A stretch of DNA of 54,880 nucleotides from Patescibacteria group bacterium UBA2135 (GTDB taxonomy: Bacteria; Patescibacteriota; Minisyncoccia; Phycocordibacterales; UBA2135): positions 12,170-67,049 of the forward strand of contig DCXN01000001.1 of assembly GCA_002327685.1 (NCBI GenBank), in the 5' to 3' direction. Below the pieces are notes generated by a model that saw nothing but the letters and a program-made list of their open reading frames with translations, was not told where the DNA came from and did not search any database. Positions 1 to 54,880 of the stretch are shown here, piece by piece. The position numbers were made by a program, and so were the translations under genes. The number at the start of each line of letters is the position of its first letter. Position 1 is the first letter of the stretch.

Positions 1-19
1 ATATTATTGTTTTATAGCA

Positions 20-164
20 GCCGGAAGGATTCGAAAGACGGAGGCGGTATACAAGATGAGCGGAGCGAGTGCTTGTCGCCGAGTCGGGGTCGCGAACACT
101 TAGCAGAATTGAGTGCGTAGCACGAAAATTATGCTTAGTGATTTGTGACCGAATCCTGCCCGGC
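20..164. repeat. compound inverted-repeat intergenic element (near window edge)
   Basis: Arm gccggaaggattcg (20-33) pairs imperfectly with cgaatcctgcccggc (150-164). Inner hairpin cacttagca (97-105) / tgcttagtg (132-140). Shares the words gaaagacgGAGGcg and cgaaaattatg with the element at 2885-3098. Confidence 0.6.
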
Positions 165-173
165 GCATAAAAA

Positions 174-197
174 AAAGACCCTCGCGTGGAGGGTCTT
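174..197 (-). terminator. intrinsic terminator downstream of plsC
   Basis: agaccctc-gcgtg-gagggtct hairpin. The A8 run on the + strand gives a U-tract after the hairpin on the - strand, just past the plsC stop. Confidence 0.75.
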
Positions 198-920
198 TCA
201 ACAATTAAGCAATTTTTCAACTTCTGACATAATCTCAGCGGCTCCGCGTCTAAGATCTTGCTCGTCTGGATTCTTATTGTCTGTAAAGATATCTTCCTTG
301 GAAATTAGTTTCTTCCCGAACTGGACGATGATGGTATGTTTCCTCATCAGAAATGTTTTCGGAACCACATTATATGTACCTGAAATAGCAACAGGGACAA
401 TGGTCGTGTCAGTATGGTGCAAGAGAAACGCTACGCCGTTTTGGGCAATTCCCAGTTTTCCGTCTCGCGTTCGCTTTCCTTCGGGGAAAAATAGCACACT
501 TCGTCCTCCCAGTAGAAACTTTATTTGATACGCAACCGCTTTTTTAAGGTCTCCCGTTCCAACGTACACAGGATAGCCGCCGAACATCCGGAAAAAAAAC
601 GGTAGGCGATATAAGTAGTATAACCACCCAAAGCTCTTCCTGTTTTTTTTAATAACTTCTGGATCATCAGTTGCGGAAAAAATTGGAGTATATGCGCTCA
701 CAAATGGTAGTGCGGCATTTACAGCTATTGAATCAAGTTGACTTGCGTGATTTGCGGCAAAGAGAACTCCGTTATTTATTCCACATATATCATGCAAATT
801 CTCCAATCCATAAACCTTAAACTTGCAGAAAAAAATTAAAATAATCCGAGTTGGTAGCCACAAAAGCGCTCTTGCTACTATAGGAGAAAACACATAAGAC
901 GGGTAAAGTCGCTTCGCCAT
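198..920 (-). CDS. plsC: 1-acyl-sn-glycerol-3-phosphate acyltransferase
   Basis: 240 aa ORF with acyltransferase motifs NHASQLD (HX4D) and FFPEGKRTRDG. Confidence 0.85.
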   Translation of the reverse strand: MAKRLYPSYVFSPIVARALLWLPTRIILIFFCKFKVYGLENLHDICGINNGVLFAANHASQLDSIAVNAALPFVSAYTPIFSATDDPEVIKKNRKSFGWLYYLYRLPFFFRMFGGYPVYVGTGDLKKAVAYQIKFLLGGRSVLFFPEGKRTRDGKLGIAQNGVAFLLHHTDTTIVPVAISGTYNVVPKTFLMRKHTIIVQFGKKLISKEDIFTDNKNPDEQDLRRGAAEIMSEVEKLLNC

Positions 921-1090
921 ATTGTACCCCTTTCAAGATTCAAGATTTCTTTCTCTTTTCACACTAGCATATCCCCTACATCACGTCATTTGCCTTTTTA
1001 TTTATTTTAATGTAATCTTTTGTTTGGATGAATTAGTCAAGCGCCAGTTTGACTGATTTTGCATTTCAACAATGTGGAAAGGATATAAAA

Positions 1091-1981
1091 ATGGCGACGA
1101 AAGGATTTCGGCAATTACTGGGAGATAGACAGGAATTAATAGATTCTTTGGTATGTGTTGGGCTTGATCCTATTCCTGAAAAATTGCCAGCATGTTTGGT
1201 CAGCGGTTTGTCTGACTTCCATTTAGCAACAGATATTGCTGTTTGGATGGAAGAAGTTATTGACGCGACCGCTCTTTTTGCCTCGATGTTCAAGCCACAA
1301 AAAGCCCATTGGGAAGCATTTCCTAACGGAGCTTGGGCACTTCAAAAAGTTGTGAAGCACATTAGGCGTAACCATCCTGGCATTCCAATTTTTCTTGATT
1401 GCAAACGAAATGATATTGACAGGACGCAACAGCGGTATCAAATTGCCCATTTTGAAATTGACGGAGTTGACGGGATGAACTTCTCGCCTTACATGGGCGA
1501 AGATTGTATAAAAGATCTCATTAATAGAAAACATCTGGAACGGGCGCTTGTCGGTCTGTGCTATACTAGCAATCCTTCTGCTCGAGAAATACAAGATATA
1601 GAATTAGCTAGCGGACAGCTTCTATGGGAGTTTATAGCTGAGAGGACTCTGGCTTGGGCGAAGGATTTAGGTGTTGTTGAAAACGCCGGTCTTGTTATGG
1701 CCGCCGCTTATGAAAAACCTGAAGGGTCGGGAAATATCTACTCTGAACATTTGACTCGCTGTAGAGAAATTGTCGGTAATGAACTTTGGTTTTTAACTCC
1801 TGGTATCGACGCTCAAGGTGGCTTTATTGCTGAAACTGTTCAAGCTGCTTATGTTGGACATGGTTCAATCGCTATCAACTCCTCTTCGGGAATTTGTCTT
1901 GCCAGCCAAGGCGAAGATTTCGCGGAAGCTGCAGCCGAAAAAGCTCGTCAATTGCGCGATACCATTCGCGCCGCACAATAA
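1091..1981 (+). CDS. pyrF: orotidine 5'-phosphate decarboxylase, type 2
   Basis: Motifs VGLDP and FLDCKRNDIDRTQ (D-x-K-x-x-D). The ATG at 1091 follows aaagga; the track ORF starts at an upstream TTG (1049). Confidence 0.8.
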   Translation: MATKGFRQLLGDRQELIDSLVCVGLDPIPEKLPACLVSGLSDFHLATDIAVWMEEVIDATALFASMFKPQKAHWEAFPNGAWALQKVVKHIRRNHPGIPIFLDCKRNDIDRTQQRYQIAHFEIDGVDGMNFSPYMGEDCIKDLINRKHLERALVGLCYTSNPSAREIQDIELASGQLLWEFIAERTLAWAKDLGVVENAGLVMAAAYEKPEGSGNIYSEHLTRCREIVGNELWFLTPGIDAQGGFIAETVQAAYVGHGSIAINSSSGICLASQGEDFAEAAAEKARQLRDTIRAAQ

Positions 1982-1987
1982 AGAAAC

Positions 1988-2013
1988 AACCCCTGTCTAT
2001 GCAGGGGTTTTTA
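1988..2013. terminator. bidirectional intrinsic terminator between convergent pyrF and GNAT gene
   Basis: aacccctg-tctatg-caggggtt followed by a T-run. Confidence 0.75.
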
Positions 2014-2021
2014 CTTTTTTA

Positions 2022-2483
2022 TCACAATCTAATGCGAAAATTGTTCGTTTTCCTTCTTTCACACCCAGGTATAGAATTGTAAAATTTTTGTGCTGCCTCT
2101 TTCTCAACATTGCTTGAAAAATCACAAAATTCTGCGCCTTTATCGTGCGCAATTTGTTTTAACACACCAAGAATTTCTTTTCCAATCCCCATTCTTTTAT
2201 ACGCTGGGTGTGTAGCTACTTGCTCTAGATATGTCTTTATTTCTCCGTCGTCAAGCAAAACCATATACATGGTTTGTTTGCCAATTATCTCTTCAGTGTC
2301 TGTCCTCCGCGCAACAACAAAAATAATATGTGGATTTTTGAGAAAAGTTATAAATTGCCCCCATGTCATTTCACGTGTTTGTTTCAATTCTTCCTTATTG
2401 AGAAAATTAATAGCGTCTAGGTCTTTTTTGGTGTGTGGTCCAGTCCAGCGTTCTACAAAAAACTCTGTCATTAATATCTCCAT
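2022..2483 (-). CDS. GNAT family N-acetyltransferase
   Basis: 153 aa; acetyl-CoA binding motif HPAYKRMGIGKEIL (R/Q-x-x-G-x-G/A). Confidence 0.75.
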   Translation of the reverse strand: MEILMTEFFVERWTGPHTKKDLDAINFLNKEELKQTREMTWGQFITFLKNPHIIFVVARRTDTEEIIGKQTMYMVLLDDGEIKTYLEQVATHPAYKRMGIGKEILGVLKQIAHDKGAEFCDFSSNVEKEAAQKFYNSIPGCERRKTNNFRIRL

Positions 2484-2587
2484 CTGCGCTATCCTTCTGT
2501 AGTGAATATATCACATTTTTTAAATTTGACCATTTGTGTTTTGTTCGTGTTTATATTATCATTTCCGTATTCCTAATTCATAACAAT

Positions 2588-2746
2588 ATGACACAAAAAC
2601 ATTTACTAAAACTTGCGTGCAAGAATTGTAAACGGATCAATTATTGGACGCGCAAAAATAAAAAAAGCGTTGAGCGCAAAATAGAGCTCAAAAAGTATTG
2701 TCGCTGGTGTCGCGGTCCGTATCCGCATCAAGAGACGAAGAAATAG
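2588..2746 (+). CDS. rpmG: 50S ribosomal protein L33
   Basis: 52 aa MTQKHLLKLACKNCKRINYWTRKNKKSVERKIELKKYCRWCRGPYPHQETKK. Two CxxC pairs and the KNKK..ERKIELKKYC signature of L33. The ATG at 2588 lies inside the longer track ORF. Confidence 0.9.
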   Translation: MTQKHLLKLACKNCKRINYWTRKNKKSVERKIELKKYCRWCRGPYPHQETKK

Positions 2747-2762
2747 AAAACCTCGCGCAACA

Positions 2763-2800
2763 ACAACATTCCAACATTCGCAAGAATGTTGGAATGTTGT
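2763..2800. repeat. ACATTCC-family perfect hairpin (17-bp stem, GCAA loop)
   Basis: acaacattccaacattc-gcaa-gaatgttggaatgttgt, 17 nt after the rpmG stop. No U-tract. Related copies at 17463, 18299, 49479 and 54863. Confidence 0.9.
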
Positions 2801-2884
2801 GTGTAAAAAGCTTCCTAAAAATATTTCTTCAGTTTTTTCAATATATTTGCTATAAATTACTAAGAGCCTATTCACGATCTCGCG

Positions 2885-3098
2885 CCGAGCCATAAATCTC
2901 GAAATTCAGAGCGAAAATTATGAAAGACGAGGAGGCATATAAAAGCACTACGTCTTATATAAGCTCCTCGGCTCGGCAATCTGAAAAACTCCACTTCGCT
3001 TCGTCTTTCAGATTGCACTCGCTCTACGTCGCTTATCGAGATACGGCGACGAGTTTTGAATAATTTGCAGCCTGAATTTCGAGATTTTGGCCGGCGAG
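2885..3098. repeat. compound multi-hairpin element closed by a long-range inverted repeat
   Basis: Perfect 16-nt arms aaatctcgaaattcag (2894-2909) / ctgaatttcgagattt (3072-3087). Inner hairpins include gcaatctgaaa (2976-2986) / tttcagattgc (3006-3016) and cgaggag...ctcctcg. Confidence 0.85.
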
Positions 3099-3145
3099 CA
3101 ATATTTTCTTCTCTTGCGGCGAGATCGTGAGCAGGCTCTTAGTGA

Positions 3146-3216
3146 GGGTCCATAGTTCAATGGTAGAATGACGGTCTCCAAAACCGTTGATCCAGGTTCG
3201 AATCCTGGTGGACCCG
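3146..3216 (+). tRNA. tRNA-Trp (anticodon CCA)
   Basis: Acceptor GGGTCCA/TGGACCC, anticodon stem ACGGT/ACCGT with loop CTCCAAA, T-arm CCAGG-TTCGAAT-CCTGG, discriminator G. No encoded CCA. Confidence 0.9.
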
Positions 3217-3225
3217 TAGATAACT

Positions 3226-4143
3226 CTATTTTCCAAGAAATTTTTGCAGCTCTTTTTCTATTTTTTGATATTCATTCGGTTTAATCCAGTGAATATTTTT
3301 ATCGCGTTTAAACCACGTTTTTTGGCGGCGAGCGTATTGCCAGGTTGCGGAATTTAATTGTTTTCTCATCTCTTGCTTATTAATTTTCCCGCGCAAGTAT
3401 CGCGAAAGATAACGGTATTCTAAACCTAGCCCCTCCATTTTTTTCCAAGACAGTCCTTTCCGGTGAAGCTTGCGTACTTCTGCAATCATTCCTTGCCTTA
3501 TTTGCGCGAATAAGCGCATAGTAATTTTTTGTTTGAGTATCTCGTCTGGGATTTTGATTCCAATTTTGAGAACGTCATATTTTAATTGTTTATCTTTTTC
3601 TGCGTTAGTTTGTGTTAGCTTGCGTGAAGTCTTCGCTTTGGCAATTTCAATTGCCCGTATAATACGTCTACGGTTTTTTACATCTATGTTTTGTGCACGG
3701 GTAGGATCAAGTTTCTCTAATTGTTTTAGAAGTATACTCGTTGTCTTTTTTTCAAGCTGTGCGCGTAGTTTTTTATCAGGTGGTATGTTGGGCAATGTGA
3801 TATCGCCAAGCAGTGTGTCAATATAAAATCCAGTGCCGCCGACGATAATCGGAATTTTTCCTTTTCGTACAATATGTCGTATGATTTTTTCCGCATCTTT
3901 TTTATACTTTGCCACAGTATATATGCGTTTAGGACTTGCCACGTCAAGGAGGTGGTGTGGTATTCCACGCATCTCACGTTTGGTAATTTTTCCTGTGCCG
4001 ATATTAAGTCCTTTATACACTTGTCGCGAATCAGCGGATATGATTTCTCCGTTGAATCGTCGCGCAAGCCGTACTCCCAAATCACTTTTTCCCGTTGCGG
4101 TTTGCCCAAGTATGGCAATAATTTTTTGTTTTTTTGTTGACAT
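3226..4143 (-). CDS. miaA: tRNA dimethylallyltransferase
   Basis: P-loop GQTATGKS and SADSRQVYKGLNIGTGK, typical MiaA. Confidence 0.9.
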   Translation of the reverse strand: MSTKKQKIIAILGQTATGKSDLGVRLARRFNGEIISADSRQVYKGLNIGTGKITKREMRGIPHHLLDVASPKRIYTVAKYKKDAEKIIRHIVRKGKIPIIVGGTGFYIDTLLGDITLPNIPPDKKLRAQLEKKTTSILLKQLEKLDPTRAQNIDVKNRRRIIRAIEIAKAKTSRKLTQTNAEKDKQLKYDVLKIGIKIPDEILKQKITMRLFAQIRQGMIAEVRKLHRKGLSWKKMEGLGLEYRYLSRYLRGKINKQEMRKQLNSATWQYARRQKTWFKRDKNIHWIKPNEYQKIEKELQKFLGK

Positions 4144-4200
4144 GGTGTCTGGATAACCTTATTATACATAACATATTATTAAATCATTTGATATTTTATT

Positions 4201-4749
4201 ATGACAGAAATAGAAACAGCAGAGGGAAAACAAGTTCCCGATGTTACATTAAAAACACGTGTTCGAGATGAGAGCGTTGGTGGCGATAATCCATATCGCT
4301 GGCAGGATATAAAAAGCAGTGATTTGTTTGAAGGTAAGAGGGTAGTACTCTTTGCGCTTCCGGGAGCATTTACACCGACTTGTTCTTCCACACACCTTCC
4401 AGGATACGAAGCGGTATACAATGAATTCAAAAAACTCGACATTGATGAAGTGTATTGCCTTTCAGTTAATGATGCATTTGTTATGAATCAATGGGGGAAG
4501 CACCAAAAGGCGGAAAAGGTTAAATTGATTCCTGACGGCAGTGGCGACTTTACTCGCGAAATAGGTATGCTCGTGGAAAAAGACAATCTTGGATTTGGAG
4601 AACGTTCTTGGCGATATAGTATGTACGTTGAAAATGGAGTGATTAAGAAAATGTTTATAGAACCCGGATTTGGCAACAACTGTCCCGATGATCCATTTGA
4701 GGTGAGTGATGCGAATACCATGCTTGCATATTTGAAGAAGACACAATAG
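4201..4749 (+). CDS. peroxiredoxin, Prx5-like subfamily
   Basis: VVLFALPGAFTPTCSSTHLPGY peroxidatic-Cys motif. Confidence 0.85.
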   Translation: MTEIETAEGKQVPDVTLKTRVRDESVGGDNPYRWQDIKSSDLFEGKRVVLFALPGAFTPTCSSTHLPGYEAVYNEFKKLDIDEVYCLSVNDAFVMNQWGKHQKAEKVKLIPDGSGDFTREIGMLVEKDNLGFGERSWRYSMYVENGVIKKMFIEPGFGNNCPDDPFEVSDANTMLAYLKKTQ

Positions 4750-4777
4750 TAAATCTCATTTTCCAACTGATAAAAAA

Positions 4778-4818
4778 GCCGGCGGTCGAAGATGTTAAAC
4801 ATCTATCGAATCGCCGGC
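4778..4818 (-). terminator. nested hairpin terminator
   Basis: gccggcg..tcga-agatgt-taa-acatct-a-tcga..cgccggc. The preceding A-run gives a U-tract on the - strand after ORF 4848-5237. Confidence 0.6.
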
Positions 4819-4847
4819 GTGTTGATTGCAAAGATACTTTTTCTTGT

Positions 4848-5237
4848 TCAACTTGATCGCTTTCCCTTGCATATCTTGCTGATGGTGTTGACGACGAGTA
4901 GTAGTGTTCCGATCGGATTGTGGTGCTTGAGAATAAACAGTGCTCTATTCCTTAATTCCGGTGGCTCTCTTTTGGGATATTCCACAAAGGATAAGAAGAA
5001 AGCCATTATTCCAAATGCCACAGGAAATAAGATGAACATTAACACCATATATACCAGCGCTGGGTTGGCTACTTTTGTTACTACGAACTCAATGTCAAAA
5101 AGAAAAACAATTAAGCCTATGATCAGTGTAGCGTAGAAAAAGGACGTGAAAACGAAGATGGAAAACCCGAAACCAAATAACATAGAGATCTTCCATCTCT
5201 CCGAATCTGGTTGCCGCATTGGAACGATTACGACCAT
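4848..5237 (-). CDS. hypothetical small membrane protein (about 3 TM helices)
   Basis: 129 aa hydrophobic ORF. A - strand terminator lies downstream and aaggg lies upstream of the ATG. The competing + ORF 4792-5136 looks less protein-like. Confidence 0.5.
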   Translation of the reverse strand: MVVIVPMRQPDSERWKISMLFGFGFSIFVFTSFFYATLIIGLIVFLFDIEFVVTKVANPALVYMVLMFILFPVAFGIMAFFLSFVEYPKREPPELRNRALFILKHHNPIGTLLLVVNTISKICKGKRSS

Positions 5238-5322
5238 GGTAAATCCCTTTTTCCCAGTGATTGCAATGAGTTATTTTGAACAAACTGTAAGCAGTATAAT
5301 GTATTATAATTAATATGTCAAG

Positions 5323-5404
5323 TGCTGGAGGAGGGACTCGAACCCTCAAGCCATAAGGCATGCGATTTTGAGTCGCACGTGTATACCAATTCCACCACTC
5401 CAGC
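5323..5404 (-). tRNA. tRNA-Leu (anticodon CAA)
   Basis: Reverse complement: GCTGGAG acceptor, anticodon loop CTCAAAA, long variable arm, T-loop GGGTTCGAGTCCC, discriminator A. Confidence 0.9.
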
Positions 5405-5462
5405 AATATATTGGTTATGGTACTTGAAAATAACACAAATTAAAAGAGGCGGTGAGTCGCCT

Positions 5463-5624
5463 CTAGTTAATTATCTTTTTGCTTTTAAAATCAGGACAAT
5501 ACGGTACTGTTATCTCATCGTCGAGCATCTTGTTAAGTTTAAAAATTTCCTGAGCTCTCGGGCAGTTGTCGTCCTCTCCGGGTTTTGATAGTTTGCAGTT
5601 AAGGCATAGATGCTCATCTTTCAC
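5463..5624 (-). CDS. candidate 53-aa Cys-containing small protein
   Basis: GTG start 8 nt after GGAG. Translation: VKDEHLCLNCKLSKPGEDDNCPRAQEIFKLNKMLDDEITVPYCPDFKSKKIIN (CxxC plus two CP). Too short for the ORF track. Confidence 0.35.
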   Translation of the reverse strand: MKDEHLCLNCKLSKPGEDDNCPRAQEIFKLNKMLDDEITVPYCPDFKSKKIIN

Positions 5625-5668
5625 TGGATATCTCCTGTTAGTTCTGTCTTTTGTTAGAATAGTACAAT

Positions 5669-6673
5669 TTGATTACTGAATCAATCTGCCGTATAATTCA
5701 ATATACGAACGTGAGTAATTTATATAACAACTCAATTTATTGGATTGAATCTGAAAAAGTTAGACCAAATCCTTACCAGCCACGGAAGGAGTTTGATGAA
5801 TTTCGTCTTAAGGATCTTGCGGATTCCATACGCCAGTATGGTGTTTTGCAGCCATTAGTGGTAACTCGCAAAGAGGTTGAGCGCGATGATGGGGGATTGT
5901 CCGTTGAGTATGAGTTGATTGCTGGCGAGCGGCGTCTTCGCGCGGCAAAAATTGCTGGACTACAACAAGTTCCGGTTGTTATACGCACAGGAGATGAAGA
6001 TGATGAACGCATTAAGCTTGAGCTTGCCATTATTGAAAATGTGCAGCGCGAAGATTTAAACCCCGTTGATCGCGCGCGCGCGTTTAAACAACTTGTTGAG
6101 AATTTTGGTTTCAAACACCATGAAGTATCGCAAAAAATGGGCAAAAGCCGTGAATATGTTTCAAATAGCATTAGACTCCTCTCGCTCCCACAGGAAATTA
6201 TTGAGGCATTGGGTTCAGGAACTATTACTGAAGGGCATGCGCGCCCGCTTATGATGCTTGCTAAGAGGCCGGAAGAGCAAATCACTTTATATAAAGAGAT
6301 TGTTTACAAAAAACTTACCGTGCGTGAGGCAGAACGAATCGCGCGACACACTGCCCACGAGCGTATCAGAAAGAAATCCACAGAATTTGACCCGGAGATT
6401 TTAGCTCTTGAAGAGGAGCTTACAAAAACACTCGGCACACGGGTGCAAGTTGAGTCTCGTGGTGAGGGCGGTAAAATTACCATAGATTTTTTCTCTCCCA
6501 ATGATTTGCAAGGTCTTCTTGAGCGTTTTAATCGTGAGGAAAATGGATTAGAAGGAATTATAGATGAAGGTATTTCTAATGTTTCTTCAGATGAAAGTAC
6601 TCACGAAGATAGTCCTGAAGAGAAAAAAGATGATAGTGAGTATCTTTACTCTGTCAAAAATTTCACGATATAA
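5669..6673 (+). CDS. parB: ParB/Spo0J family partition protein
   Basis: NPYQPR box and GERRLRAAKIAGLQQVPVVIR motif, with an acidic C-terminal tail. Start is uncertain: TTG at 5669 or GTG at 5711. Confidence 0.85.
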   Translation: MITESICRIIQYTNVSNLYNNSIYWIESEKVRPNPYQPRKEFDEFRLKDLADSIRQYGVLQPLVVTRKEVERDDGGLSVEYELIAGERRLRAAKIAGLQQVPVVIRTGDEDDERIKLELAIIENVQREDLNPVDRARAFKQLVENFGFKHHEVSQKMGKSREYVSNSIRLLSLPQEIIEALGSGTITEGHARPLMMLAKRPEEQITLYKEIVYKKLTVREAERIARHTAHERIRKKSTEFDPEILALEEELTKTLGTRVQVESRGEGGKITIDFFSPNDLQGLLERFNREENGLEGIIDEGISNVSSDESTHEDSPEEKKDDSEYLYSVKNFTI

Positions 6674-6770
6674 CAAACCTACAACCAACAACTCACAACT
6701 AGCGATTATTTGTTCCATACCTCCAATTGACAGCTAGTTTTGTTGTTGTTTGTTGTGGGTTGTAAGTTGT
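6673..6770. repeat. imperfect inverted repeat built from ACAAC words
   Basis: acaaacctacaaccaacaactcacaactag (6673-6702) versus ctagttttgttgttgtttgttgtgggttgtaagttgt (6734-6770), between convergent parB and rel. Confidence 0.6.
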
Positions 6771-8206
6771 TAGTTATTCTTTTGTAGGGCCGACTTAATA
6801 TGCTTGCGTGCAAGCGTTGTTTTTATATGTAAAAGCCATTTTGTAGTTGGTGATGCTGATCTTTTTGTGATAATTTCCACTTTGTCGCCATTTTTTAGTT
6901 TTGTATCAAGCGATACCAGTTTTTCGTTTACTTTAGCGCCCGCTATGTGGTCACCGATATCAGAATGAATAGCATATGCAAAATCAATTGTGGATGAATC
7001 TTCCGGTAAATCAATTACATCTCCATCTGGAGTGAATACAAATACACGGTCTCTGAAAAAATCCATCTTTAAATCATCAAGAAATTCCTCCGATTTTGCA
7101 ATATGTTTTTGCCATTCAGCCAATTGGACAATCCATGTCAATTTCTTCTTCAGAGGATTACCCTTTTGCCGCTTCACATTTTCTTTAAAACCTAAATGTG
7201 ATGCAATACCGTATTCAGCTTCATCATGCATTTCTTCTGTTCGCATCTGAATTTCAGCAATGCCACCGTCACCGGTAAAAATAGTGGTGTGTAGGCTTTG
7301 ATACCCGTTTGGTTTTGGCGTCGCAATGTAATCTTTGATACGTCCAGGGAGTGGTCGCCACATGTTGTGTGTAATACCGAGAATCCGATAACAGTCATCT
7401 ACTGTTTGGACGATGATGCGCAGGGCGGCGATGTCGTGTATCTTGTCAATGTCCATGTCGTACCGCTTGAGTTTTTTGTATAGGCTATAGAGGTGTTTTA
7501 TCCTGTAGTCAGTTTTAATAGGTTTTATGTTCTCTTTTATAAGCTCTTTTTGCAGTGAGCGATATACCTTTTGCAGATATTTCTGATTTTCTATACTTTT
7601 TTGTTTCAAAAGATCAAGGGTTTCTTTGTATTCTTTCGGATATACATAGGGGAACGCAAGATCTTCAAGCTCTCCTTTGATTTGCCCCATACCAAGTCGG
7701 TGAGCAAGTGGCGCGTATATTTCAAGTGTCTCAAGTGCGATACGTTTTTGTTTTTCAGGACGTACGTGCTCGAGCGTTTTCATGTTGTGGATACGGTCCG
7801 CAAGGCGAATTATAAGCACACGCACATCTTTTGATGTTGCTAAGAGAAATTGACGCAAACTCTCTGCATGCCGCTCAAGCCCTTTATATTCATATTTCCC
7901 AAGCTTCGTCACGCCGCGTACTAAAAATACGATTTCTTCCCCAAATTCTTTTTCTAACTCTTCTTTAGTAACTGAACTATCTTCAAGCGTATCATGTAAA
8001 AGTCCAGCCGCTATTGTTTTTGCATCCATATTGAGTCTTGCGAGTGTCTTTGTTGTTTCAGCAACGTGTTCAAGATATGGTTCTCCAGAAAATCGCTTTT
8101 GACCCCTGTGCACTTTTTCCGCGAACGAAAATGCGTGCGAGATAAGTTTTTTATCTGCAGTGGATTGTGATTTAACGTATTCAAGTATTTCATTGACGTT
8201 AGTCAT
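6770..8206 (-). CDS. RelA/SpoT-family (p)ppGpp synthetase/hydrolase, short form (HD + synthetase + TGS)
   Basis: HD motif LLHDTLEDS, synthetase motifs IAALRIIV and YQSLHTTI, TGS-like VFVFTPDGDVIDLP. At 478 aa it lacks the long C-terminal regulatory region. Confidence 0.9.
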   Translation of the reverse strand: MTNVNEILEYVKSQSTADKKLISHAFSFAEKVHRGQKRFSGEPYLEHVAETTKTLARLNMDAKTIAAGLLHDTLEDSSVTKEELEKEFGEEIVFLVRGVTKLGKYEYKGLERHAESLRQFLLATSKDVRVLIIRLADRIHNMKTLEHVRPEKQKRIALETLEIYAPLAHRLGMGQIKGELEDLAFPYVYPKEYKETLDLLKQKSIENQKYLQKVYRSLQKELIKENIKPIKTDYRIKHLYSLYKKLKRYDMDIDKIHDIAALRIIVQTVDDCYRILGITHNMWRPLPGRIKDYIATPKPNGYQSLHTTIFTGDGGIAEIQMRTEEMHDEAEYGIASHLGFKENVKRQKGNPLKKKLTWIVQLAEWQKHIAKSEEFLDDLKMDFFRDRVFVFTPDGDVIDLPEDSSTIDFAYAIHSDIGDHIAGAKVNEKLVSLDTKLKNGDKVEIITKRSASPTTKWLLHIKTTLARKHIKSALQKNN

Positions 8207-8260
8207 GTATTTGACTATACTCTAAAATAGAAATTAGACAATCAGAAGAGGGTACTCATA

Positions 8261-8410
8261 ATGAATGTCAAAAATACGTATGCGGGTATGGAGGTAGAGA
8301 GATTGTACCACCAGAGGATGACCTTGAAAGACTGGTTGATTGTTGTCTTGATCACTATTGTTTTTATTGGTATAGCTTCCGTTTTCGCTGTTTTTGGTCA
8401 TTTTTGCTAA
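8261..8410 (+). CDS. candidate 49-aa single-TM peptide
   Basis: The ATG follows agaagaggg. Translation MNVKNTYAGMEVERLYHQRMTLKDWLIVVLITIVFIGIASVFAVFGHFC. A hairpin lies immediately downstream. Confidence 0.35.
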   Translation: MNVKNTYAGMEVERLYHQRMTLKDWLIVVLITIVFIGIASVFAVFGHFC

Positions 8411-8420
8411 CAAATTATCA

Positions 8421-8458
8421 AAAACCACACTTTTCGGTGATTAGTGTGGTTTTTTGTT
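8421..8458. terminator. bidirectional terminator (downstream of topA on the - strand)
   Basis: aaaaccacac...gtgtggtttttt. Confidence 0.7.
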
Positions 8459-8487
8459 TTTTTAACGATGCCTAGTAACTTATCTTT

Positions 8488-10698
8488 TTACTTCTTCAAC
8501 TTATGCGGATTATGATTTGAGCACGCCTTATTAGAGCATCGTTCAGGTATTGTTTTTGTTCCGAGCATCATAAGCGAGTTACATTCTGGACATGTTTTTC
8601 CTGTTGGTTTTGCTTTGATCGCAAATTTACATGTTGGGTATTCTGAACAGCTATAAAATTCACCAAAACGGCCGCGTCTAGCAGTTAGGAAACCTTTTCC
8701 ACATTCGGGGCATTTCACATCAGTTTGGTTTTTCTTTTCTTCTTCGGGATCTCCTTTAATAAATTTACATTTTGGATAATTATTACAACCAATAAATTTT
8801 CCAAATCGCCCTTCTCTTTCAATGAGTTTTCCATTTTTACACTTTGTGCATGCTTCACCTGTTTCTTTTGGCCCCGCTAGTTCTTTTCCTTCGATGGTTC
8901 GTGCTCCACTGCAATCTGGAAAATTTCCGCAACTCATAAATTTTCCTGTTTTACTTAATTTAATAACCATTGCTTTGCCGCATTTCGGACAAGGAAATTC
9001 TTTTGGTGCCGCGCCGAGGTCAGTTATTTTTTCAATGCTCTCTTTTGATTTTACGTCTTTAGAAAATGGTGTATAAAAATCAGATAATGTTTTTTGATAT
9101 TCACGCTTGCCGTCGGCAATTTCGTCTAGCTCATTTTCCATCTCTGCCGTAAAAGTGTCGCTGATATATTTGGTAAAATTTTCCTCCAAAAAATCGCTTA
9201 CCACTTCACCGGTATCCGTAGGGAAAAGTGTTCGCCCATCTTTTGTGACATAACCACGGTCAATAATCGTTTTTATAATACTTGCATATGTTGAAGGTCG
9301 CCCAATGCCGCGTTTTTCAAGTTCTTTAATAAGTCCTGCTTCAGTATATCGTCCTGGTGGCTGTGTTTGTTTTTGCTCGTCCTCTATCTTGATAAGAGTA
9401 ACTTGCTCTTTTTCTTTTACGCTTGGAAGCTCAACCGTTTCTCCGCGAGCGGAAGTGTCGGCGGCAAGCCATCCGTCAAAAATTGTTTGTGAACCGTGCG
9501 CGGCAAAATCAGGAATTACCCCGTTGTCTATTTCTACTGTGATTTTTGTTTTCAAGAGTTGCGCGTCTGCCATTTGAGAAGAAATAAACCGCCTCCATAT
9601 CAGACCGTAGAGCCTCTCTTGCTCGTCTGTTGCTCCAGCACTTTCTTTTGATGCGTTTGTTGGACGGACAGCTTCGTGCGCCTCTTGCGCGGCTTTACTC
9701 TTTGTCTTGTATACATGCGCGTCAGCATATTTTTCTCCATATTTTTCTTTAATAACTGCAAGCGCTTGTTTTTGCGCAACAGGACTTATCGTCGTGCTGT
9801 CCGTTCGCATATAAGTAATGTGTCCTGCTTCATAAAGGCGTTGCGCGGTGCGCATCGTGCGTGATGGCGCAAAACCGAGTTGAGAGCTTGCCGCTTGCTG
9901 GAGAGTGGAAGTGGTAAATGGCGCGCGTGAGGTACGTTTCATCTGTGTTTCTTTTACTTCTTTTATAGTCCATGTGCCTTTTTCTCCGTCTGACAGAATT
10001 TGTTCAACTTCTTTTTTCTCACGTGGCTCCTTTACGCAAGTCAAAATTAACTCTTCCGCATTAGTCTGCGTGGAGTCCGCGTCAACCCGCGTATTAGCGG
10101 TGATAACCCAATAGTCTTCTGATTTAAATGCGCGCACCTCGCGCTCTTTCTCCATTAATATACGAAGAGCAGGTGATTGCACACGTCCCGCAGAGAGACC
10201 GTATCTAACTTTTTTCCATATAAGTCCTGAAAGATCATATCCCACAAGGCGGTCAAGCACGCGGCGCGCCTCCTGTGCTTTTCGTAAATTTTGGTCAATG
10301 TCGCGTGGATGCTCCATTGCTTCCTGCACCGCCGGTTTCGTAATTTCATGAAAAACAATCCGCTTAACTTTTAACTTTTCACTTTTAGTTTTTAGCTTGT
10401 CCAACTCGCAGGCTTGGGCAACATGCCATGCGATTGCTTCACCTTCACGGTCTGGGTCAGTTGCAAGAACCACTTCATCTGCTTTTTTGCAGAGTTTTTT
10501 TAATTCTTGCACCACTTTTTCTTTACCTGGAACAACCTCATAATGAGGAATAAACCCACCCTCTATATCTATTGCATCTTTACTGCTTTTTGGTATATCA
10601 CGAATATGCCCGACAGATGATGTGACGGTGTATTTGTTATCTAAATATTTAGATATTGTTTTCGCTTTGGCGGGGGATTCTACGATTAGAAGTTTCAT
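8488..10698 (-). CDS. topA: DNA topoisomerase I
   Basis: TOPRIM N-terminus LIVESPAKAKTI, catalytic region ITYMRTDS, four C-terminal C4 zinc ribbons. Confidence 0.95.
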   Translation of the reverse strand: MKLLIVESPAKAKTISKYLDNKYTVTSSVGHIRDIPKSSKDAIDIEGGFIPHYEVVPGKEKVVQELKKLCKKADEVVLATDPDREGEAIAWHVAQACELDKLKTKSEKLKVKRIVFHEITKPAVQEAMEHPRDIDQNLRKAQEARRVLDRLVGYDLSGLIWKKVRYGLSAGRVQSPALRILMEKEREVRAFKSEDYWVITANTRVDADSTQTNAEELILTCVKEPREKKEVEQILSDGEKGTWTIKEVKETQMKRTSRAPFTTSTLQQAASSQLGFAPSRTMRTAQRLYEAGHITYMRTDSTTISPVAQKQALAVIKEKYGEKYADAHVYKTKSKAAQEAHEAVRPTNASKESAGATDEQERLYGLIWRRFISSQMADAQLLKTKITVEIDNGVIPDFAAHGSQTIFDGWLAADTSARGETVELPSVKEKEQVTLIKIEDEQKQTQPPGRYTEAGLIKELEKRGIGRPSTYASIIKTIIDRGYVTKDGRTLFPTDTGEVVSDFLEENFTKYISDTFTAEMENELDEIADGKREYQKTLSDFYTPFSKDVKSKESIEKITDLGAAPKEFPCPKCGKAMVIKLSKTGKFMSCGNFPDCSGARTIEGKELAGPKETGEACTKCKNGKLIEREGRFGKFIGCNNYPKCKFIKGDPEEEKKNQTDVKCPECGKGFLTARRGRFGEFYSCSEYPTCKFAIKAKPTGKTCPECNSLMMLGTKTIPERCSNKACSNHNPHKLKK

Positions 10699-10795
10699 AT
10701 TTGTATAGTTGACTACTTTAATACTATTCTATCCTTTTTGTCAAGAAAAAGGAAAACCGCATGGCAGAGCCAAGCGGTCTTAGGTCAATAAGGCA

Positions 10796-10822
10796 AATGT
10801 CCGACATCAGATGTCGGACATT
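10796..10822. repeat. short perfect hairpin overlapping the dprA stop
   Basis: aatgtccgacat-cag-atgtcggacatt. Shares the TGTCGGA/TCCGACA word with the ACATTCC family. Confidence 0.8.
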
Positions 10823-11702
10823 AAATGTTCACTCGCATCTCGCCGTGGGTTTCAATGATAAGACCTTTTATCTCCATCGCTGATAAAATAATATTTACAT
10901 TATGTGTTGGTATATCTAATTTCTGCATCAATTCTTCTTTCGTCGTTGGCTCATGTAGTAATTTAAGAATTTGTTTTTCCTCATTGGAGCATTCATCAAA
11001 AACTTTCGACTTTCGACTTTCTACTTTCAACTCTCTATTTAGATTCCAGTGTTCAAGAATGTCTGCACCACATGTTACTGGTATTGCGCCCAATTTTAGC
11101 AATTGGTGCGCTCCGCGCGATTGTGGAGAAAAAATTGAACCTGGTATCACAAATACATCGCGATTATATTCCGTAGCAAGACGCGCGGTAATGAGAGTGC
11201 CAGAGCGTTCTCCTGCTTCAATCACCAAAATACCTCGTGACATTCCTGCCATAATCCGATTTCTTTGTGGAAACGAATAGGGTGTCGCCCTAAAATCTGG
11301 TTCAAATTCTGACAAAAGCGCACCGCCTTCTGAAACAATTTTATTAGCCAATCCGTGATTGCTTGCCGGATACAACACAGATGAGTTAAGACCGGAGCCG
11401 GGGATAGCGATAGTCTTTAATCCTGATTCAAGCGCCGCGCGGTGCGCAATTGCGTCAATACCAAGCGCAAGGCCGGAGATAATGACAATGGGACATTTGA
11501 TATTTAACCTGCCTAAGTCGGAGATGATTTTTTCGCACACCTCTTTTCCGTATGAAGTGTATTTTCGTGAGCCGACCACTGTGAGAAAAATTGCATCTGT
11601 ATTTGGTAACGTTCCCTTTATGTATAGCTTCTTGGGAGCATTAGGAGTTTCAAGTAGTTGAGGAAAGTATTTTTCTATGTCTATAGTTTTTATTTCGTCC
11701 AT
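10821..11702 (-). CDS. dprA: DNA processing protein DprA/Smf
   Basis: VVGSRKYTSYG, GLALGIDAIAHRAAL, and a C-terminal winged-helix tail. Confidence 0.9.
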   Translation of the reverse strand: MDEIKTIDIEKYFPQLLETPNAPKKLYIKGTLPNTDAIFLTVVGSRKYTSYGKEVCEKIISDLGRLNIKCPIVIISGLALGIDAIAHRAALESGLKTIAIPGSGLNSSVLYPASNHGLANKIVSEGGALLSEFEPDFRATPYSFPQRNRIMAGMSRGILVIEAGERSGTLITARLATEYNRDVFVIPGSIFSPQSRGAHQLLKLGAIPVTCGADILEHWNLNRELKVESRKSKVFDECSNEEKQILKLLHEPTTKEELMQKLDIPTHNVNIILSAMEIKGLIIETHGEMRVNI

Positions 11703-11887
11703 ATATTTGTATACTATATACTATATGTATAAAATCAGAAATTATGAATTAGGAATCAAGAAATTGCTTAGTCTAAATTTTCAACACCTAACATCTGTAA
11801 TCCTAAATCACTCCCGCCGGAGGCGGGATGATTGGGCAGACGAATTTCACGAAGTGAAATTGTGTCTTAGCCTAAAACCTAATAATC

Positions 11888-13165
11888 ATGCTTGACATAA
11901 AATTCATTCGTGAGCATCTTGATTTGGTTAAAGATGCCGCGCGCAAAAAACACGTTGACGTTGATATAGACGGGCTTGTTCGGCTTGATCACAAGCGAAC
12001 GGCAACATTACAGGAAGTTGAAAAAATGCGCGCAGAACAAAATGAATCCTCAAAGAAAATTTCGGAAACCTCAGATGAAAGTGAACGAGAAGAAAAGATT
12101 CAACAAATGCGTGCTCTCAAGACGTTTTTGCAGAAAAAAGAGCAGGAGCTTGAAACCGTCATGCAAAAGTGGCGTCCGTTAATGCTTCAGGTGCCAAATA
12201 TTCCTGATATGTCTGTTCCGGAAGGGGAAAGTGATGCAGACAACAAGGAAGCGAAAACATGGGGAAAGATTCCGGAATTCTCTTTTGAGCCAAAAAATCA
12301 CGTTGAGCTTATGAAAAGTCTCAATATGGTTGATTTTGAACGTGGAACAAAAGTTGCCGGTTTTCGTGGGTACTTTCTCAAAAACGACGCAGTTACCCTC
12401 TCCTTGGCGCTTTGGAGGTTTGTCTTTGATTGCTTCAACAACTCTGGATATGAACCGTTAATGGCTCCGTCTCTTGTGCGTGGAGAGAATTTATACGGTA
12501 CCGGACATCTTCCGCATGGAGTGGATGATATATATAAAACACAAGACGATTTATATCTCTCAGCGACCGCTGAAATTCCGCTTATGGGCATGTATGCGAA
12601 TGAAGTCTTTGATGAGAAAGACTTGCCGAAGAAATTTTTGGCATTTTCTCCATGTTTCCGTAGAGAGGCAGGGGCACACGGAAAAGATACAACGGGAATT
12701 TATCGCGTTCACGAATTTTTCAAAGTTGAACAATTTATCTTTGGTAGTGCTGATCATCAAGACACTGTAGTGCTTCATGAAGAACTTACAAAAAACGCTG
12801 AAGAAGTACTCCAAAAACTTGAAATCCCGTATCGTGTTGTCATTAATTGTGGTGGAGATCTAGGTCGCGCGCACGTTAAAACACACGACATTGAAGCGTG
12901 GATTCCATCCGAGAATCGTTATGGCGAATCTCACTCTTCTTCTTATTACCACGATTTTCAAACTCGAAGACTTAATATTCGCTATAGAGATAAAGATGGA
13001 TCACTTCGATTCGTATATTCGCTTAACAATACCGCCCTTGCGACACCGCGCATACTTATCTCCATTATCGAAAACAATCAACAGGAAGACGGTTCCATAA
13101 AAATCCCACGCGTTCTCCAGGGATTTATGGAGAAGGAGGTTATAAGAACGACATTTGACAATTGA
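11888..13165 (+). CDS. serS: seryl-tRNA synthetase
   Basis: N-terminal coiled coil; class II motifs FRREAG and GSALATPR-like NNTALATPR. Confidence 0.95.
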   Translation: MLDIKFIREHLDLVKDAARKKHVDVDIDGLVRLDHKRTATLQEVEKMRAEQNESSKKISETSDESEREEKIQQMRALKTFLQKKEQELETVMQKWRPLMLQVPNIPDMSVPEGESDADNKEAKTWGKIPEFSFEPKNHVELMKSLNMVDFERGTKVAGFRGYFLKNDAVTLSLALWRFVFDCFNNSGYEPLMAPSLVRGENLYGTGHLPHGVDDIYKTQDDLYLSATAEIPLMGMYANEVFDEKDLPKKFLAFSPCFRREAGAHGKDTTGIYRVHEFFKVEQFIFGSADHQDTVVLHEELTKNAEEVLQKLEIPYRVVINCGGDLGRAHVKTHDIEAWIPSENRYGESHSSSYYHDFQTRRLNIRYRDKDGSLRFVYSLNNTALATPRILISIIENNQQEDGSIKIPRVLQGFMEKEVIRTTFDN

Positions 13166-13251
13166 CATCTAACATTTAACCAATGTATCTTTGGTGCAAA
13201 TGTTGCGCGTAGCGCTTGTCAAAGGTCAAAGGTTAAATGTTAAATGTCAAT
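13161..13251. repeat. inverted repeat of CATTTAAC/GTCAAA words
   Basis: attgacatctaacatttaacc (13161-13181) versus ggttaaatgttaaatgtcaat (13231-13251), 20/21 complementary. It overlaps the serS stop and the predicted start of the next ORF. Confidence 0.8.
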
Positions 13252-14104
13252 ATTGAAACGTGCTTTGTCTCCGCGGAGGCGGGCTTTAAAATCATCGCGA
13301 AGCGCTCAAAGAAAAAGAAAACAATTCGCAATGCGCGCATGCGTTCTTTGCGCGCTGATTCTTGGGGTGTTCACCGGTCTAGCGTGGCTGTCGTGGCTGT
13401 CGGATTTTACTATAGAACGTATTGAGGTTGTTGGTAATACTACAGTTCCAGAAGAAGATGTGCGCGCATATATTGGAAAACGTCTCACTGGAGGATATTT
13501 AAGTGTCTTTTCTCGCGCAAACGTCTTACTTTTTCAGCCGCGTGTTGTAGAAACGGAACTCTTGGAGAGATTCAAAAAAATAAAAGATATTAATGTGTCA
13601 CGTGACAGCTTGCACTCTATCGTCGTTGAAATTGATGAACGCAAGCCGTACTATCTTTGGTGTATTGCTCCTGTCTCGCCAGATACTCGTGAGACATGTT
13701 TCTTTCTTGATATTAATGGATTAGCATTTGCACCCGCACCGTATTTTTCTGGGCATGTATATTTTGAATTTCACAAACAACTTGGTGATGCCGTGGATCC
13801 TGTTGGTATGCACTTTATGCCGGAGGAAGAATTCAAACGCATCATCAGCTTTCGTAATTCCATGCGGGCGTTTGAATTAGAGCCGCATGCGCTTATTGTT
13901 GATGAACGTGGAGATTATCTATTTCTTTTACCTAGTGGAGCAAAGATGATATTCAATACGGAGCAGGATTTTGACTTACTCTTTAGTAACTTACTTGCCA
14001 CGTTTGACACAGAACAGTTTAAGGGAAGAAAAAGTGTTGAACATACTTCTCTTGAGTACATTGACTTGCGATTCAAGAATAAGGTGTATTATAGGTTTAA
14101 ATGA
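13244..14104 (+). CDS. FtsQ/DivIB-like cell division protein (TM + POTRA)
   Basis: N-terminal TM helix, then a POTRA-like IERIEVVGNTTVPEEDVRAYI. Confidence 0.7.
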   Translation: MSILKRALSPRRRALKSSRSAQRKRKQFAMRACVLCALILGVFTGLAWLSWLSDFTIERIEVVGNTTVPEEDVRAYIGKRLTGGYLSVFSRANVLLFQPRVVETELLERFKKIKDINVSRDSLHSIVVEIDERKPYYLWCIAPVSPDTRETCFFLDINGLAFAPAPYFSGHVYFEFHKQLGDAVDPVGMHFMPEEEFKRIISFRNSMRAFELEPHALIVDERGDYLFLLPSGAKMIFNTEQDFDLLFSNLLATFDTEQFKGRKSVEHTSLEYIDLRFKNKVYYRFK

Positions 14105-14105
14105 T

Positions 14106-14230
14106 TAGGACTTACACACTTGGCACATTTCATCGTCAGCTTCGTCGTAGAAACGTTCACTGTACCAATACGTACAGCTTACATTTCTACTCCTCGCTTC
14201 CTTGAACTGCACTCAAGTGCGTAAGTCCTA
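14106..14230. repeat. TIR-bounded element, short copy (TTAGGACTT scaffold)
   Basis: taggacttacacacttg (14106-14122) / caagtgcgtaagtccta (14214-14230), 16/17 complementary. Inner hairpin gtagaaa..ctgtac-caata-gtacag..tttctac. The backbone is shared with 39916-40233. Confidence 0.9.
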
Positions 14231-15327
14231 TGTCAAATGTTTCTTATATGAACTTAGGGTTTTGGGGAAAATTAAAAAAACCGATTATGGCGCTTGCGCC
14301 GATGGCAGACGTAACCGATGCTGCATTTCGGCGGATTATCGCGCGATGTGGCAAACCAAATGTGATGTGGACTGAATTCGTTTCCGCGGATGGTCTTATT
14401 CGCGCGGATAAAGTTGGGCAAGAGAAACTCATGAAAGGTTTGTTGTATAGCGAATCAGAACGACCAATCGTCGCACAGTTTTTTAGTGCAAAACCGGAGA
14501 TGATAAAGCGCGCCGCGAAACTTGCGCAAGAATTGCGATTTGATGGTGTAGATATTAACATGGGATGTCCCGACAGAAGTGTCGAAAAGCAAGGAGCAGG
14601 CGCGGCGCTTATGAAAAATCCTAAATTGGCGCGCGAACTTATTGTCGCGACGCGCGAAGGCGCGCCGCGACTCCCCATCTCGGTAAAAACTCGCATCGGA
14701 TACAATAAAAATGAAATTGAAACATGGATTCCAGAACTTCTTAAAGAAGACCTGGCGGCTATTACTGTTCATCTACGTACTAGAAAAGAAATGTCAAAAG
14801 TACCAGCGCGCTGGGATTTGGCGCGACGCGTAGTTGAAATACGAGACGAAGCAAAAAGTACTACGCTTGTCTTAGGGAATGGAGATGTGCAGGACATGTC
14901 TCACGCGCGGAAATTAGCGCATGAAACAGGCGTGGACGGCATCATGCTCGGCAGGGCAATTTTTGGCAATCCATTTCTATTCTCAAATTCTCCCCGAATA
15001 GTATCTCGCCTGCGGCGGGAACTATGGGGCAAGCAAGAATTTGAGAATAAAAATGGAGATGATTTTGTACGGAAAAAATTAGAAATCATGCTTGAACACA
15101 CGAAATTATTTGAGGAGCTGCTTGGAGGGGATAACCCCATTAGAACTCGCGGGCGTGAAACATGTCCTATTTCTAACGGTGTAAAAAATTTCTCGGTAAT
15201 GAAGAAACATTACAAAGCGTATGCAAACGGCTTTGACGGCGCAAAAGAATTACGCACAAAACTTATGGAAACAAAAAATGCAAAAGAGGTTGAGAATATC
15301 GTAAATGATTTTTTAGAAACTATCTAA
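14230..15327 (+). CDS. tRNA-dihydrouridine synthase
   Basis: LAPMADVTDAAFRRI and INMGCPDRSVEKQGAGAALM (catalytic Cys). Start may instead be Met7 at 14248. Confidence 0.9.
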   Translation: MSNVSYMNLGFWGKLKKPIMALAPMADVTDAAFRRIIARCGKPNVMWTEFVSADGLIRADKVGQEKLMKGLLYSESERPIVAQFFSAKPEMIKRAAKLAQELRFDGVDINMGCPDRSVEKQGAGAALMKNPKLARELIVATREGAPRLPISVKTRIGYNKNEIETWIPELLKEDLAAITVHLRTRKEMSKVPARWDLARRVVEIRDEAKSTTLVLGNGDVQDMSHARKLAHETGVDGIMLGRAIFGNPFLFSNSPRIVSRLRRELWGKQEFENKNGDDFVRKKLEIMLEHTKLFEELLGGDNPIRTRGRETCPISNGVKNFSVMKKHYKAYANGFDGAKELRTKLMETKNAKEVENIVNDFLETI

Positions 15328-15337
15328 AGGTAGCTTC

Positions 15338-15748
15338 TTAATATTCATTCACTAACTTAACAATAAACTGTGCCATTTCTTCGGGCGGTACTGGACCAAG
15401 GGTTAGTGTTTTTACACCATATGCCTGAAGAATCCGCATCTCTTCTCCTTCAATGCGATCTCCAATATAGACCATCTTGAGATTTTCAAGCTCTGGAATT
15501 TTACGTACCTCTGTAACAAAATCCTCAACTCGCTCCCAATACTTCGGGACATAAAACAAGATCACGCGCGGCATTTCAACCTTAGTCTGTTCAAGCGCTT
15601 CTTGAAAATTTTCTATAACAGACACAACAATACCCTCATGCTCAAGGACCTTCTTTAACGTTCTTGAACCTATTGGATTTCCAACGATTAACGCTTTTTC
15701 TGATGAGTTCATATCTTCTAGTATACCGTACATAATAAATAATCGCAC
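15338..15748 (-). CDS. receiver (CheY-like) fold protein lacking phospho-acceptor residues
   Basis: Has the beta-alpha pattern ALIVGNP...EALE...RVILFYV...MVYIGD...LGPVP. The acidic pair, phospho-Asp, Thr/Ser and Lys positions read GN, F, G and G. Start is ambiguous: 15748 GTG, 15733 or 15712 ATG. Confidence 0.55.
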   Translation of the reverse strand: MRLFIMYGILEDMNSSEKALIVGNPIGSRTLKKVLEHEGIVVSVIENFQEALEQTKVEMPRVILFYVPKYWERVEDFVTEVRKIPELENLKMVYIGDRIEGEEMRILQAYGVKTLTLGPVPPEEMAQFIVKLVNEY

Positions 15749-15765
15749 TAATAGGGTATATTACT

Positions 15766-15794
15766 AAAAAAAGCAGGACGATGTCCTGCTTTTT
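15766..15794. terminator. bidirectional terminator after the GcrA-like gene
   Basis: aaaaaaagcaggac-gat-gtcctgcttttt. Confidence 0.8.
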
Positions 15795-15800
15795 GATTAA

Positions 15801-16307
15801 TTATTTGAACCATGGTTCTTCGGTGATAGATTCAGATTCAAATTCGTCTATTATAGCCCCAAAATCTTTTGCTGTCACAAAATCATTAGGGGCATGAAAT
15901 ACATGACACTCATAATTTCCATCTTCTGTTTCTTGCTTCGCGATGCAAGGGCTACATATTTGATTATTTCTAATATGTTGACTGTGAAAATTTTTTCTAC
16001 AGGTAATACACTTTCGTGTTCCTGCAAGAGGATGTTCGTCCTGTTGCTTCGTTTGTCTTTTCGCTGGTTTTTTGCGTTTTTTCACTCCATCTTCGTCAAG
16101 ACAGGCTAGGCGTCGCATGTAACTTAGTTTATTTCTTACTACCAGCTCTGGTACGCCGTGTCTTCTTGCCATTTCTCTGCAATTAACACCATTCTCCCAG
16201 TCACCAGCAAGGCTAACCATCTTGTCATGTGACCATTTCTTGGTGGATTGCATTCCGTCAATAGCCGAAAGTGGTATAGAAGGTCGTCGTTTGTGGGTAC
16301 GCTCCAT
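15801..16307 (-). CDS. GcrA-like HTH protein with C-terminal CxxC..CxxC zinc ribbon
   Basis: WSHDKMVSLAGDWENGVNCREMARRHGV matches my recalled spacing of the GcrA N-terminus: W-x7-L-x3-W-x2-G-x-[SN]-x2-[QE]-[IM]-A-[KR]-x2-G. A basic linker and CITC...CSPC follow. Confidence 0.5.
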   Translation of the reverse strand: MERTHKRRPSIPLSAIDGMQSTKKWSHDKMVSLAGDWENGVNCREMARRHGVPELVVRNKLSYMRRLACLDEDGVKKRKKPAKRQTKQQDEHPLAGTRKCITCRKNFHSQHIRNNQICSPCIAKQETEDGNYECHVFHAPNDFVTAKDFGAIIDEFESESITEEPWFK

Positions 16308-16413
16308 TTTTATACCCCGCTAGTAAGGAACTCTATTTTTCACATTACATTAAAAAGGCCAAATGTCAAATGTTAAAGGTCAAATGTTTTTTAAGTATGC
16401 TACAATTGCAGAT

Positions 16414-17460
16414 ATGGCAAATGGTACAGCATTCTACAGAAAGTATCGCCCGCAGGGTTTTGATGAAATTCTGGGACAGGAGCATATTGTAGATGTTCTC
16501 AAAGAAGCGGCGAAAGGCGGCAATATCACGCATGCTTATCTTTTCTTTGGTTCGCGTGGTACGGGCAAAACTTCTGTTGCGAGGATTTTGGCACGAGAGA
16601 TTGGATGCGAACCAGAGGATCTTTATGAAATTGATGCCGCTTCAAACCGCGGCATTGATGATGCGCGCGAGCTTCGCGAGGGAGTAAAATCTTTGCCATT
16701 CAAATCATCTCGCAAAGTGTACATTATTGATGAAGTGCACATGCTCACCAAGGAGGCATTCAACGCGCTACTGAAAACGTTAGAAGAACCGCCCCAGCAT
16801 GTGATTTTCATACTTGCGACGACAGAAGTCGGAAAGATACCAGACACAATTGTCTCGCGTTGTCAGACATTTACGTTTAAAAAACCTACACAGACACTGT
16901 TGAAACAATCAGTACTTCACATTGCCAAAGAAGAAGGATACGAACTCGGGCCGTCCGCGGCTGACTTAATAGCTGTCTTGGGAGACGGATCATTTCGTGA
17001 CACACAAGGAGTATTACAACTTGTCTTGAGTGCCGCGAAGTCTAAAAAAATCGATCGTGAATTTGTTGAAAAAATTACTAGTGCGCCGCCGGCGATACTA
17101 GTTAATGATCTTGTGTCAGCTGTTGCGGAAAAGGATTTAGAGAAAGCGCTTGGGACGGTCAGAAAAGCCGTTGAAACAAATGTTGACTTTACGCTTTTTT
17201 TGAAATTGGTGCTTGAAAAAGTGAGATTGGTATTGTTGATGCGTTTTGATTCTGAGACAAAGAAGAGTATCAAAGAAGAATTTTCAGAAGATGATGTAGA
17301 ATTTCTGGAAGAACTTTCTGGTAAAAAAGGTGAGAATGTTAACTCCGCCTTACTTTCAGAGCTTTTAACTGCGTACACAAAAACTTCTTTTGCGTACATA
17401 AAACAGCTTCCGCTTGAGCTTGCGCTCATTAAAATTTTAGAAAAAGAAAAAACTCCTTAA
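16414..17460 (+). CDS. dnaX: DNA polymerase III subunit gamma/tau (short form)
   Basis: FYRKYRPQGFDEILGQ, Walker A GSRGTGKTS, DEVHML, SRCQ. Met at 16414 fits the family N-terminus; the track ORF begins at 16363 inside a repeat. Confidence 0.9.
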   Translation: MANGTAFYRKYRPQGFDEILGQEHIVDVLKEAAKGGNITHAYLFFGSRGTGKTSVARILAREIGCEPEDLYEIDAASNRGIDDARELREGVKSLPFKSSRKVYIIDEVHMLTKEAFNALLKTLEEPPQHVIFILATTEVGKIPDTIVSRCQTFTFKKPTQTLLKQSVLHIAKEEGYELGPSAADLIAVLGDGSFRDTQGVLQLVLSAAKSKKIDREFVEKITSAPPAILVNDLVSAVAEKDLEKALGTVRKAVETNVDFTLFLKLVLEKVRLVLLMRFDSETKKSIKEEFSEDDVEFLEELSGKKGENVNSALLSELLTAYTKTSFAYIKQLPLELALIKILEKEKTP

Positions 17461-17462
17461 AT

Positions 17463-17510
17463 TCATCACGACATTCCAATATCCGCAAGAATGTCGGAAT
17501 GTCGTGATGA
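17463..17510. repeat. ACATTCC-family hairpin
   Basis: tcatcacgacattcc...ggaatgtcgtgatga (15-bp perfect outer stem, GCAA loop), 3 nt after the dnaX stop. Confidence 0.9.
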
Positions 17511-17527
17511 AGTTTGTGTAGTGTGAT

Positions 17528-18253
17528 ATGTGTATGTTTAAATTTTTCAAAGATAAATCTGTGTTTCGTTGTTTTACGCCCGAGGTGATGATTGCAACTG
17601 TAATTGTAGAGAGTGCCATAGCTCTTTATATAGTGCTCCGTTATCACACCACACTCTTTGGTCGGATAGCGGCGGCAGTGGTCATTCTTTTAGCTTTTTT
17701 TCAAGTGGCGGAATATCATATCTGTGCTGGATCAAATGTGTTTATGTGGGCTCAGGTTGGATTTGTCGCGATTACATTTTTACCAGTGTTAGGATACCAC
17801 TTGATTTTATTAGTATCAGGGCATAACCATTTTTTGAGATTAGGGTATGCGCTTGCATTTCTATTCGGTTTATATTTTATGCTTTCTCCAAATGCTCTAA
17901 CTGAGCCGATGTGTGGAGGGAATTATATAATCTTTAATCCCACACAAGGCCTGCCATGGCTTTTTAAGATTTATTATTTTGGCTTTCTGTTTTTAGCAAT
18001 AGGGGAAGCGCTTCAATGGATTAAGAATCTGCGGACGATTCACGGAAAAGGGGGTGCGCTTTTCTGGATGATTGTTGGATATCTTTCATTTATCGTGCCG
18101 GTGGCGTTTGTGATGACAACATTCAACTTAGGTGTAAATATCTTTCCTTCAGTCGCGTGTGGTTTTGCCATCATTTTCGCGCTTATTCTTGGGCTTAAAG
18201 TTGTACCGTCATATTACGATAAACATGATAAACGGAAAACGCCCCCACGTTAA
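17528..18253 (+). CDS. hypothetical polytopic membrane protein (about 7 TM)
   Basis: 241 aa, uniformly hydrophobic helices; no motif I recognise. Confidence 0.6.
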   Translation: MCMFKFFKDKSVFRCFTPEVMIATVIVESAIALYIVLRYHTTLFGRIAAAVVILLAFFQVAEYHICAGSNVFMWAQVGFVAITFLPVLGYHLILLVSGHNHFLRLGYALAFLFGLYFMLSPNALTEPMCGGNYIIFNPTQGLPWLFKIYYFGFLFLAIGEALQWIKNLRTIHGKGGALFWMIVGYLSFIVPVAFVMTTFNLGVNIFPSVACGFAIIFALILGLKVVPSYYDKHDKRKTPPR

Positions 18254-18298
18254 AGAGCCCCCCTCTTGAATTTTTAAGTTTTTTCAAGAACTTTTTAT

Positions 18299-18338
18299 CA
18301 CGACATTCCGACATTCTTGCGAATGTCGGAATGTCGTG
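18299..18338. repeat. ACATTCC-family hairpin (18-bp perfect stem, TTGC loop)
   Basis: cacgacattccgacattc-ttgc-gaatgtcggaatgtcgtg. The loop is the reverse complement of the GCAA loops at 2780 and 17485. Confidence 0.9.
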
Positions 18339-18442
18339 TGGGGAGCTAAACTGTTGACACAATATTATTGTTGTGCTATTATCGTGCAAGATTGAAGCTT
18401 GACTGTTTTGATGTCAAAACAACACGAAAGGAGATAATTCTT

Positions 18443-18838
18443 ATGTCAGAAAATCCTAACCTTTGGGAAACATCTAAAGCGGTATTAAAAGCAAGAGTTG
18501 AAAGCTGTGACGGGGAAGCAATAATAAAAGATCCCAAGATTCTTGCTGAAACCGATTTTTTAGAAATTCGCTTTTGGTTTGGGGAAATTGAAAGCGTAAC
18601 GACACAAGATGGCAAAAAGTTAAGTAAAGGAATGGTTGTGAATATCTCAAGTAGTTATGCAGGAGAGGGAGTAGCTGTAATAATCGGATTTAATTTCGGA
18701 AGAACGCAATTACCAATAACAATTTCCAAGGGCGGGGCAGATGGAGAGCTTATAGCATGTGTTAGTGTACGTGAAATTTCATTTTTTCCAAGTCAAACAG
18801 GTGACGGGAAAGTAGTTGCTCTAAGACTAAAAGTTTAA
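18443..18838 (+). CDS. hypothetical protein
   Basis: The ATG at 18443 is preceded by aaaggag. 131 aa, apparently beta-rich, no recognisable motif. Confidence 0.55.
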   Translation: MSENPNLWETSKAVLKARVESCDGEAIIKDPKILAETDFLEIRFWFGEIESVTTQDGKKLSKGMVVNISSSYAGEGVAVIIGFNFGRTQLPITISKGGADGELIACVSVREISFFPSQTGDGKVVALRLKV

Positions 18839-18868
18839 GGTGGTCAATTTTTGAACAAAAAAAGGGGT

Positions 18869-18899
18869 GGGTCGTTGGGTAATCCAGCGACCTCTTTTT
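18869..18899 (+). terminator. intrinsic terminator
   Basis: ggtcgttgg-gtaat-ccagcgacc (one G-U pair) then tcttttt. Confidence 0.6.
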
Positions 18900-19022
18900 A
18901 TGTAAAGTTGGGAATTGACTCTAGTTCTTTCTTAATATTCATCCAGTCAAGCGTTCTGAGTGCGCCCAATAGAGGGAGTAGCGAAGTTGATTTTAGGCTT
19001 GATTTTAGGCATAATTAAAGAC

Positions 19023-19048
19023 GATGAGGCACTCCTCATCATTTTTTT
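19023..19048 (+). terminator. orphan intrinsic terminator just upstream of tRNA-Gln
   Basis: gatgagg-cact-cctcatc followed by T7. Confidence 0.7.
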
Positions 19049-19070
19049 GAAATTTTTGAAAATTAAATAT

Positions 19071-19142
19071 TGCCGGGTGGTGCAATGGTAGTCACGCCAG
19101 GTTTTGGACCTGGAAATGAAGGTTCGAGCCCTTCCCCGGCAG
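19071..19142 (+). tRNA. tRNA-Gln (anticodon UUG)
   Basis: Acceptor TGCCGGG/CCCGGCA (U1-A72, typical of bacterial tRNA-Gln), anticodon stem CCAGG/CCTGG with loop TTTTGGA, T-arm GAAGG-TTCGAGC-CCTTC. Confidence 0.9.
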
Positions 19143-19191
19143 TTAATTTGAGTGCAGTGATTGCGCACGAGGAGCGTAAAAAATATTCATT

Positions 19192-19821
19192 ATGAAAAAT
19201 TATATTCTTTTTGATTTTGATGGGGTCATTGCAGATTCTTTTCATCCTGCATTTGAAACCCAAAAGATGGTATGTCCGCATTTAAGCGAAGAAAACTATC
19301 GTAAGCGCTTTGAAGGCAACATCAATGACTGGGAAGATCCAATCAATGTTCACACAGAGGATTGTCGTCATGACATTGATTTCTTTGAAGAGTACATTCC
19401 CCGGATGAAAGACGAAGTACAAATTGTGCCGAGAATGAGAGAAGTAATCATTGAACTTGAGAAAGAATATACACTTGTGGTGATTTCTTCTACGATCACT
19501 AGCCCGATTCAAGAGTTTCTATCTTCTCATGAGCTGGATAGCCACTTTGCATGGATTATGGGTAATGATGTGCACCAGAGTAAAGTTGAAAAAATAAAAA
19601 TGGTATTCGAAAAATATAATATTACTTCAAAAGACTGTGTATTCATCACTGACACCTTGGGGGACATGCGAGAGGCAGAGAAGATGAGCGTCGGAACAAT
19701 TGGTGTTACATGGGGTTTTCATGTGCCAGAAACACTCAAGCAGGGTAATCCATTTCGTTTGGTTGACAGCCCCAAAACTTTGCCTATGGCTGTTTCTGAT
19801 TATTTTAGTATGACCAAGTAA
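19192..19821 (+). CDS. HAD-IA family hydrolase (phosphatase)
   Basis: Motif I FDFDGVIADS, motif II VVISST, motif IV ITDTLGD. Confidence 0.8.
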   Translation: MKNYILFDFDGVIADSFHPAFETQKMVCPHLSEENYRKRFEGNINDWEDPINVHTEDCRHDIDFFEEYIPRMKDEVQIVPRMREVIIELEKEYTLVVISSTITSPIQEFLSSHELDSHFAWIMGNDVHQSKVEKIKMVFEKYNITSKDCVFITDTLGDMREAEKMSVGTIGVTWGFHVPETLKQGNPFRLVDSPKTLPMAVSDYFSMTK

Positions 19822-19933
19822 TTTAAGATGCTCTGGGAGCGTCGTGTTGGTAAAATAAATCTATTGAAAATAACCTTGCGGGGCTTGACTGACAAAAGTT
19901 CTAGCTCGTGATGGTCAGTTCGCTAATTATAAT

Positions 19934-20041
19934 ATGCAAAAGAAAAACATCATTTTTATAGCAATTGCTGTAGTGGTGTTTCTGCTTATCTGGATAGAGC
20001 TTGGTGTTGGTATTTTCGGCACTCCGTGGTCAGGGTCTTAG
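19934..20041 (+). CDS. candidate 35-aa TM peptide
   Basis: MQKKNIIFIAIAVVVFLLIWIELGVGIFGTPWSGS. No clear RBS. Confidence 0.25.
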   Translation: MQKKNIIFIAIAVVVFLLIWIELGVGIFGTPWSGS

Positions 20042-20119
20042 TTAAAGAAGTTCCAGCTTGAGGCTAGTCTGCCTTTGGCAGAGAAAGTGAAGGAAATGAG
20101 GTAGGTTAAAAATTGTTGT

Positions 20120-20222
20120 ATTCTACCAAAATTGAGGAGGATTTTGCTCAAATAATCTCTATTCCATCAAAACCTTGCAAGGTTTTGATGGAATAGGGCT
20201 TTTGAAAAAGGTTCAATTTTGG
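20120..20222 (+). repeat. ~103-nt repeated element with 38-nt perfect palindrome, copy 1
   Basis: attctaccaaaattgaggagg...ctattccatcaaaaccttg|caaggttttgatggaatag (palindrome 20159-20196)...gaaaaaggttcaattttgg. Second copy in the same orientation at 44910-45022. Confidence 0.9.
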
Positions 20223-20286
20223 TCATATAAAATAGTAAAATTTCAGTAAACCATTGACTGTAACGTATTTAAGTTGTAACCTAAAC

Positions 20287-20313
20287 ATGCGCATAGCTGT
20301 GCGCATTTTTTTT
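20287..20313 (+). terminator. terminator-like hairpin 12 nt before the typA start
   Basis: atgcgca-tagctg-tgcgcat followed by T8. Confidence 0.65.
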
Positions 20314-20324
20314 AACGACATAAC

Positions 20325-22115
20325 ATGAATCAAGAAATTAGAAATATCGCAATCATAGCTCACGTTGACCACGGTAAGACAACTCTTACTGATGCTTTAC
20401 TGCGAGAGATGGGCGCGGTTAAAAGTGGCGTGTCAATGGACTCAAACTCTCTTGAACAAGAGAGGGGTATTACTATTTATTCAAAGAACGCATCTGTAAT
20501 ATATAAAGATACGAAAATTAATATTGTTGATACACCAGGACACGCTGATTTTGGATCTGAAGTTGAGCGAGTGCTTCGTTCAATTGATTCAGTGCTATTA
20601 GTTGTTGACGCTCAAGAGGGGCCAATGCCGCAAACTCGTTTTGTATTAAAAAAATCTCTAGAGCTTGGTCTACGGCCTATCGTAGTTATTAATAAAATAG
20701 ACAAACCCGCGGCTAATCCGAGCCACGCTGAAGAGTTAGTGCTTGAGCTTTTTCTTGAACTTGGCGCAAATGATGAACAGGCGGATTTTGAAGTGGTCTA
20801 TGCAATAGGGCGTGATGGTGTGGCAAAAAGAAACCTTAAAGATGACATGGTAAATTTGGTACCTCTTTTGGACACTATTATTGAAACCGTACCTGCCGCA
20901 AAATCGTATAAAGAAGGAGATGCGTTATCCGCGCAAGTATTCAATCTTGGCTATGATGATTTTACAGGACGACTTGCTGTCGCACGAATTTATGAGGGCA
21001 AAGTTTCTCTTGGTGCGTCACTTTTTATAAAACAAGAAGGAGGTAAAACACGAAGTGGAAAAGTTACCAAACTCTCAACATTTAAAGGATTAGAACAAGT
21101 GCCAGTAGAAGAAGCTTTTGCTGGTGACATTGTACTGATTGCGGGACTTAATGATATTAACATCGGAGAGACTCTCACAACTGACGAACACACAAAACCA
21201 CTTCCTGCTATTGCGATTGATGAGCCGACGATTAGTTTGCGGTTTATGGCAAACACGTCTCCGTTTGCGGGTCGGGAGGGTAAATATGTAACAGGAAGAC
21301 AAATCAAAGAACGGCTTGAGAAGGAGCTTGAAATTAATGTTGGATTACAAATAGATTTTAGCGAGGGAGACGCATTTAAAGTGTTTGGGCGAGGCGAAAT
21401 GCACATCGCTATTCTTCTTGAAAATATGCGTAGAGAAGGATACGAACTCGCAGTATCACAACCACAAGTTATTTTTCATAAAGAAGATGATGGTAAAGTG
21501 CACGAGCCGTACGAAGAGGTTATAGTTGATATACCAGAGTCATATCAAGGCGCGGTGATTAAACGACTTTCAAGCAGGGCTTTCGTTATGCAGAACATGA
21601 ACACGACGGATAATCAGGTGCGACTTATTTTTGAAGGTCCAACGCGAGGACTTCTGGGATACAGAGGGCAGTTTGTTATTGATACAAAAGGCGAGGGTAT
21701 TTTATGTTCTCGGATGCTTGGTTTTCGCCCGTTTGCGGGTGAAATAAAAAAACGTGTTGTTGGCTCAATGATATCTATGGCGACAGGAAAAGCGTTGGGC
21801 TTTTCTCTTTGGAATTTACAGGAACGCGGGATACTTTATATTGGTCATGGGACTGATATTTATGAAGGGATGGTTGTTGGGAATACTTCCAAAGGTGAAG
21901 AGATGGTTGTAAATCCAACTAAAGGAAAACAACTTACAAACATACGCGCGGCTGGATCCGATGACACGATTGATATTACCCCACACCAAGAACTTACAAT
22001 TGAAAATGGGCTTGAGATTATGTCAGATGATGAGCTTCTTGAAGTAACGCCATTGTCCGTGCGACTCCGTAAGCAATATCTTACGGAGAATGAACGCGTT
22101 AAACACAAGCGATAA
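20325..22115 (+). CDS. typA: translational GTPase TypA/BipA
   Basis: [22 protein letters not shown]; 596 aa with EF-G-like domains. Confidence 0.95.
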
Positions 22116-22163
22116 CTTTGTTCAACTGCGTCGCTAAAAACAAAAGTTTAATTTTTTGCTTTT

Positions 22164-22673
22164 ATGTTTAATTTCGGTGAAATTTGGGGTTATCCTACTG
22201 ATACCAGCTTTGGCTTAGGTGTTAGGGCTGATGACGCGAATAGTCTTGAGCGATTAGCTAAATTAAAAGGGGACAGATCTGAAAAATATTTCTCTCTTAT
22301 GTGTGCCGACGAAAAAATGCTTCGCGCTTTTGCTAAGGTGCCGGAGGGTTTTGATGCGTATGATTTCTTTTTTGAGAAACCGCGAACGGTATTATTTGAA
22401 CCGACTGACACATTGCCAAAATCTAAATTCTGGCCGAGTGACAAGGTGGCCTTTAGAGTTTCCACTATTTCGGAGATAGCCCAACATATTAAATTTCCCG
22501 TGACTGCAACTTCCGCGAATTTAGCCAGTCAAAATCCTATTTTTACAGTAGCTGAACTGCAAAAAATTTTTGGAGGGAAAATTAAAATCTACGATAAAAT
22601 TTCTGCATTAGAGAAAAAACTCTCAAGCGAGATATGGGATTTTACAGAAAATCCGACCAAACAAATTCGATAA
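22164..22673 (+). CDS. tsaC: YrdC/Sua5-domain L-threonylcarbamoyladenylate synthase
   Basis: YPTDTSFGLGVRADD...LKGDRSEKYFSLM...TSANLASQ. Confidence 0.7.
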   Translation: MFNFGEIWGYPTDTSFGLGVRADDANSLERLAKLKGDRSEKYFSLMCADEKMLRAFAKVPEGFDAYDFFFEKPRTVLFEPTDTLPKSKFWPSDKVAFRVSTISEIAQHIKFPVTATSANLASQNPIFTVAELQKIFGGKIKIYDKISALEKKLSSEIWDFTENPTKQIR

Positions 22674-22699
22674 TCTCTCTGAGGTAATTACTAATGCCC

Positions 22700-22737
22700 A
22701 AAAAAATATACCCCTAACAGAAATCTGCTAGAGGTAT
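22700..22737 (-). terminator. probable terminator for ORF 22745-23440
   Basis: atacccctaacag-aaat-ctgctagaggtat (11/13 bp). The A-run on the + strand gives a U-tract on the - strand. Confidence 0.5.
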
Positions 22738-22744
22738 TTAAGGC

Positions 22745-23440
22745 TTAATGATTTATATTGCGTCTCGTGAGCCATTTACCAAGATGCTGATGTACATCTC
22801 CTTTTGATATTTTCCACAGATTTACAATTTTTTGATTGTAGTCGTCTGGATTAGGAAAATATTTTCCCCAACCTTCAAGATTTATCACGAGTCCTTTTAA
22901 TTGATGGACCGTAAGTGTTGTACTTGTAAGAGTGTCTTGCAGAGCGGCAAATGCATGATAGTGATGCGAGCTTTTTATCATTGCATTTATCCAAGCCACA
23001 GGATTGCTATTTTTTACCGCTCCAAGAGAGTGAATTTCTTGCAGGGTAAGATTTCCGCCAAGCTCTATAAAACCGTTTAGTGCAAATACTTTGAGGTTGT
23101 CCGGAAGCGCATGTTTGCCAAAAAGACGACTATGAAATGCTAACGTGAGCTTATCTTTCTCGTATTCCAAGGATTTTGATAGGAGCCATAAAGAACGCCA
23201 ATAGGTGACAGCGTCCTCATCGCTTTGCGTGCGTGGGGGTTCGTTAATTAGAGACAAGAATGCGTCTAAAACAGCCACGGCTTCCACCTTATCACTTTCC
23301 GCTTCTTCTAACTTGTCAGCAAGTCTGCCAAATGGCGTATTTCCACTGCGGTTAGGATAACGGCTTCGTTCGGCTATGATTGTCTTTACAATTTTATCTC
23401 GCCAAGTTTGAGCCCGAATATTTAATTTTGCCATGAACAT
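22745..23440 (-). CDS. hypothetical protein (apparently all-alpha)
   Basis: 231 aa ORF with its own terminator and a divergent promoter region; no motif I recognise. Confidence 0.6.
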   Translation of the reverse strand: MFMAKLNIRAQTWRDKIVKTIIAERSRYPNRSGNTPFGRLADKLEEAESDKVEAVAVLDAFLSLINEPPRTQSDEDAVTYWRSLWLLSKSLEYEKDKLTLAFHSRLFGKHALPDNLKVFALNGFIELGGNLTLQEIHSLGAVKNSNPVAWINAMIKSSHHYHAFAALQDTLTSTTLTVHQLKGLVINLEGWGKYFPNPDDYNQKIVNLWKISKGDVHQHLGKWLTRRNINH

Positions 23441-23507
23441 CTCTCCTGGTGTATGCTGTTTGGTGCGAATGTGAATCTGCGCAAAGCATAATGGATTACA
23501 CGAAAGG

Positions 23508-23548
23508 TGTCAATAATTGACATAATGGCTCAATCGACAGATTGAGCC
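23508..23548. promoter_or_regulatory. candidate operator palindrome plus hairpin in divergent promoter region
   Basis: TGTCAAT-A-ATTGACA (23508-23522), then ggctcaatc-gaca-gattgagcc (23527-23548). Direct repeat cataatgg at 23487 and 23521. Confidence 0.35.
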
Positions 23549-23647
23549 GTTGAGGATGATGAAAATTATCTTGTGATTTTTTTCGTATGATGTAGTATGC
23601 GGGTAGAATTAGTGTAGAAAAACTAGAAACAGAAAAGGAGACGATAC

Positions 23648-24955
23648 ATGTCTGTGGTTTATAAAAAAGACAAACTACTTAGCGAAGGAAAAACAAAGAA
23701 GGTTTTCTCTGTAGAGAATAATTCATCCATCGTTATTGTTGAATCAAAAGATGACATTACTGCCGGCGATGGGGCAAAACGAGAGGTTATCCCAGACAAG
23801 GGCACATGGGCAACGGCAACTACGAGCAATGTATTCCGCCTTTTAGAAGAATGTGGTAAGCGCACCGCATTTCGTGAACAAATCTCTCCGACAGAGTTTG
23901 TTGCAGAGAAGTGTGACATGACAGATCTTGAGGTGATAGCTAGAAGAGAAGGTCACGGGTCACACCTAAAAAGAAATCCACATCATCAAAAAGGGGTCTT
24001 TTTCCCGAAGCTTCTTGTTGAATTTTATCTCAAGACAAGCGATAAAAAATGGAGAGGCAAAGATCTTCCTGTCAATGATCCTCTAATTCAGTTTATACAT
24101 AGAGAAAACGGTACAATAAAAGGAATAGAGCTTTATAGACCTGATAAACCACTTGCGGCACAAGTTCCTTTTATGACTGTAGACCATTTTCCGTTTAAGT
24201 GGGATCAAAAAGCACTTGTGGATATGGAAGATACCGCGCGAACTAGTTTCTTAATACTTGAAAAAGCGTGGCTGATTGAAGGATATCGTCTGGTTGACTT
24301 TAAAATAGAATTTGGTTTCAATGCTGATCGCAAATTGGTACTTGCTGATGTTATTGATAATGACTCATGGCGGATTGTACGTTCTGATTCATATTATGAT
24401 AAACAAGTGTTTCGCGATGGTGGTGAACTTAGCGATGTTGCCAAAAAATATTCAACTGTCGCCGAAGCAACAAAACATTTTCGCCTTCCTCGTCAAAGGA
24501 TTATTCTCTGGAGAGGCTCGGAGGGTGATGATATATCATCTTTTGAAACTGGATTTGAGAATTTTTTTGGGTTACCGGATTGTGAGCTTAGATACCATAC
24601 AAGGTCTATGCATAAACAAACAAGGCAGGGGCTTGATGAACTTGATAGTTGGGTTAATAGTACTAAAGATGGAGACATCGGTTGCGTGAACACTGTCGTA
24701 ATTGCTTATGTCGGCATGAGCAATGGCGCTGGTCCAACATTGGCCGCGCATACTCATGTTCCCGTTATAGCCTGTTCTCCCACTGTAAAAGATTTTCCAG
24801 AAGATATTTGGTCATCTTTGCGAATGCCCAGTGGTGTTCCCCTCATGACAGTTCTTTCCCCTAGAAACGCGCTTCTTGCCGCTTTTGGAATTCTTGCAAT
24901 ACGAAGCCCGCGTGTCTACGCGCTTTTACGGAGATCTATTGAGGAACGTTTGTAA
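23648..24955 (+). CDS. fused SAICAR synthetase / PurE-like AIR carboxylase (PAICS-like)
   Basis: N-terminal half: SEGKTKKVF, SKDDITAGDGAK, VDFKIEFG, LADVIDNDSWR. C-terminal half: YVGMSNGAGPTLAAHTHVPVIACSP and WSSLRMPSGVPLMTVLSP. aaaaggag lies upstream of the ATG. Confidence 0.8.
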   Translation: MSVVYKKDKLLSEGKTKKVFSVENNSSIVIVESKDDITAGDGAKREVIPDKGTWATATTSNVFRLLEECGKRTAFREQISPTEFVAEKCDMTDLEVIARREGHGSHLKRNPHHQKGVFFPKLLVEFYLKTSDKKWRGKDLPVNDPLIQFIHRENGTIKGIELYRPDKPLAAQVPFMTVDHFPFKWDQKALVDMEDTARTSFLILEKAWLIEGYRLVDFKIEFGFNADRKLVLADVIDNDSWRIVRSDSYYDKQVFRDGGELSDVAKKYSTVAEATKHFRLPRQRIILWRGSEGDDISSFETGFENFFGLPDCELRYHTRSMHKQTRQGLDELDSWVNSTKDGDIGCVNTVVIAYVGMSNGAGPTLAAHTHVPVIACSPTVKDFPEDIWSSLRMPSGVPLMTVLSPRNALLAAFGILAIRSPRVYALLRRSIEERL

Positions 24956-24977
24956 ACGTTGTAATAAGAATTTTCAA

Positions 24978-25004
24978 AGTCCCGCTTTTAGCGGGACTTT
25001 TTTG
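24978..25004 (+). terminator. intrinsic terminator
   Basis: agtcccgc-tttta-gcgggact then T6. Confidence 0.85.
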
Positions 25005-25134
25005 TTAAAAAAAGGATTTCCCTCCACGATTCAACTTACTCTTACTGGCTGGGGAACTTATTCATTGATATTATGTAAAGAAACAGTGTAAAATAGACTA
25101 ACTGATGATTAATAGTTAAAATTAAAAAATTAAA

Positions 25135-25917
25135 ATGGCTACAGAACAAGAAAAATTAGACTACAGCGAACCCATTGAAGTTTCAGATGGAATATATTGG
25201 TTAGGTTTTTATGATGAAAATGCGGCTTTTCATTCCAATCCGTATCTTATTAAAGACGGTGACGAAGTGGTTATTATTGATCCTGCGGGAATTACAGAAT
25301 ATCCACAGGTGGCAAGTAAGATTTTTTCAATAATTAAACCATCACAGGTTTCTCATATAATACTTCATCACCAAGATCCAGATCTTTGTGCCGCGGTACC
25401 CATGCTGGAGAATGCTGTTGGAAATAAAGATCTAAAACTTGTTACTCACAGTAGGGCAAGTGTGTTAATTCATTACTATGGAGTAAAATCTGATTTCTAT
25501 TTAGTAGATAAAAACGATTATTCTCTAACTTTAAAAAGTGGAAGGCGGTTGAAATTTATGACTACGCCCTTTATGCATTTTCCGGCGGCAATAGTTACTT
25601 ATGATGAGACTAGTAAAATACTTTTTTCTTCAGATATTTTCGGGGCTATTTCAAAAGATTGGAGTCTTTATGCTTCTGAAGGATATCAAGAAAAGATGTC
25701 AGTTTTTCACAAAGGTTACATGCCCTCAAATAAATTTCTTAGTGCGTTTATAGAGAAAATTGAGCCACTAGATATAGACATGATATTACCGCAACATGGT
25801 TCAATAATTAAAGGAGACATGGTGCCAAAGTGTATGGATTTTTTGAAGACGCTTGAGGTCGGGTTAGATTTGGCTTCTAGTGATGAGGAGTTGTATGGTT
25901 GGATTCCAAAAGCATAA
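25135..25917 (+). CDS. flavodiiron-type metallo-beta-lactamase core without flavodoxin domain (ODP-like)
   Basis: YWLGFYDE...NPYLI, LHHQDPD (the H-x-E-x-D-H position), LFSSDIFG, LPQHGSII. 260 aa; ends before any flavodoxin module. Confidence 0.7.
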   Translation: MATEQEKLDYSEPIEVSDGIYWLGFYDENAAFHSNPYLIKDGDEVVIIDPAGITEYPQVASKIFSIIKPSQVSHIILHHQDPDLCAAVPMLENAVGNKDLKLVTHSRASVLIHYYGVKSDFYLVDKNDYSLTLKSGRRLKFMTTPFMHFPAAIVTYDETSKILFSSDIFGAISKDWSLYASEGYQEKMSVFHKGYMPSNKFLSAFIEKIEPLDIDMILPQHGSIIKGDMVPKCMDFLKTLEVGLDLASSDEELYGWIPKA

Positions 25918-25933
25918 TCCGAAAAAATAAATA

Positions 25934-26701
25934 ATGGAAAATATTCAATTAAAAAATTCCCCTTCTCTAGCAAAAAAGTTAGCGGAAAAGGAATTTGAAA
26001 TACAGTCCTTAAAATACCGGATAGATCGAGAAGGAGACTTGTTTTCTCATACTGTGGAGAAACTGCATGGACTGCAGAGCGGTATTCGCAAGAATCAAAT
26101 GTATCTTGATACTGTCGTCAATTCTATGGTTGATGCATTGGTTGTGGTAACTCCAGATGCTGTCATTGAAACTGTCAATCAGTCCGCCCTTACTCTTTTG
26201 GGTTACAAAGAAGAGGAGCTTACTGGTAAGCCAGTTGCTACTATTTTTGCGGAGGAAGTTACGCTTTTTGAAGGAACTGAGATGGAGAAATTACTAAAAG
26301 AAGGTTCTGTTAGGAATTATGAAACTAACTATAAGACCAAATCGGGTGAAAATATTCCCATTCGTTTTTTTGGTTCAGTTATGAAGGGTAAAGATGAGAA
26401 TTTAATTGGCATTGTTGGTATTGCGCACGATATGCGTGAAATTGTGAATTTCATGCAAAAAGAGAAAGAGTCAGCGGCAGAAATCGCGGTCGCAGATGCG
26501 AGAGTAAATTATGTAGAAGAAATGAGAAAAAAGATCAGAAGTCGCGCTTTTAATTTAGGAGCAGAAGTTCAAAAAAGGACAAAGCAAGTGCAATTAAAAG
26601 CTGATAAATTGGAAAAATTCTACAAACTTACTGTTGGCAGGGACTTAAAGATGATTGAATTGGAAGACAAGATTAAAGAGTTAGAAAAAGTAAATAAATA
26701 A
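25934..26701 (+). CDS. PAS domain protein with flanking coiled coils, no output domain
   Basis: PAS core LDTVVNSMVDALVVVTPDAVIETVNQSALTLLGYKEEELTGKP...GIAHDM, followed by a heptad-rich C-terminus. Starts 16 nt after the previous gene. Confidence 0.75.
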   Translation: MENIQLKNSPSLAKKLAEKEFEIQSLKYRIDREGDLFSHTVEKLHGLQSGIRKNQMYLDTVVNSMVDALVVVTPDAVIETVNQSALTLLGYKEEELTGKPVATIFAEEVTLFEGTEMEKLLKEGSVRNYETNYKTKSGENIPIRFFGSVMKGKDENLIGIVGIAHDMREIVNFMQKEKESAAEIAVADARVNYVEEMRKKIRSRAFNLGAEVQKRTKQVQLKADKLEKFYKLTVGRDLKMIELEDKIKELEKVNK

Positions 26702-26802
26702 ATTTTAATAAGATGCTTTCGCTACACTTTATCATTGTACTCGTGCAAAACGACGAGGTCGCCGCACAACTTTTCGTCGCTCTGCGTCGTTAACAAAAAC
26801 TT

Positions 26803-27618
26803 ATGTTCAAAAATTTCAAAATCGGTCAAAAATTAACTATTGGATTTATGGTCATTATTGCTCTAGCAGGAATAATTGGTGGTGTTGGTTATTTTAATAT
26901 TAAGGGCTTGCAGGAAAAAATTGATGAAATTGCAGAAGAACATTCATCACCCCATCATTATTCAATGATGATGATTGAGGCAAGAGTCCATGTTGGGAAG
27001 CTTCGCGAATATATAATAAACCAGATGGCAGGAGTGACGATGGAAAAACGCGCAGAGGCAGATTTTAATAGTTCTATGAGTAGGTATCACGAACATGAAG
27101 AAGAAATGGAAAAGTTGAGTTTTACAGAAGAAAGTAAGCAGCTTTTGGCTGAGACAAGAAAACTACACGATGATTACGATAGAAGCGCAAGAGAAATAAT
27201 GTTATTTATCGAACAGGGTAAAGTCATAGAATCGTATCAAAAAGAAATAGAGGAAACCGAGCTCAAGGCCGATAAGTACCTTGCATCATTAACGAAACTC
27301 ATAAATTACAATGACGGAATGTTAAAAGACGCGCAATCTCACGCTGAACATGTTGCTACTTCTGCTATCAATTTGATTATTACGACTACAATGATTGTCA
27401 TTATTTTTGGACTATTCATTGCTTTCTCTATTTCTCGTTCTATTTCAAAATCAATTAGTGAGGTTAAAAGTGCCGCCGTTGAAATCGCACGAGGTAATAT
27501 GGACGTAGAAATTGACACGTCTGGAAAGGATGAAGTCGCAGAACTCTCGCGGGCAATTGATGAGATGCGAGCAATTTTGAGAACGGTTATGGAAGAGTAT
27601 GAGAAAGGGGTTAAATAA
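26803..27618 (+). CDS. membrane sensor stub: TM, helical-bundle ectodomain, TM, HAMP, then stop
   Basis: MCP-style N-terminus FKIGQKLTIGF. HAMP region SISEVKSAAVEIARGNMDVEIDTSGKDEVAELSRAIDEM. The protein ends about 20 aa after HAMP. Confidence 0.75.
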   Translation: MFKNFKIGQKLTIGFMVIIALAGIIGGVGYFNIKGLQEKIDEIAEEHSSPHHYSMMMIEARVHVGKLREYIINQMAGVTMEKRAEADFNSSMSRYHEHEEEMEKLSFTEESKQLLAETRKLHDDYDRSAREIMLFIEQGKVIESYQKEIEETELKADKYLASLTKLINYNDGMLKDAQSHAEHVATSAINLIITTTMIVIIFGLFIAFSISRSISKSISEVKSAAVEIARGNMDVEIDTSGKDEVAELSRAIDEMRAILRTVMEEYEKGVK

Positions 27619-27808
27619 CTGTTGCTTTATTTTTATTGTCTGAACACAAAAACTTTATTCGCAGAGACCACAAGTTTAAAAACACAAGAGTTATATGGCG
27701 AGAAACTCTTTATTTTTGTTATACAATAGGGAGAGTTGCAGAAAATACATTTGACACATGGCATGTGACAATTGACTTAATTACAACGAGTTAAATGTCA
27801 AAGGTTAA

Positions 27809-28396
27809 ATGTCAAATGTTTTGTTTGGTATGAAAAACAGAAACACTATTGTCCGAATTTTGCTTATTGCGCTTAGTATTGCCGGAATTATTATCATGGC
27901 GTATCTCACGTACCTCCATTATGTCCCGACTCCTCCTGATGGTTCCGTGTGTGATATTGGTGAAGGACTTTCCTGTGATGTGGTCAATAAAAGCGCGTAC
28001 TCGGAAATATTTGGCATCCCCATGTCAGTGCTTGGCATATTATATTTCATACTTGTTGCTACGTTGTCTATATGGCGATATAATATACAGACACTTTCGT
28101 TTATCGCATTGTTTTTGATTGTATTACTGGGGCCGTCACTTTATCTTTCGGTGGTTAGTAAGGCAGTTCTTGAAAACATTTGTATTTTTTGCGAGACTTC
28201 AAAAGTTATTATGGCGGGTTTGGTGCTTTTGTCTCTGTATGGAGCGAGCATCTCGCAAGTACGAGTTCAAAGAATATGGATAGCGGTTGCGCTTGCGATT
28301 ACGCTTGCCGCTGTAACATATTTTGTTCATTCATGGACGATTACCGAGCCGTTTACATATAGCGGAAATTTACAATTGTGGGAATTATTTAAATAA
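27809..28396 (+). CDS. vitamin K epoxide reductase (VKOR) family protein
   Basis: Loop Cys pair CDIGEGLSCD, SEIFGIP, and active-site CIFC in a TM helix. Start may instead be Met8 at 27830. Confidence 0.8.
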   Translation: MSNVLFGMKNRNTIVRILLIALSIAGIIIMAYLTYLHYVPTPPDGSVCDIGEGLSCDVVNKSAYSEIFGIPMSVLGILYFILVATLSIWRYNIQTLSFIALFLIVLLGPSLYLSVVSKAVLENICIFCETSKVIMAGLVLLSLYGASISQVRVQRIWIAVALAITLAAVTYFVHSWTITEPFTYSGNLQLWELFK

Positions 28397-28480
28397 ATGC
28401 GGGACGAACGCGGACTTGATGCGGAACGAACGCGGAAAAATTTTTCTGCATAGTTCTGCGTTTGTTCTGCATAGTTCTGC
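28397..28480 (+). repeat. paired tandem repeats forming G-U-compensated hairpins
   Basis: tgcgg(g/a)acgaacgcgga occurs twice, then ttctgcatagttctgc twice. tgcggaacgaacgcggaa pairs with ttctgcgtttgttctgca over 18/18 positions when G-U pairs are counted. Confidence 0.75.
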
Positions 28481-28490
28481 AAAGCGAAGC

Positions 28491-28958
28491 ATGAATCAAG
28501 ATAATATCATTATAGCATCTATTGTTGGTGCGCTTTTACTTGTAACAGTCGCGGCATTTATTTTCTCTGGTTCAAAAGAGGGACCAGAAGCTGTAGCAGG
28601 CGATTATGACACATTTGCGCAGTGTCTCTATGATTCTGGTTTGCGGATGTATGGTTCAGCAACGTGCCATTTTTGTGCCCAACAAAGATCGATGTTTGGT
28701 GGATCATTTAAATTTATTCGCGAGATTGAATGCGATCCAAGAAACGCGCTTGCTGAAACCGAACGTTGTATAGCAAAAAACATTGAAGCAACACCAACAT
28801 GGATTTTGGAGGATGAAAACGGTAATGACATAGAGCGTTTTGAGGCGGGTGTCCAGCAACTTACAGTATTAAGTGAAAAATCAGGATGTCCGCTTGTTAA
28901 GGATTCTGAAGAACAAGGAACAAGCGATAGCGAATCGAGAGAAGTACAATCAGAATAA
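28491..28958 (+). CDS. membrane-anchored thioredoxin-fold protein (VKOR partner type)
   Basis: TM anchor, then MYGSATCHFCAQQRSMFG...IECD, like the Trx domains fused to bacterial VKORs. The ATG at 28491 is chosen because the upstream ORF extension runs through the repeats. Confidence 0.7.
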   Translation: MNQDNIIIASIVGALLLVTVAAFIFSGSKEGPEAVAGDYDTFAQCLYDSGLRMYGSATCHFCAQQRSMFGGSFKFIREIECDPRNALAETERCIAKNIEATPTWILEDENGNDIERFEAGVQQLTVLSEKSGCPLVKDSEEQGTSDSESREVQSE

Positions 28959-29042
28959 TTATTTAATAAACCATAACTATGACGATGACCATAACTTCCG
29001 TTATTGTTATAGTAATCGTTATGGTTATTGTTAAAAATTGGC

Positions 29043-29759
29043 ATGCTTGATGGAAATATAACACTTGGCATTATTGTAGCCGCGGCACTTGCTGATAGCA
29101 TCAATCCGTGTGTTTTTGGTGTTCTCGTTTTTCTTTTACTCTTTCTTTCTCGTGCGTTTAAAAGTCGGAAAAGGATGCTCGTGAGCGGTCTATGTTACAG
29201 CATAGTGGTATATCTCACATACCTTGCTCTTGGATTCGGGATACTGAAGACCGCTATTTCAGTTGGTGTTGCTGAAGCGTTTTATTGGTTTGCGGCAGCC
29301 ATTGCAATTTTGGCGGGACTTTTTGAAATAAAAGATTTCTTTTGGTATGGCAAAGGTCCGACTTTGCAAATGCTTCCAGGTGGCGCAGAGCGCCTGAAGT
29401 CGTACACAAAGAAGATTGAACATTTTTATCGTAGCCACCCTAATCTTGCTGTATTGTTTGTGGGAGCTTTGGGGGTGTTTGTTGTTTTGGTTGAATTGCC
29501 ATGTACTGGCGCGCCATATTTTGCCGTACTTGCTCTTCTCGCAAAAGGACAATACGCTGTAGCAGTTCCGTATCTTCTGCTCTACAACTTTATCTTCGTA
29601 CTTCCGCTTTTGGTAATTATTGCTCTTGCGTATTTTGGTAAAGGAGCGCAGATAGAAGTGTGGCGGCTTAAACACAGAGGACTTATGCGTCTGGTAACTG
29701 GTCTCTTCCTTCTTGCTCTTGGTGGGTACATGATTTATTCACTATATCCATTTATTTAG
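29043..29759 (+). CDS. CcdA/DsbD-like thiol-disulfide transmembrane electron transporter
   Basis: Six TM helices with Cys in TM1 (SINPCVFG) and TM4 (ELPCTGAPY). Confidence 0.6.
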   Translation: MLDGNITLGIIVAAALADSINPCVFGVLVFLLLFLSRAFKSRKRMLVSGLCYSIVVYLTYLALGFGILKTAISVGVAEAFYWFAAAIAILAGLFEIKDFFWYGKGPTLQMLPGGAERLKSYTKKIEHFYRSHPNLAVLFVGALGVFVVLVELPCTGAPYFAVLALLAKGQYAVAVPYLLLYNFIFVLPLLVIIALAYFGKGAQIEVWRLKHRGLMRLVTGLFLLALGGYMIYSLYPFI

Positions 29760-29846
29760 CCTTGATATAATTACAAGCGAGGGAGAAATAAGAAGAGTTT
29801 ACGAGTTTGAATCTCGTAAGAAAACTCATAAATCGTAAATCGTAAG

Positions 29847-31082
29847 ATGTCAGAATTTTTACTCAATTTTATATATAATCCCGCGACCGCAATTGGTATT
29901 GCGTCCGTTGCCCTTATTGTTTCCTTGTATGTTTTGTATATGCATCGTGTACCTGAAGCATACGCCGAGAAGGAGAATATTGATATTGAAAAAATAATTG
30001 CTCTTACTAAAGACGGCGCTTTAAATACCGGTATATTACGTTTGGGACTTGCCGTTCTTTTTGTAGGAGGAATTTTTTTCGTACAAGGACAAGTAACTGA
30101 TAATACGTATGGTAATAAAATTGAGCACATAGGTGTTACTTTTGAAAAAACAATTGCGGCGATTGTTGCGATACAGTCAGAGACGTCCACTACTTCAGAC
30201 ATGGTAACAGAAGAAGCGGACGAGGATGCGGTAGAAGTTGCCTCTGATCCCCTCCCTTCTGTTCCTGAACCAGAGCCGGAACCAGTTGTGTTTATAGAAC
30301 CAATTATTATTCCTGAGCCAGAGCCGATTATTGTAGTGCCTGAGCCAGCACCAGAGCCGGAACCGGAAGTTATAGAAGCGCAAGGACCAGCGCCCGACTT
30401 CACGGTTTATGCTCTTTCTCGCTTTGGAACAACCTTGGAGGAAGGAAACGTAACGAGTTTTTCTGTTGTTGTTTTAAATGATGGGGAAGAAGACGTACAT
30501 ACTCCGTTTAATTCTCAGCTTTTCATTGATGAATTTAATGATGGCATTATTGATGTTTACCGCAAACGCATACAAACCCCTTTGATTATGTCGGAGGGGG
30601 AAGATACAAAGATATGGAAAAGTGCGTGGGCTCAAAAAGCTGGGACCCACAGGGTGGAAGTTTGCACAGATGTTGATAATGTGATATTAGAGACAAACGA
30701 AAAAAACAATTGCACGTCAATCATTTTTGAGGTAAAAGGACCTTCAGAAAGCGGCGATCTTGTTGTTGAACAGATACTAATAACTCCACAACAGCCAAGT
30801 ATTGGAGAAAGGGTTTTATTCTTCGCACATATTAAAAACATTGCCAACACCAAAGTGGGTGGCTCGTATGTTGATTTGTATGTAGACAACCTATTGCGTG
30901 GCAGGCAATATGTCACAAGTATTTTAGGGGGTACATTTGAGGAAGTTGAATGGAACGGACTTTGGAGGGCGTCCGCTACAGGCAGTTATGAATATACTAT
31001 ATGCGCAGACGGCAAAAAAGAAGTATCTGAAGCAAACGAGGAAAATAATTGCTCTAGCGGTACTATTACTATTTCAGAGTAA
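29847..31082 (+). CDS. secreted/anchored protein: TM helices, acidic PEPEPEP linker, two CARDB-like domains
   Basis: Linker PEPEPEPVVFIEPIIIPEPEPIIVVPEPAPEPEPE. Domain ends ETNEKNNCTS and EANEENNCSS are typical of CARDB. Confidence 0.7.
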   Translation: MSEFLLNFIYNPATAIGIASVALIVSLYVLYMHRVPEAYAEKENIDIEKIIALTKDGALNTGILRLGLAVLFVGGIFFVQGQVTDNTYGNKIEHIGVTFEKTIAAIVAIQSETSTTSDMVTEEADEDAVEVASDPLPSVPEPEPEPVVFIEPIIIPEPEPIIVVPEPAPEPEPEVIEAQGPAPDFTVYALSRFGTTLEEGNVTSFSVVVLNDGEEDVHTPFNSQLFIDEFNDGIIDVYRKRIQTPLIMSEGEDTKIWKSAWAQKAGTHRVEVCTDVDNVILETNEKNNCTSIIFEVKGPSESGDLVVEQILITPQQPSIGERVLFFAHIKNIANTKVGGSYVDLYVDNLLRGRQYVTSILGGTFEEVEWNGLWRASATGSYEYTICADGKKEVSEANEENNCSSGTITISE

Positions 31083-31119
31083 ATATATAGACCTCTTGTG
31101 TGTTTATATGTAACTTTTT

Positions 31120-31158
31120 CTGGCGTGGTTCAACTTATTGAGCCACGTCAGTTTTTTT
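31120..31158 (+). terminator. intrinsic terminator
   Basis: ctggcgtggttcaa-ctta-ttgagccacgtcag (14 bp including 2 G-U) plus T7. Confidence 0.85.
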
Positions 31159-31207
31159 ATATATTGTGTGGTATAATTAAGAATATTTCTCATCTCTCTT
31201 TCACGTC

Positions 31208-32758
31208 ATGTTTCCTGTAACAAAAAAACATATTATTCTTCTTGTAAGCATCGCTGTTATTATTGCTGTCGGATTTCTTGTGTCATTTCTACAAGATTCT
31301 TCTCTCGAAGCAGATTTTATAGTTGTAGAGCGTGGTGATTTAATTCAGGAAGTAAGCGTTACCGGAAAAGTGAAACCTTCACAGAGCGTTGATTTAGCGT
31401 TTGAGAAAATAGGAAAGATTAGCTGGATTAATGCTGAAATAGGAAAACATGTTGTCCGCGGAGAGGCACTTGCAGGGCTTGAAAGTAGTGATGTTGATGC
31501 AAAATTAGAGTCCGCAAAGGCCTTACAACGCAAAGAAGAGGCGCAACTCGGAGAATTGCTTGCGGGAACACGTCCCGAAGAGCTTCGCATTCAGGAAGTG
31601 AAGGTTCTCAACACTGAAAAAGAGCTCCAAGATGAGGAAGTAAGCACTATTGATGTTGTACGTGATGCGTACACAAAGTCAGATGATGCAATTCGCAATA
31701 AAACTGATCAATTTATCACAAATCCACAAGGGGCTGATCCTGTCGTCAATTTTCCAATTGGTGATGTGCAACTAAGAATAAATATTGAACTCGGTCGCGT
31801 GACCGCAGAGGAATTATTATTTTCATGGAACATATTACTCTCTACACTAACGTCAGAGAGTGATCCGCACTTATTTATTGAAGACAGCAAGGCGTATCTC
31901 TTGTCTATGAAATCATTTCTGGAAGATGTTGCATTGGCTGTGAATGCTTTAAAAGCAAGTAGTGATTTTTCACAAGCCACCATTGATAGTTATCGCTCTG
32001 ACATTGCTACCGCGCGGAGCAATATAAATACCGCAACTTCAAATCTCTCCGCCGCTGAAGAGAGTTTGCGTGACGCAGAATCTGCGCTTCTGCTTGCAGA
32101 AGAAGAACTTGTTTTGAAACATGCGGGAGCACGAGAAGAACAAGTCACCGCGCAACAGGCAAAAGTAGAGGAGGCGCGAGCAAGTGTGAATAATTATAAG
32201 GCGGAGATTGGAAAGACAATTTTGTTTTCACCTTTTAGCGGCGTGATTACTAAAAAGGAAGCCGAAGTTGGCGAAATCGTTGCCGCGAATTCAGCTATTA
32301 TTTCTCTTATATCAGCCGATCGGCTTTTAATAGAGACAAATATACCCGAAGCCGATATTGCAAAATTAAGTGTTAATGATGTCGCATTTGTTACACTTGA
32401 TGCGTATAGCGATGATGCGTTGTTCCAGGCGCAAGTGGTTTCTATTGAACCGGCAGAGACAATTATAGAAGGGGTTTCAACGTATAAGACAAAACTGCAA
32501 TTCACTGAACGTGACGAACGTATTCGTTCAGGCATGACAGCTAATATTGATATTTCAACAGACAAAAAAATGGACGTAATCGCTGTGCCACAGCGAGCAG
32601 TTATTACAAAAAATGGTGACAAGATAGTGCGAATTCTTGTTGATGGGATTGTTGAAGAAGTGCTTGTCGCTACGGGACTACGTGGTTCTGATGGTCGTGT
32701 TGAGATACTGAAGGGAATATCTGAAGGCGACAAAGTGATCATTTTTCTTGAAGAATAG
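31208..32758 (+). CDS. efflux ABC/RND periplasmic adaptor (HlyD/MacA-like membrane fusion protein)
   Basis: N-terminal TM helix, long coiled-coil hairpin, barrel-sandwich motifs. Precedes a MacB-type ATPase/permease pair. Confidence 0.8.
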   Translation: MFPVTKKHIILLVSIAVIIAVGFLVSFLQDSSLEADFIVVERGDLIQEVSVTGKVKPSQSVDLAFEKIGKISWINAEIGKHVVRGEALAGLESSDVDAKLESAKALQRKEEAQLGELLAGTRPEELRIQEVKVLNTEKELQDEEVSTIDVVRDAYTKSDDAIRNKTDQFITNPQGADPVVNFPIGDVQLRINIELGRVTAEELLFSWNILLSTLTSESDPHLFIEDSKAYLLSMKSFLEDVALAVNALKASSDFSQATIDSYRSDIATARSNINTATSNLSAAEESLRDAESALLLAEEELVLKHAGAREEQVTAQQAKVEEARASVNNYKAEIGKTILFSPFSGVITKKEAEVGEIVAANSAIISLISADRLLIETNIPEADIAKLSVNDVAFVTLDAYSDDALFQAQVVSIEPAETIIEGVSTYKTKLQFTERDERIRSGMTANIDISTDKKMDVIAVPQRAVITKNGDKIVRILVDGIVEEVLVATGLRGSDGRVEILKGISEGDKVIIFLEE

Positions 32759-32774
32759 CTAAGATTAAATCAGA

Positions 32775-33485
32775 ATGAATCTCATAAAAGCACGCAATAT
32801 AGAGAAAATATATTCTGATGGAACCCATGCCTTGCACGGGGTTTCTTTTGATATTAAAGAAGGGGAATTTGCTGCCATCATGGGTCCTTCTGGCTCCGGA
32901 AAATCAACCTTGCTTCATATCATTGGTTTTTTAGACACGCAAAGTGCAGGTGAATATTATTTCAACGGTAAATCATTTTTAGATTATACTCCAGACGAAG
33001 TAGCGCATATCCGAAATCAGGAGATGGGATTCGTGTTTCAAATGTTTAATTTATTACCGCGAGCAACTGTTCTTGAGAATGTGACATTGCCACTTGTATA
33101 TTCTTCAGTGAAGGGACATCTACGGGAGACGCTTGCACGAAAAGCGATTGAATCAGTTGGTCTTTCGCATCGCGCAGAGTATGAAGCGTTTAAGCTCTCT
33201 GGCGGAGAACGTCAGCGTGTTGCCATTGCGCGCGCTTTGGTTAATAAGCCGCAAATTATCTTTGCTGACGAACCCACTGGAAATTTAGACACAAAATCTG
33301 GTAAGGCGGTAATGGAAATTATTGAACGATTAAACGAAGAAGATGGACACACTATTGTTCTTATTACGCACGAGACACACACTGCTGAACACGCGCAAAG
33401 GATTATCAAAATTTTAGATGGAAAAGTGGAAAGTGATGAGGTTGTAGGAAACAGATATCATGCGAGAGAACACTTTAAAAAATAA
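32775..33485 (+). CDS. ABC transporter ATP-binding protein (MacB/LolD type)
   Basis: Walker A GPSGSGKST, signature LSGGERQR, Walker B IIFADEPT. Confidence 0.95.
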   Translation: MNLIKARNIEKIYSDGTHALHGVSFDIKEGEFAAIMGPSGSGKSTLLHIIGFLDTQSAGEYYFNGKSFLDYTPDEVAHIRNQEMGFVFQMFNLLPRATVLENVTLPLVYSSVKGHLRETLARKAIESVGLSHRAEYEAFKLSGGERQRVAIARALVNKPQIIFADEPTGNLDTKSGKAVMEIIERLNEEDGHTIVLITHETHTAEHAQRIIKILDGKVESDEVVGNRYHAREHFKK

Positions 33486-33501
33486 AAAATCAAAAATAAA
33501 A

Positions 33502-33873
33502 ATGCAAAATGACAAAGTAAAATTTAAAAATGAGTTCAAAAAACGGCTTTATATGTTTACTCTTAAGCTCATTGAATTTATAGACAAATTACCCAAAGAT
33601 AATGTTTCTAGAAGAATTGGAGATCAGTTGCTGCGAAGCGGGACAAGTATTATTGCGAACCATACAGAAGGACAAGCGGCCAGTAGTAAAAAAGATTTTA
33701 CAAACTTTTTCAATTATTCTCTAAAATCAGCAAATGAGAGTAAATTATGGATCGCGTTATTACGGGATAGTGGCAGAGTAACAGCTTCAGATACGTCATG
33801 GTTTTTGAAAGAGCTTGATGAAATTGCAAATATATTTGGCTCGAGCATCCTTACTTTGAGAGGTAAAAGATAA
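33502..33873 (+). CDS. four-helix-bundle protein (23S rRNA-intervening-sequence / Avd family)
   Basis: FTLKLIEFIDKLPKD..SRRIGDQLLRSGTSIIANHTEGQAASSKKDFTNFFNYSLKSANESKLWI, the typical family signature. Confidence 0.8.
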   Translation: MQNDKVKFKNEFKKRLYMFTLKLIEFIDKLPKDNVSRRIGDQLLRSGTSIIANHTEGQAASSKKDFTNFFNYSLKSANESKLWIALLRDSGRVTASDTSWFLKELDEIANIFGSSILTLRGKR

Positions 33874-33929
33874 TTTTTGAATTTTAATCTGTAATTTTGC
33901 TATTTAATATTTACTTTTTGATATTTTTT

Positions 33930-35174
33930 ATGACCATTATTGATAGTTTTAAAATGGCGATTGATAGCCTTGGAATCAACAGGACACGCTCTGCCCTTAC
34001 TATTTTGGGAATTGTTATTGGTATTACCGCGATTATGATGATGATGTCTATTGGAAAAGGCGCGGAAAACTTGATCTTAAATGAAATTGGCGGTTTGGGA
34101 GCGGAGACTATTATTATACGACCAGGAAAAGAGCCAACAGGCCCATCAGATTTAGGAAATACTCTTTTTTCTGATTCATTGAAAAAACGCGACTTAGAAT
34201 TTTTAAAACGAAAAGAAAATGTGCCGGAGCTGGTTGATGTTATGCCAGCGATTATTGTTCCGGGGAGTGTTTCGTTTGAGGGTGAGACATTTAGCCCTGA
34301 TATTTTCGGCGGGTCAGCGGAGTTTTTTTCACAGGCATTTGGTGTATTTCCGGAAGAAGGAGTGCTGTTTGATGAGAGTGATATAAAAGGACGCGCAAGT
34401 GTCGCGGTTATTGGTTCTAAGGTGCGTACAGAATTGTTCGGGAATGATAGCGCGACTGGAAAATATATACGGATTAAAGATAAGAAATTCCGTGTTGTAG
34501 GTGTGCTTGGAGAGCGTGGGCAAACATCATTTGTAAATTTTGACCGTGTTGTTATTGTCCCGTACACAACCGCGCAGACATACTTACTTGGAGTGGATTA
34601 TTTCCATGAAATCATCACAAAAGCGACAAGCCCTGATGTTGTTGACAGAACGGCGCGAGATATTGAAGCGACACTTCGTGAAGCGCACAACATTACCGAT
34701 CCGGAAAAAGATGATTTTTTTGTGGTGACGCAACAAGGGGTCGTTGAACAAATTCAAACTATCTTAGGGGCACTTACCGCGTTCCTTTCTTCTGTTGTTG
34801 CAATTGCGCTTGTCGTCGGTGGAATAGGTATCATGAACATTATGCTTGTCTCTGTTACTGAGCGAACGCGTGAAATAGGCCTACGAAAAGCTCTTGGTGC
34901 TACAGAAAAAGATATTCTCATGCAATTCTTGTTTGAAGCAATATTGTTGACTGCCGCAGGAGGATTAGTAGGAATTATACTGGGTGCACTTTTTTCATTT
35001 GGAGCCGCATTTGCACTTAAGCAATTTGGGGGTCTTGCGTGGCAATTTGTATTTCCGGTCTCGGCAATGCTCCTTGGTCTCGGTGTTTCCGCGCTTGTGG
35101 GGGTTGTCTTCGGACTCTACCCAGCACGCAAAGCTGCGCAAAAAAGTCCAATTGAAGCTCTGCGGTATGAGTAA
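33930..35174 (+). CDS. ABC transporter permease, MacB/FtsX type
   Basis: N-terminal TM helix, periplasmic MacB_PCD-like domain, C-terminal FtsX module (TERTREIGLRKALGA). Confidence 0.9.
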   Translation: MTIIDSFKMAIDSLGINRTRSALTILGIVIGITAIMMMMSIGKGAENLILNEIGGLGAETIIIRPGKEPTGPSDLGNTLFSDSLKKRDLEFLKRKENVPELVDVMPAIIVPGSVSFEGETFSPDIFGGSAEFFSQAFGVFPEEGVLFDESDIKGRASVAVIGSKVRTELFGNDSATGKYIRIKDKKFRVVGVLGERGQTSFVNFDRVVIVPYTTAQTYLLGVDYFHEIITKATSPDVVDRTARDIEATLREAHNITDPEKDDFFVVTQQGVVEQIQTILGALTAFLSSVVAIALVVGGIGIMNIMLVSVTERTREIGLRKALGATEKDILMQFLFEAILLTAAGGLVGIILGALFSFGAAFALKQFGGLAWQFVFPVSAMLLGLGVSALVGVVFGLYPARKAAQKSPIEALRYE

Positions 35175-35176
35175 AT

Positions 35177-35250
35177 CCCCACACCTTTCATGACGATATT
35201 GCCTATTATGGGCAACGCGCAAAGCGCATCGCCATGAATTGGTGTGGAGA
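35177..35250. repeat. imperfect inverted repeat with nested hairpins
   Basis: tccccacacctttcatgacgat (35177-35198) versus atcgccatgaattggtgtggaga (35228-35250). Inner hairpin ttgcc-tattatg-ggcaa. Confidence 0.6.
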
Positions 35251-35251
35251 T

Positions 35252-35280
35252 AAACCCCGCCGTGTAAAGGCGGGGTTTTT
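35252..35280. terminator. bidirectional intrinsic terminator
   Basis: aaaccccgcc-gtgtaaa-ggcggggttttt between convergent genes. Confidence 0.85.
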
Positions 35281-35281
35281 G

Positions 35282-35875
35282 TCACTTAGTATAATAGCTT
35301 AAATTACCAAGGACATCCTTTTGTGATGCGAAGAGTAGTAAAGACGGGTTGATGCCCGGATATTTTTTCCTCGCATGCTCCAAGTTTCTCTGTTGCGTTT
35401 TTGTGTCAAATAAGGGATAAGTGCAGTCTGTTACAACGGTTGAACGAATTCCATGTCTTAATGCTTCTGTGCTGACATGCGAGACACAATTATTTGCCCA
35501 AAAACCGCATAATAAGAGATGTGGTTCATGCCACCCTGTGATTTTTTGAAGTGTTTCTGCAAGGCAGTGTTCTTCATTTAGTGGTTCGTCTAGAGGGTTA
35601 TCTTTCCAACAAGCTTTTTCCCTTACAGAAGGCGCAAAGCTTTGTATCATCTCTGTTTTCCATTGGGACATTCCACCACGTACTTTTCTATTCATACATA
35701 AGGATAAACAAGGAACATCAAGTCTTTTTAATTTTTCACGGAATGAAACAATCTTTCTCATTGTCTCTTTGGCATCGTGCTTGACTAGCGATATGCCTCC
35801 TGGGTGACAAAAACCATTTTCAGCGTCAACGACAAGAAGCACATGTCTAGCTTTAGGAGATTTGGGACGCAGCAT
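35282..35875 (-). CDS. isochorismatase-family cysteine hydrolase
   Basis: VLLVVDAENGF and CGFWANNCVSHVSTEALRHGIRSTVVTDC (nucleophile Cys). Confidence 0.75.
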   Translation of the reverse strand: MLRPKSPKARHVLLVVDAENGFCHPGGISLVKHDAKETMRKIVSFREKLKRLDVPCLSLCMNRKVRGGMSQWKTEMIQSFAPSVREKACWKDNPLDEPLNEEHCLAETLQKITGWHEPHLLLCGFWANNCVSHVSTEALRHGIRSTVVTDCTYPLFDTKTQQRNLEHARKKYPGINPSLLLFASQKDVLGNLSYYTK

Positions 35876-35947
35876 TTTTCACACCGCCTTTCAATAAAAT
35901 CTTTCTAGAGCATATATTACTTGTTAAGATTTGTAAATATCAGATTT

Positions 35948-35975
35948 AAACTAGTGCGATTAATTGCACTAGTTT
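35948..35975. terminator. hairpin downstream of pgi
   Basis: aaactagtgc-gattaatt-gcactagttt; weak U-tract. Confidence 0.4.
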
Positions 35976-36008
35976 GTAAAATATTGATGGGAGTTATAGT
36001 GTACGTGA

Positions 36009-37325
36009 TTAGGAGTTTAAAATACGTTTTGTTTCTGTTTTGTAAAGTTCAACGTGTGGTTGGTCAAAGGTATTCACATTGAAGAGTTTTCCCAAATACA
36101 TCATTTCAATCATCTTAAATTGCAGAAATTGCCCGAGCGAATATTCTGAAATATCATCAAGAATTACTTCCATAAATGGAATTTCCTGTTTTTGGTATGC
36201 AATTTTTGTTCCCTCAAGAATTGCGTTTTTAATATCGGTAAATGTTTTTCCGCTAATTCCCGGAACAAGTTCTGTGAATGTTTCTGAATTAAGTGTGTAG
36301 CTGTTATCGTCATCGTTGGTGTTCCGCGCCCACATAAATGTAGTGAATTTGTCATTTGGTCCGCCGAGATAAAGTTGTCCGACTGAATGCAGGTCAGTTG
36401 AGCCAATTGAGATAGTTGGCGTAATGCCCGCGTGTACCCCATTGCCTCCTTCGTCTTTTTCTTTACCAATTGATTCTCCAATAAGTTGACGATACCATTT
36501 GCCGACCGATTCAAGTTCCGGTTCAAATATGAAATTATCGTTAGTTGTATATCCCTTCTTGTTGTTTAAAAAGAGGAGTATCGCGGAGATGAGAGCGGGA
36601 TTTTCCGGAATTTCTCTGCCAATACACTTGTCGCGCATATTAATTGCTCCTTGCCACAATTTTTCTATATCAATTCCGCATGTGGTAAGAGGAAAAAGTC
36701 CCATAGCAGAAAATACAGAAAATCTCCCACCTACTTTTTCCGGGATTGAAAGTACATCAATACCAAGTTCTTCTCCCAGTTTCCAAAGTTTTGAATTTTC
36801 ATCTGTAATGAGGACAAAACGATCTGTTGCATCGGAAAATTTTTGCTGTAAGGCATTAAATACAAACTCGGCATTTGCTGTAGTCTCGGTTGTGCCGCCA
36901 GATTTACTGACAATACTGACAAAAAAATCTTCTTTAGAATTAAGCTGGTTATTAACAAATTTTGTAAAGTGTTTCGCGAATAGATCATGTGTCGTGTCAA
37001 AAAATATCATTTTGGGAAAACGCTCTGGTTCTAAAATATTGAAATGCCCCAAAAGAGCATCATATATTGCTTTTGTTCCCAAGTTTGGACCTCCTATGCC
37101 GACGACAATAAAATACTTAACTTTTCCGACTGATTTTTTTTCCATCATTTCACGCACATTGTCAAGGAGCGCTTCGTCAGATGGAAGATTAATAGAGCTT
37201 TCGTGGTGTTCGTAACCACCATTTTCCACTACCTGTTTTAAGTATTCACTGTACGGAATGAGTGATTGTGCAGTGGTGTTAATATCTTTTTCCGATACAC
37301 GGGAATGTTGGTATAATAATTTCAT
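36009..37325 (-). CDS. pgi: glucose-6-phosphate isomerase
   Basis: VVGIGGPNLG, SKSGGTTET, GGRFSVFSAMG. Confidence 0.9.
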   Translation of the reverse strand: MKLLYQHSRVSEKDINTTAQSLIPYSEYLKQVVENGGYEHHESSINLPSDEALLDNVREMMEKKSVGKVKYFIVVGIGGPNLGTKAIYDALLGHFNILEPERFPKMIFFDTTHDLFAKHFTKFVNNQLNSKEDFFVSIVSKSGGTTETTANAEFVFNALQQKFSDATDRFVLITDENSKLWKLGEELGIDVLSIPEKVGGRFSVFSAMGLFPLTTCGIDIEKLWQGAINMRDKCIGREIPENPALISAILLFLNNKKGYTTNDNFIFEPELESVGKWYRQLIGESIGKEKDEGGNGVHAGITPTISIGSTDLHSVGQLYLGGPNDKFTTFMWARNTNDDDNSYTLNSETFTELVPGISGKTFTDIKNAILEGTKIAYQKQEIPFMEVILDDISEYSLGQFLQFKMIEMMYLGKLFNVNTFDQPHVELYKTETKRILNS

Positions 37326-37382
37326 AGGTTGTATTATATCATAGACAAATTAATTCATCTTTATTAAGTAAAAACATAATAT

Positions 37383-38429
37383 ATGAGTAGAAAATGGATT
37401 ATCTTTCTTGTTGCTACATTCCTGATTATTGTTGCTGGCGTTTTGTATGGCGTGGATCGTTTCAGTAAATTTGGCGGCGGCTCGCTTCAAGAGGGTTCTG
37501 CGGTGCCAGATATAGATCTTTTTGAGGCTGAAACAAATCCGTTTGAGTTTTATAAAAATCCTTTTGGCGCATCCGTGGGTTCTTCAGAGCTTACAGCGCA
37601 GGTAGGTTCTCTTTCTGCGATTACGTTTCCTGTTGCAGAATTAGAGAATTGTACGGATGAAAACGAATGTCGTAAGTATTGCAATGACATGAAGCACGTA
37701 CGCGAATGTGTCGCATTTGCTGAAAAACATAATCTCATGTCTCCTGCGGATATTGCGCATGCGCGAAAATTTGCCGATGTTGCCGGCGAAACACCTGGTG
37801 GTTGTAGAAGCAAAAATGAATGTGACGCATATTGCACAGATATTTCTAATATTAAGGAGTGTGTTGTGTTTGCAGAAAAACACGATGTTTTGTCGCCGCA
37901 GGAGTTAGCAGAAGCACGGCGTATAGCAGATTACATTGCGCAAGGAGGAGAGATGCCAGGCGGGTGTATCCGCAAAGAAGAATGTATGACATATTGCGAG
38001 GATGTGAAGCATCTAGAAGAATGTATTTTATTTGCTGAAAAATCAGGAATGATGCCACCGGATGAATTAGCTGAAGCGAAAAAAGTATTGCCGTTTATAC
38101 TTGCCGGCGAAACACCTGGCGGTTGTGTGCGGAGAGCGGAATGTGATGCATACTGCTCGGAACCTTCTCGCATGGAAGAATGTATAGCATTTGCTGAAAA
38201 GGCGGGTACTATGTCACCTAAAGATCTAGCGCTTGCGAAGAAGGTATTGCCGCTTATACTTGCCGGTGAAACGCCAGGTGGATGTGTCCGCAAAGAAGAA
38301 TGCTTGGCGTATTGCAGTAAACCATCACATTGGGCAGAGTGTCTTGATTTTGCCGAAAAAATAGGATTTATGGGAAAGGCAGAAATTGCACTCTTGCGTC
38401 AGGCATTAAAATTCAAACCAGATTTTTAG
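37383..38429 (+). CDS. secreted/anchored protein with five tandem ~50-aa four-Cys repeats
   Basis: N-terminal TM helix, then 5 repeats of C-x5-C-x3-C-x8-C...FAEK...(M/L)SP..LA.AKK...GETPGG (aa 90-348). The repeats are also visible at DNA level (cttgccggcgaaacacctgg at ~37780, 38101, 38261). Confidence 0.75.
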   Translation: MSRKWIIFLVATFLIIVAGVLYGVDRFSKFGGGSLQEGSAVPDIDLFEAETNPFEFYKNPFGASVGSSELTAQVGSLSAITFPVAELENCTDENECRKYCNDMKHVRECVAFAEKHNLMSPADIAHARKFADVAGETPGGCRSKNECDAYCTDISNIKECVVFAEKHDVLSPQELAEARRIADYIAQGGEMPGGCIRKEECMTYCEDVKHLEECILFAEKSGMMPPDELAEAKKVLPFILAGETPGGCVRRAECDAYCSEPSRMEECIAFAEKAGTMSPKDLALAKKVLPLILAGETPGGCVRKEECLAYCSKPSHWAECLDFAEKIGFMGKAEIALLRQALKFKPDF

Positions 38430-38450
38430 CTTCTAGCTATAATTAAAATA

Positions 38451-38984
38451 ATGACGCGGATTAACAAAAAAGAATATATTACCGAGTTTGTATACGGTGG
38501 AATTGATGGTGCTGTAACTACTTTCGCGGTTGTTTCTGGTGCTATCGGTGCTTCGCTTAGCCCAGCTGTTATTCTTATACTCGGGTTTGCGAATCTTTTT
38601 GCAGATGGTTTCTCAATGGGAGTTTCAAATTATCTTTCCTCAAAATCACAGAATGATATTGCGTCAACCCATTCTCACAAACACCCAGATACAAAGCCGC
38701 CTATTGCGACAGCGCTCGTAACGCTCAGTTCTTTTGTATTTGTAGGATTTATTCCACTGCTCTCATTTGTCATTGCCCCGTTCTCCACTACGATTGACGA
38801 AAACAAATTTCTTCTATCGGCCGTTCTTACTGGCTGCGCCTTTCTTGTAGTTGGAGCTATAAAAGGGGGTGTTGTAAAAAGGGGTAGAGCGCGTTCCGCA
38901 TTTTTAACTCTTGTAATGGGTGGCACAGCCGCCGCAATCGCTTTTTTCGTAGGCTTCTTTGTGCGACGAATGCTTGGTTTTTAA
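38451..38984 (+). CDS. VIT1/CCC1-family iron/manganese transporter (short form)
   Basis: [20 protein letters not shown]...[17 protein letters not shown] plus C-terminal TM helices. Confidence 0.8.
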
Positions 38985-39316
38985 TAAGCGAAGGTTTCAA
39001 GGTTGGGTCTTGAAACATTAATGTGAATGTTGTAAAACAAAGTGTTTTATTATTATTGTCAATACAAAAATGTCTATATTTTCGTGATATTTTTAACACA
39101 TCTGAGTTATCCACAGTTTTTTTATTTCATTTTACATTGATGAATTGATTAATAAGGGTACAATTAAAGGGTATTCATTTTACTTTCGGGTGAGATGGGT
39201 ACACGGAAGACATCACCCTCGGGTGGTGTTTTCCACTTTATGGGATGCCGTTATGTAGTGTATAATGGTGTATAATATATACATAACTTAATAGAATTAA
39301 ATAAATTTACATTTTC

Positions 39317-39913
39317 ATGACAAAAACAATTATCATTACAGTTATCGTGGCAGTTATTGTAAGCGTACTAACTGCGTTTGGGTTTTCTGAATTTCAGCAG
39401 AGAAATTCAGATTACTTAATTAAAGATTTTTACAATACTGAAACAGCTGTACATGTCAGTCCGCATGGTGTGCGAAAGCATATAGGAGATGGCGAGATAC
39501 TTTTAGTTGATTTGCGAAGTCAGGAGGAGTATGAAACAGAACACATTATTGGCGCGGCTAGCGTTCCCGCATACAAAACTCCTGACGAATCTGCCTACAG
39601 TGAGGTTGATAGGATCGTAAACAGTTTCAAGGAACTTATTGCAGAAAATCCAAACAAAGAAATTGTTGTTTATTGTTACAGTATGCCTTGTATGACCGGG
39701 CGTAAGGTGGGCAAGATGTTATCTGACCACGATGTGTTTGTTAAACATCTAGGAGTTGGATGGCAGGAGTGGCGATATTTCTGGAATTTATGGAACCATG
39801 ATGGTGAGACAAAAGTAAATCCAAAGGATTATGTAATAAGCGGATCAGAGCCAGGTGTGTTTATTGGTGAAGGCGGGTCTGCATGTCCCATCGGTGGTGA
39901 GTTTGGCTGCTAG
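39317..39913 (+). CDS. membrane-anchored rhodanese-domain protein
   Basis: LLVDLRSQEEYETEHIIGA and an active-site-loop region VVYCYSMPCMTGRK. Confidence 0.75.
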   Translation: MTKTIIITVIVAVIVSVLTAFGFSEFQQRNSDYLIKDFYNTETAVHVSPHGVRKHIGDGEILLVDLRSQEEYETEHIIGAASVPAYKTPDESAYSEVDRIVNSFKELIAENPNKEIVVYCYSMPCMTGRKVGKMLSDHDVFVKHLGVGWQEWRYFWNLWNHDGETKVNPKDYVISGSEPGVFIGEGGSACPIGGEFGC

Positions 39914-39915
39914 TG

Positions 39916-40233
39916 TTAGGACTTGCACACTTGGCACATCTCATCGTCAGCTTCGTTGCAGAAAAAACGGACGGGAAAAGGTCTGGCCTTGGCGGAAAGA
40001 AGGCCAGACCTTGAGGAGTCCGTTTTTCCCGCTTCTCGCTTCCTTGAACTAGAGGATGTCGGGGAACCTGCTTTAGTGGCGAAATCTTCAGATTTTGTGC
40101 GAGACGTAGTCAAAAAATTCGAAGAATATAAATATATTTTGAGAAATTTTTGATAAGTATTCGTGCAAAATCTGAAGATTTTTAGCCGGAATGAGGTTTC
40201 TCGACATGCTCAACTCAAGTGCGTAAGTCCTAA
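39916..40233. repeat. TIR-bounded element, long copy with two nested hairpin insertions
   Basis: ttaggacttgcacacttg (39916-39933) / caagtgcgtaagtcctaa (40216-40233). Backbone ggcacatctcatcgtcagcttcgt...ctcgcttccttgaact is shared with 14106-14230. Nested modules at 39963-40027 and 40055-40207. Confidence 0.9.
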
Positions 40234-40405
40234 ACGTAATTATTTTCTATACGTGATAAGATAAATATATGCAAACATTAAAATGGTATAAAGACAGACC
40301 AACACTCATCGCTTTGATATCAGGATTTTTTAGCACTTTTATTACAGTGTTAAATATTCTTTTTATTTCTTGAAAGGTCGATTACCTAAATATAAATATA
40401 CCCAT

Positions 40406-40858
40406 ATGGACACTAAAAAAAATATTGTTGCTTTTATTGCAATTGTTGCTGTTTTCGGCTTATTTTGGGTTATGGGGATGCGTGATGCTATACCAGTTGA
40501 AAATGTAAGTAGAATATTATCAGTACAAGGATTCTCCAATACGGAAATTCTCCCGACTGTTGCAGTTGTGCAGCATGAAGAATTAGGAGAATATTTAACC
40601 AACGGAAACGGGCGAGCTCTTTACACCACCACTAAAGGGGAGTGTAATGGAGATTGTCTTTCGGTGTGGCCTCCTTATCTTACGGACAAAGCAATTCCTA
40701 AAAATAGCGGTCGGCTTGGCACTGTAGAAAATGTCGTAGCTGGAGGGTTGCAATATACATGGGATGAGAAATTACTCTATTATTTTGTGGATGACAGACA
40801 TGCTAGGGATGTAAAAGGGAATGAATCCGGAGGTGTATGGTTTTTGATACAAGAATAA
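40406..40858 (+). CDS. secreted protein with Lipoprotein_15 (COG4315) repeats
   Basis: TM/signal anchor, then GRALYTTTKGECNGDCLSVWPPY and LLYYFVDDRHARD, the signature of that repeat. Confidence 0.7.
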   Translation: MDTKKNIVAFIAIVAVFGLFWVMGMRDAIPVENVSRILSVQGFSNTEILPTVAVVQHEELGEYLTNGNGRALYTTTKGECNGDCLSVWPPYLTDKAIPKNSGRLGTVENVVAGGLQYTWDEKLLYYFVDDRHARDVKGNESGGVWFLIQE

Positions 40859-40875
40859 ATTTCAAGCCCAAAAAG

Positions 40876-40917
40876 AAATCACCGAGTGCTCAACGTATTG
40901 AGTACTCGGTGATTTTT
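40876..40917. terminator. bidirectional terminator
   Basis: aaatcaccgagtgctcaa-cgta-ttgagtactcggtgattt (18 bp, one G-U) plus a T-run. Confidence 0.85.
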
Positions 40918-40922
40918 GTTGC

Positions 40923-41918
40923 TCATTCTAAAATCTTCGTAAGGCAGAATGCTCCTCCGCCAGATTTGTGGAATTCTGACAAAGGTAATGTAATGAGGTG
41001 ATACCCAAGTACTTGTATCGTATTTTGCAGACGTTCATTTGCTGTGTCAGATGTTATGACAACTCCCCTTAGAAATCTATTTTTCCTCATCTCTTGCATG
41101 GCGCACCGTATTTTTTCGTCTACAATACTTAAGCATTCTTCTGAATCTAATTGAAAAATAATATCGCTTCTGGGGACTACAACTGCATTTAAAGATAGAT
41201 TTGCGAATTCTTCGTATGAGGCCTCTATGAGAAATCCGCCACACCTTTGAATTTCTTTCTTTAGCAATGCATAAGATGATTCAGCAAATGCATCAGGATA
41301 TGCAATGACGACGCGATCATTCCGGTTAAAAACCATCATCGCGGTGTCCATGTGGTATGGAATTGCGACTCCATGAGTAGGTTTTTTAAGTTCAAGAGGC
41401 ACAATTCTTTTACCAGTCATCGTTTCAACTATCTCAAGGAACTTTAGTGTTTCTTGCGTTGTGCGAAATCCATGTCCGACAAAAACAACATCGCCGAATG
41501 GTATTGCATCTCCTGCTCCTTCAAAATATAGTCCTGGAGGAATACTTATCGTTGTATAACCAAGGACATTTCTGAAAAAAGAATCAAAATATTCTCTCTC
41601 GCCGCGTCGGCGCTCTGGTCTGAAATTTGCCAACAGAGCGTATTTGTGTGAATCTTTTCCAGTAAATGTAAACGCAGAATTTGCTGTAAATGTTATGTCA
41701 GGAAGGTCGGTACCAGGAAGATTGAGACCAAGAATATCAAGGAATGTATCCAATAGATGCGCATTAACACTAAGTGCTCTCAAGGAATCAGCGAGTTGTG
41801 TCCACTCCGTAAGAGCAAGGTCTACATCAGGCCTATTTAATGGATCCATGTGAGTATTTCCGTGTTTGTCTTTTCCTAGAACATCAAAGTTTGTTGGTTT
41901 AAACATTAAGACGTCCAT
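40923..41918 (-). CDS. guanidino-group-modifying enzyme (amidinotransferase/DDAH/arginine-deiminase superfamily)
   Basis: EGAGDAIPFGD, HMDTAMMV (His-Asp), and a C-terminal SGGGAFCLT catalytic-Cys motif. Confidence 0.7.
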   Translation of the reverse strand: MDVLMFKPTNFDVLGKDKHGNTHMDPLNRPDVDLALTEWTQLADSLRALSVNAHLLDTFLDILGLNLPGTDLPDITFTANSAFTFTGKDSHKYALLANFRPERRRGEREYFDSFFRNVLGYTTISIPPGLYFEGAGDAIPFGDVVFVGHGFRTTQETLKFLEIVETMTGKRIVPLELKKPTHGVAIPYHMDTAMMVFNRNDRVVIAYPDAFAESSYALLKKEIQRCGGFLIEASYEEFANLSLNAVVVPRSDIIFQLDSEECLSIVDEKIRCAMQEMRKNRFLRGVVITSDTANERLQNTIQVLGYHLITLPLSEFHKSGGGAFCLTKILE

Positions 41919-42103
41919 GTGATCCTCGTTTTTCTATTGTCTGTGTTGTCTGCTTGTGATTATACCCGAATTTAATCTTTCTTGGCAAACTATATTTTTA
42001 CAAAATATGTCGTTGTCTACTGTTCAGGATTGGAATGTCTTATGCTGATTATTTGTACCATGGTATAAATAATCAGAAAATAAAATTTCTACATATTCTA
42101 ATC

Positions 42104-42136
42104 TAAAAAAATCCACCCGAAGCATGGGTGGATTTT
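42104..42136 (-). terminator. intrinsic terminator after the aminotransferase gene
   Basis: atccaccc-gaagcat-gggtggat, with an A-run on the + strand (U-tract on the - strand). Confidence 0.8.
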
Positions 42137-42141
42137 GCATG

Positions 42142-43503
42142 TTATATGTGACGATCTCTAAATTGCAATAAAACCTTTTCAAATGAAGAGACGATTTTCG
42201 GAATTTCTTCTTTAGGTAACGTAAGCGGCGGAGAGATGCGAATTGCCTTTCCGTCTTCGCCCGTTTCTTTCGCCCAAATTGCGCCTTGTGGTAAATCAAG
42301 CAATGCCTGAGAAAACGCTTTTCCATTAAACACAGTTTCAATAACCACAAAAAGACCTTGCCCGCGGACGTCAGTAATAATATCTAGATATTTTTCCGAG
42401 AGTCTTTTTAGAAGATCATGTAGATATTTTCCTTTTTGCGCCGACTCTTCTGAAAGATTATTATCACAAAGAGCTTTGATGGCTGACATAAGTGCGAAAC
42501 ACTGAATAGGAGTTGCGCTCCATGTTGCGCCTTCTGTCCCTTCTTCAATGCTCTCCATAATATCGCGCCGTCCTGCGACAAATGAAACCGGTATAATACC
42601 CGCTCCAGCCGCTTTTCCACCACAAAGAAGGTCCGGAAGAAATCCGCATTGCTCATATGCAAAGTTGCTTCCCGTTCTTCCATATCCTGTCTGAACCTCG
42701 TCAAGGATAAATACCATGTCATTTTCTCTGCAAATTTCTGCGACTTGTCTAAGGTAATCTCTTGATGGGACAATAACTCCACCCTCTCCTTGTACTGGTT
42801 CCAGAACAATTGCAATAATGTTTTTCCTGTGACGACGTACGAGTTCTTTGATGGCGCTTACACAATTATACGGCGTGTGACGAACAACACTTCCTCCCAA
42901 AAGCGGTCCAAACCCTTCTCGTGAAAGCGGGCTTGAGGATAAAGAACGAGCTAGTCGAGTGCGCCCGTGGAAGTTGTTTTTTGGAACGATGATGATTGGC
43001 TTAGAAACCTCGCGTCTTCCGCGTTTTATAAATACATATTTAAAGGATGTATTGATAGCCGTCTCTACTGCTTCTGCTCCCGTTGATTTTAAAAGAAACA
43101 TATCAAGACCAGTAAGATGCTTAAGCGCAGTCAGTGCGGGTGCTTGAAATTTATGGTCTATTGATTTAGGCAGTGCGGGGACTTGGTGATTCCAAAAATT
43201 TTCTAAACCACAATGCTTTAGAATGTCAGAGAAAATATCCCCGTGTCCGAAATTACATGCAGAATACATTGCATGACAATCAAATACTTCTTTTTGCTCT
43301 TCCATACCGTCAGGTAAAGTGCGTTGCAGAAGAAGTGTACCTTCCCGTTTTCCTTTTCCAACAACCATCCAGTCTTTAACCTGATGATAGTTGCGCGGAG
43401 AAAGTTCTCGGATGATACGCTTGTGCTCTTTTGTGGACAATTCTGAAAAATCAACGCCGTTAATTGTTGGATGATGTGGTAACCCTGTGATTTTAACGTG
43501 CAT
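42142..43503 (-). CDS. class-III PLP aminotransferase (ornithine/acetylornithine aminotransferase-like)
   Basis: STGAEAVETAI, LDEVQTGYGRTG, and PLP-Lys context LLCGGKAAGAG. Confidence 0.8.
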   Translation of the reverse strand: MHVKITGLPHHPTINGVDFSELSTKEHKRIIRELSPRNYHQVKDWMVVGKGKREGTLLLQRTLPDGMEEQKEVFDCHAMYSACNFGHGDIFSDILKHCGLENFWNHQVPALPKSIDHKFQAPALTALKHLTGLDMFLLKSTGAEAVETAINTSFKYVFIKRGRREVSKPIIIVPKNNFHGRTRLARSLSSSPLSREGFGPLLGGSVVRHTPYNCVSAIKELVRRHRKNIIAIVLEPVQGEGGVIVPSRDYLRQVAEICRENDMVFILDEVQTGYGRTGSNFAYEQCGFLPDLLCGGKAAGAGIIPVSFVAGRRDIMESIEEGTEGATWSATPIQCFALMSAIKALCDNNLSEESAQKGKYLHDLLKRLSEKYLDIITDVRGQGLFVVIETVFNGKAFSQALLDLPQGAIWAKETGEDGKAIRISPPLTLPKEEIPKIVSSFEKVLLQFRDRHI

Positions 43504-43580
43504 TTCAAGATTCCTTTCTTGAAGTTTTCTGCCTATAATTTATCAAATGAATAATCGCGCCGCAAGTGGTAGAGCATGTT

Positions 43581-43608
43581 AAAAAAAAGCCCGATTTATA
43601 TCGGGCTT
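43581..43608 (-). terminator. terminator overlapping the dehydrogenase stop codon
   Basis: gcccgat-ttat-atcgggc with an A8 run on the + strand. Confidence 0.7.
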
Positions 43609-44738
43609 CTCGTGTATTGTTCACGAAGTTTTTCGCTACACTCTTGGACTTTTTGTTCAATGATTTTTCCTGCCATTTCATCAGCAATTCTGGTTGGAGA
43701 GATGTTTCTGTTATCGCTTTCTAAAAAAATATGGTGTAATCGTCCAGAAATTCTGCGTACGTGCATAAGAGCAGCTTGCTCGTTGTATCTTTCGCGATTG
43801 AGCTCGCTAGCTGCATTGATGAGACCTCCTGCGTTGATAATAAAGTCGGGGGCGTAAGTTATACCTCGTTCGTACAGAATGTCGCCGTGTTCCTGGGTTG
43901 CAAGCTGATTGTTGGCTGAACCAGCAACGATATCACAGTTTAATTCTGCTATAGTGTCATCGTTTATGACTGCGCCATTTGCGCACGGGCAATATGCAGA
44001 TACTTTTATTTTATGAATTTCTGCTGGATCTACTTCAAATGGATCTACTTCAAAGCAACCTGGGGTTTTTTTAACTTCTTCTATCGTGCGGGAGAGTGCC
44101 GTCTTGTCAATGTCGGCAAGAAGCAAATTTCCTCCTGCTTCTGCAATGAAAATTGCAAGCGAGTGCCCAACATTTCCCAAGCCGGATATTGCAAATCGCT
44201 TTCCTCTCATGTTCAAAGTGTCATACTTGTATTTCAAACAAGCTTGTAATCCTTCAAATACCCCTAGTGCTGTAACTGGTCCAGGGTTTCCACTTCCGCC
44301 TGCTTCCTTTGATTTTCCCGAGACCCAGCGTGTTCTTTGAAAAAGATAATTCATGTCTTTTTCTGTAATACCCATGTCCTCTGCGATTACATACAGACCC
44401 GACCAACTGTTTAAAACATCAGCAAGGTCGTCAAGCATGTCGGGTGTTTTGTCTTTTTTGGGGTCTCCTATAATAACCATTTTCGCGCCGCCGAAATCAG
44501 TTTCAGCTAAAGCCGCTTTTTTCGTCATGCTTCTTGAAAGTCGCAAGACATCGGTGAGTGCGTCGTCTGTGTTTTCGTATGGCTTCATGCGTGCTCCGCC
44601 AAGCGCTGACGGGCTTTTTAAAACTGGATGAAAAAACGTCTTGTGAATAGCGAGGATTCCATATAGGCCACTTCGCTGTAGTCTAAAGAAAATAATCTGC
44701 TCGTGGTCATTAAATTCAGGATGCCTGTAAATGTACAT
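43596..44738 (-). CDS. Leu/Phe/Val-type amino-acid dehydrogenase (Glu/Leu/Phe/Val DH family)
   Basis: LGGARM, DFGGAKMVIIGDP (catalytic Lys), Rossmann motif ISGLGNVG. Confidence 0.85.
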   Translation of the reverse strand: MYIYRHPEFNDHEQIIFFRLQRSGLYGILAIHKTFFHPVLKSPSALGGARMKPYENTDDALTDVLRLSRSMTKKAALAETDFGGAKMVIIGDPKKDKTPDMLDDLADVLNSWSGLYVIAEDMGITEKDMNYLFQRTRWVSGKSKEAGGSGNPGPVTALGVFEGLQACLKYKYDTLNMRGKRFAISGLGNVGHSLAIFIAEAGGNLLLADIDKTALSRTIEEVKKTPGCFEVDPFEVDPAEIHKIKVSAYCPCANGAVINDDTIAELNCDIVAGSANNQLATQEHGDILYERGITYAPDFIINAGGLINAASELNRERYNEQAALMHVRRISGRLHHIFLESDNRNISPTRIADEMAGKIIEQKVQECSEKLREQYTRSPI

Positions 44739-44909
44739 GAACTTTACTCCAATTGTTTTCTATTCAAAATTTATTCCTTTGGGTGGGATAAGTCAACCCC
44801 CAATGCCGTCTTATGGACGGCGACATTTGACCTTTGACATTTTCCGCCCGAGGCGGACCAGCCTTCGGCTGGAACATTTGACCAAGTTATCAATTGTCAA
44901 AAAATCACT

Positions 44910-45022
44910 ATTCTACTAAAATTGAGGTAGATTTTATCTAAATAACCCCTATCCTATCAAAACCTTGCAAGGTTTTGATGGAATAGAGGGTTTAAGAGCG
45001 GGTAAGAAAAAGGTAATTTTGG
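44910..45022 (+). repeat. ~103-nt repeated element, copy 2
   Basis: attctactaaaattgaggtag...ctatcctatcaaaaccttg|caaggttttgatggaatag (44949-44986)...gaaaaaggtaattttgg. Same orientation as copy 1. Confidence 0.9.
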
Positions 45023-45046
45023 GAATTAATTGAACAATCAATATAT

Positions 45047-45081
45047 ATACTTTATACTTTGTACTTTATACCTTATACTTA
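45047..45081 (+). repeat. 5 x 7-nt tandem repeat (ATACTTT) abutting the trxB start
   Basis: atacttt atacttt gtacttt atacctt atactta, ending 7 nt before the ATG at 45089. Confidence 0.85.
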
Positions 45082-45088
45082 ACATATT

Positions 45089-46039
45089 ATGTACGATCTT
45101 ATTATCATTGGTTCCGGAGTAGCCGGACTTGCCGCTGGGCTTTATGCCGGGCGGTACAAACTAAAGACGATTATTATTGAAGGTGAGTTTGGTGGCGAAA
45201 CCGCGAAAGCAGGAAAGATTTCAAATTATCCGGGCGTTAAACCAATAGATGGATACGAGCTTGTTAAGCTCATGCGCGAACAGGCGGAATCTGTGGGAAC
45301 AGAATTTAAATCTGGACATGTCAAAATGCTTCGGCGGGAAGGGCACTGTTTCTTCGCTGATGTAAACGATGAAACACTTCAATCAAAAACAGTTATATTT
45401 GCGGGAGGTGCAAAACACCGACGACTTGGACTTCCAAATGAAGATGCATTAACCGGTAAGGGCGTGCATTACTGCATGACATGTGATGGGCCAATTTATA
45501 CAGGTAAAACTATTGCAATGGTTGGTGGTGGCGATTCGTCAATTAAAGCGCTTACTTTTGGCGCGGAGTATTTTGAAAAAGCATATCTTATCACTAGAGA
45601 GAAAGAGATACATGCTGAGCCGGTTAATCAGGAGCGGATGAAACAGTTGGGAGACAAAGTTGAGATATTGACGGAAACACAAGTAAAAGAAATTGTCGGT
45701 GACGGAAAGTTGGAAAAAGTAATACTCACTAAGCCACATAATGGATCAGACGAGCTCGTCGTTGATGGATTGTTCGTTGAAATTGGTTTTGTTCCGAATG
45801 TTGAATTGGTTGATTCTCTCGGTGTGGAGCTTGATGAAAAAGGATACATTAAAACCGATAATATGATGAAGACAAATATTGATGGGTTTTTTGCCGCCGG
45901 TGATACGGTAAACCAATTTGGAAGATTCAAACAATGTATTACCGCAGCGGCCGGAGGAACTGTTGCCGCAACATCAGCGCGCGAAGACAGTAAAATACAT
46001 GGTAAATTATGTAAATATCATGCGCAGCCGACGAAATAA
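45089..46039 (+). CDS. trxB: thioredoxin-disulfide reductase
   Basis: GSGVAGLAAG FAD motif, redox-active CMTCDG, GGGDSS NADPH motif, GFFAAGD. Confidence 0.9.
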   Translation: MYDLIIIGSGVAGLAAGLYAGRYKLKTIIIEGEFGGETAKAGKISNYPGVKPIDGYELVKLMREQAESVGTEFKSGHVKMLRREGHCFFADVNDETLQSKTVIFAGGAKHRRLGLPNEDALTGKGVHYCMTCDGPIYTGKTIAMVGGGDSSIKALTFGAEYFEKAYLITREKEIHAEPVNQERMKQLGDKVEILTETQVKEIVGDGKLEKVILTKPHNGSDELVVDGLFVEIGFVPNVELVDSLGVELDEKGYIKTDNMMKTNIDGFFAAGDTVNQFGRFKQCITAAAGGTVAATSAREDSKIHGKLCKYHAQPTK

Positions 46040-46112
46040 GTATCTGGTATCTCGTATTATTTAAAACGGCGTCGTTCTTATACAAGATACTATATACTAA
46101 ATACTAGATACT
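46039..46112. repeat. inverted repeat of GTATC/GATAC-ATACT words downstream of trxB
   Basis: agtatctggtatctcgtat (46039-46057) versus atactaaatactagatact (46094-46112), 16/19 complementary. Confidence 0.65.
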
Positions 46113-46121
46113 AATCTTTGT

Positions 46122-47942
46122 ATGTACAAGCCAATTCGCGATTACGCAATAATAGGAAATTTACGCTCCGCGGCGCTTGTTTCTAAAGATGGCTCAATTG
46201 ATTGGGCACCTGCGCCGTTTATCAATTCTCCTGGCGTTTTTAACGCAATACTTGACGATAACATCGGCGGATTTTGGAGCATTCAACCGGAAGAGCCATT
46301 TACATCATCTCAGAAATATGACGGGGACACGAATGTGCTTATTACACGATTTAAGACGCAGAATGGAATAGTGGAAGTAACTGACTTTATCCCCATAGAG
46401 ACAGAGAAGACATTCGTACCGGCTGAAGAAGACACTACGTTTCGTATTCACAGAAAAGTGGCTGGCGTTGAAGGTTCATGTAAGATGCGTATTGTTTTTA
46501 TGCCGCGATTTGATTACGCACGCGGACAAACAAAACTTTCTTTAGTAGATGGCGGTATATATATTAAAAATGAGGAAAAACATGGTGTGCTCGCCTCATT
46601 GGTGCCATTTGAGATTAAGGACAATACTGCAATTGCGACGTTTGTATTAGGCGCTGGTGCACACAATTTTTTTATTTTTAGATACAATGTTGGCGAAGTT
46701 GTTTTCCATGAGGAAGGAAAACAGCATCACAATGAAGAATTAAAAGTAACAAAGCAATTTTGGGGCGACTGGGTGCATAATTGTGATATTAGAAAATGCT
46801 CTGTCGCGGGGAAATGGCATGTTCCTGTGGTGCGATCTTCTCTTTTGCTTAAAATTCTTTTTTTTGAGCCTGTTGGAACTATTGCGGCGGCTCCAACAAC
46901 TTCCTTGCCTGAAACAATGGGTGGGATGCGAAATTGGGATTATCGTTTTACATGGATTCGTGATTCAGCGTTCACTCTTTCAGCTTTGTTTCGCCTTGGT
47001 TATTTCAAAGAAGCAGAAGAATATATTCGGTGGGTAATTACAACTTGTGGCACTACAGCCGGCGAAGCAACCCCGGAAAAATTACAAGTTATGTATGGGT
47101 TGCAGGGTGAGAGTACTCTCACAGAGGAAACACTTGATCATCTAGAAGGGTATATGGAATCGCGACCTGTCAGAATTGGCAATAATGCGTATAAACAAAA
47201 ACAATGGGACATATATGGAAGCGTGCTTGATATGGTTTGGACAATTCACCTTTCACGTGAACAGCATGTGGTTAGCCAAGAGACATGGAATACACTGCGA
47301 ACTTTTGCAAACCATGTCGTGGATATATGGCGAGAACCCGATGAAGGCCTGTGGGAGGTTCGTGCGAAACCGCAACACTTTTTATATTCAAAGGTTATGT
47401 GTTGGGTTGCACTTGATCGAGCAATTAAAATCGCACGTGCCCACAATCTTGATGGTGATATTGAAAAGTGGGAACGCGAACGGGATGAAGTCTCTGAAGA
47501 GGTTTTAAAACGTGGCTGGAGTGAGAAAAAACAATCATTTACGCAGAGTTTTGATTCCGAGGATGTTGATGCGTCCGCGCTCACGTTCTCAAAACTTGGT
47601 TTTATAAAAGGGGATGATCCACGCATGATTTCTACTATAAAACGTATTGAGGAAGAATTATCAAGTGGCGATGGATTACTCCGCAGATACACGAGCAAAG
47701 ATGGTTTGCTTGGCACGGAAGGAGTGTTCTTGCTTGCCTCGTTTTGGTTAATTGATGCTTTGATTCTTACTGGAGAACGCGAGCGGGCAGAAAAAATATT
47801 TGAAAAAATCCTATCTTTACAAAATCACGTTGGTCTTTTCTCTGAAGAATTGAATCCGGATACAAAAGAATTTTTGGGGAATTTTCCTCAAGCATACACA
47901 CATATCGGTCTTATTAATAGCGCGTTTAATTTAATAAATTAA
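46122..47942 (+). CDS. glycoside hydrolase family 15 (glucoamylase/trehalase-like)
   Basis: YAIIGNLRSAALVSKDGSIDWAPAPFINSP N-terminal signature. (alpha/alpha)6 catalytic-domain motifs NWDYRFTWIRDSAF. Confidence 0.85.
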   Translation: MYKPIRDYAIIGNLRSAALVSKDGSIDWAPAPFINSPGVFNAILDDNIGGFWSIQPEEPFTSSQKYDGDTNVLITRFKTQNGIVEVTDFIPIETEKTFVPAEEDTTFRIHRKVAGVEGSCKMRIVFMPRFDYARGQTKLSLVDGGIYIKNEEKHGVLASLVPFEIKDNTAIATFVLGAGAHNFFIFRYNVGEVVFHEEGKQHHNEELKVTKQFWGDWVHNCDIRKCSVAGKWHVPVVRSSLLLKILFFEPVGTIAAAPTTSLPETMGGMRNWDYRFTWIRDSAFTLSALFRLGYFKEAEEYIRWVITTCGTTAGEATPEKLQVMYGLQGESTLTEETLDHLEGYMESRPVRIGNNAYKQKQWDIYGSVLDMVWTIHLSREQHVVSQETWNTLRTFANHVVDIWREPDEGLWEVRAKPQHFLYSKVMCWVALDRAIKIARAHNLDGDIEKWERERDEVSEEVLKRGWSEKKQSFTQSFDSEDVDASALTFSKLGFIKGDDPRMISTIKRIEEELSSGDGLLRRYTSKDGLLGTEGVFLLASFWLIDALILTGERERAEKIFEKILSLQNHVGLFSEELNPDTKEFLGNFPQAYTHIGLINSAFNLIN

Positions 47943-47972
47943 GGAGCAAAGCGACTATAATTTATTAACCCA

Positions 47973-48180
47973 GCACATAACTTTAACTTAAATTTTTCGG
48001 TCTTAAAGAAGCCAAGGTCCGGCCTTTTCCCAAAAACTGTGCGGCCAGGTCTGGCCTTGAGGAGGAGTGAAACGACGGGAGAAGACCAGACCTTGCGGTA
48101 CAGTTTTCCTCAGTTTTTTCCTCAAGGCCGGACCTAGCCTGCTATTTTTACCGAAAAATTTAAGTTAAAGTTATGTGCTC
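47973..48180. repeat. 208-nt rod-like palindromic element with perfect 30-bp termini
   Basis: agcacataactttaacttaaatttttcggt (47973-48002) is the exact reverse complement of 48151-48180. Inner helices: aggtccggcctt/aaggccggacct (12 bp), aaaactgt/acagtttt, aggtctgg/ccagacct. Confidence 0.95.
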
Positions 48181-48222
48181 GGTGATGATTTTTATACTCG
48201 CTACGCTCGTTAAAAATCTATC

Positions 48223-48435
48223 ATGATTGAAATTAGCAGTTCATTTATTAGTTTAACACTTGGCATGGTTGGCACGGTCTTTATAGCGTATGCCGCCTTG
48301 CGGGTGCATCATCGTGTGCTTGGTGAGCATAAAATTGACGAAAAAGTACTCAAAACTATGCGCATTGAGCAAATTGTCGGATGGGCTGGCGTGTCAATGG
48401 TTGTTGCGGGGTATGCAATAACAATTTTTAGTTAA
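48223..48435 (+). CDS. hypothetical small membrane protein (2 TM)
   Basis: 70 aa with two hydrophobic helices flanking a charged loop. Confidence 0.45.
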   Translation: MIEISSSFISLTLGMVGTVFIAYAALRVHHRVLGEHKIDEKVLKTMRIEQIVGWAGVSMVVAGYAITIFS

Positions 48436-48471
48436 AGCCTTGCATCTAATTTTTAATAAAAATCAGAAAAT

Positions 48472-48608
48472 TTCTAATTTCTAATTCACCTAATTTCTAA
48501 TAAAAGGTCAAAGGTCAAATGCTTAAATTCCAGAAAAATCGTTTTGACATTGGACATTATTGAATTAGACCTTTTATTAGGTGAATTAGAAATTAGGTGA
48601 ATTAGGAA
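48472..48608. repeat. inverted repeat built from CTAATTT/CTAATTCAC words
   Basis: ttctaatttctaattcacctaatttctaataaaaggtc versus gaccttttattaggtgaattagaaattaggtgaattaggaa. The loop carries GGTCAAA/TTTGACA words. Confidence 0.8.
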
Positions 48609-48617
48609 TTTATTTAT

Positions 48618-49460
48618 ATGTACATTTTATTTGACATTGGAGGAACAAAAATGCGTGTTGCAGCATCAACTGATGGTGAATCGATTCAAAATATAGAGAA
48701 ACGTGAAACTCCTGTTGATGATTTTGATGCAGGAATGAGGTTGTTTCAGGAAATGGTGGAAGACGTTGCTGGAGGTGAAAAAATTACGGCGATCGCTGGT
48801 GGTATTGCTGGCCCGCTTGATCAGGAAAAAACTAAAATGGTAAATTCTCCAAATATTGGAGGATGGATAGGAAAGCCGCTCAAGAAAAGTCTAGAAGACG
48901 CATTTAATGTACCAGTATTTTTGGAGAATGATTCCGCGCTTGTAGGTCTTGGTGAGGCGGTATACGGTGCCGGAAAGGGTGAAAGGATTGTTGCATATAT
49001 TACAGTGAGTACAGGTGTTGGCGGCGCTCGTATTGTTGATGGCAGAATTGATGAAAGCGCGTTTGGGTTTGAACCCGGACATCACATCATTGATATACAT
49101 GGAGGTCCGTGTGCGTCTTGTAAAAATCCTGGAGACCTTGAATCGTATGTATCCGGTTCTGCTATGGAAAAACAATTTGGCAAAAAACCGATTGAAATTA
49201 CTGACGAAAAGATTTGGGATGAATACGCGCGGGTGCTTGCCTATGGATTAAATAATATTGCGGTATTATGGTCGCCGCATGTTATTGTTCTTGGTGGGTC
49301 AATGATAGTGGGAGATCCCGCCATCCCTATTGAGAATATTCGTGAACATTTCTCTCGTTTAGTGCATATTTTTCCTCAACGGCCAGAACTTAAAAAGGCA
49401 GAGTTAAAAGATGAAGGAGGGCTTTATGGCGCGCTTGCGTACGCAAAACAGAATATGTAA
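48618..49460 (+). CDS. ROK-family sugar kinase (glucokinase-like)
   Basis: LFDIGGTKMRVA, ENDSALVGLGEAVYGAGKG, and a Cys cluster GPCASCKNPGDLE. Confidence 0.8.
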   Translation: MYILFDIGGTKMRVAASTDGESIQNIEKRETPVDDFDAGMRLFQEMVEDVAGGEKITAIAGGIAGPLDQEKTKMVNSPNIGGWIGKPLKKSLEDAFNVPVFLENDSALVGLGEAVYGAGKGERIVAYITVSTGVGGARIVDGRIDESAFGFEPGHHIIDIHGGPCASCKNPGDLESYVSGSAMEKQFGKKPIEITDEKIWDEYARVLAYGLNNIAVLWSPHVIVLGGSMIVGDPAIPIENIREHFSRLVHIFPQRPELKKAELKDEGGLYGALAYAKQNM

Positions 49461-49478
49461 TTAACCCGCAACTCTTAC

Positions 49479-49519
49479 AACATTCCAATCCCGCTAGAAG
49501 CGGGATTGGAATGTTTTTT
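49479..49519 (+). terminator. ACATTCC-family hairpin with U-tract (functional-looking terminator)
   Basis: aacattccaatcccgc-tagaa-gcgggattggaatgtt plus a T-run, 19 nt after the stop. Confidence 0.85.
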
Positions 49520-49525
49520 GGAACT

Positions 49526-49554
49526 TTGACAGTTTCGATTGTATGTAATATTGT
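49526..49554 (+). promoter_or_regulatory. candidate sigma70-type promoter
   Basis: TTGACA (49526-49531), 17-nt spacer, TATTGT (49549-49554). Confidence 0.35.
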
Positions 49555-49688
49555 GCACACAGATGATGCTTGGAAATTGTCAACGCCAGCAATGTGTTTG
49601 TTTCAATATGAAATGAGCAAATTGCTGCCGTTGACCGGCGGCCGGTGTGGGGATTGTCCTACTCCGTTCTTCATGGATGGAGAAGAAA

Positions 49689-50429
49689 ATGACCGTATCT
49701 CAAGGCGCTAAGGCAAGAAAAACAGAACAGGTGAAGGAGGCGTCTGTAACCGAGACAGAACTCGTCAACATTGATGTCGCCCAAAAAGCGATTTCAATGG
49801 CGCATGATGGCGCGTCACTTAAGCACCAAAACACTAGTCAAGAGAGTCCGGGACACTTCACATTAACGGGTGTTCTTAAGGGCGGAAATGCTGGTGGTCT
49901 TCGTGTGCAGGTAATTGTTTTGTGGCCCGAAGGGCAAGACGGACATGGCTCGGTAAAGGTTTCTTTTGGTGAAGAAAAAGAGCATAACCCAACGCTCTCC
50001 GATAGAAAATATGCCTGCTGGAAAAATAGAAAAGGCGAGATAGAGCTTGTGAAATGGCGCGAACCGCCGGAATGTTATAAGTTCCAACTGAAATACGGCG
50101 TCAAATGGCCGCGGAATAAACGTTCAGTATCTTTCATTCCTCTCATTGGTGTGTGGTTAATATTTTCGTTGTTTGTTTGGTTTGTGGCGGTTGAACTCGT
50201 GTCTCTTCTGATGGAATCTTTAGACTTTTCTAAAAAGGCAGTGAAAGAGGGCTCATTATTGGCAGGTGCATTTGGTATAACAGTTGGAAGTTTGCTGGCA
50301 AGCATGGCCAATCGTAATGACATAGAGGGTAGCAAAAAGCTTGCGTGGGAAGAATATTTGAAAGAGAATCGAAATTCCGACGAACAGTCGACAACGCTGG
50401 TAAAAAAAACGCTGGTAAAAAATAGCTGA
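49689..50429 (+). CDS. hypothetical protein with soluble N-domain and two C-terminal TM helices
   Basis: The ATG at 49689 lies 8 nt after ggag. TM segments IPLIGVWLIFSLFVWFVAVELVSLL and LLAGAFGITVGSLLA. Confidence 0.55.
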   Translation: MTVSQGAKARKTEQVKEASVTETELVNIDVAQKAISMAHDGASLKHQNTSQESPGHFTLTGVLKGGNAGGLRVQVIVLWPEGQDGHGSVKVSFGEEKEHNPTLSDRKYACWKNRKGEIELVKWREPPECYKFQLKYGVKWPRNKRSVSFIPLIGVWLIFSLFVWFVAVELVSLLMESLDFSKKAVKEGSLLAGAFGITVGSLLASMANRNDIEGSKKLAWEEYLKENRNSDEQSTTLVKKTLVKNS

Positions 50430-50446
50430 AACACGTCAAAAGTTTG

Positions 50447-50476
50447 CCCGCGGACGCATGCGCCCGCGGGTTTTTT
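50447..50476 (+). terminator. intrinsic terminator
   Basis: cccgcgg-acgcatgcgc-ccgcggg plus T6. Confidence 0.8.
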
Positions 50477-50533
50477 CTATGGTTGTTATCACTTGCATTT
50501 AGGCGCATTTTGTTGTATCTTTAAATAAGAACG

Positions 50534-50869
50534 ATGGTTTTGAGGATATTGGATTGGACGATGGATTTTCATATTAAATTACAGCCTGCCGGATTTTTCC
50601 ATGTAATTGTTACTCTGCTTTGTTGCTATGAGGAACAGCAGATGAAGTTGGAAGACGATGAGTTTGAGTTTAGAAGAGAGGTGACAGGTAACATCTTGCT
50701 TATTGGGGGTTCAATCAAACTCCTTATCGGGGATTTGTATGAAAATGAAGCATTTATGAATTCACTGGTTGAATATTGTGAGGTCAATAAACTTAGCATT
50801 AAACCTGCAGCACTTATCTCAGATATCATTAGCGGACGACTCCAAGAAGAACATCCGGAAATAAATTAG
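50534..50869 (+). CDS. hypothetical protein
   Basis: 111 aa ORF (alternative start Met10 at 50561), acidic, no motif I recognise. Confidence 0.4.
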   Translation: MVLRILDWTMDFHIKLQPAGFFHVIVTLLCCYEEQQMKLEDDEFEFRREVTGNILLIGGSIKLLIGDLYENEAFMNSLVEYCEVNKLSIKPAALISDIISGRLQEEHPEIN

Positions 50870-50944
50870 CGCGTACAAAATTAATTGCGCGCGCTTTTTT
50901 TATGAATAGAGTATATTTGAAACGTGTGTTGTAAATATTGTAGG

Positions 50945-50973
50945 CAAAAAAGACCGCCCCAGAAGGGACGGTC
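50945..50973 (-). terminator. intrinsic terminator for ORF 50998-51213
   Basis: gaccgcccc-agaa-gggacggtc. The single mismatch becomes a G-U pair only on the - strand, and the A-run gives a - strand U-tract. Confidence 0.75.
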
Positions 50974-50997
50974 GTGCAAATGATTGATTGTCAGTAA

Positions 50998-51213
50998 TTA
51001 TTCATCCGGCCAATCGTCGATTGCTTTTTTGGTTTGTTCATGCGGAAGGCCTCTTCTTTGTCGGTTTTGCAGACGATCTTCGCATAAAACTTTGGATAGA
51101 AAAAAGAATCCTTCGTTTTTGTTAACGTCTTTGAAGCTGAACTTGGCGGTTGTGCTACCAAAGCGTTGTATATAATCAAGGAATGTAACGTCTTCTTCTG
51201 TTTGTGTGCCCAT
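50998..51213 (-). CDS. hypothetical 71-aa protein
   Basis: The ORF is followed by a strand-matched terminator; no motif I recognise. Confidence 0.5.
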   Translation of the reverse strand: MGTQTEEDVTFLDYIQRFGSTTAKFSFKDVNKNEGFFFLSKVLCEDRLQNRQRRGLPHEQTKKAIDDWPDE

Positions 51214-51360
51214 AAGGAACCTCTTTTTTGAGTAGGGGCGGGACTGAATCTCTTTTCATATTATACACAAACTATTACGTTTGTCAACAGCAATAAAATA
51301 TCTTTAAAAACAAGGATGAATTGCTAATTTTGTCAAAGTTATCAATTTTAGGCGTTCATT

Positions 51361-51401
51361 AAACAAGCGGCTTCCCGCTTTCAGCGGGAAGCCGCTTGTT
51401 T
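51361..51401. repeat. perfect 18-bp hairpin immediately upstream of ddl
   Basis: aaacaagcggcttcccgc-tttca-gcgggaagccgcttgttt. Shares the CCCGC-loop-GCGGG core with the hairpins at 24978 and 49490. Confidence 0.85.
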
Positions 51402-51426
51402 TGTGTGCTGTGATATACTTATATAC

Positions 51427-52389
51427 ATGACAAGGACACGAGTTGGTGTATTGCGCGGTGGACCTTCAAGCGAATATGATATATCGCTCAAAACCGGTGG
51501 CGCAGTACTTAAAAATCTTCCTGAACACTATAAAGGGGTTGATGTTTTAATTGATAAGGATGGTGTATGGCATGCTAATGGTTTGCCGTTTTCTCCTGAA
51601 CAAATTTCCCGCAAAGTGGATGTGGTCTTTAACGCGCTTCATGGCTACTATGGCGAAGATGGTAAGGTGCAGAAAATACTTGAACGGTTTGATGTACCAT
51701 ATACCGGAGCGGAAGCTATGGCATCCGCCATCGGCATGAATAAATTATTCACCAAGGAACATTTTCAGAAATCGGGGCTTGTCATGCCGTCCCATAAAAT
51801 AATTAAAGAGACTGACAATATAGAAAGGGAAATACTTTCTGTATTTCGGGAATTACCACAGCCGTCGGTTGTTAAACCTTTATCTGGTGGTTCGTCTGTT
51901 GGTGTCTTTGTAGCGCACAGTTTTGATGAATTATTAAAAGCTGTTTTAAGCGCACTTCAATACGATTCTGCCGTTATCGTTGAAGAGTACATAAAAGGAA
52001 GAGAGGCGACGTGCGGTGTGATTGATGATTTCAGGGGGGAAAAACATTATGCGCTCCCACCCGTTGAAATAGTTCCTCCAAGTAATTACACATTTTTTGA
52101 TTACAACGCAAAGTATTGTGGTGAAACACGGGAAATATGCCCGAGTAATTTTTCTGATGAAGAGAAAAAAGAAATTACGCGCGCATCAATTACCGCGCAT
52201 AAAGCAATTGATGCGCGACACTACTCACGCTCTGATTTTATCGTTTCTCCTCGCGGAATATTTATCCTTGAAATAAATACGTTGCCGGGATTAACCGAAG
52301 AATCTTTACTTCCCAAAGCGTGCAATGCAGTCGGCTGTCCTTTCCCGGATTTTCTCGATCACTTATTGAAACTTGCCTTGCATAATTAA
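51427..52389 (+). CDS. ddl: D-alanine--D-alanine ligase
   Basis: VGVLRGGPSSEYDISL, ALHGYYGEDGKVQ, ATP-grasp motifs, EINTLPGLT. Confidence 0.9.
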   Translation: MTRTRVGVLRGGPSSEYDISLKTGGAVLKNLPEHYKGVDVLIDKDGVWHANGLPFSPEQISRKVDVVFNALHGYYGEDGKVQKILERFDVPYTGAEAMASAIGMNKLFTKEHFQKSGLVMPSHKIIKETDNIEREILSVFRELPQPSVVKPLSGGSSVGVFVAHSFDELLKAVLSALQYDSAVIVEEYIKGREATCGVIDDFRGEKHYALPPVEIVPPSNYTFFDYNAKYCGETREICPSNFSDEEKKEITRASITAHKAIDARHYSRSDFIVSPRGIFILEINTLPGLTEESLLPKACNAVGCPFPDFLDHLLKLALHN

Positions 52390-52462
52390 TCTCGCTATTT
52401 TAAGGAAATAGGTCGTAATAGCCTAATCTTGTTATGGAGTGTCTACATAGAGCCTATTTCTT

Positions 52463-54226
52463 ATGAAAACAAAATGGAATCTTACATTACTCTATAAATT
52501 TCCGACTGACCCACGAATAGAGAGAGATATTGCAGAAATTAAAAATGCATATGAACAGTTTGCCAAAAAGTACAGGAATAAGACTGACTATTTGAAAAAT
52601 GAAAAAGGCTTGCTGCGAGTATTGACAGATTACGAAAAACTTATCGCAAAGGTGGGCGGAGGAAAACCGCTTGCGTATTTTGAGTACTCAAGGACATTAG
52701 ATAGTACAGATCAGAAAATGGTGTCCAGATGTAATCAATTGCATGATCAATTGACAATGGCTAGTAATAAAATTTTATTCTTTGAATTATCACTTGGGAA
52801 GATAGAAAAAAGATTACAAAAGAAATTTTTACACAGTAAAAAACTTATACGATACCGTTATTTTCTACAAAGAACCTTTGAGAATGGCGAGTATGATTTG
52901 ACTGAACAAGAAGAGCAAATCCTTAAACTGAAAAATTTACCAAGCCATTCGTTGTGGAAGAGTGGTTTTTCAAGATTCCTGAACAAACAGACAGTACGTT
53001 TTAGAGACAAAAACCTTCCTATTTCAGAAGCAATGAATAAGGTTGCGACGTTACCGACAGAAGCAAGGAGAAAATTAAGCGGACAGATCATGGATACCTT
53101 CTACGCTGTTAGCGACTTTGCTGGAAGCGAGATAAATGCCATCTATATTGACAAGAAAATAAATGATGAGCTCCGGGGTTTCAGGCAACCATATAGCGCA
53201 ACAATACTTAGATATGAAAATGATCAAAAAAGTATCCTAAATCTTGTAGAGATTGTCACGAATAATTTTTACATAAGCAGACGATTTTATAAATTAAAAG
53301 CAAAACTCCTTGACCTTAAACATCTAGAGTATGGCGACGAAGCAGTTAGTATTGGAAAGACGAGAAAGAAGATTGAATTTAAAAAAGAGTTTAATGTTCT
53401 TCAAGAAGTCTTCTATGGCGCCGATAAAAAATATGGCGTGATTCTTGATGAAATGATTAAAAACGGTCAGATTGATGTGTTCCCTAAAACAGGCAAAGCG
53501 GGGGGTGCTTTTTGTTCTGGTGGTGTCAGTCTGCCGACGTTTGTATTGCTTAATCACACAGGAAATTTTCGCTCTATAATGACATTTGCTCACGAAATGG
53601 GGCATGCAATACACAAAGAAAGAAGCAAACAACAGTCGTCAATTTATCAAAATGCCACGGCATCGGTAGGCGAAACCGCAAGCAAGTTTTTCGAGACATT
53701 GGTGTTTAATGCAATATTTGAGACACTATCAGATCGGGAAAAAATTATAGCGTTACATGACAAAATTCAATGGGACATTTCCAGTGTATTCAAACAGGTT
53801 GCATGCTTTAATTTTGAATTAGAATTGCATAGAAGAATTCGAGAAACAGGGAGTTTACCTAAAGAGGATATTGCATTGCTTATGAACAAACACATGAAGG
53901 CGTATCTTGGGCCAGTGTTCAAATTGAAAGAGCAAGACGGATATTTTTTTGTTGCATGGCCACATATACGGAATTTTTTCTACGTGTATTCCTATGCGTA
54001 CGGACAGCTCATAAGTAAGGCGCTACATGAAAAATATCGCGCTGATGCACAGTACATCAAACAAATAGATCAGTTTTTGAGTGCGGGTGGAAGCAAAAGT
54101 CCAAAAAATATATTTAAGGAAATCGGTGTAGATACGACAGGACCGAATTTCTTTAAAGCGGGACTTGAGAGCATCAAAGACGATATTATTTACTTGGAGA
54201 ACATTGCAAAACGTATGAAAATTTGA
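52463..54226 (+). CDS. pepF: oligoendopeptidase F (M3B metallopeptidase)
   Basis: Zinc motif HEMGHAIH and a downstream ETAS glutamate; 587 aa. Confidence 0.85.
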   Translation: MKTKWNLTLLYKFPTDPRIERDIAEIKNAYEQFAKKYRNKTDYLKNEKGLLRVLTDYEKLIAKVGGGKPLAYFEYSRTLDSTDQKMVSRCNQLHDQLTMASNKILFFELSLGKIEKRLQKKFLHSKKLIRYRYFLQRTFENGEYDLTEQEEQILKLKNLPSHSLWKSGFSRFLNKQTVRFRDKNLPISEAMNKVATLPTEARRKLSGQIMDTFYAVSDFAGSEINAIYIDKKINDELRGFRQPYSATILRYENDQKSILNLVEIVTNNFYISRRFYKLKAKLLDLKHLEYGDEAVSIGKTRKKIEFKKEFNVLQEVFYGADKKYGVILDEMIKNGQIDVFPKTGKAGGAFCSGGVSLPTFVLLNHTGNFRSIMTFAHEMGHAIHKERSKQQSSIYQNATASVGETASKFFETLVFNAIFETLSDREKIIALHDKIQWDISSVFKQVACFNFELELHRRIRETGSLPKEDIALLMNKHMKAYLGPVFKLKEQDGYFFVAWPHIRNFFYVYSYAYGQLISKALHEKYRADAQYIKQIDQFLSAGGSKSPKNIFKEIGVDTTGPNFFKAGLESIKDDIIYLENIAKRMKI

Positions 54227-54305
54227 TTTTCGGTATATTGTACGTTTTTTAATACAAGATGATAAGATATACATTAGATAACCACGAAAAATAGGAGAGA
54301 AATCC

Positions 54306-54758
54306 ATGAGGCGAAATTACGAAGCACTAGCCAGCCTGGGCTTAAAACATGCTTCGGAAGACTTACTGTTGGCATTTGAAGATAGAGGGTTAATTTCTCA
54401 ACGCCGTCTTGAAATTGTTTCAAATGGTCTTATTGAATACATGGTTGAGGCCCAGGAGGGGGCATTATTTGCCGAAAGGCGGGCATATTTGTTGAAGCGT
54501 GACGAGAAAGAAGCGTTGAGTAAGTTTGACCTACTGAAAGGAATTATAGGCGAAGAAGATTTCGCAGAATCTGTTGGAAGAATTTCTGAAACGTTGCGGC
54601 GTTTTCAATTGAATCAACACGTTAATTCAATTGAAGAAGAATTTGCGGTCAAATTCCTCAAGAAGTTTCTTCGAACAATAACACTTGTTGCCACGCCCAG
54701 CTTTCCAAATGTTCCACGGCAAATTTTTTCACAAGGACGAAGAGGGCTATGCTACTGA
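54306..54758 (+). CDS. hypothetical protein (apparently alpha-helical)
   Basis: 150 aa ORF preceded by aggagag; no motif I recognise. Confidence 0.5.
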   Translation: MRRNYEALASLGLKHASEDLLLAFEDRGLISQRRLEIVSNGLIEYMVEAQEGALFAERRAYLLKRDEKEALSKFDLLKGIIGEEDFAESVGRISETLRRFQLNQHVNSIEEEFAVKFLKKFLRTITLVATPSFPNVPRQIFSQGRRGLCY

Positions 54759-54817
54759 ATGAAGAGCTTGAAAAATTTTGAAGGATTTGAGCTTGTTCGC
54801 GAAGCGTAACAATATGA

Positions 54818-54848
54818 AGACCTACTTGCATGAGTGGGTCTTTTTCTC
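54818..54848 (+). terminator. intrinsic terminator
   Basis: agacctact-tgcatg-agtgggtct (one G-U) plus tttttct. Confidence 0.75.
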
Positions 54849-54862
54849 AATATTCAATAAAT

Positions 54863-54880
54863 AACATTCCAACATTCTGC
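54863..54880. repeat. ACATTCC-family hairpin, left arm only (cut by window end)
   Basis: aacattccaacattc-tgc..., the same arm as at 2765-2779. Confidence 0.6.

Follow-up and report, generated by a model that had tools for sequence, protein, structure and literature searches.

A gene at 23648..24955 on the + strand of the window (the whole stretch of DNA analysed here, 54,880 nucleotides) encodes PurCE, a 435-residue protein in which a SAICAR synthetase is joined to a putative class II AIR carboxylase. We put the probability at about 0.7 that this protein is an active bifunctional enzyme of purine biosynthesis with the architecture of PAICS, and that its gene is native to the genome of a marine member of the Patescibacteria. 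Its most likely function is the canonical conversion of AIR to CAIR and of CAIR to SAICAR without the participation of PurK, for which we infer catalytic activity from the residues retained at its two sites. On this reading an apparent anomaly disappears: purCE would be a normal, native metabolic gene belonging to a prokaryotic family, and not evidence of gene transfer from an animal to a bacterium.

Gene, domains and fold

The assignment of purCE as a PAICS-type gene draws on an uninterrupted reading frame (ATG..TAA), Pfam, a search of PDB sequences, an AlphaFold model and Foldseek. A sequence-only reading of the window had described a 435-residue protein uniting a SAICAR synthetase with a PurE-like domain in the order and at about the length of metazoan PAICS, and the reading frame, the Pfam domains and the PDB search agree with that description. 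Pfam places SAICAR_synt in the N-terminal part (E 8e-42) and AIRC at residues 348-429 only (E 1e-14). Among PDB sequences, the best matches were PAICS from human (2h31, E 1.5e-57) and from Bombyx (4ja0, E 8e-53), each with the two halves aligned; stand-alone PurC and stand-alone PurE came far behind, the former at E 1e-25 or weaker and the latter at E 6e-6 or weaker.

The AlphaFold model, computed from an alignment of 49 sequences, has a pLDDT of 93.2 and a pTM of 0.93, and its whole-chain Foldseek matches are again human PAICS (6yb8_A, E 7e-36) and Bombyx PAICS (4ja0). Taken separately, the N-terminal half resembles stand-alone PurC structures (target TM 0.85-0.90), and the C-terminal half aligns with a complete class II PurE from T. 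denticola over 157 columns (target TM 0.80). The synthetase (PurC-type) domain thus delimited by Pfam, Foldseek and the positions of the human ligands occupies residues about 6-278 (23663..24481, +), and a complete class II PurE domain, delimited by Foldseek and the partial Pfam match, occupies residues about 282-435 (24491..24952, +). The reading frame, the order of the Pfam domains and Foldseek therefore all give the PAICS arrangement, a single polypeptide that begins with the synthetase and ends with PurE.

Because the AIRC match covers just profile positions 55-140 of 148, we considered a truncated or degenerate PurE half. This is ruled out by the full-length alignment to T. denticola PurE and by the presence of the N-terminal GSxxD loop: since the model aligns to the entire T. 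denticola protein, the partial Pfam match does not denote truncation. The protein also scores below the NCBIfam equivalog cut-offs of both bacterial proteins (92.7 bits against 189.9 for PurC, TIGR00081; 55.5 bits against 149.6 for PurE, TIGR01162), and its NCBIfam hits include no model dedicated to the fused family.

Metazoan PAICS (2H31/6YB8, 4JA0) shares with the window protein its two domains in a chain of about 430 residues, the fold of the whole chain, the ligands of ATP, CAIR and aspartate, and the S-x-H-K and S-N-G motifs. The two differ in that identity is only 34-38%, that insertions near residues 130-143 and 150-190 enlarge the synthetase domain of the window protein, and that purCE is prokaryotic, free of introns and predicted to be monocistronic. 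By comparison, stand-alone short PurC (S. pneumoniae 4FE2, M. jannaschii 2YZL, E. coli 2GQR) has the same SAICAR synthetase fold and chemistry but lacks a PurE domain and carries DE(F/I)SPD(N/S)CRLW in place of DVIDNDSWR. T. denticola class II PurE (3RG8/3RGG), the best stand-alone PurE match, shares the fold, the G-x-S-N loop and the SSLRMPSG motif, whereas it is a separate protein of 159 residues, with about 25% identity to a domain that here is fused behind PurC.

The gene is preceded by a Shine-Dalgarno-like AAAGGAGA (23634..23641, +), spaced 6 nt from the ATG, whose GGAG core (23637-23640) lies 7 nt ahead of the start codon. It is followed by a strong predicted intrinsic terminator (24976..25010, +), in which an 11-bp stem with 6 G-C pairs closes a loop of 3 nt and a run of T follows. 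Because this terminator begins 21 nt past the stop codon, purCE is, as judged from the nucleotide sequence, a monocistronic unit. Searches at purCE for purine, ZTP and PRPP riboswitches returned only sub-threshold chance matches, and the consensus matches from a promoter scan there were all weak and no better than expected from shuffled sequence.

Active sites and predicted chemistry

To locate the active-site residues, we mapped the list available for human PAICS (PMC9376930) onto an alignment of 124 sequences. Apart from the exceptions given below, the listed positions are nearly invariant both in this alignment and in that of 49 family members. In the synthetase half, the human ligands of ATP, Mg2+, CAIR and aspartate are kept or conservatively replaced, with the exception of D133, which corresponds to S131 in a column that varies throughout the family. 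Matching residues comprise G14, K15, T16, K17, T38, E95, K129, D144, K219 and E221, together with D234, D239, S240, W241, R242, K252 and R256. The first four form the ATP-binding loop (human G16-K19; 23687..23698, +), which is nearly invariant across the family, and D234, D239, S240, W241 and R242 belong to the motif DVIDNDSWR (24347..24373, +), which in the alignment corresponds to the CAIR/SAICAR-binding motif of PAICS-type synthetases.

The motifs that the sequence-only reading had quoted for this half are all in place, namely SKDDITAGDGAK at residues 33-44, VDFKIEFG at 216-223 and LADVIDNDSWR at 232-242. Its statement that these are of the PAICS type and not of the bacterial PurC type is likewise upheld by alignment to 4fe2, in which DEFSPDNCRLW stands where the window protein has DVIDNDSWR. 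In the PurE half, the quoted motifs MSNGAGPTLAAHTHVPVIACSP and WSSLRMPSGVPLMTVLSP lie at residues 357-378 and 388-405.

That reading had also named a PurE half devoid of catalytic residues as a result that would count against it, and the residues are present. Alignment recovers the AIR carboxylase core in three segments: a phosphate/ribose loop G290-S291-E292-G293-D294 (human G273-S-T-S-D277; 24515..24529, +), in which S291 and D294 are kept; S320-M321-H322-K323 (human S301-A-H303-K304; 24605..24616, +), with H322 as the predicted general base; and the class II 'SNG' loop G356-M-S-N-G-A-G-P363 (24713..24736, +), identified from alignments to T. denticola and Coxiella and from the column table. 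The catalytic core thus comprises S291, D294, S320, H322, K323, G356, S358, N359 and G360.

Two accessory phosphate ligands differ from human, S276 being replaced by G293 and R331 by M357. Across the 124 sequences, the column of human S276 holds K in 53, S in 30, N in 10 and D in 6, and that of R331 holds R in 58, M in 25 and L in 20; the clade to which the window protein belongs is without the lysine that most family members bear at the former. Both columns vary also in family members that lie inside pur gene clusters.

We identify the PurE domain, from its sequence, as class II, the type that acts as a direct CO2-dependent AIR carboxylase. The assignment follows from the S-N-G loop and from the ranking of matches to this domain, in which PAICS (1.7e-16) precedes T. 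denticola class II PurE (1.2e-6) and the best class I PurE (3.8e-5). At the '70s loop' the protein has the class II form G-x-S-N-(G/A), as G356-M-S-N-G, and not the class I form G-G-A-A-H; the corresponding segments are AGRSNALSG in T. denticola and GLAAHLAG in the class I enzyme of Coxiella. The partner expected of a class I PurE/PurK system was also sought, and E. coli PurK had no tblastn match in the window or its extensions, an absence that is local only.

Modelled on human PAICS and Treponema denticola PurE, the reaction sequence would begin in the C-terminal domain, where AIR and CO2 would combine directly to CAIR with need of neither PurK nor ATP. H322 would serve as general base. The aminoimidazole would be held by S320 and by the G356 backbone, the ribose by D294, and the phosphate by S291 and K323. 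In the N-terminal synthetase, ATP would then phosphorylate the carboxylate of CAIR, and condensation with aspartate would yield SAICAR; here G14-K17 would bind ATP, E95 and D144 Mg2+, and T38, K219, K252 and R256 aspartate. PurB and PurH would subsequently complete the synthesis of IMP. By analogy with PAICS, the protein may assemble into an octamer.

Family, phylogeny and origin of the gene

Searches of 5.8 billion clustered proteins gave 2681 matches at E<=1e-10, the nearest of which are 65%, 61% and 61% identical. They are followed by a very large group of proteins, 52-55% identical, that share the two-domain architecture and several of which are named from Pseudolabrys-type MAGs. In an exhaustive search of 1.84 billion representatives, 382 clusters (50% identity) matched at E<=1e-30, PurC-only proteins and fragments being counted among them; of the best 150 among the 382, 82 extend over both domains, and another 56, about 280 residues long, are PurC-only proteins of the PAICS type.

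A scan of GTDB species genomes, built on an alignment of 15 sequences, found full-length matches in Xanthobacteraceae and other Hyphomicrobiales, Tepidisphaerales, Polyangiaceae and Gammaproteobacteria; in Verrucomicrobiota (Chthoniobacter-type, Spartobacteria and Akkermansiaceae); and, within the CPR, in Paceibacterota, Gracilibacteria, Saccharibacteria-labelled MAGs and Staskawicz-, Vogel-, Giovannoni-, Taylor- and Nomurabacteria. The fusion occurs in Armatimonadota and in Eremiobacterota/Vulcanimicrobiota as well. A single uninterrupted reading frame runs across both halves in 33 of the 36 named loci examined. Among the Chloroflexota matches, two (L262 and L263) are interrupted by a stop codon between their PurC and PurE portions, which in L262 are adjacent unfused genes, and a third (L264) has frameshifts. 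As far as sequences can establish it, fused PurCE occurs in numerous CPR lineages and, outside the CPR, in eight or more bacterial phyla.

This distribution runs contrary to reviews that assign fused PurCE, along with class II AIR carboxylase, to eukaryotes and the set PurK/PurE/PurC to bacteria (PMC3261824, PMC10912719), for it places a PurK-independent fused form in the CPR and at least eight other phyla. Our literature searches found no paper that describes the prokaryotic fused family or assays one of its members. Annotation pipelines often name these proteins poorly, and database entries read 'phosphoribosylaminoimidazole carboxylase / SAICAR synthase', 'AIR carboxylase family protein' or 'hypothetical protein'.

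Our trees were built by neighbor joining with bootstrapping; their backbone is unresolved and their local groupings are robust. The window protein groups with P0002 (bootstrap 96-97), then with P0003 and P0004 (100) and then with P0121 (54-80), and these five proteins constitute what we call its clade. No representative of this clade was found among the GTDB species genomes. A separate clade with a bootstrap of 100 unites animal PAICS with an Armatimonadota protein (P0253), a protein from Woykebacteria/Microgenomates (P0228) and proteins from Eremiobacterota/Vulcanimicrobiota, and the window protein lies outside it. Identity of the Armatimonadota protein to PAICS from human and insects is 48-50%, and the grouping makes the origin of the animal enzyme a question that can be tested. 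The animal sequences in the tree include an ADE2-like protein from a sponge.

Other prokaryotic fused PurCE proteins from MAGs (for example from Xanthobacteraceae/Pseudolabrys, Chthoniobacter-type Verrucomicrobiota, Taylor-, Vogel- and Staskawiczbacteria and Armatimonadota VGFD01) share with the window protein its architecture and conserved residues at 44-65% identity. Its clade nevertheless forms a distinct branch whose members stand alone, whereas several members from other CPR lineages, and the one from Armatimonadota, lie in pur clusters.

The sequence-only reading had taken purCE for an animal-type gene, possibly acquired horizontally from a eukaryote. The metazoan domain order, the similar length, the best PDB match and the reviews cited above all speak for such an origin. 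The remaining evidence does not: the closest relatives are prokaryotic, at 50-65% identity as against 34-38% to human; the family amounts to at least 382 clusters at E<=1e-30 (PurC-only proteins and fragments included), with dozens of named bacterial genomes carrying the fusion; and animal PAICS falls with Armatimonadota, Woykebacteria and Eremiobacterota in a robust subgroup other than that of the window protein. Moreover, purCE looks native to its surroundings because its composition and codon usage are near those of the window, with a GC content of 0.415 (window mean 0.408, sd 0.022), a GC3 of 0.312 (0.340, sd 0.025) and the second-lowest codon-usage divergence among 39 genes; its individual ribosome-binding site and terminator, and the identity of its DNA in independent assemblies, point the same way. 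A recent transfer from eukaryote to bacterium is ruled out by the ranking of identities, the phylogeny and the native composition, and we regard acquisition from an animal or other eukaryote as the most improbable of the explanations considered. Judged on sequence, the architecture is of the PAICS type, yet the protein is not specifically animal-like. As such, the earlier interpretation stands with respect to domain order, length, motifs, isolation of the gene and a CPR host, and falls with respect to animal-type horizontal acquisition.

The host was identified from the gene for BipA (20325..22115), which is 74-81% identical to sequences from Wolfebacteria, Kaiserbacteria and Paceibacterota and as close to no others. 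Because matches of this closeness are limited to Patescibacteria, the host belongs to the CPR, in keeping with the type of organism proposed for the window beforehand. The DNA of the window is identical to that of contig NZBX01000029.1 of GCA_002688065.1 and is also contained in an ENA contig of 135 kb and in several more contigs from marine metagenomes. For purCE and 3 kb to either side, assemblies from ENA, NCBI and Logan are identical, which left a polymorphism-based test of selection uninformative. An assembly chimera or mis-binning is ruled out by this identity of the gene and its flanks together with the CPR housekeeping neighbours.

Genomic context and metabolic role

No other purine gene was found by Pfam, applied to the ORFs of the window and to all called genes, in the window and about 10 kb past each end (about 75 kb of contiguous sequence). 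Eleven E. coli proteins (PurF, D, N, L, M, K, E, C, B, H and A) used as tblastn queries over the window and the same extensions revealed none either. The isolation of purCE within the 55 kb, as first reported, is thus confirmed and extended. The members of its clade whose context is known have no pur neighbours either: P0002 (locus L164), the closest homologue, stands alone between rplB and rpsS in the ribosomal S10 operon, and P0121 (L260) stands alone between a gene for an FAD oxidase and a hypothetical gene. Alphaproteobacterial members of the family likewise stand alone.

Elsewhere in the family, purCE keeps company with other genes of the pathway. In Taylorbacteria (L242), purCE (7977-9326) is followed by purB (9453-10961) and purH (11074-12660); in Vogelbacteria (L237), purH and purB are followed by purCE in divergent orientation; and further loci have the orders purCE-purB-purH-purM (L230) and purH-purCE (L246), or a large purL and purA near purCE (L008). 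An Armatimonadota MAG has purCE within a long pur operon, purH-purCE-purM-purS-purQ-purL-guaB-guaA. These contexts tie the PurCE family to the synthesis of IMP, and they indicate that in some CPR lineages purine synthesis has been retained at least for the half from AIR to IMP, which bears on their dependence on hosts for nucleotides.

If purCE has outlived its pathway, it might be a relic, a pseudo-enzyme or a moonlighting protein whose metabolic role is lost and whose gene is kept by a structural or regulatory function. Its solitary position, the two AIR carboxylase phosphate-binding positions that differ from human and the insertion of its closest homologue in a ribosomal-protein operon could be read in this way. 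The reading frame, however, is intact and equipped with a strong ribosome-binding site and a terminator, the catalytic residues of both sites are kept across the clade at only 61-65% identity, and the deviating columns are variable in clustered members too. Nothing was found that positively supports a salvage or moonlighting role for the protein, and we consider its loss of metabolic function very improbable, although somewhat less so than a eukaryotic origin.

The main rival to a canonical role is a truncated route from AIR to IMP fed by scavenged intermediates. According to this explanation, the upper pathway (purF, purD, purN, purL and purM) is absent, and PurCE, along with PurB and PurH from other loci, turns AIR or its riboside, taken up from a host or the surroundings, into IMP. 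The compact purCE-purB-purH clusters fit such a route: three CPR relatives have them with no upper-pathway gene within 8 kb, and none occurs in the remaining neighbourhoods of L237, L242 and L246. De novo synthesis of nucleotides is, moreover, generally reported as missing from CPR bacteria, in agreement with the statement of the sequence-only reading that organisms of this type usually do without de novo purine synthesis, and purCE is the sole purine gene in about 75 kb. On the other hand, purM directly follows purH in L230, L008 has its large purL, the Armatimonadota locus includes several upper-pathway genes, and no transporter or kinase for AIR was seen near purCE. We therefore hold the truncated route to be unlikely, while giving it more credence than either a relic or a eukaryotic gene.

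A more specific version, which we rate as a little less likely still, is that in this marine, Paceibacteria-like lineage PurCE is among the very few purine-synthesis genes retained and serves a truncated AIR-to-IMP route acting on an aminoimidazole intermediate scavenged from a host. The weakening of its phosphate site by G293 and M357 would then hint that the substrate takes an altered form. If true, it would represent a form of purine-intermediate salvage previously undescribed in CPR bacteria. The purM and purL genes of other relatives argue against generalising a truncated route.

For the canonical role that we favour, PurB, PurH and either the upstream steps or another source of AIR are presumably encoded elsewhere in the genome. 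The window contains a lone gene for PyrF at 1049..1981. Because PyrF too stands alone, genes for nucleotide synthesis are scattered in this genome, and the isolation of purCE is weak evidence for an absent pathway. The neighbours of purCE are a gene for a hypothetical protein on the opposite strand and, downstream, genes for a metallo-beta-lactamase/ODP protein, a PAS protein and a HAMP protein.

Unfused, PurE-less and extended relatives

In an Anaerolineae MAG (JADYZS010000185.1, locus L262:2624-3940), a PAICS-type purC and a class II purE lie next to each other as separate genes: a stop codon closes purC, and purE, which carries the motifs GSKSD, SAHK and AGRSNALSG, begins two codons further in the same frame. 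This arrangement is the adjacent, unfused form of the purCE gene pair, and it stands a single point mutation short of fusion. Among the 150 best representative clusters of homologues (P0121-P0270), about 56 are PAICS-type SAICAR synthetases of about 280 aa that have no PurE domain, including those of Roseiflexaceae, other Chloroflexota, and the DPANN archaea Iainarchaeum and Micrarchaeota (loci L266, L268-L273, L286 and L287); two clusters, P0200 and P0212, have approximately 160 additional N-terminal residues.

The Armatimonadota gene and the animal enzyme

The fused gene also occurs in a prokaryotic operon, purH-purCE-purM-purS-purQ-purL-guaB-guaA, in an Armatimonadota MAG (L259:6464-16653; loci L259 and L261 are one contig, VGFD01000039.1). 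Its product shows 48-50% identity to the PAICS proteins of humans and insects, and the neighbor-joining tree places it with animal PAICS, Woykebacteria and Eremiobacterota in one group with a bootstrap value of 100. That an operon-borne bacterial purCE groups with the animal enzyme raises the question of whether the animal fusion is bacterial in origin or was transferred.

Occurrence and setting of purCE in CPR genomes

By BipA, the GTDB genomes closest to the host are L084-L087 (78-81% identity). An orthologue in these closest named relatives would rank first, yet none appears among the fused-gene GTDB matches listed, and on these matches the distribution of purCE within the CPR tentatively looks patchy. 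The closest homologue of the window protein is P0002 (65% identity), encoded on a Logan contig from SRR13258546 (L164:1804-3210). Its gene lies inside the ribosomal S10 operon, flanked by rplB (L2) and rpsS (S19), which is an unusual site for a metabolic gene; this position implies co-expression with the ribosomal proteins.

Other nucleotide-synthesis and sugar genes

The window encodes a 310-aa PyrF-type OMP decarboxylase (1049-1981, + strand) in a neighborhood without other pyrimidine-synthesis genes, and this lone gene suggests that nucleotide-synthesis genes are dispersed through the host CPR genome rather than missing. Directly upstream of purCE in a Taylorbacteria contig (MHRT01000007.1, L242:6473-7795) is a gene whose 440-aa product has a 216-aa N-terminal region with no domain assignment, followed by an OMP decarboxylase domain that spans residues 217-431; this product may be another fused nucleotide-synthesis enzyme. 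Elsewhere in the window, a GH15 glucoamylase and ROK kinase (46122-49460, + strand), together with PGI (36009-37325), a RelA/SpoT-type (p)ppGpp enzyme (6770-8206, - strand) and a 23S-rRNA-intervening-sequence protein (PF05635; 33460-33873, + strand), point to the small sugar-utilization repertoire typical of CPR.

What the first reader, a model, noticed from the sequence alone, without database searches (positions are those of the whole stretch)
25135..27618. Output-less sensory trio: ODP-like di-iron protein, PAS/coiled-coil protein, and four-helix-bundle-HAMP stub
Three co-directional genes are separated by gaps of 16 nt and 101 nt. Gene 1 has the metallo-beta-lactamase core of flavodiiron proteins (LHHQDPD, LFSSDIFG, LPQHGSII) but stops before any flavodoxin domain. 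That is the architecture of the Treponema denticola oxygen-binding di-iron protein (ODP), which works with a chemoreceptor. Gene 2 is a PAS domain embedded in long coiled coils. Gene 3 looks like the front half of a chemoreceptor (MCP-style N-terminus, helical ectodomain, second TM helix, HAMP) and ends about 20 aa after HAMP. None of the three carries a kinase, cyclase, MA or DNA-binding output. No CheA/CheW/HK is visible in the 55 kb window. The trio sits directly upstream of a VKOR/Trx/CcdA envelope thiol-redox cluster. My hypothesis is a self-contained O2/NO/iron-redox sensing complex whose output is a protein-protein interaction rather than phosphorylation. This is my best candidate for an undescribed system in this window.
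Basis: partly seen in the sequence, partly recalled or inferred. Interest (0 to 1): 0.75.

Follow-up and report, generated by a model that had tools for sequence, protein, structure and literature searches.

The report
Kinase-less ODP oxygen-sensor input module
A small-genome bacterium pairs an oxygen/iron-sensing di-iron protein with a partner whose kinase has been replaced by a conserved tail found on hundreds of sensor proteins that usually sit next to a separate kinase, so it is most likely a plug-in input to a kinase encoded elsewhere rather than a self-contained new system.

Summary
The three genes and their domains are real. Gene 1 is a true ODP (Pfam 215 bits; model matches ODP crystal structures, TM about 0.8). 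Gene 2 is helix–PAS–long helix. Gene 3 is TM–4HB–TM–HAMP.

The trio is not a conserved unit: the sister genome has ODP and gene 2 but no gene 3.

In the closest other relatives the gene after ODP is a soluble histidine kinase. Gene 2's first 178 residues are 78% identical (83% at DNA level) to the N-terminus of such a kinase in a Woesearchaeota MAG. Beyond that point the kinase core is replaced by a roughly 50-aa tail (ERT-type signalling helix plus FxKLTVGRELKMIELK).

This tail, which has no Pfam or NCBIfam model, ends at least 312 protein clusters, the named ones mostly Parcubacteria. In 34 of 43 informative metagenome loci it lies just upstream of a soluble kinase, usually with one or two small receivers.

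Gene 3 belongs to a 13-member HAMP-terminated family, also found upstream of soluble kinases.

No kinase or receiver occurs in 75 kb around the locus. Gene 2, including its tail, is under purifying selection (ω about 0.1).

Best reading: these are kinase-less inputs to a kinase encoded elsewhere. That is a new variant of a known kind.

The parts
24976..25000 (+). Terminator-like hairpin closing the upstream purC-purE gene. It marks the likely 5' boundary of the transcription unit.
   Evidence: 11-bp stem with 6 G-C pairs followed by a T-run. The scan as a whole is not enriched over shuffles, so this is weak evidence.
25065..25094 (+). Promoter-like site upstream of gene 1.
   Evidence: TTGATA-18-TAAAAT, 10 of 12 matches. 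This is a consensus match only. No + strand terminator-like site lies between gene 1 and the VKOR gene.
25135..25917 (+). Gene 1: oxygen-binding di-iron protein (ODP), soluble, 260 aa.
   Evidence: Pfam ODP 215 bits. PDB sequence hits to ODP entries 6qrq/6qwo and 6qnm/6r9n. H79, D81, D83, H148, D167, H192 and H221 are invariant in 35 clade members. The AF2 model has pLDDT 91 and its top Foldseek hits are ODP structures at TM 0.80-0.82. dN/dS is 0.05 against the sister genome.
25135..26468 (+). Block shared at 83% nucleotide identity with a locus deposited as a Woesearchaeota MAG (ODP plus the kinase N-terminus). This is a candidate inter-domain transfer segment. Homology ends at about gene 2 codon 178.
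   Evidence: blastn. L024 record title. GC is 0.365 for the trio, 0.402 for the window and 0.32-0.335 for the archaeal loci.
25934..26701 (+). Gene 2: soluble helix-PAS-helix protein, 255 aa. It sits in the kinase slot downstream of ODP but has no kinase core.
   Evidence: The AF2 model shows H12-64, PAS at 67-166 and H168-253, with pLDDT 68. dN/dS is 0.12.
25979..26092 (+). Gene 2 residues 16-53: an N-terminal helix motif (L.EK.F.IQSL..RI..E..L.S.T...L..LQ) shared with ODP-adjacent histidine kinases. It is a candidate ODP-receiving element.
   Evidence: Alignment A8 with kinases from L005, L181, L017, L019, L022, L023 and L180. The function is inferred.
26105..26443 (+). Gene 2 PAS domain (residues 58-170).
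   Evidence: Pfam PAS_9, PAS and PAS_4. 47 columns are invariant among 6 homologues.
26534..26698 (+). Gene 2 residues 201-255: the C-terminal tail module. It is a signalling-helix-like segment (KRT at 214-216, an ERT variant) followed by KFYKLTVGRDLKMIELEDKIKELE.
   Evidence: phmmer against 1.84 billion representatives gives 312 hits at E <= 1e-3. All 146 motif-bearing proteins among the top 149 have at most 41 residues after the motif. It is terminal in 90 of 91 metagenome ORFs. Neither Pfam nor NCBIfam reports a match over gene 2's tail. dN/dS for the tail is 0.10.
26803..27618 (+). Gene 3: membrane sensor TM1(7-34)-4HB(4-171)-TM2(183-216)-HAMP(210-260), ending 11 aa after HAMP. It is a lineage-specific indel relative to the sister genome.
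   Evidence: It is absent from L001-L003.
27466..27615 (+). Gene 3 residues 222-271: the nearly invariant HAMP AS2 helix plus terminal tail (…AAVEIARGNMDVEIDTSGKDEVAELSRAIDEMRAILRTVMEEYEKGVK) that defines its 13-member family.
   Evidence: Alignment A1. tblastn identity is 57-68% over this segment in L013, L014 and L015, while the sensor domains differ (4HB, dCache, NIT).

Best explanation
Genes 1 and 2 form an O2/Fe(II)-sensing input module.

**Proposed signal path.**
- ODP binds the signal at its di-iron site.
- ODP acts on the N-terminal helix of gene 2. This is the same helix found on the soluble histidine kinases that normally follow ODP.
- The signal passes through the PAS domain and the long C-terminal signalling helix.
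- It exits through the conserved C-terminal tail, which docks onto a separately encoded soluble HisKA-type kinase (acidic N-terminal helix-PAS-HisKA-HATPase).
- That kinase phosphorylates one or two small CheY-like receivers.

**Proposed origin.** The ODP-kinase pair was acquired horizontally; the closest version is in a Woesearchaeota MAG. The kinase core was then replaced by the Parcubacteria-type tail, which rewired the imported sensor into a resident kinase.

**Gene 3.** It is an independent membrane sensor from a second kinase-less (HAMP-terminated) family. It probably also feeds a kinase encoded elsewhere, and it is not an obligatory partner of genes 1 and 2.

**Shown here.** Domain identities, architecture, homology breakpoints, operon contexts in relatives, and purifying selection.

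**Inferred.** ODP acting on gene 2's N-terminal helix, the tail docking to a kinase, and the existence of that kinase in this genome.
For: **ODP identity.**

**A kinase normally follows ODP.** In six of the nine closest GTDB loci examined, plus Omnitrophota L181 and Minisyncoccia L180, the gene after ODP is a soluble (PAS-)HisKA-HATPase kinase. L018 is only a fragment.

**Gene 2 derives from such a kinase.**
- Gene 2 residues 1-178 are 78% identical to the Woesearchaeota kinase N-terminus. DNA identity is 83% up to codon 178.
- The N-terminal helix motif is shared by ODP-adjacent kinases of several phyla and by gene 2.

**The tail is a recurrent terminal module.**
- 312 clusters match it, always at the C-terminus. 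They sit on proteins with HAMP (58 of 120), dCache, PAS, 7TM, GAF or flavodoxin inputs, and no kinase, cyclase or MA domain is among the 25 Pfam families listed.
- In 34 of 43 informative loci a kinase lies downstream on the same strand. It is the very next gene in 16 loci, 14 of them with gaps of -44 to +62 nt. 24 of the 34 loci also carry one or two small receivers.
- 9 of 43 loci are orphans like the window.

**One CPR operon combines all the parts.** L180 carries a tail sensor, ODP, a kinase and a receiver together.

**The gene 3 family sits upstream of soluble kinases** in L013 and L014.

**The genes are maintained by selection.**
- Gene 2 and its tail are under purifying selection (ω = 0.12 and 0.10).
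- Their dS is similar to the flanking housekeeping genes, so the kinase-less form has been maintained since the two lineages split.
Against: - **No kinase found.** There is no kinase or receiver in the 75 kb examined. The rest of the genome could not be read, so the partner kinase is hypothetical for this organism.
- **No interaction tested.** Tail-kinase docking rests only on gene adjacency and a mild charge complementarity. Tails average +2.1 and kinase helices -2.1, but gene 2's own tail is net 0.
- **Atypical tail.** Gene 2's tail (GRDLKM…ELEDK) departs from the consensus (GRELKM…ELKKK).
- **Intervening genes.** In many canonical loci a roughly 200-aa protein or a FIST protein lies between the tail sensor and the kinase, so the wiring may be more complex.
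- **Unverified taxonomy.** The archaeal assignment of L024 comes from the depositors' record title and was not checked here.
Confidence: 0.55

Rival explanations
1. ODP, the PAS protein and the HAMP stub form a self-contained complex whose final output is a protein-protein interaction that never reaches a kinase, for example direct control of the adjacent VKOR/thiol-redox genes' products.
For: None of the three proteins has an output domain. No kinase or receiver occurs in 75 kb. ODP and gene 2 lie upstream of VKOR in both the window and the sister genome, with no terminator-like site between them. 9 of 43 tail loci also lack a nearby kinase.
Against: The trio is not conserved, because gene 3 is absent from the sister genome. 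The archaeal, Omnitrophota and Minisyncoccia ODP loci have kinases and no VKOR. The tail and the gene 3 family are mostly kinase-adjacent. No relative links these proteins to VKOR.
Confidence: 0.15
2. Gene 2 is a negative regulator, a kinase decoy. It keeps the ODP-receiving helix and the PAS dimerisation surfaces but lacks a catalytic core, so it titrates ODP or forms dead heterodimers with a related kinase rather than activating one through its tail.
For: Gene 2 shares 78% identity with a kinase N-terminus and is under purifying selection. Kinase-less paralogues acting as inhibitors are a known theme in two-component signalling (general knowledge).
Against: No paralogous ODP-type kinase was found in 75 kb. 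The replacement C-terminus is not random sequence. It is a conserved module shared with hundreds of membrane sensors that are not kinase paralogues.
Confidence: 0.12
3. Gene 1 works mainly as an enzyme or scavenger (O2/NO detoxification or hydrolysis), and its adjacency to genes 2 and 3 is incidental. Genes 2 and 3 would then be unrelated orphan sensors.
For: The MBL/flavodiiron fold is catalytic in relatives. Some ODP loci, such as L025 and L026, have no signalling neighbour.
Against: There is no flavodoxin or other redox partner domain. The 16-nt spacing and the ODP-partner order are kept in the window, the sister genome and the archaeal loci. The partner-specific N-terminal helix co-occurs with ODP across phyla. 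ODP is an experimentally shown O2 sensor in T. denticola (PMC7666581; PMC7319448).
Confidence: 0.08
4. The genes are non-functional leftovers of a horizontally acquired two-component system that is decaying in a reduced genome.
For: The kinase core and receiver present in the archaeal locus are missing here. Gene 3 is an indel between close relatives.
Against: The ORFs are intact. dN/dS is 0.05 for ODP and 0.12 for gene 2, including 0.10 for the tail, over dS of about 0.5. That matches the flanking housekeeping genes. The new C-terminus is a conserved module, not read-through sequence.
Confidence: 0.05

Closest known systems
Oxygen-binding di-iron protein ODP of Treponema denticola (TDE2498) and Thermotoga maritima (PDB 6qnm/6r9n, 6qrq/6qwo; Muok et al. 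2019 as summarised in PMC7319448 and PMC7666581)
   Same: It has the same Pfam family, the same stand-alone flavodiiron-type MBL fold without a flavodoxin domain, and the same conserved HxDxD…H…D…H motif positions. It is also genetically coupled to a signalling partner encoded next to it.
   Different: Sequence identity is only about 28%. The partner here is not a soluble chemoreceptor feeding CheA. It is a PAS protein with neither a kinase nor an MA domain. No chemotaxis genes lie nearby.
ODP-soluble histidine kinase pairs (Woesearchaeota L005/L024, Omnitrophota L181/L022, WOR-1 L019, Deltaproteobacteria L016/L017, Minisyncoccia L180). These belong to the published category of 'ODPs in operons with other signal-transduction genes' (PMC7319448).
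   Same: The gene order and spacing are the same. The partner carries the same N-terminal helix motif. In the archaeal case the coiled coil and PAS domain are also the same (78% identity).
   Different: The window's partner lacks the second PAS, HisKA and HATPase domains, and no receiver follows. A tail module replaces them.
Chemoreceptor-CheA/CheW wiring, where many receptors share one separate kinase
   Same: The sensors are encoded separately from the kinase. Several sensors occur per locus and end in a highly conserved C-terminal segment. The downstream kinase is soluble and is followed by small CheY-like receivers. Type IV pilus ATPase genes often lie nearby.
   Different: There is no MA domain, no CheA or CheW, and no methylation genes. 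The kinase is an ordinary HisKA/HATPase enzyme. Docking is inferred, not shown.
Stand-alone gas-sensor proteins that regulate an adjacent kinase, such as the H-NOX/HnoK type (general knowledge, not tested here)
   Same: A small soluble metallo-sensor is encoded beside its signalling partner and acts by protein-protein contact.
   Different: The sensor fold differs (di-iron MBL rather than haem H-NOX). Here the partner itself lacks the kinase.
Signalling helix (S-helix) of Anantharaman, Balaji and Aravind 2006 (PMC1592074)
   Same: The first half of the tail has the LExxVxERTxxL pattern with the ERT signature. It gives weak PDB profile hits to the DctB linker (4gkg) and to a HAMP-phosphatase linker.
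   Different: To my recollection (not verified in the paper) S-helices typically link two signalling domains. Here the helix is followed only by a conserved motif of about 25 aa and then the stop codon.

Membership tests
ODP (PF19583, oxygen-binding di-iron protein) | Full-length match to the ODP profile above the curated cut-off | tested here: met
   215.4 bits against a cut-off of 27.2, covering profile positions 1-194 of 194.
ODP (PF19583, oxygen-binding di-iron protein) | Flavodiiron-type MBL fold without a flavodoxin domain, closer to ODP structures than to Zn hydrolases | tested here: met
   The protein is 260 aa. The AF2 model has pLDDT 91. Foldseek top hits are 6qwo, 6qrq and 6r9n at TM 0.73-0.82, then flavodiiron cores. 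Zn beta-lactamases score TM 0.57-0.60.
ODP (PF19583, oxygen-binding di-iron protein) | Conserved metal-site residues (H-x-D-x-D, H, bridging D, H) | tested here: met
   H79, D81, D83, H148, D167, H192 and H221 are invariant in 35 clade members. They align with the HQDPD, MHxP, FSxDI and PQHG motifs of the crystallised ODPs. The geometry in the model was not measured.
ODP (PF19583, oxygen-binding di-iron protein) | Binds Fe(II) and O2 (peroxo adduct) and signals to a partner | not testable with these tools
   This needs recombinant protein with UV-vis, EPR or Mössbauer spectroscopy, plus binding assays.
Sensor histidine kinase (ODP-adjacent type) | HisKA (DHp with phospho-acceptor His) and HATPase_c domains | tested here: not met
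   Gene 2 has no HisKA or HATPase hit. Homology to the archaeal kinase stops at residue 178 to 190.
Sensor histidine kinase (ODP-adjacent type) | N-terminal helix motif shared by ODP-adjacent kinases | tested here: met
   Alignment A8.
Methyl-accepting chemotaxis protein (for gene 3) | MA (MCPsignal) cytoplasmic domain | tested here: not met
   Only 4HB_MCP_1 and HAMP are found, and the protein ends 11 aa after HAMP. No family member has an MA domain. The 190 nt before VKOR leave no room for a degraded domain.
HAMP-terminated sensor family (13 members found here) | Variable ectodomain, then a nearly invariant HAMP ending …VVMEEYEKKIK at the stop codon | tested here: met
   Alignment A1 has 16 invariant columns, all in the last 50 residues. 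All sequences end within one residue of each other.
HAMP-terminated sensor family (13 members found here) | Encoded directly upstream of a soluble kinase and receiver(s) | tested here: not met
   This holds in L013 and L014 but not in the window, where the next gene is VKOR.
Tail-bearing kinase-less sensors (ERT helix + FxKLTVGRELKMIELK at the C-terminus) | Motif present and terminal (at most about 40 residues before the stop) | tested here: met
   Gene 2 has KRT at 214-216 and GRDLKM at 235-240, with 15 residues after the motif.
Tail-bearing kinase-less sensors (ERT helix + FxKLTVGRELKMIELK at the C-terminus) | Soluble HisKA kinase with an acidic LLNILED-type helix, plus small receivers, downstream in the same operon | tested here: not met
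   34 of 43 informative loci have this arrangement. The window does not, within 75 kb. It resembles the 9 orphan loci.
Signalling helix (S-helix) | Heptad helix of about 40 aa with an ERT signature | tested here: inconclusive
   The tail consensus has ERT and gene 2 has KRT. PDB profile hits to S-helix linkers are weak, at E about 0.35.

The most novel reading that the evidence does not exclude
The C-terminal tail (ERT helix plus FxKLTVGRELKMIELK) is an undescribed docking module. It lets many separately encoded sensors feed a single soluble HisKA kinase and two CheY-like receivers in Parcubacteria-type bacteria. These include membrane HAMP and Cache sensors, PAS proteins and, through gene 2 acting as an adaptor, a horizontally acquired ODP oxygen sensor. 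This would be a chemoreceptor-like many-to-one architecture built from two-component parts, possibly controlling type IV pili. Gene 2 would then record how a foreign sensor was rewired into that pathway by swapping its kinase core for the tail.
Probability: 0.4. Interest if true: 0.75.

Novelty: new variant of a known kind. Interest (0 to 1): 0.55.

Why it matters
ODP is one of the few known non-haem O2/Fe(II) sensors in prokaryotic signalling. To my knowledge it has been studied experimentally mainly with a chemoreceptor partner.

This locus and its relatives add two things. First, there is a clade in which ODP is wired to soluble histidine kinases through a recognisable N-terminal helix. Second, there is one lineage in which the kinase was replaced by a conserved tail.

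That tail marks a large class of kinase-less sensors with no Pfam or NCBIfam model, in ultra-small bacteria whose signalling is almost unstudied. If the tail docks onto a shared kinase, it would explain how reduced genomes combine many inputs with one kinase. It would also give a concrete, testable pair of interaction surfaces: the tail with the acidic kinase helix, and ODP with the N-terminal helix.

The apparent archaeon-bacterium sharing of an 83%-identical sensor cassette is a further example of gene flow among co-occurring ultra-small organisms.

Tried and rejected
1. **Gene 2's N-terminus as a degenerate HAMP.** MAFFT placed it against the HAMP of P0139, but profile-profile comparison gave probability 0.2%. 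Rejected.
2. **The tail as a His-less DHp helix 1 mimic.** By eye, 'F…SHELR' and 'F…GRELK' are out of register by one residue. No tool supported homology, and the PDB profile search matched only the S-helix half. Not adopted.
3. **Looking for the missing kinase.**
   - tblastn with 8 kinase and receiver queries.
   - HMMs built from dozens of kinase cores and small receivers collected from the metagenome loci.
   - Walking 10 kb beyond both window ends on the 135-kb contig.
   - Nothing was found except a weak receiver-like ORF (15338-15748) that Pfam does not confirm.
4. **Finding this genome in GTDB.** The scan returned no hit at 95% or above, so the species is not represented and the whole genome could not be inspected.
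5. **Structured RNA in the intergenic gaps.** Rfam gave no hit below E = 0.1.
6. **Insertion signature around gene 3.** Only short chance-level repeats were found. The sister genome's PAS-VKOR spacer has no clear remnant of gene 3.
7. **Identity of the recurrent ~200-aa neighbour of tail sensors.** No Pfam or PDB match.
8. **The primary ODP paper (PMC6660769) is not held.** Ligand identities were therefore inferred from alignments to the PDB sequences and from family invariance, not from the paper.
9. **Charge complementarity between tail and kinase helix.** It is present on average, but gene 2's own tail is neutral. I treat it as suggestive only.


Full report
**1. Observation**

Profile searches confirm the domain calls:
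- Gene 1 matches the ODP family PF19583 at 215 bits over the whole profile and has no flavodoxin domain.
- Gene 2 has one PAS domain (residues 58-170).
- Gene 3 has 4HB_MCP_1 (residues 4-171) and HAMP (residues 210-260). Two hydrophobic segments at 7-34 and 183-216 make it a membrane protein with an outward-facing four-helix bundle.

No kinase, cyclase, MA or DNA-binding domain is found in any of the three.

The window is bacterial. It carries TopA, DnaX, DprA, FtsQ-type POTRA, Ddl, SerRS and BipA. It has the look of a small-genome Patescibacteria organism, although I did not classify it formally.

No histidine kinase, CheA, CheW or receiver was found by any of these tests:
- tblastn.
- Purpose-built HMMs over the window plus 10 kb on each side of the 135-kb contig.
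- Pfam on the remaining ORFs.

One 136-aa ORF (15338-15748, - strand) weakly resembles a receiver, but Pfam does not confirm it.

**2. Gene 1 is a true ODP**

- It hits both crystallised ODPs by sequence (E = 1e-33 and 5e-27), ahead of flavodiiron proteins.
- Across 35 clade members, H79, D81, D83, H148, D167, H192 and H221 are invariant. They sit in the HQDPD, MHxP, FSxDI and PQHG motifs shared with the structures.
- An AlphaFold model (pLDDT 91) is most similar to the T. maritima and T. denticola ODP structures (TM 0.73-0.82), then to flavodiiron cores. Zn beta-lactamases score far lower (TM 0.57-0.60).

ODP is described as an O2/Fe(II) sensor recruited to chemotaxis and to other signalling operons (PMC7319448; PMC7666581).

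**3. The trio is not a conserved unit, but the ODP-gene 2 pair is**

A sister genome (L001-L004) has the same flanking genes, from BipA, Sua5 and PurC to VKOR, CARDB and the ABC transporter. Its ODP is 95% identical and its gene 2 is 87% identical. It goes directly from gene 2 to VKOR, so gene 3 is an indel of about 1 kb.

Synonymous divergence of ODP (0.56) and gene 2 (0.49) matches the neighbouring housekeeping genes (0.33-0.71). dN/dS is 0.05 for ODP and 0.12 for gene 2, and 0.10 for the C-terminal tail alone. The kinase-less pair is therefore ancestral to both lineages and maintained by selection. It is not decaying.

**4. Gene 2 sits in a kinase slot**

The next closest ODPs (85-86% identity) are on contigs L005-L007 and on GTDB contig L024, deposited as a Woesearchaeota archaeon MAG. 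There ODP is followed after a similarly short gap by a 573-576-aa coiled-coil-PAS-PAS-HisKA-HATPase kinase and a 133-aa receiver.

- Gene 2 residues 1-178 are 78% identical to that kinase's N-terminus.
- DNA identity is 83% across window 25135-26468 and then stops.
- The trio's GC (0.365) lies between the window average (0.402) and the archaeal loci (0.32-0.335).

In six of the nine closest GTDB loci examined (53-65% identity; Deltaproteobacteria, WOR-1, Omnitrophota and others), and at 71% identity in Omnitrophota L181, the gene right after ODP is again a small soluble HisKA-HATPase kinase. One of the six is only a fragment. A seventh locus has a receiver-ODP fusion followed by a receiver-cyclase.

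These kinases and gene 2 share an N-terminal helix motif, L.EK.F.IQSL..RI..E..L.S.T...L..LQ. I take this to be the element through which ODP acts. That is an inference.

**5. The C-terminus of gene 2 is a recurrent module with no Pfam or NCBIfam model**

An exhaustive phmmer search with residues 170-255 found 312 cluster representatives at E <= 1e-3.
- All 146 motif-bearing proteins among the top 149 have at most 41 residues after the motif.
- The consensus is LExxVxERTKELQxKxxELEKFxKLTVGRELKMIELKKxIKELE.
- The first half has the ERT signature of the signalling helix (PMC1592074; weak PDB profile hits to the DctB and HAMP-phosphatase linkers).
- The second half has no solved or curated relative.

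The proteins that carry the tail have typical sensor-kinase input domains: HAMP in 58 of 120, dCache in 21, PAS in 12, plus HisKA_7TM, GAF and flavodoxin. No kinase, cyclase or MA domain is among the 25 Pfam families listed. Named members are 'hypothetical proteins' of Parcubacteria, Paceibacterota and Minisyncoccales.

The AlphaFold model of gene 2 has only moderate confidence (pLDDT 68). It shows helix 12-64, PAS at 67-166 and one 86-residue helix at 168-253.

**6. Context of the tail class**

A metagenome scan with the tail profile returned 80 loci holding 91 tail ORFs. The motif is terminal in 90 of them, and there are often 2-4 tail genes per locus.

- Among loci with enough downstream sequence, 34 have a HisKA-type kinase downstream on the same strand. 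It is the very next gene in 16 loci, 14 of them with gaps of -44 to +62 nt.
- 9 have no kinase within 4 kb or more of downstream sequence.
- 24 of the 34 also have one or two small receivers of about 122 aa.

The recurrent order is TsaE, 5'-3' exonuclease, tail sensor(s), then (~200-aa proteins of unknown family, or FIST), kinase, REC, REC. A PilB-type ATPase is often divergently encoded upstream.

The kinases are soluble. 34 of 43 carry an acidic N-terminal helix (SRKALLNILEDVEEARRKAEEEK) before a PAS domain and the catalytic core. Tails are on average basic (+2.1) and the kinase helices acidic (-2.1), but gene 2's own tail is neutral.

A Minisyncoccia genome (L180) unites all the parts in one tight operon:
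- a dCache sensor ending right after TM2;
- a HAMP sensor ending in the tail;
- ODP;
- a soluble kinase with an AMLNLLDD helix;
- a receiver.

**7. Gene 3**

Only 13 homologues exist among 5.8 billion proteins. All are 256-423 aa. Their ectodomains differ (4HB, dCache, NIT), but the HAMP plus terminal tail is nearly invariant and ends at the same position. The stub is a real architecture.

- In L013 and L014 the stub lies directly upstream of a soluble kinase and receivers. L013 is next to type IV pilus genes.
- In L015 two stubs are in tandem.
- The archaeal ODP locus has a different PilJ-HAMP stub on the opposite strand.

**8. Interpretation**

The best-supported reading is that ODP and gene 2 form an O2/Fe(II) input module whose output is the tail. 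The tail, like those of the many membrane sensors that carry it, acts on a separately encoded soluble kinase-receiver pathway. Gene 3 is an independent second kinase-less input.

The history implied is acquisition of an ODP-kinase cassette, with its closest relative in a Woesearchaeota MAG, followed by replacement of the kinase core with the host-type tail.

The shown and inferred steps are as listed under the best explanation; I could not read the rest of the genome. I put this reading at 0.55.

Alternatives:
- A decoy or inhibitor role for gene 2 (0.12).
- An enzymatic ODP with incidental neighbours (0.08).
- Decay after transfer (0.05, disfavoured by selection).

**9. Novelty and score**

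ODP and ODP-signalling operons are known. The kinase-less, tail-bearing partner is a new variant.

The wider observation is that a conserved terminal tail marks a large class of kinase-less sensors encoded next to a soluble kinase and two CheY-like receivers in CPR bacteria. It did not turn up in the literature searches I ran and has no Pfam or NCBIfam model. That absence is weak evidence of novelty.

Interest is 0.55 overall. If the docking model holds, the finding would deserve about 0.75.

Noticed in passing
L013:9024-9956 and 10863-12650; L014:4441-5841 and 7024-8709: In two gene 3-family loci, the 'HAMP-PAS' protein stops about 55 residues into a gene 2-like PAS domain. The soluble kinase two genes downstream contains what looks like the C-terminal half of the same kind of PAS. 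This may be a PAS domain split across two polypeptides.
   Followed up: no
L180:4056-9554 (Minisyncoccia GCA_049298935.1, JBAQWN010000002.1): A complete five-gene operon: a dCache sensor ending right after TM2, a HAMP sensor with the GRELMM tail, ODP, a soluble kinase with an AMLNLLDD helix, and a receiver. It is a good experimental model for the whole system.
   Followed up: partly
e.g. L144:8722-9324; 37 ORFs in 19 of the tail loci L096-L175: A recurrent ~200-aa protein family with no Pfam or PDB match, present in one to four copies between tail sensors and the kinase. FIST-domain proteins (~390 aa) take the same position in 13 loci. Both may be accessory soluble sensors analogous to ODP.
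   Followed up: partly
window:25135-26468 versus L005/L024: The ODP plus partner N-terminus shows 83% nucleotide identity between this bacterium and contigs deposited as Woesearchaeota. L001 (bacterial sister) and L005 (archaeal type) come from the same sample, ERZ27245248. This looks like inter-domain transfer, but the direction and the archaeal assignment were not verified.
   Followed up: partly
window:15338-15748 (- strand): A 136-aa ORF with weak similarity to single-domain receivers (own HMM, E = 1.3e-5). It appears to lack the acidic pocket, the phospho-acceptor Asp and the Lys positions. Pfam does not call it.
   Followed up: partly
window:33460-33873 (+ strand): A 23S rRNA-intervening-sequence protein (PF05635, four-helix bundle) is encoded between the ABC ATPase (32775-33485) and the MacB-type permease (33897-35174), overlapping the end of the ATPase gene.
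   Followed up: no
window:37383-38429 (+ strand): A 348-aa secreted or membrane-anchored protein made of about five tandem Cys-rich repeats (…C…C..YC…ECv.FAEKh..m.p…). It has no Pfam match.
   Followed up: no
window:38451-39913 and 4201-4749: A VIT1-family iron transporter, a rhodanese-domain protein and a peroxiredoxin (AhpC/Redoxin) are encoded elsewhere in the window. Their iron/redox functions could relate to an O2/Fe(II) sensor, but no linkage was tested.
   Followed up: no
L008:2825-9205 and L012:2041-3710: In loci outside the ODP context, several tail-bearing or PAS-only output-less proteins are interleaved with complete membrane kinases and many receivers. The tail module is therefore not restricted to the simple Parcubacteria operon.
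   Followed up: no

Follow-up and report, generated by a model that had tools for sequence, protein, structure and literature searches.

A branched palindromic rod in a Parcubacteria-like genome is probably built of non-autonomous mobile DNA elements nested within one another

In the window, by which we mean the whole 54,880-nt stretch of DNA from Patescibacteria group bacterium UBA2135 that was analysed, the palindromic element at 39916-40233 is probably made up of mobile DNA elements, none of them autonomous, that lie nested within one another, a reading to which we assign a probability of roughly 0.78. Its core has been shown to be an IS701-type MITE without a transposase, and this core carries two further palindromes, termed here module 1 and module 2. 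A graded series of three states is present in the one genome, with copy sizes of 127, 157 and 318 nt and with no transposase gene in the window copies: the core only at 14105, the core plus module 1 at a glutaredoxin locus outside the window, and the core plus modules 1 and 2 at 39916. This three-state series, together with the separate occurrence of the parts, supports a serial insertion of mobile hairpins, which was one of two explanations offered in an earlier note on this DNA; that the insertion was also recent, as the note had it, is not shown, the long copy being identical in all assemblies that include the whole of it. Since each layer is palindromic, the nested whole stays foldable and forms a branched rod resembling one designed RNA, and the series constitutes a clean textbook example of how designed-looking RNA rods may arise by the nesting of palindromes. 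On this reading, layered relics of non-autonomous transposons persist even in genomes as small as those of marine Parcubacteria, where they mislead gene callers and disrupt assemblies; a number of public contigs end or switch copies inside the element.

The features are collected in Table 1. The 18-nt inverted repeats TTAGGACTTRCRCACTTG bound both the long copy (39916-39933 and 40216-40233) and the short copy (14105-14122 and 14214-14231), and when up to three mismatches are allowed the end repeat has these 4 matches in the window, against 0.2 expected, and no other sites. All four helices to which the earlier note had drawn attention, two in each module, are present. Compared with shuffled sequence, the long copy folds far more stably on both strands (z = -11.5 for plus and -10.9 for minus).

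Table 1. Coordinates, strands and supporting observations for the composite element, its copies and other features of the window.
Feature	Positions	Strand	Basis or remark
Whole composite, 318 nt	39916..40233	+	Terminal inverted repeats; alignment to short and third copies; fold z
Left terminal inverted repeat TTAGGACTTGCACACTTG	39916..39933	+	Same 17-mer ends full-length IS701-family elements and >70 MITEs
Left internal arm of MITE core	39934..39962	+	Alignments; conserved in CPR subfamily
Module 1, 65 nt	39963..40027	+	10-bp stem around a perfect 13-bp GC-rich hairpin
Module 1 outer stem, AAAAACGGAC / GTCCGTTTTT	39963-39972 / 40018-40027
Module 1 inner stem, AAGGTCTGGCCTT / AAGGCCAGACCTT	39978-39990 / 40000-40012
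Right internal arm of MITE core CCCGCTTCTCGCTTCCTTGAACT, to module 2 junction	40028..40050	+	Alignments
AACT, left direct-repeat copy beside module 2	40047..40050	+	Possible target duplication
Module 2, palindromic, 161 nt, nested in core	40051..40211	+	Absent from short and third copies
Module 2 left end AGAGGATGTCGGGGAACC ('shell A')	40051..40068	+	Partner 40194-40211
Module 2 outer helix, 13 bp, ATGTCGGGGAACC / GGTTTCTCGACAT	40056-40068 / 40195-40207
Module 2 inner helix, 20 bp	40082-40101 / 40162-40181
Conserved apex of module 2	40092..40158	+	88% identity to L041 over 67 nt
AACT, right direct-repeat copy beside module 2	40212..40215	+
Right terminal inverted repeat (reverse complement TTAGGACTTACGCACTTG)	40216..40233	-	Inverted-repeat match
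Short copy, core only, 127 nt	14105..14231	+	1 nt past stop codon of FtsQ-like gene
Rhodanese-like gene, neighbour of long copy	39317-39913
Lipoprotein-like gene, neighbour of long copy	40406-40858
Separate rod, 216 nt	47968..48183		Shares hairpin word AAGGYCNGRCCTT with module 1

The interval from 39913 to 40406 is left empty by public gene callers, and for this reason the short open reading frames within 39916-40233 are best read as artefacts, in agreement with the view taken of them earlier. Rfam searches of the window at the gathering score yield three tRNAs elsewhere and nothing on the element, while searches extended to E 10 give only sub-threshold matches, mostly to microRNA-precursor (long-hairpin) families, that are not informative. 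Scans for promoters and terminators, performed on the long element and on the L041 relative described below, produced nothing above shuffle expectation inside the elements.

The assignment of the core to the IS701 group derives from its ends. One genome for each species, 596 Gb in all, was scanned for exact matches to the 17-nt end TAGGACTTRCRCACTTG, which has at least 120 occurrences. A few hundred chance occurrences of such a 17-mer are expected in 596 Gb and the matches were therefore examined individually. Those listed cluster in Methanosarcina and its relatives, in Anaerolineae and other Chloroflexi, in heterocystous cyanobacteria, in Poribacteria and in several CPR lineages, and most of them have an inverted second end 60-310 nt away. 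Among these listed matches, 75 MITE-sized elements could be extracted, 39 of which show exact 5-bp target duplications, and 10 elements of about 1.06-1.2 kb carry identical ends. The open reading frame at 1689-2699 of one of the latter, L064, scores 396.7 bits against the NCBIfam model NF049921, 'IS701 family transposase' (cutoff 250), and also matches the Pfam families DDE_Tnp_1 and DDE_5. Related transposase coding sequence was detected by tblastn in at least six further elements of about 1.1 kb, and those that combine the identical 17-nt end with an IS701 transposase are L064, L042, L082, L047, L012, L037 and L046. The published end of ISPlag1, a member of the IS701 group from Planktothrix, reads CAGGACTTACGCAAG... 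(PMC2464740). One IS701-type end sequence is thus common, letter for letter, to MITEs of Bacteria and Archaea.

The window copies belong to a subfamily of about 123-126 nt that is found in Paceibacterota, Saccharimonadia and unclassified groundwater CPR genomes. An alignment of nine of its sequences has a mean column identity of 75%, and the central hairpins exhibit compensatory changes, with 12 covarying pairs. A literature search yielded no description of an IS701-type MITE subfamily in CPR bacteria, nor of the end sequence beyond ISPlag1. Copies of the subfamily with readable context all lie in one orientation relative to the upstream gene (8/8), not more than 100 nt past its stop codon; this uniformity is not predicted for a purely selfish DNA element and it counts against the nested-insertion reading.

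Compared with the known insertion sequences and MITEs of the IS701 family, for example ISPlag1 of Planktothrix and ISMhu9 of Methanospirillum, the element has identical inverted ends (TAGGACTTACGCA...), and the similarity extends to the small size, the absence of a transposase, the intergenic location and the several copies per genome. Duplications of 5 bp are found across the family, but neither copy in the window retains an intact one, which counts against the nested-insertion reading: the short copy has none (ATGAT/TGTCA) and the long copy matches at 3 of 5 positions (AGTGT/AACGT). In the third copy, which lies at the glutaredoxin locus, 4 of 5 positions match (TTTGT/TTTAT). The long copy differs further from them in carrying two extra nested palindromes. 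A partner transposase is also lacking, tblastn with the IS701 transposase having found none in the window or in the 10 kb past each end (74.5 kb of genome), and from this stretch of sequence the current mobility of the core must be considered unproven.

A quite different proposal is that the whole 318-nt element constitutes one plus-strand structured non-coding RNA gene, in which the modules represent lineage-specific expansion segments. The covarying pairs of the central hairpins, the uniform orientation at all eight readable loci and the lower fold energy of the whole element on the plus strand (-146.9 against -124.9 on the minus strand) are in its favour, but we consider it highly improbable, given that the ends are those of IS701 transposons, with 5-bp target duplications in many genomes, that the modules occur separately and that there is no match in Rfam. 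Moreover, the plus-strand advantage comes from module 2 alone, the core favouring the minus strand in all three copies, and in the core family G·U pairs equal A·C pairs in number (see below).

The intermediate state of the composite is represented by the third copy, of 157 nt, at L144 2112-2268. It was located via contigs that carry the downstream lipoprotein gene and was confirmed in five assemblies, one of them from the ENA sample that gave a 135-kb contig. Module 2 is absent from this copy, where the site GAACTGCACTCAAG is uninterrupted. Module 1, which had been described as an extra insertion relative to the short copy, does form the hairpin ascribed to it but is no pure insertion, since it replaces the 30-nt central hairpin (CTGTAC...GTACAG) of the short copy and of other subfamily members, and this replaced hairpin sits at the apex of the MITE's own fold. 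Between the third and the long copy module 1 is identical at 65/65 positions, while the left arms beside it agree at 42/49. Such identity despite arms that differ by 14% suggests gene conversion, recent transfer or selection; simple inheritance explains it less well than gene conversion or selection would, and to that extent it counts against the nested-insertion reading.

The glutaredoxin locus of a related species (96% identity in the glutaredoxin protein) lacks the IS701 MITE and has a different hairpin, of 47 nt, in that place. For the rhodanese locus the nearest homologue among close relatives is 71% identical, and no empty-site comparison is possible for the long copy. A BLAST search with the modules against about 1 Mb of fetched loci gave no further relatives of module 1 or of the separate rod. 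The glutaredoxin and rhodanese proteins are closest to proteins of Parcubacteria/Patescibacteria, and the genome, with 40% G+C, is probably a marine Parcubacteria-like one.

Palindromes of this kind could in principle generate a composite during assembly, and some assemblies do behave badly here: several break inside the element (L002, L136 and L141), and in four other contigs (L139, L140, L142 and L148) the third copy's left arm is continued by the right side of the long copy. Nevertheless, 39916-40233 with both of its native flanks is identical in the window and in independent assemblies from different samples (L001/L135, L137 and L138), and an assembly artefact, which we hold to be the least credible of the explanations, was rejected on these grounds. 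Positions 29316-49912 of the window, the part that was compared letter for letter, are identical to the 135-kb ENA contig, and the window sequence recurs in Tara Oceans assemblies.

Module 2 is, to judge from the distribution of its relatives, a mosaic in its own right, with ends from one repeat family and an interior from another. Its 18-nt ends (AGAGGATGTCGGGGAACC / GGTTTCTCGACATGCTC) also bound a 165-nt palindrome with an unrelated GC-rich interior at L127 18753-18917, some 8.2 kb past the window end in the same genome. The interior, in turn, is 88% identical over 67 nt to L041 1382-1448. This stretch belongs to a palindrome of 161 nt that stands free between two divergent genes of 'Parcubacteria group bacterium Greene1014_15', 6 kb away from the IS701 MITE of that genome. 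A copy of the L041 element that is 98% identical to it, with other flanks, occurs in the JGI metagenome contig L125, and in both L041 and L125 the shells and flanks around the apex differ from those in the window. L148 holds a variant copy of module 2 with five substitutions and a different right flank, so that four copies are known, in two distinct lineages, and the family can be described as rods of about 161 nt with a conserved apex of about 70 nt, present in marine and groundwater Parcubacteria. Scanning metagenomes with the module 2 apex word gave one true relative, L125, and three chance matches in unrelated DNA (L123, L124 and L126), and the same scan of a viral collection gave nothing.

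The modules, which should occur apart if hairpins were inserted serially, are indeed encountered apart: the core stands alone at 14105 and with module 1 at the glutaredoxin locus, shell A forms the ends of the L127 palindrome, the apex recurs in L041/L125, and the hairpin word of module 1 recurs in the rod at 47968-48183. At the borders of module 2, a possible target duplication is present in that AACT flanks it on both sides, but the uninterrupted copies do not yield that target. Deleting module 2 plus one AACT leaves GAACTCAAG, where the uninterrupted copies read GAACTGCACTCAAG, and the target is therefore not exactly rebuildable; AACT was rejected as an exact target duplication, and the mismatch was counted against the nested-insertion reading. 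The elements of L041 and L125 end TA/GTACCTCG...GAGGTAC/TA, which is compatible with a TA duplication although two copies are no proof of it.

The most distinctive property of module 2 is a strand bias in its pairing. Pairs in the minimum-energy fold of either strand were classed as Watson-Crick, as G·T on the plus strand or as A·C on the plus strand, the last being equivalent to G·T on the minus strand. MAFFT/RNAalifold applied to the three module 2 relatives mis-registers the window stems, and the bias was counted from per-sequence folds instead. Module 2 of the window has a ratio of G·T to A·C of 10:0, with fold energies of -78.7 and -50.0 kcal/mol for the plus and minus strands, respectively. 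For the L041 relative the ratio is 9:0 (-75.3 and -50.3 kcal/mol) and for that in L125 it is 6:1 with two flanking bases included and 6:0 without them (-78.2 and -56.7 kcal/mol). The core behaves in the opposite manner, with ratios of 0:5 in the short copy (-45.3 and -69.8 kcal/mol), 0:4 in the third copy (-80.0 and -93.3 kcal/mol) and 2:5 in the core part of the long copy, where the five A·C pairs on the plus strand include 39927/40222 in the terminal stem.

These counts modify what had been concluded from the long copy alone. The earlier note found four departures from Watson-Crick pairing in the 13- and 20-bp helices of module 2, all of them G-U on the plus strand, and this is borne out exactly (40062/40201, 40064/40199, 40098/40165 and 40099/40164); as a total for module 2, however, four is too low, given its 10 G·T and 0 A·C. 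The more general statement that the element contains only G-U deviations fails on the five A·C pairs of the core and on the short copy, which folds better as the minus strand (-69.8 against -45.3), and a comparison of fold energies between the strands favours plus for module 2 and minus for the core. In the nine-member CPR core subfamily G·U and A·C are about equally frequent (10 vs 12), which, by the criterion that the earlier note had itself set, refutes the claim of an RNA-level function as far as the core is concerned.

Over the four known copies of module 2 there are 19 distinct G·T sites and 0 A·C sites (two-sided binomial p ~4e-6). In close copies, all eight differences switch a Watson-Crick pair (G-C or T-A) to G·T or back, and one pair appears as A-T, G·T and G-C across three homologues. 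Since the core family is balanced, and since other rods in the window are unbiased (4:6, 2:2, 7:4 and 3:1), the bias belongs to the module 2 family itself, and neither to the composite nor to regional mutation. The family seems to be constrained as a single strand, RNA or DNA. Folding with DNA parameters gives the same asymmetry (-39.5 vs -28.4), so that RNA and single-stranded DNA are indistinguishable on this evidence. Within the family the apex is conserved and the stems diverge and yet continue to pair, a pattern more typical of structured RNA than of a transposase-driven MITE.

An origin of the G·T excess in mutation alone, without structural constraint, for example by strand-asymmetric deamination of cytosine on the non-template or lagging strand, has some points in its favour, in that 7/8 of the close-copy differences are C/T changes on the plus strand and in the window the flanking genes have plus as their non-template strand. 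We nonetheless judge it improbable. The MITE core around module 2, which shares its locus and its strand, has the opposite bias (2:5), the other rods of the window show none (4:6, 7:4 and 2:2), and the bias is met again in L125, next to a gene on the opposite strand. A ratio of 19:0 is also far above known strand asymmetries.

Another possibility is that module 2 alone is a functional RNA unit, its plus strand forming a near-perfect hairpin of about 160 nt that acts in cis or serves as a small RNA precursor; in cis it might, for instance, be an RNase III target or a transcript stabiliser in the rhodanese 3' region, and for these roles, as for the RNA unit itself, our expectation is low though not negligible. 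This proposal would account for the ratios of 10:0, 9:0 and 6:0 and for the absence of A·C among the 19 distinct sites, for the pair that changes from A-T through G·T to G-C, for the retention of plus-strand pairing in 8/8 close-copy differences, for the conserved apex with variable but pairing stems and for the RNA fold energies (-78.7 against -50.0), and the lack of bias in other window rods argues against a regional mutation bias in its place. The module also lies between two plus-strand genes with no terminator-like plus-strand site in between. Single-stranded DNA explains the asymmetry equally well, however (-39.5 vs -28.4), no convincing promoter is present inside the module and only four copies are known. 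Its orientation is, furthermore, inconsistent with respect to host transcription: in the window module 2 follows the 3' end of the rhodanese gene in the sense direction, in L125 it is antisense, immediately past the 3' end of an acylphosphatase gene on the minus strand (E = 1e-23), and in L041 it is located between divergent genes. This inconsistency weakens a simple co-transcription role. An RNA-level function, the other explanation offered at the outset, is consequently unsupported for the whole element (core 0:5, 0:4 and 2:5; family 10:12), and for module 2 alone it is possible, the 19:0 bias agreeing with it but being equally well explained by single-stranded DNA.

Tentatively, and with rather more doubt than confidence, the module 2 family may be regarded as a new strand-specific hairpin element that is either mobile via a single-stranded DNA/RNA hairpin or a structured RNA that hitch-hikes in MITEs. 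In the mobile version it could prefer landing in or near other palindromes. If its one-strand pairing is upheld by further copies or by transcript data, a single-strand hairpin lifestyle or an RNA role would be indicated, in a group of bacteria about whose regulatory RNAs and mobile elements little is known.

On the reading that we prefer, that of nested non-autonomous mobile elements, the layers may be ordered as follows. The core would have spread as double-stranded DNA, mobilised in trans by the DDE transposase of an IS701 element. Next, in an ancestor that it shared with the glutaredoxin-locus copy, or in one converted to that copy, the small central hairpin would have been replaced by the larger GC-rich module 1. 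Module 2, which is present in the long copy and absent from the other two, would then have inserted close to the right end, with GAACT on its left and ACTCAAG on its right, and its family would be constrained as a single-stranded hairpin, either as DNA during mobilisation or as RNA after transcription.

Nesting of small repeats has been documented for BOX, RUP and SPRITE (PMC3049150). These pneumococcal repeats, the enterobacterial BIMEs and the NIMEs of Neisseria are short palindromic intergenic repeats consisting of separable modules that insert into one another, as here (PMC3049150), although their sequences are unrelated to those of the present element, in which one overall hairpin is preserved and tandem arrays are lacking. 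ERIC and Correia elements are imperfect palindromes of about 100-160 nt that are co-transcribed with neighbouring genes, and their RNA hairpins have an orientation-dependent effect on transcript stability or undergo RNase III cleavage (PMC2229807, PMC10969869). They provide MITE-like models for possible RNA effects of the element studied here, for which the one indirect hint of co-transcription lies in the uniform orientation and the placement past a stop codon of the eight readable CPR-subfamily copies; they differ in having TA target duplications, and the sequences are unrelated.

REPINs and the palindromic elements derived from IS200/IS605 are mobilised as single-stranded DNA hairpins by HUH/Y1 enzymes. 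For such elements strand-specific pairing would be expected, and this pairing, together with the lack of a clear target duplication, matches the behaviour of the module 2 family, a resemblance that is drawn from general knowledge and does not imply membership. Module 2 is unlike REPINs in pairing along its full length rather than in short subterminal hairpins, and inspection of its ends by eye (AGAGGATG.../TAGTACC...) revealed no GTAG/CGTC tags.

The separate rod at 47968-48183 is connected with these elements in two respects. It shares the hairpin word AAGGYCNGRCCTT with module 1, as had been noticed earlier, with 7 matches to the word against 0.95 expected, and it has a subterminal TTAAYTTAAWTTTTTCGG stretch in common with the L041 element. 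In a further rod, of 285 nt at 2859-3143, the outer shell is formed by the 47-nt hairpin found on its own in the related species, and to judge from its sequence the 'doll within doll' build is visible in this rod also.

The 17-nt end TAGGACTTACGCACTTG is letter-identical across MITEs and full-length IS701-family elements of Archaea and Bacteria, among the matches listed from the scan of genome contigs (loci L003-L122). The carriers among these matches are Methanosarcina and Methanothrix in the Archaea and cyanobacteria, Chloroflexi, Poribacteria, Hymenobacter and CPR bacteria in the Bacteria. The interior of the elements differs lineage by lineage, each having its own sequence, and in Methanosarcina a subfamily of about 118 nt is present in dozens of copies.

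For the subfamily of CPR bacteria, eight copies have a readable context, namely the three of the present genome (listed in the Table) and those of loci L010, L029, L089, L096 and L113. All eight lie less than 100 nt downstream from the stop codon of a gene, and their internal orientation relative to that gene is uniform (8/8; sign test, p ~0.008). A transcript in the sense of the upstream gene would carry the less stable fold of the two strands. Many MITEs of this subfamily also carry an open frame on the strand opposite the upstream gene, including the short copy of the window (minus strand) and the elements of L041, L069 and L010. The frame spans 33-42 codons, from a start codon (ATG or GTG) close to the inner border of one end to a TAA within the other; the product often begins M-Q-F-E, and the frame has probably arisen incidentally from the palindromic sequence.

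In four contigs, each from another assembly (L139, L140, L142 and L148), the sequence leads from the left arm of the MITE copy at the glutaredoxin locus through module 1 into the right part of the long copy and, in L148, then exits into a different flank. The joins are explained either by recombination between MITE copies, giving recombinant alleles, or by chimeric assembly at the shared hairpin.

Other repeats and palindromes of the genome are included in the Table.

Table. Coordinates of MITE copies, hairpins and other repeat-bearing features (L144, glutaredoxin locus of the same genome)
Feature	Window	L144	Strand	Remarks
MITE, short copy	14105-14231			core only
MITE, long copy	39916-40233			core, modules 1 and 2
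MITE, third copy		2112-2268		core, module 1
Hairpins ACGACATTCCGACATTC-TTGC-GAATGTCGGAATGTCGT	2757-2808; 17459-17514; 18292-18338	~2070-2110		perfect, 18-20 bp; 3' of genes
Rod	2859-3143			285 nt; just upstream of tRNA-Trp
Palindromic insert GACGAGTCCCGTACGAAATCGCGGACG...CGTCCGCGTCCTATTTCGTAGCGGGATG		~2440-2590		~150 nt; directly before start of 97-aa ORF
Repeat, two copies	20119-20203; 44909-44999			~85 nt; 84-86% identical; 24.8 kb apart
Repeat-bearing ORF	37383-38429		+	348 aa; four ~159-nt tandem repeats

The rod is another nested mosaic: its outer arms, ACTAAGAGCCTATTCACGATCTCGC and GCGAGATCGTGAGCAGGCTCTTAGT, correspond to a free-standing hairpin of 47 nt at the glutaredoxin locus of a related species (L149, ~2858-2905), and its interior holds pieces common to L127 17898-17969, beyond the window end, and to the palindrome of Parcubacteria group bacterium Greene1014_15 (L041). 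The palindromic insert of L144 is absent from the related species, as judged by comparison with L149.

The perfect hairpins positioned after genes form a family and are likely to be bidirectional transcription terminators, and the one in L144 adjoins the third MITE copy, just upstream. The two-copy repeat contains a 19-bp perfect hairpin, CCATCAAAACCTTGCAAGGTTTTGATGG. The tandem repeats of the 348-aa ORF encode a cysteine-rich motif, G-E-T-P-G-G-C...E-C..Y-C, and the ORF yielded no Pfam match.

Several independent assemblies, including NCBI GCA_002688065.1 NZBX01000029.1 and JGI Ga0211537_1000148, stop within about 1 kb of the two ends of the window (positions 1 and 54880; L128-L134). Just past these ends are stretches of 0.6-1.3 kb that lack genes, and this suggests that more repeats are located there.
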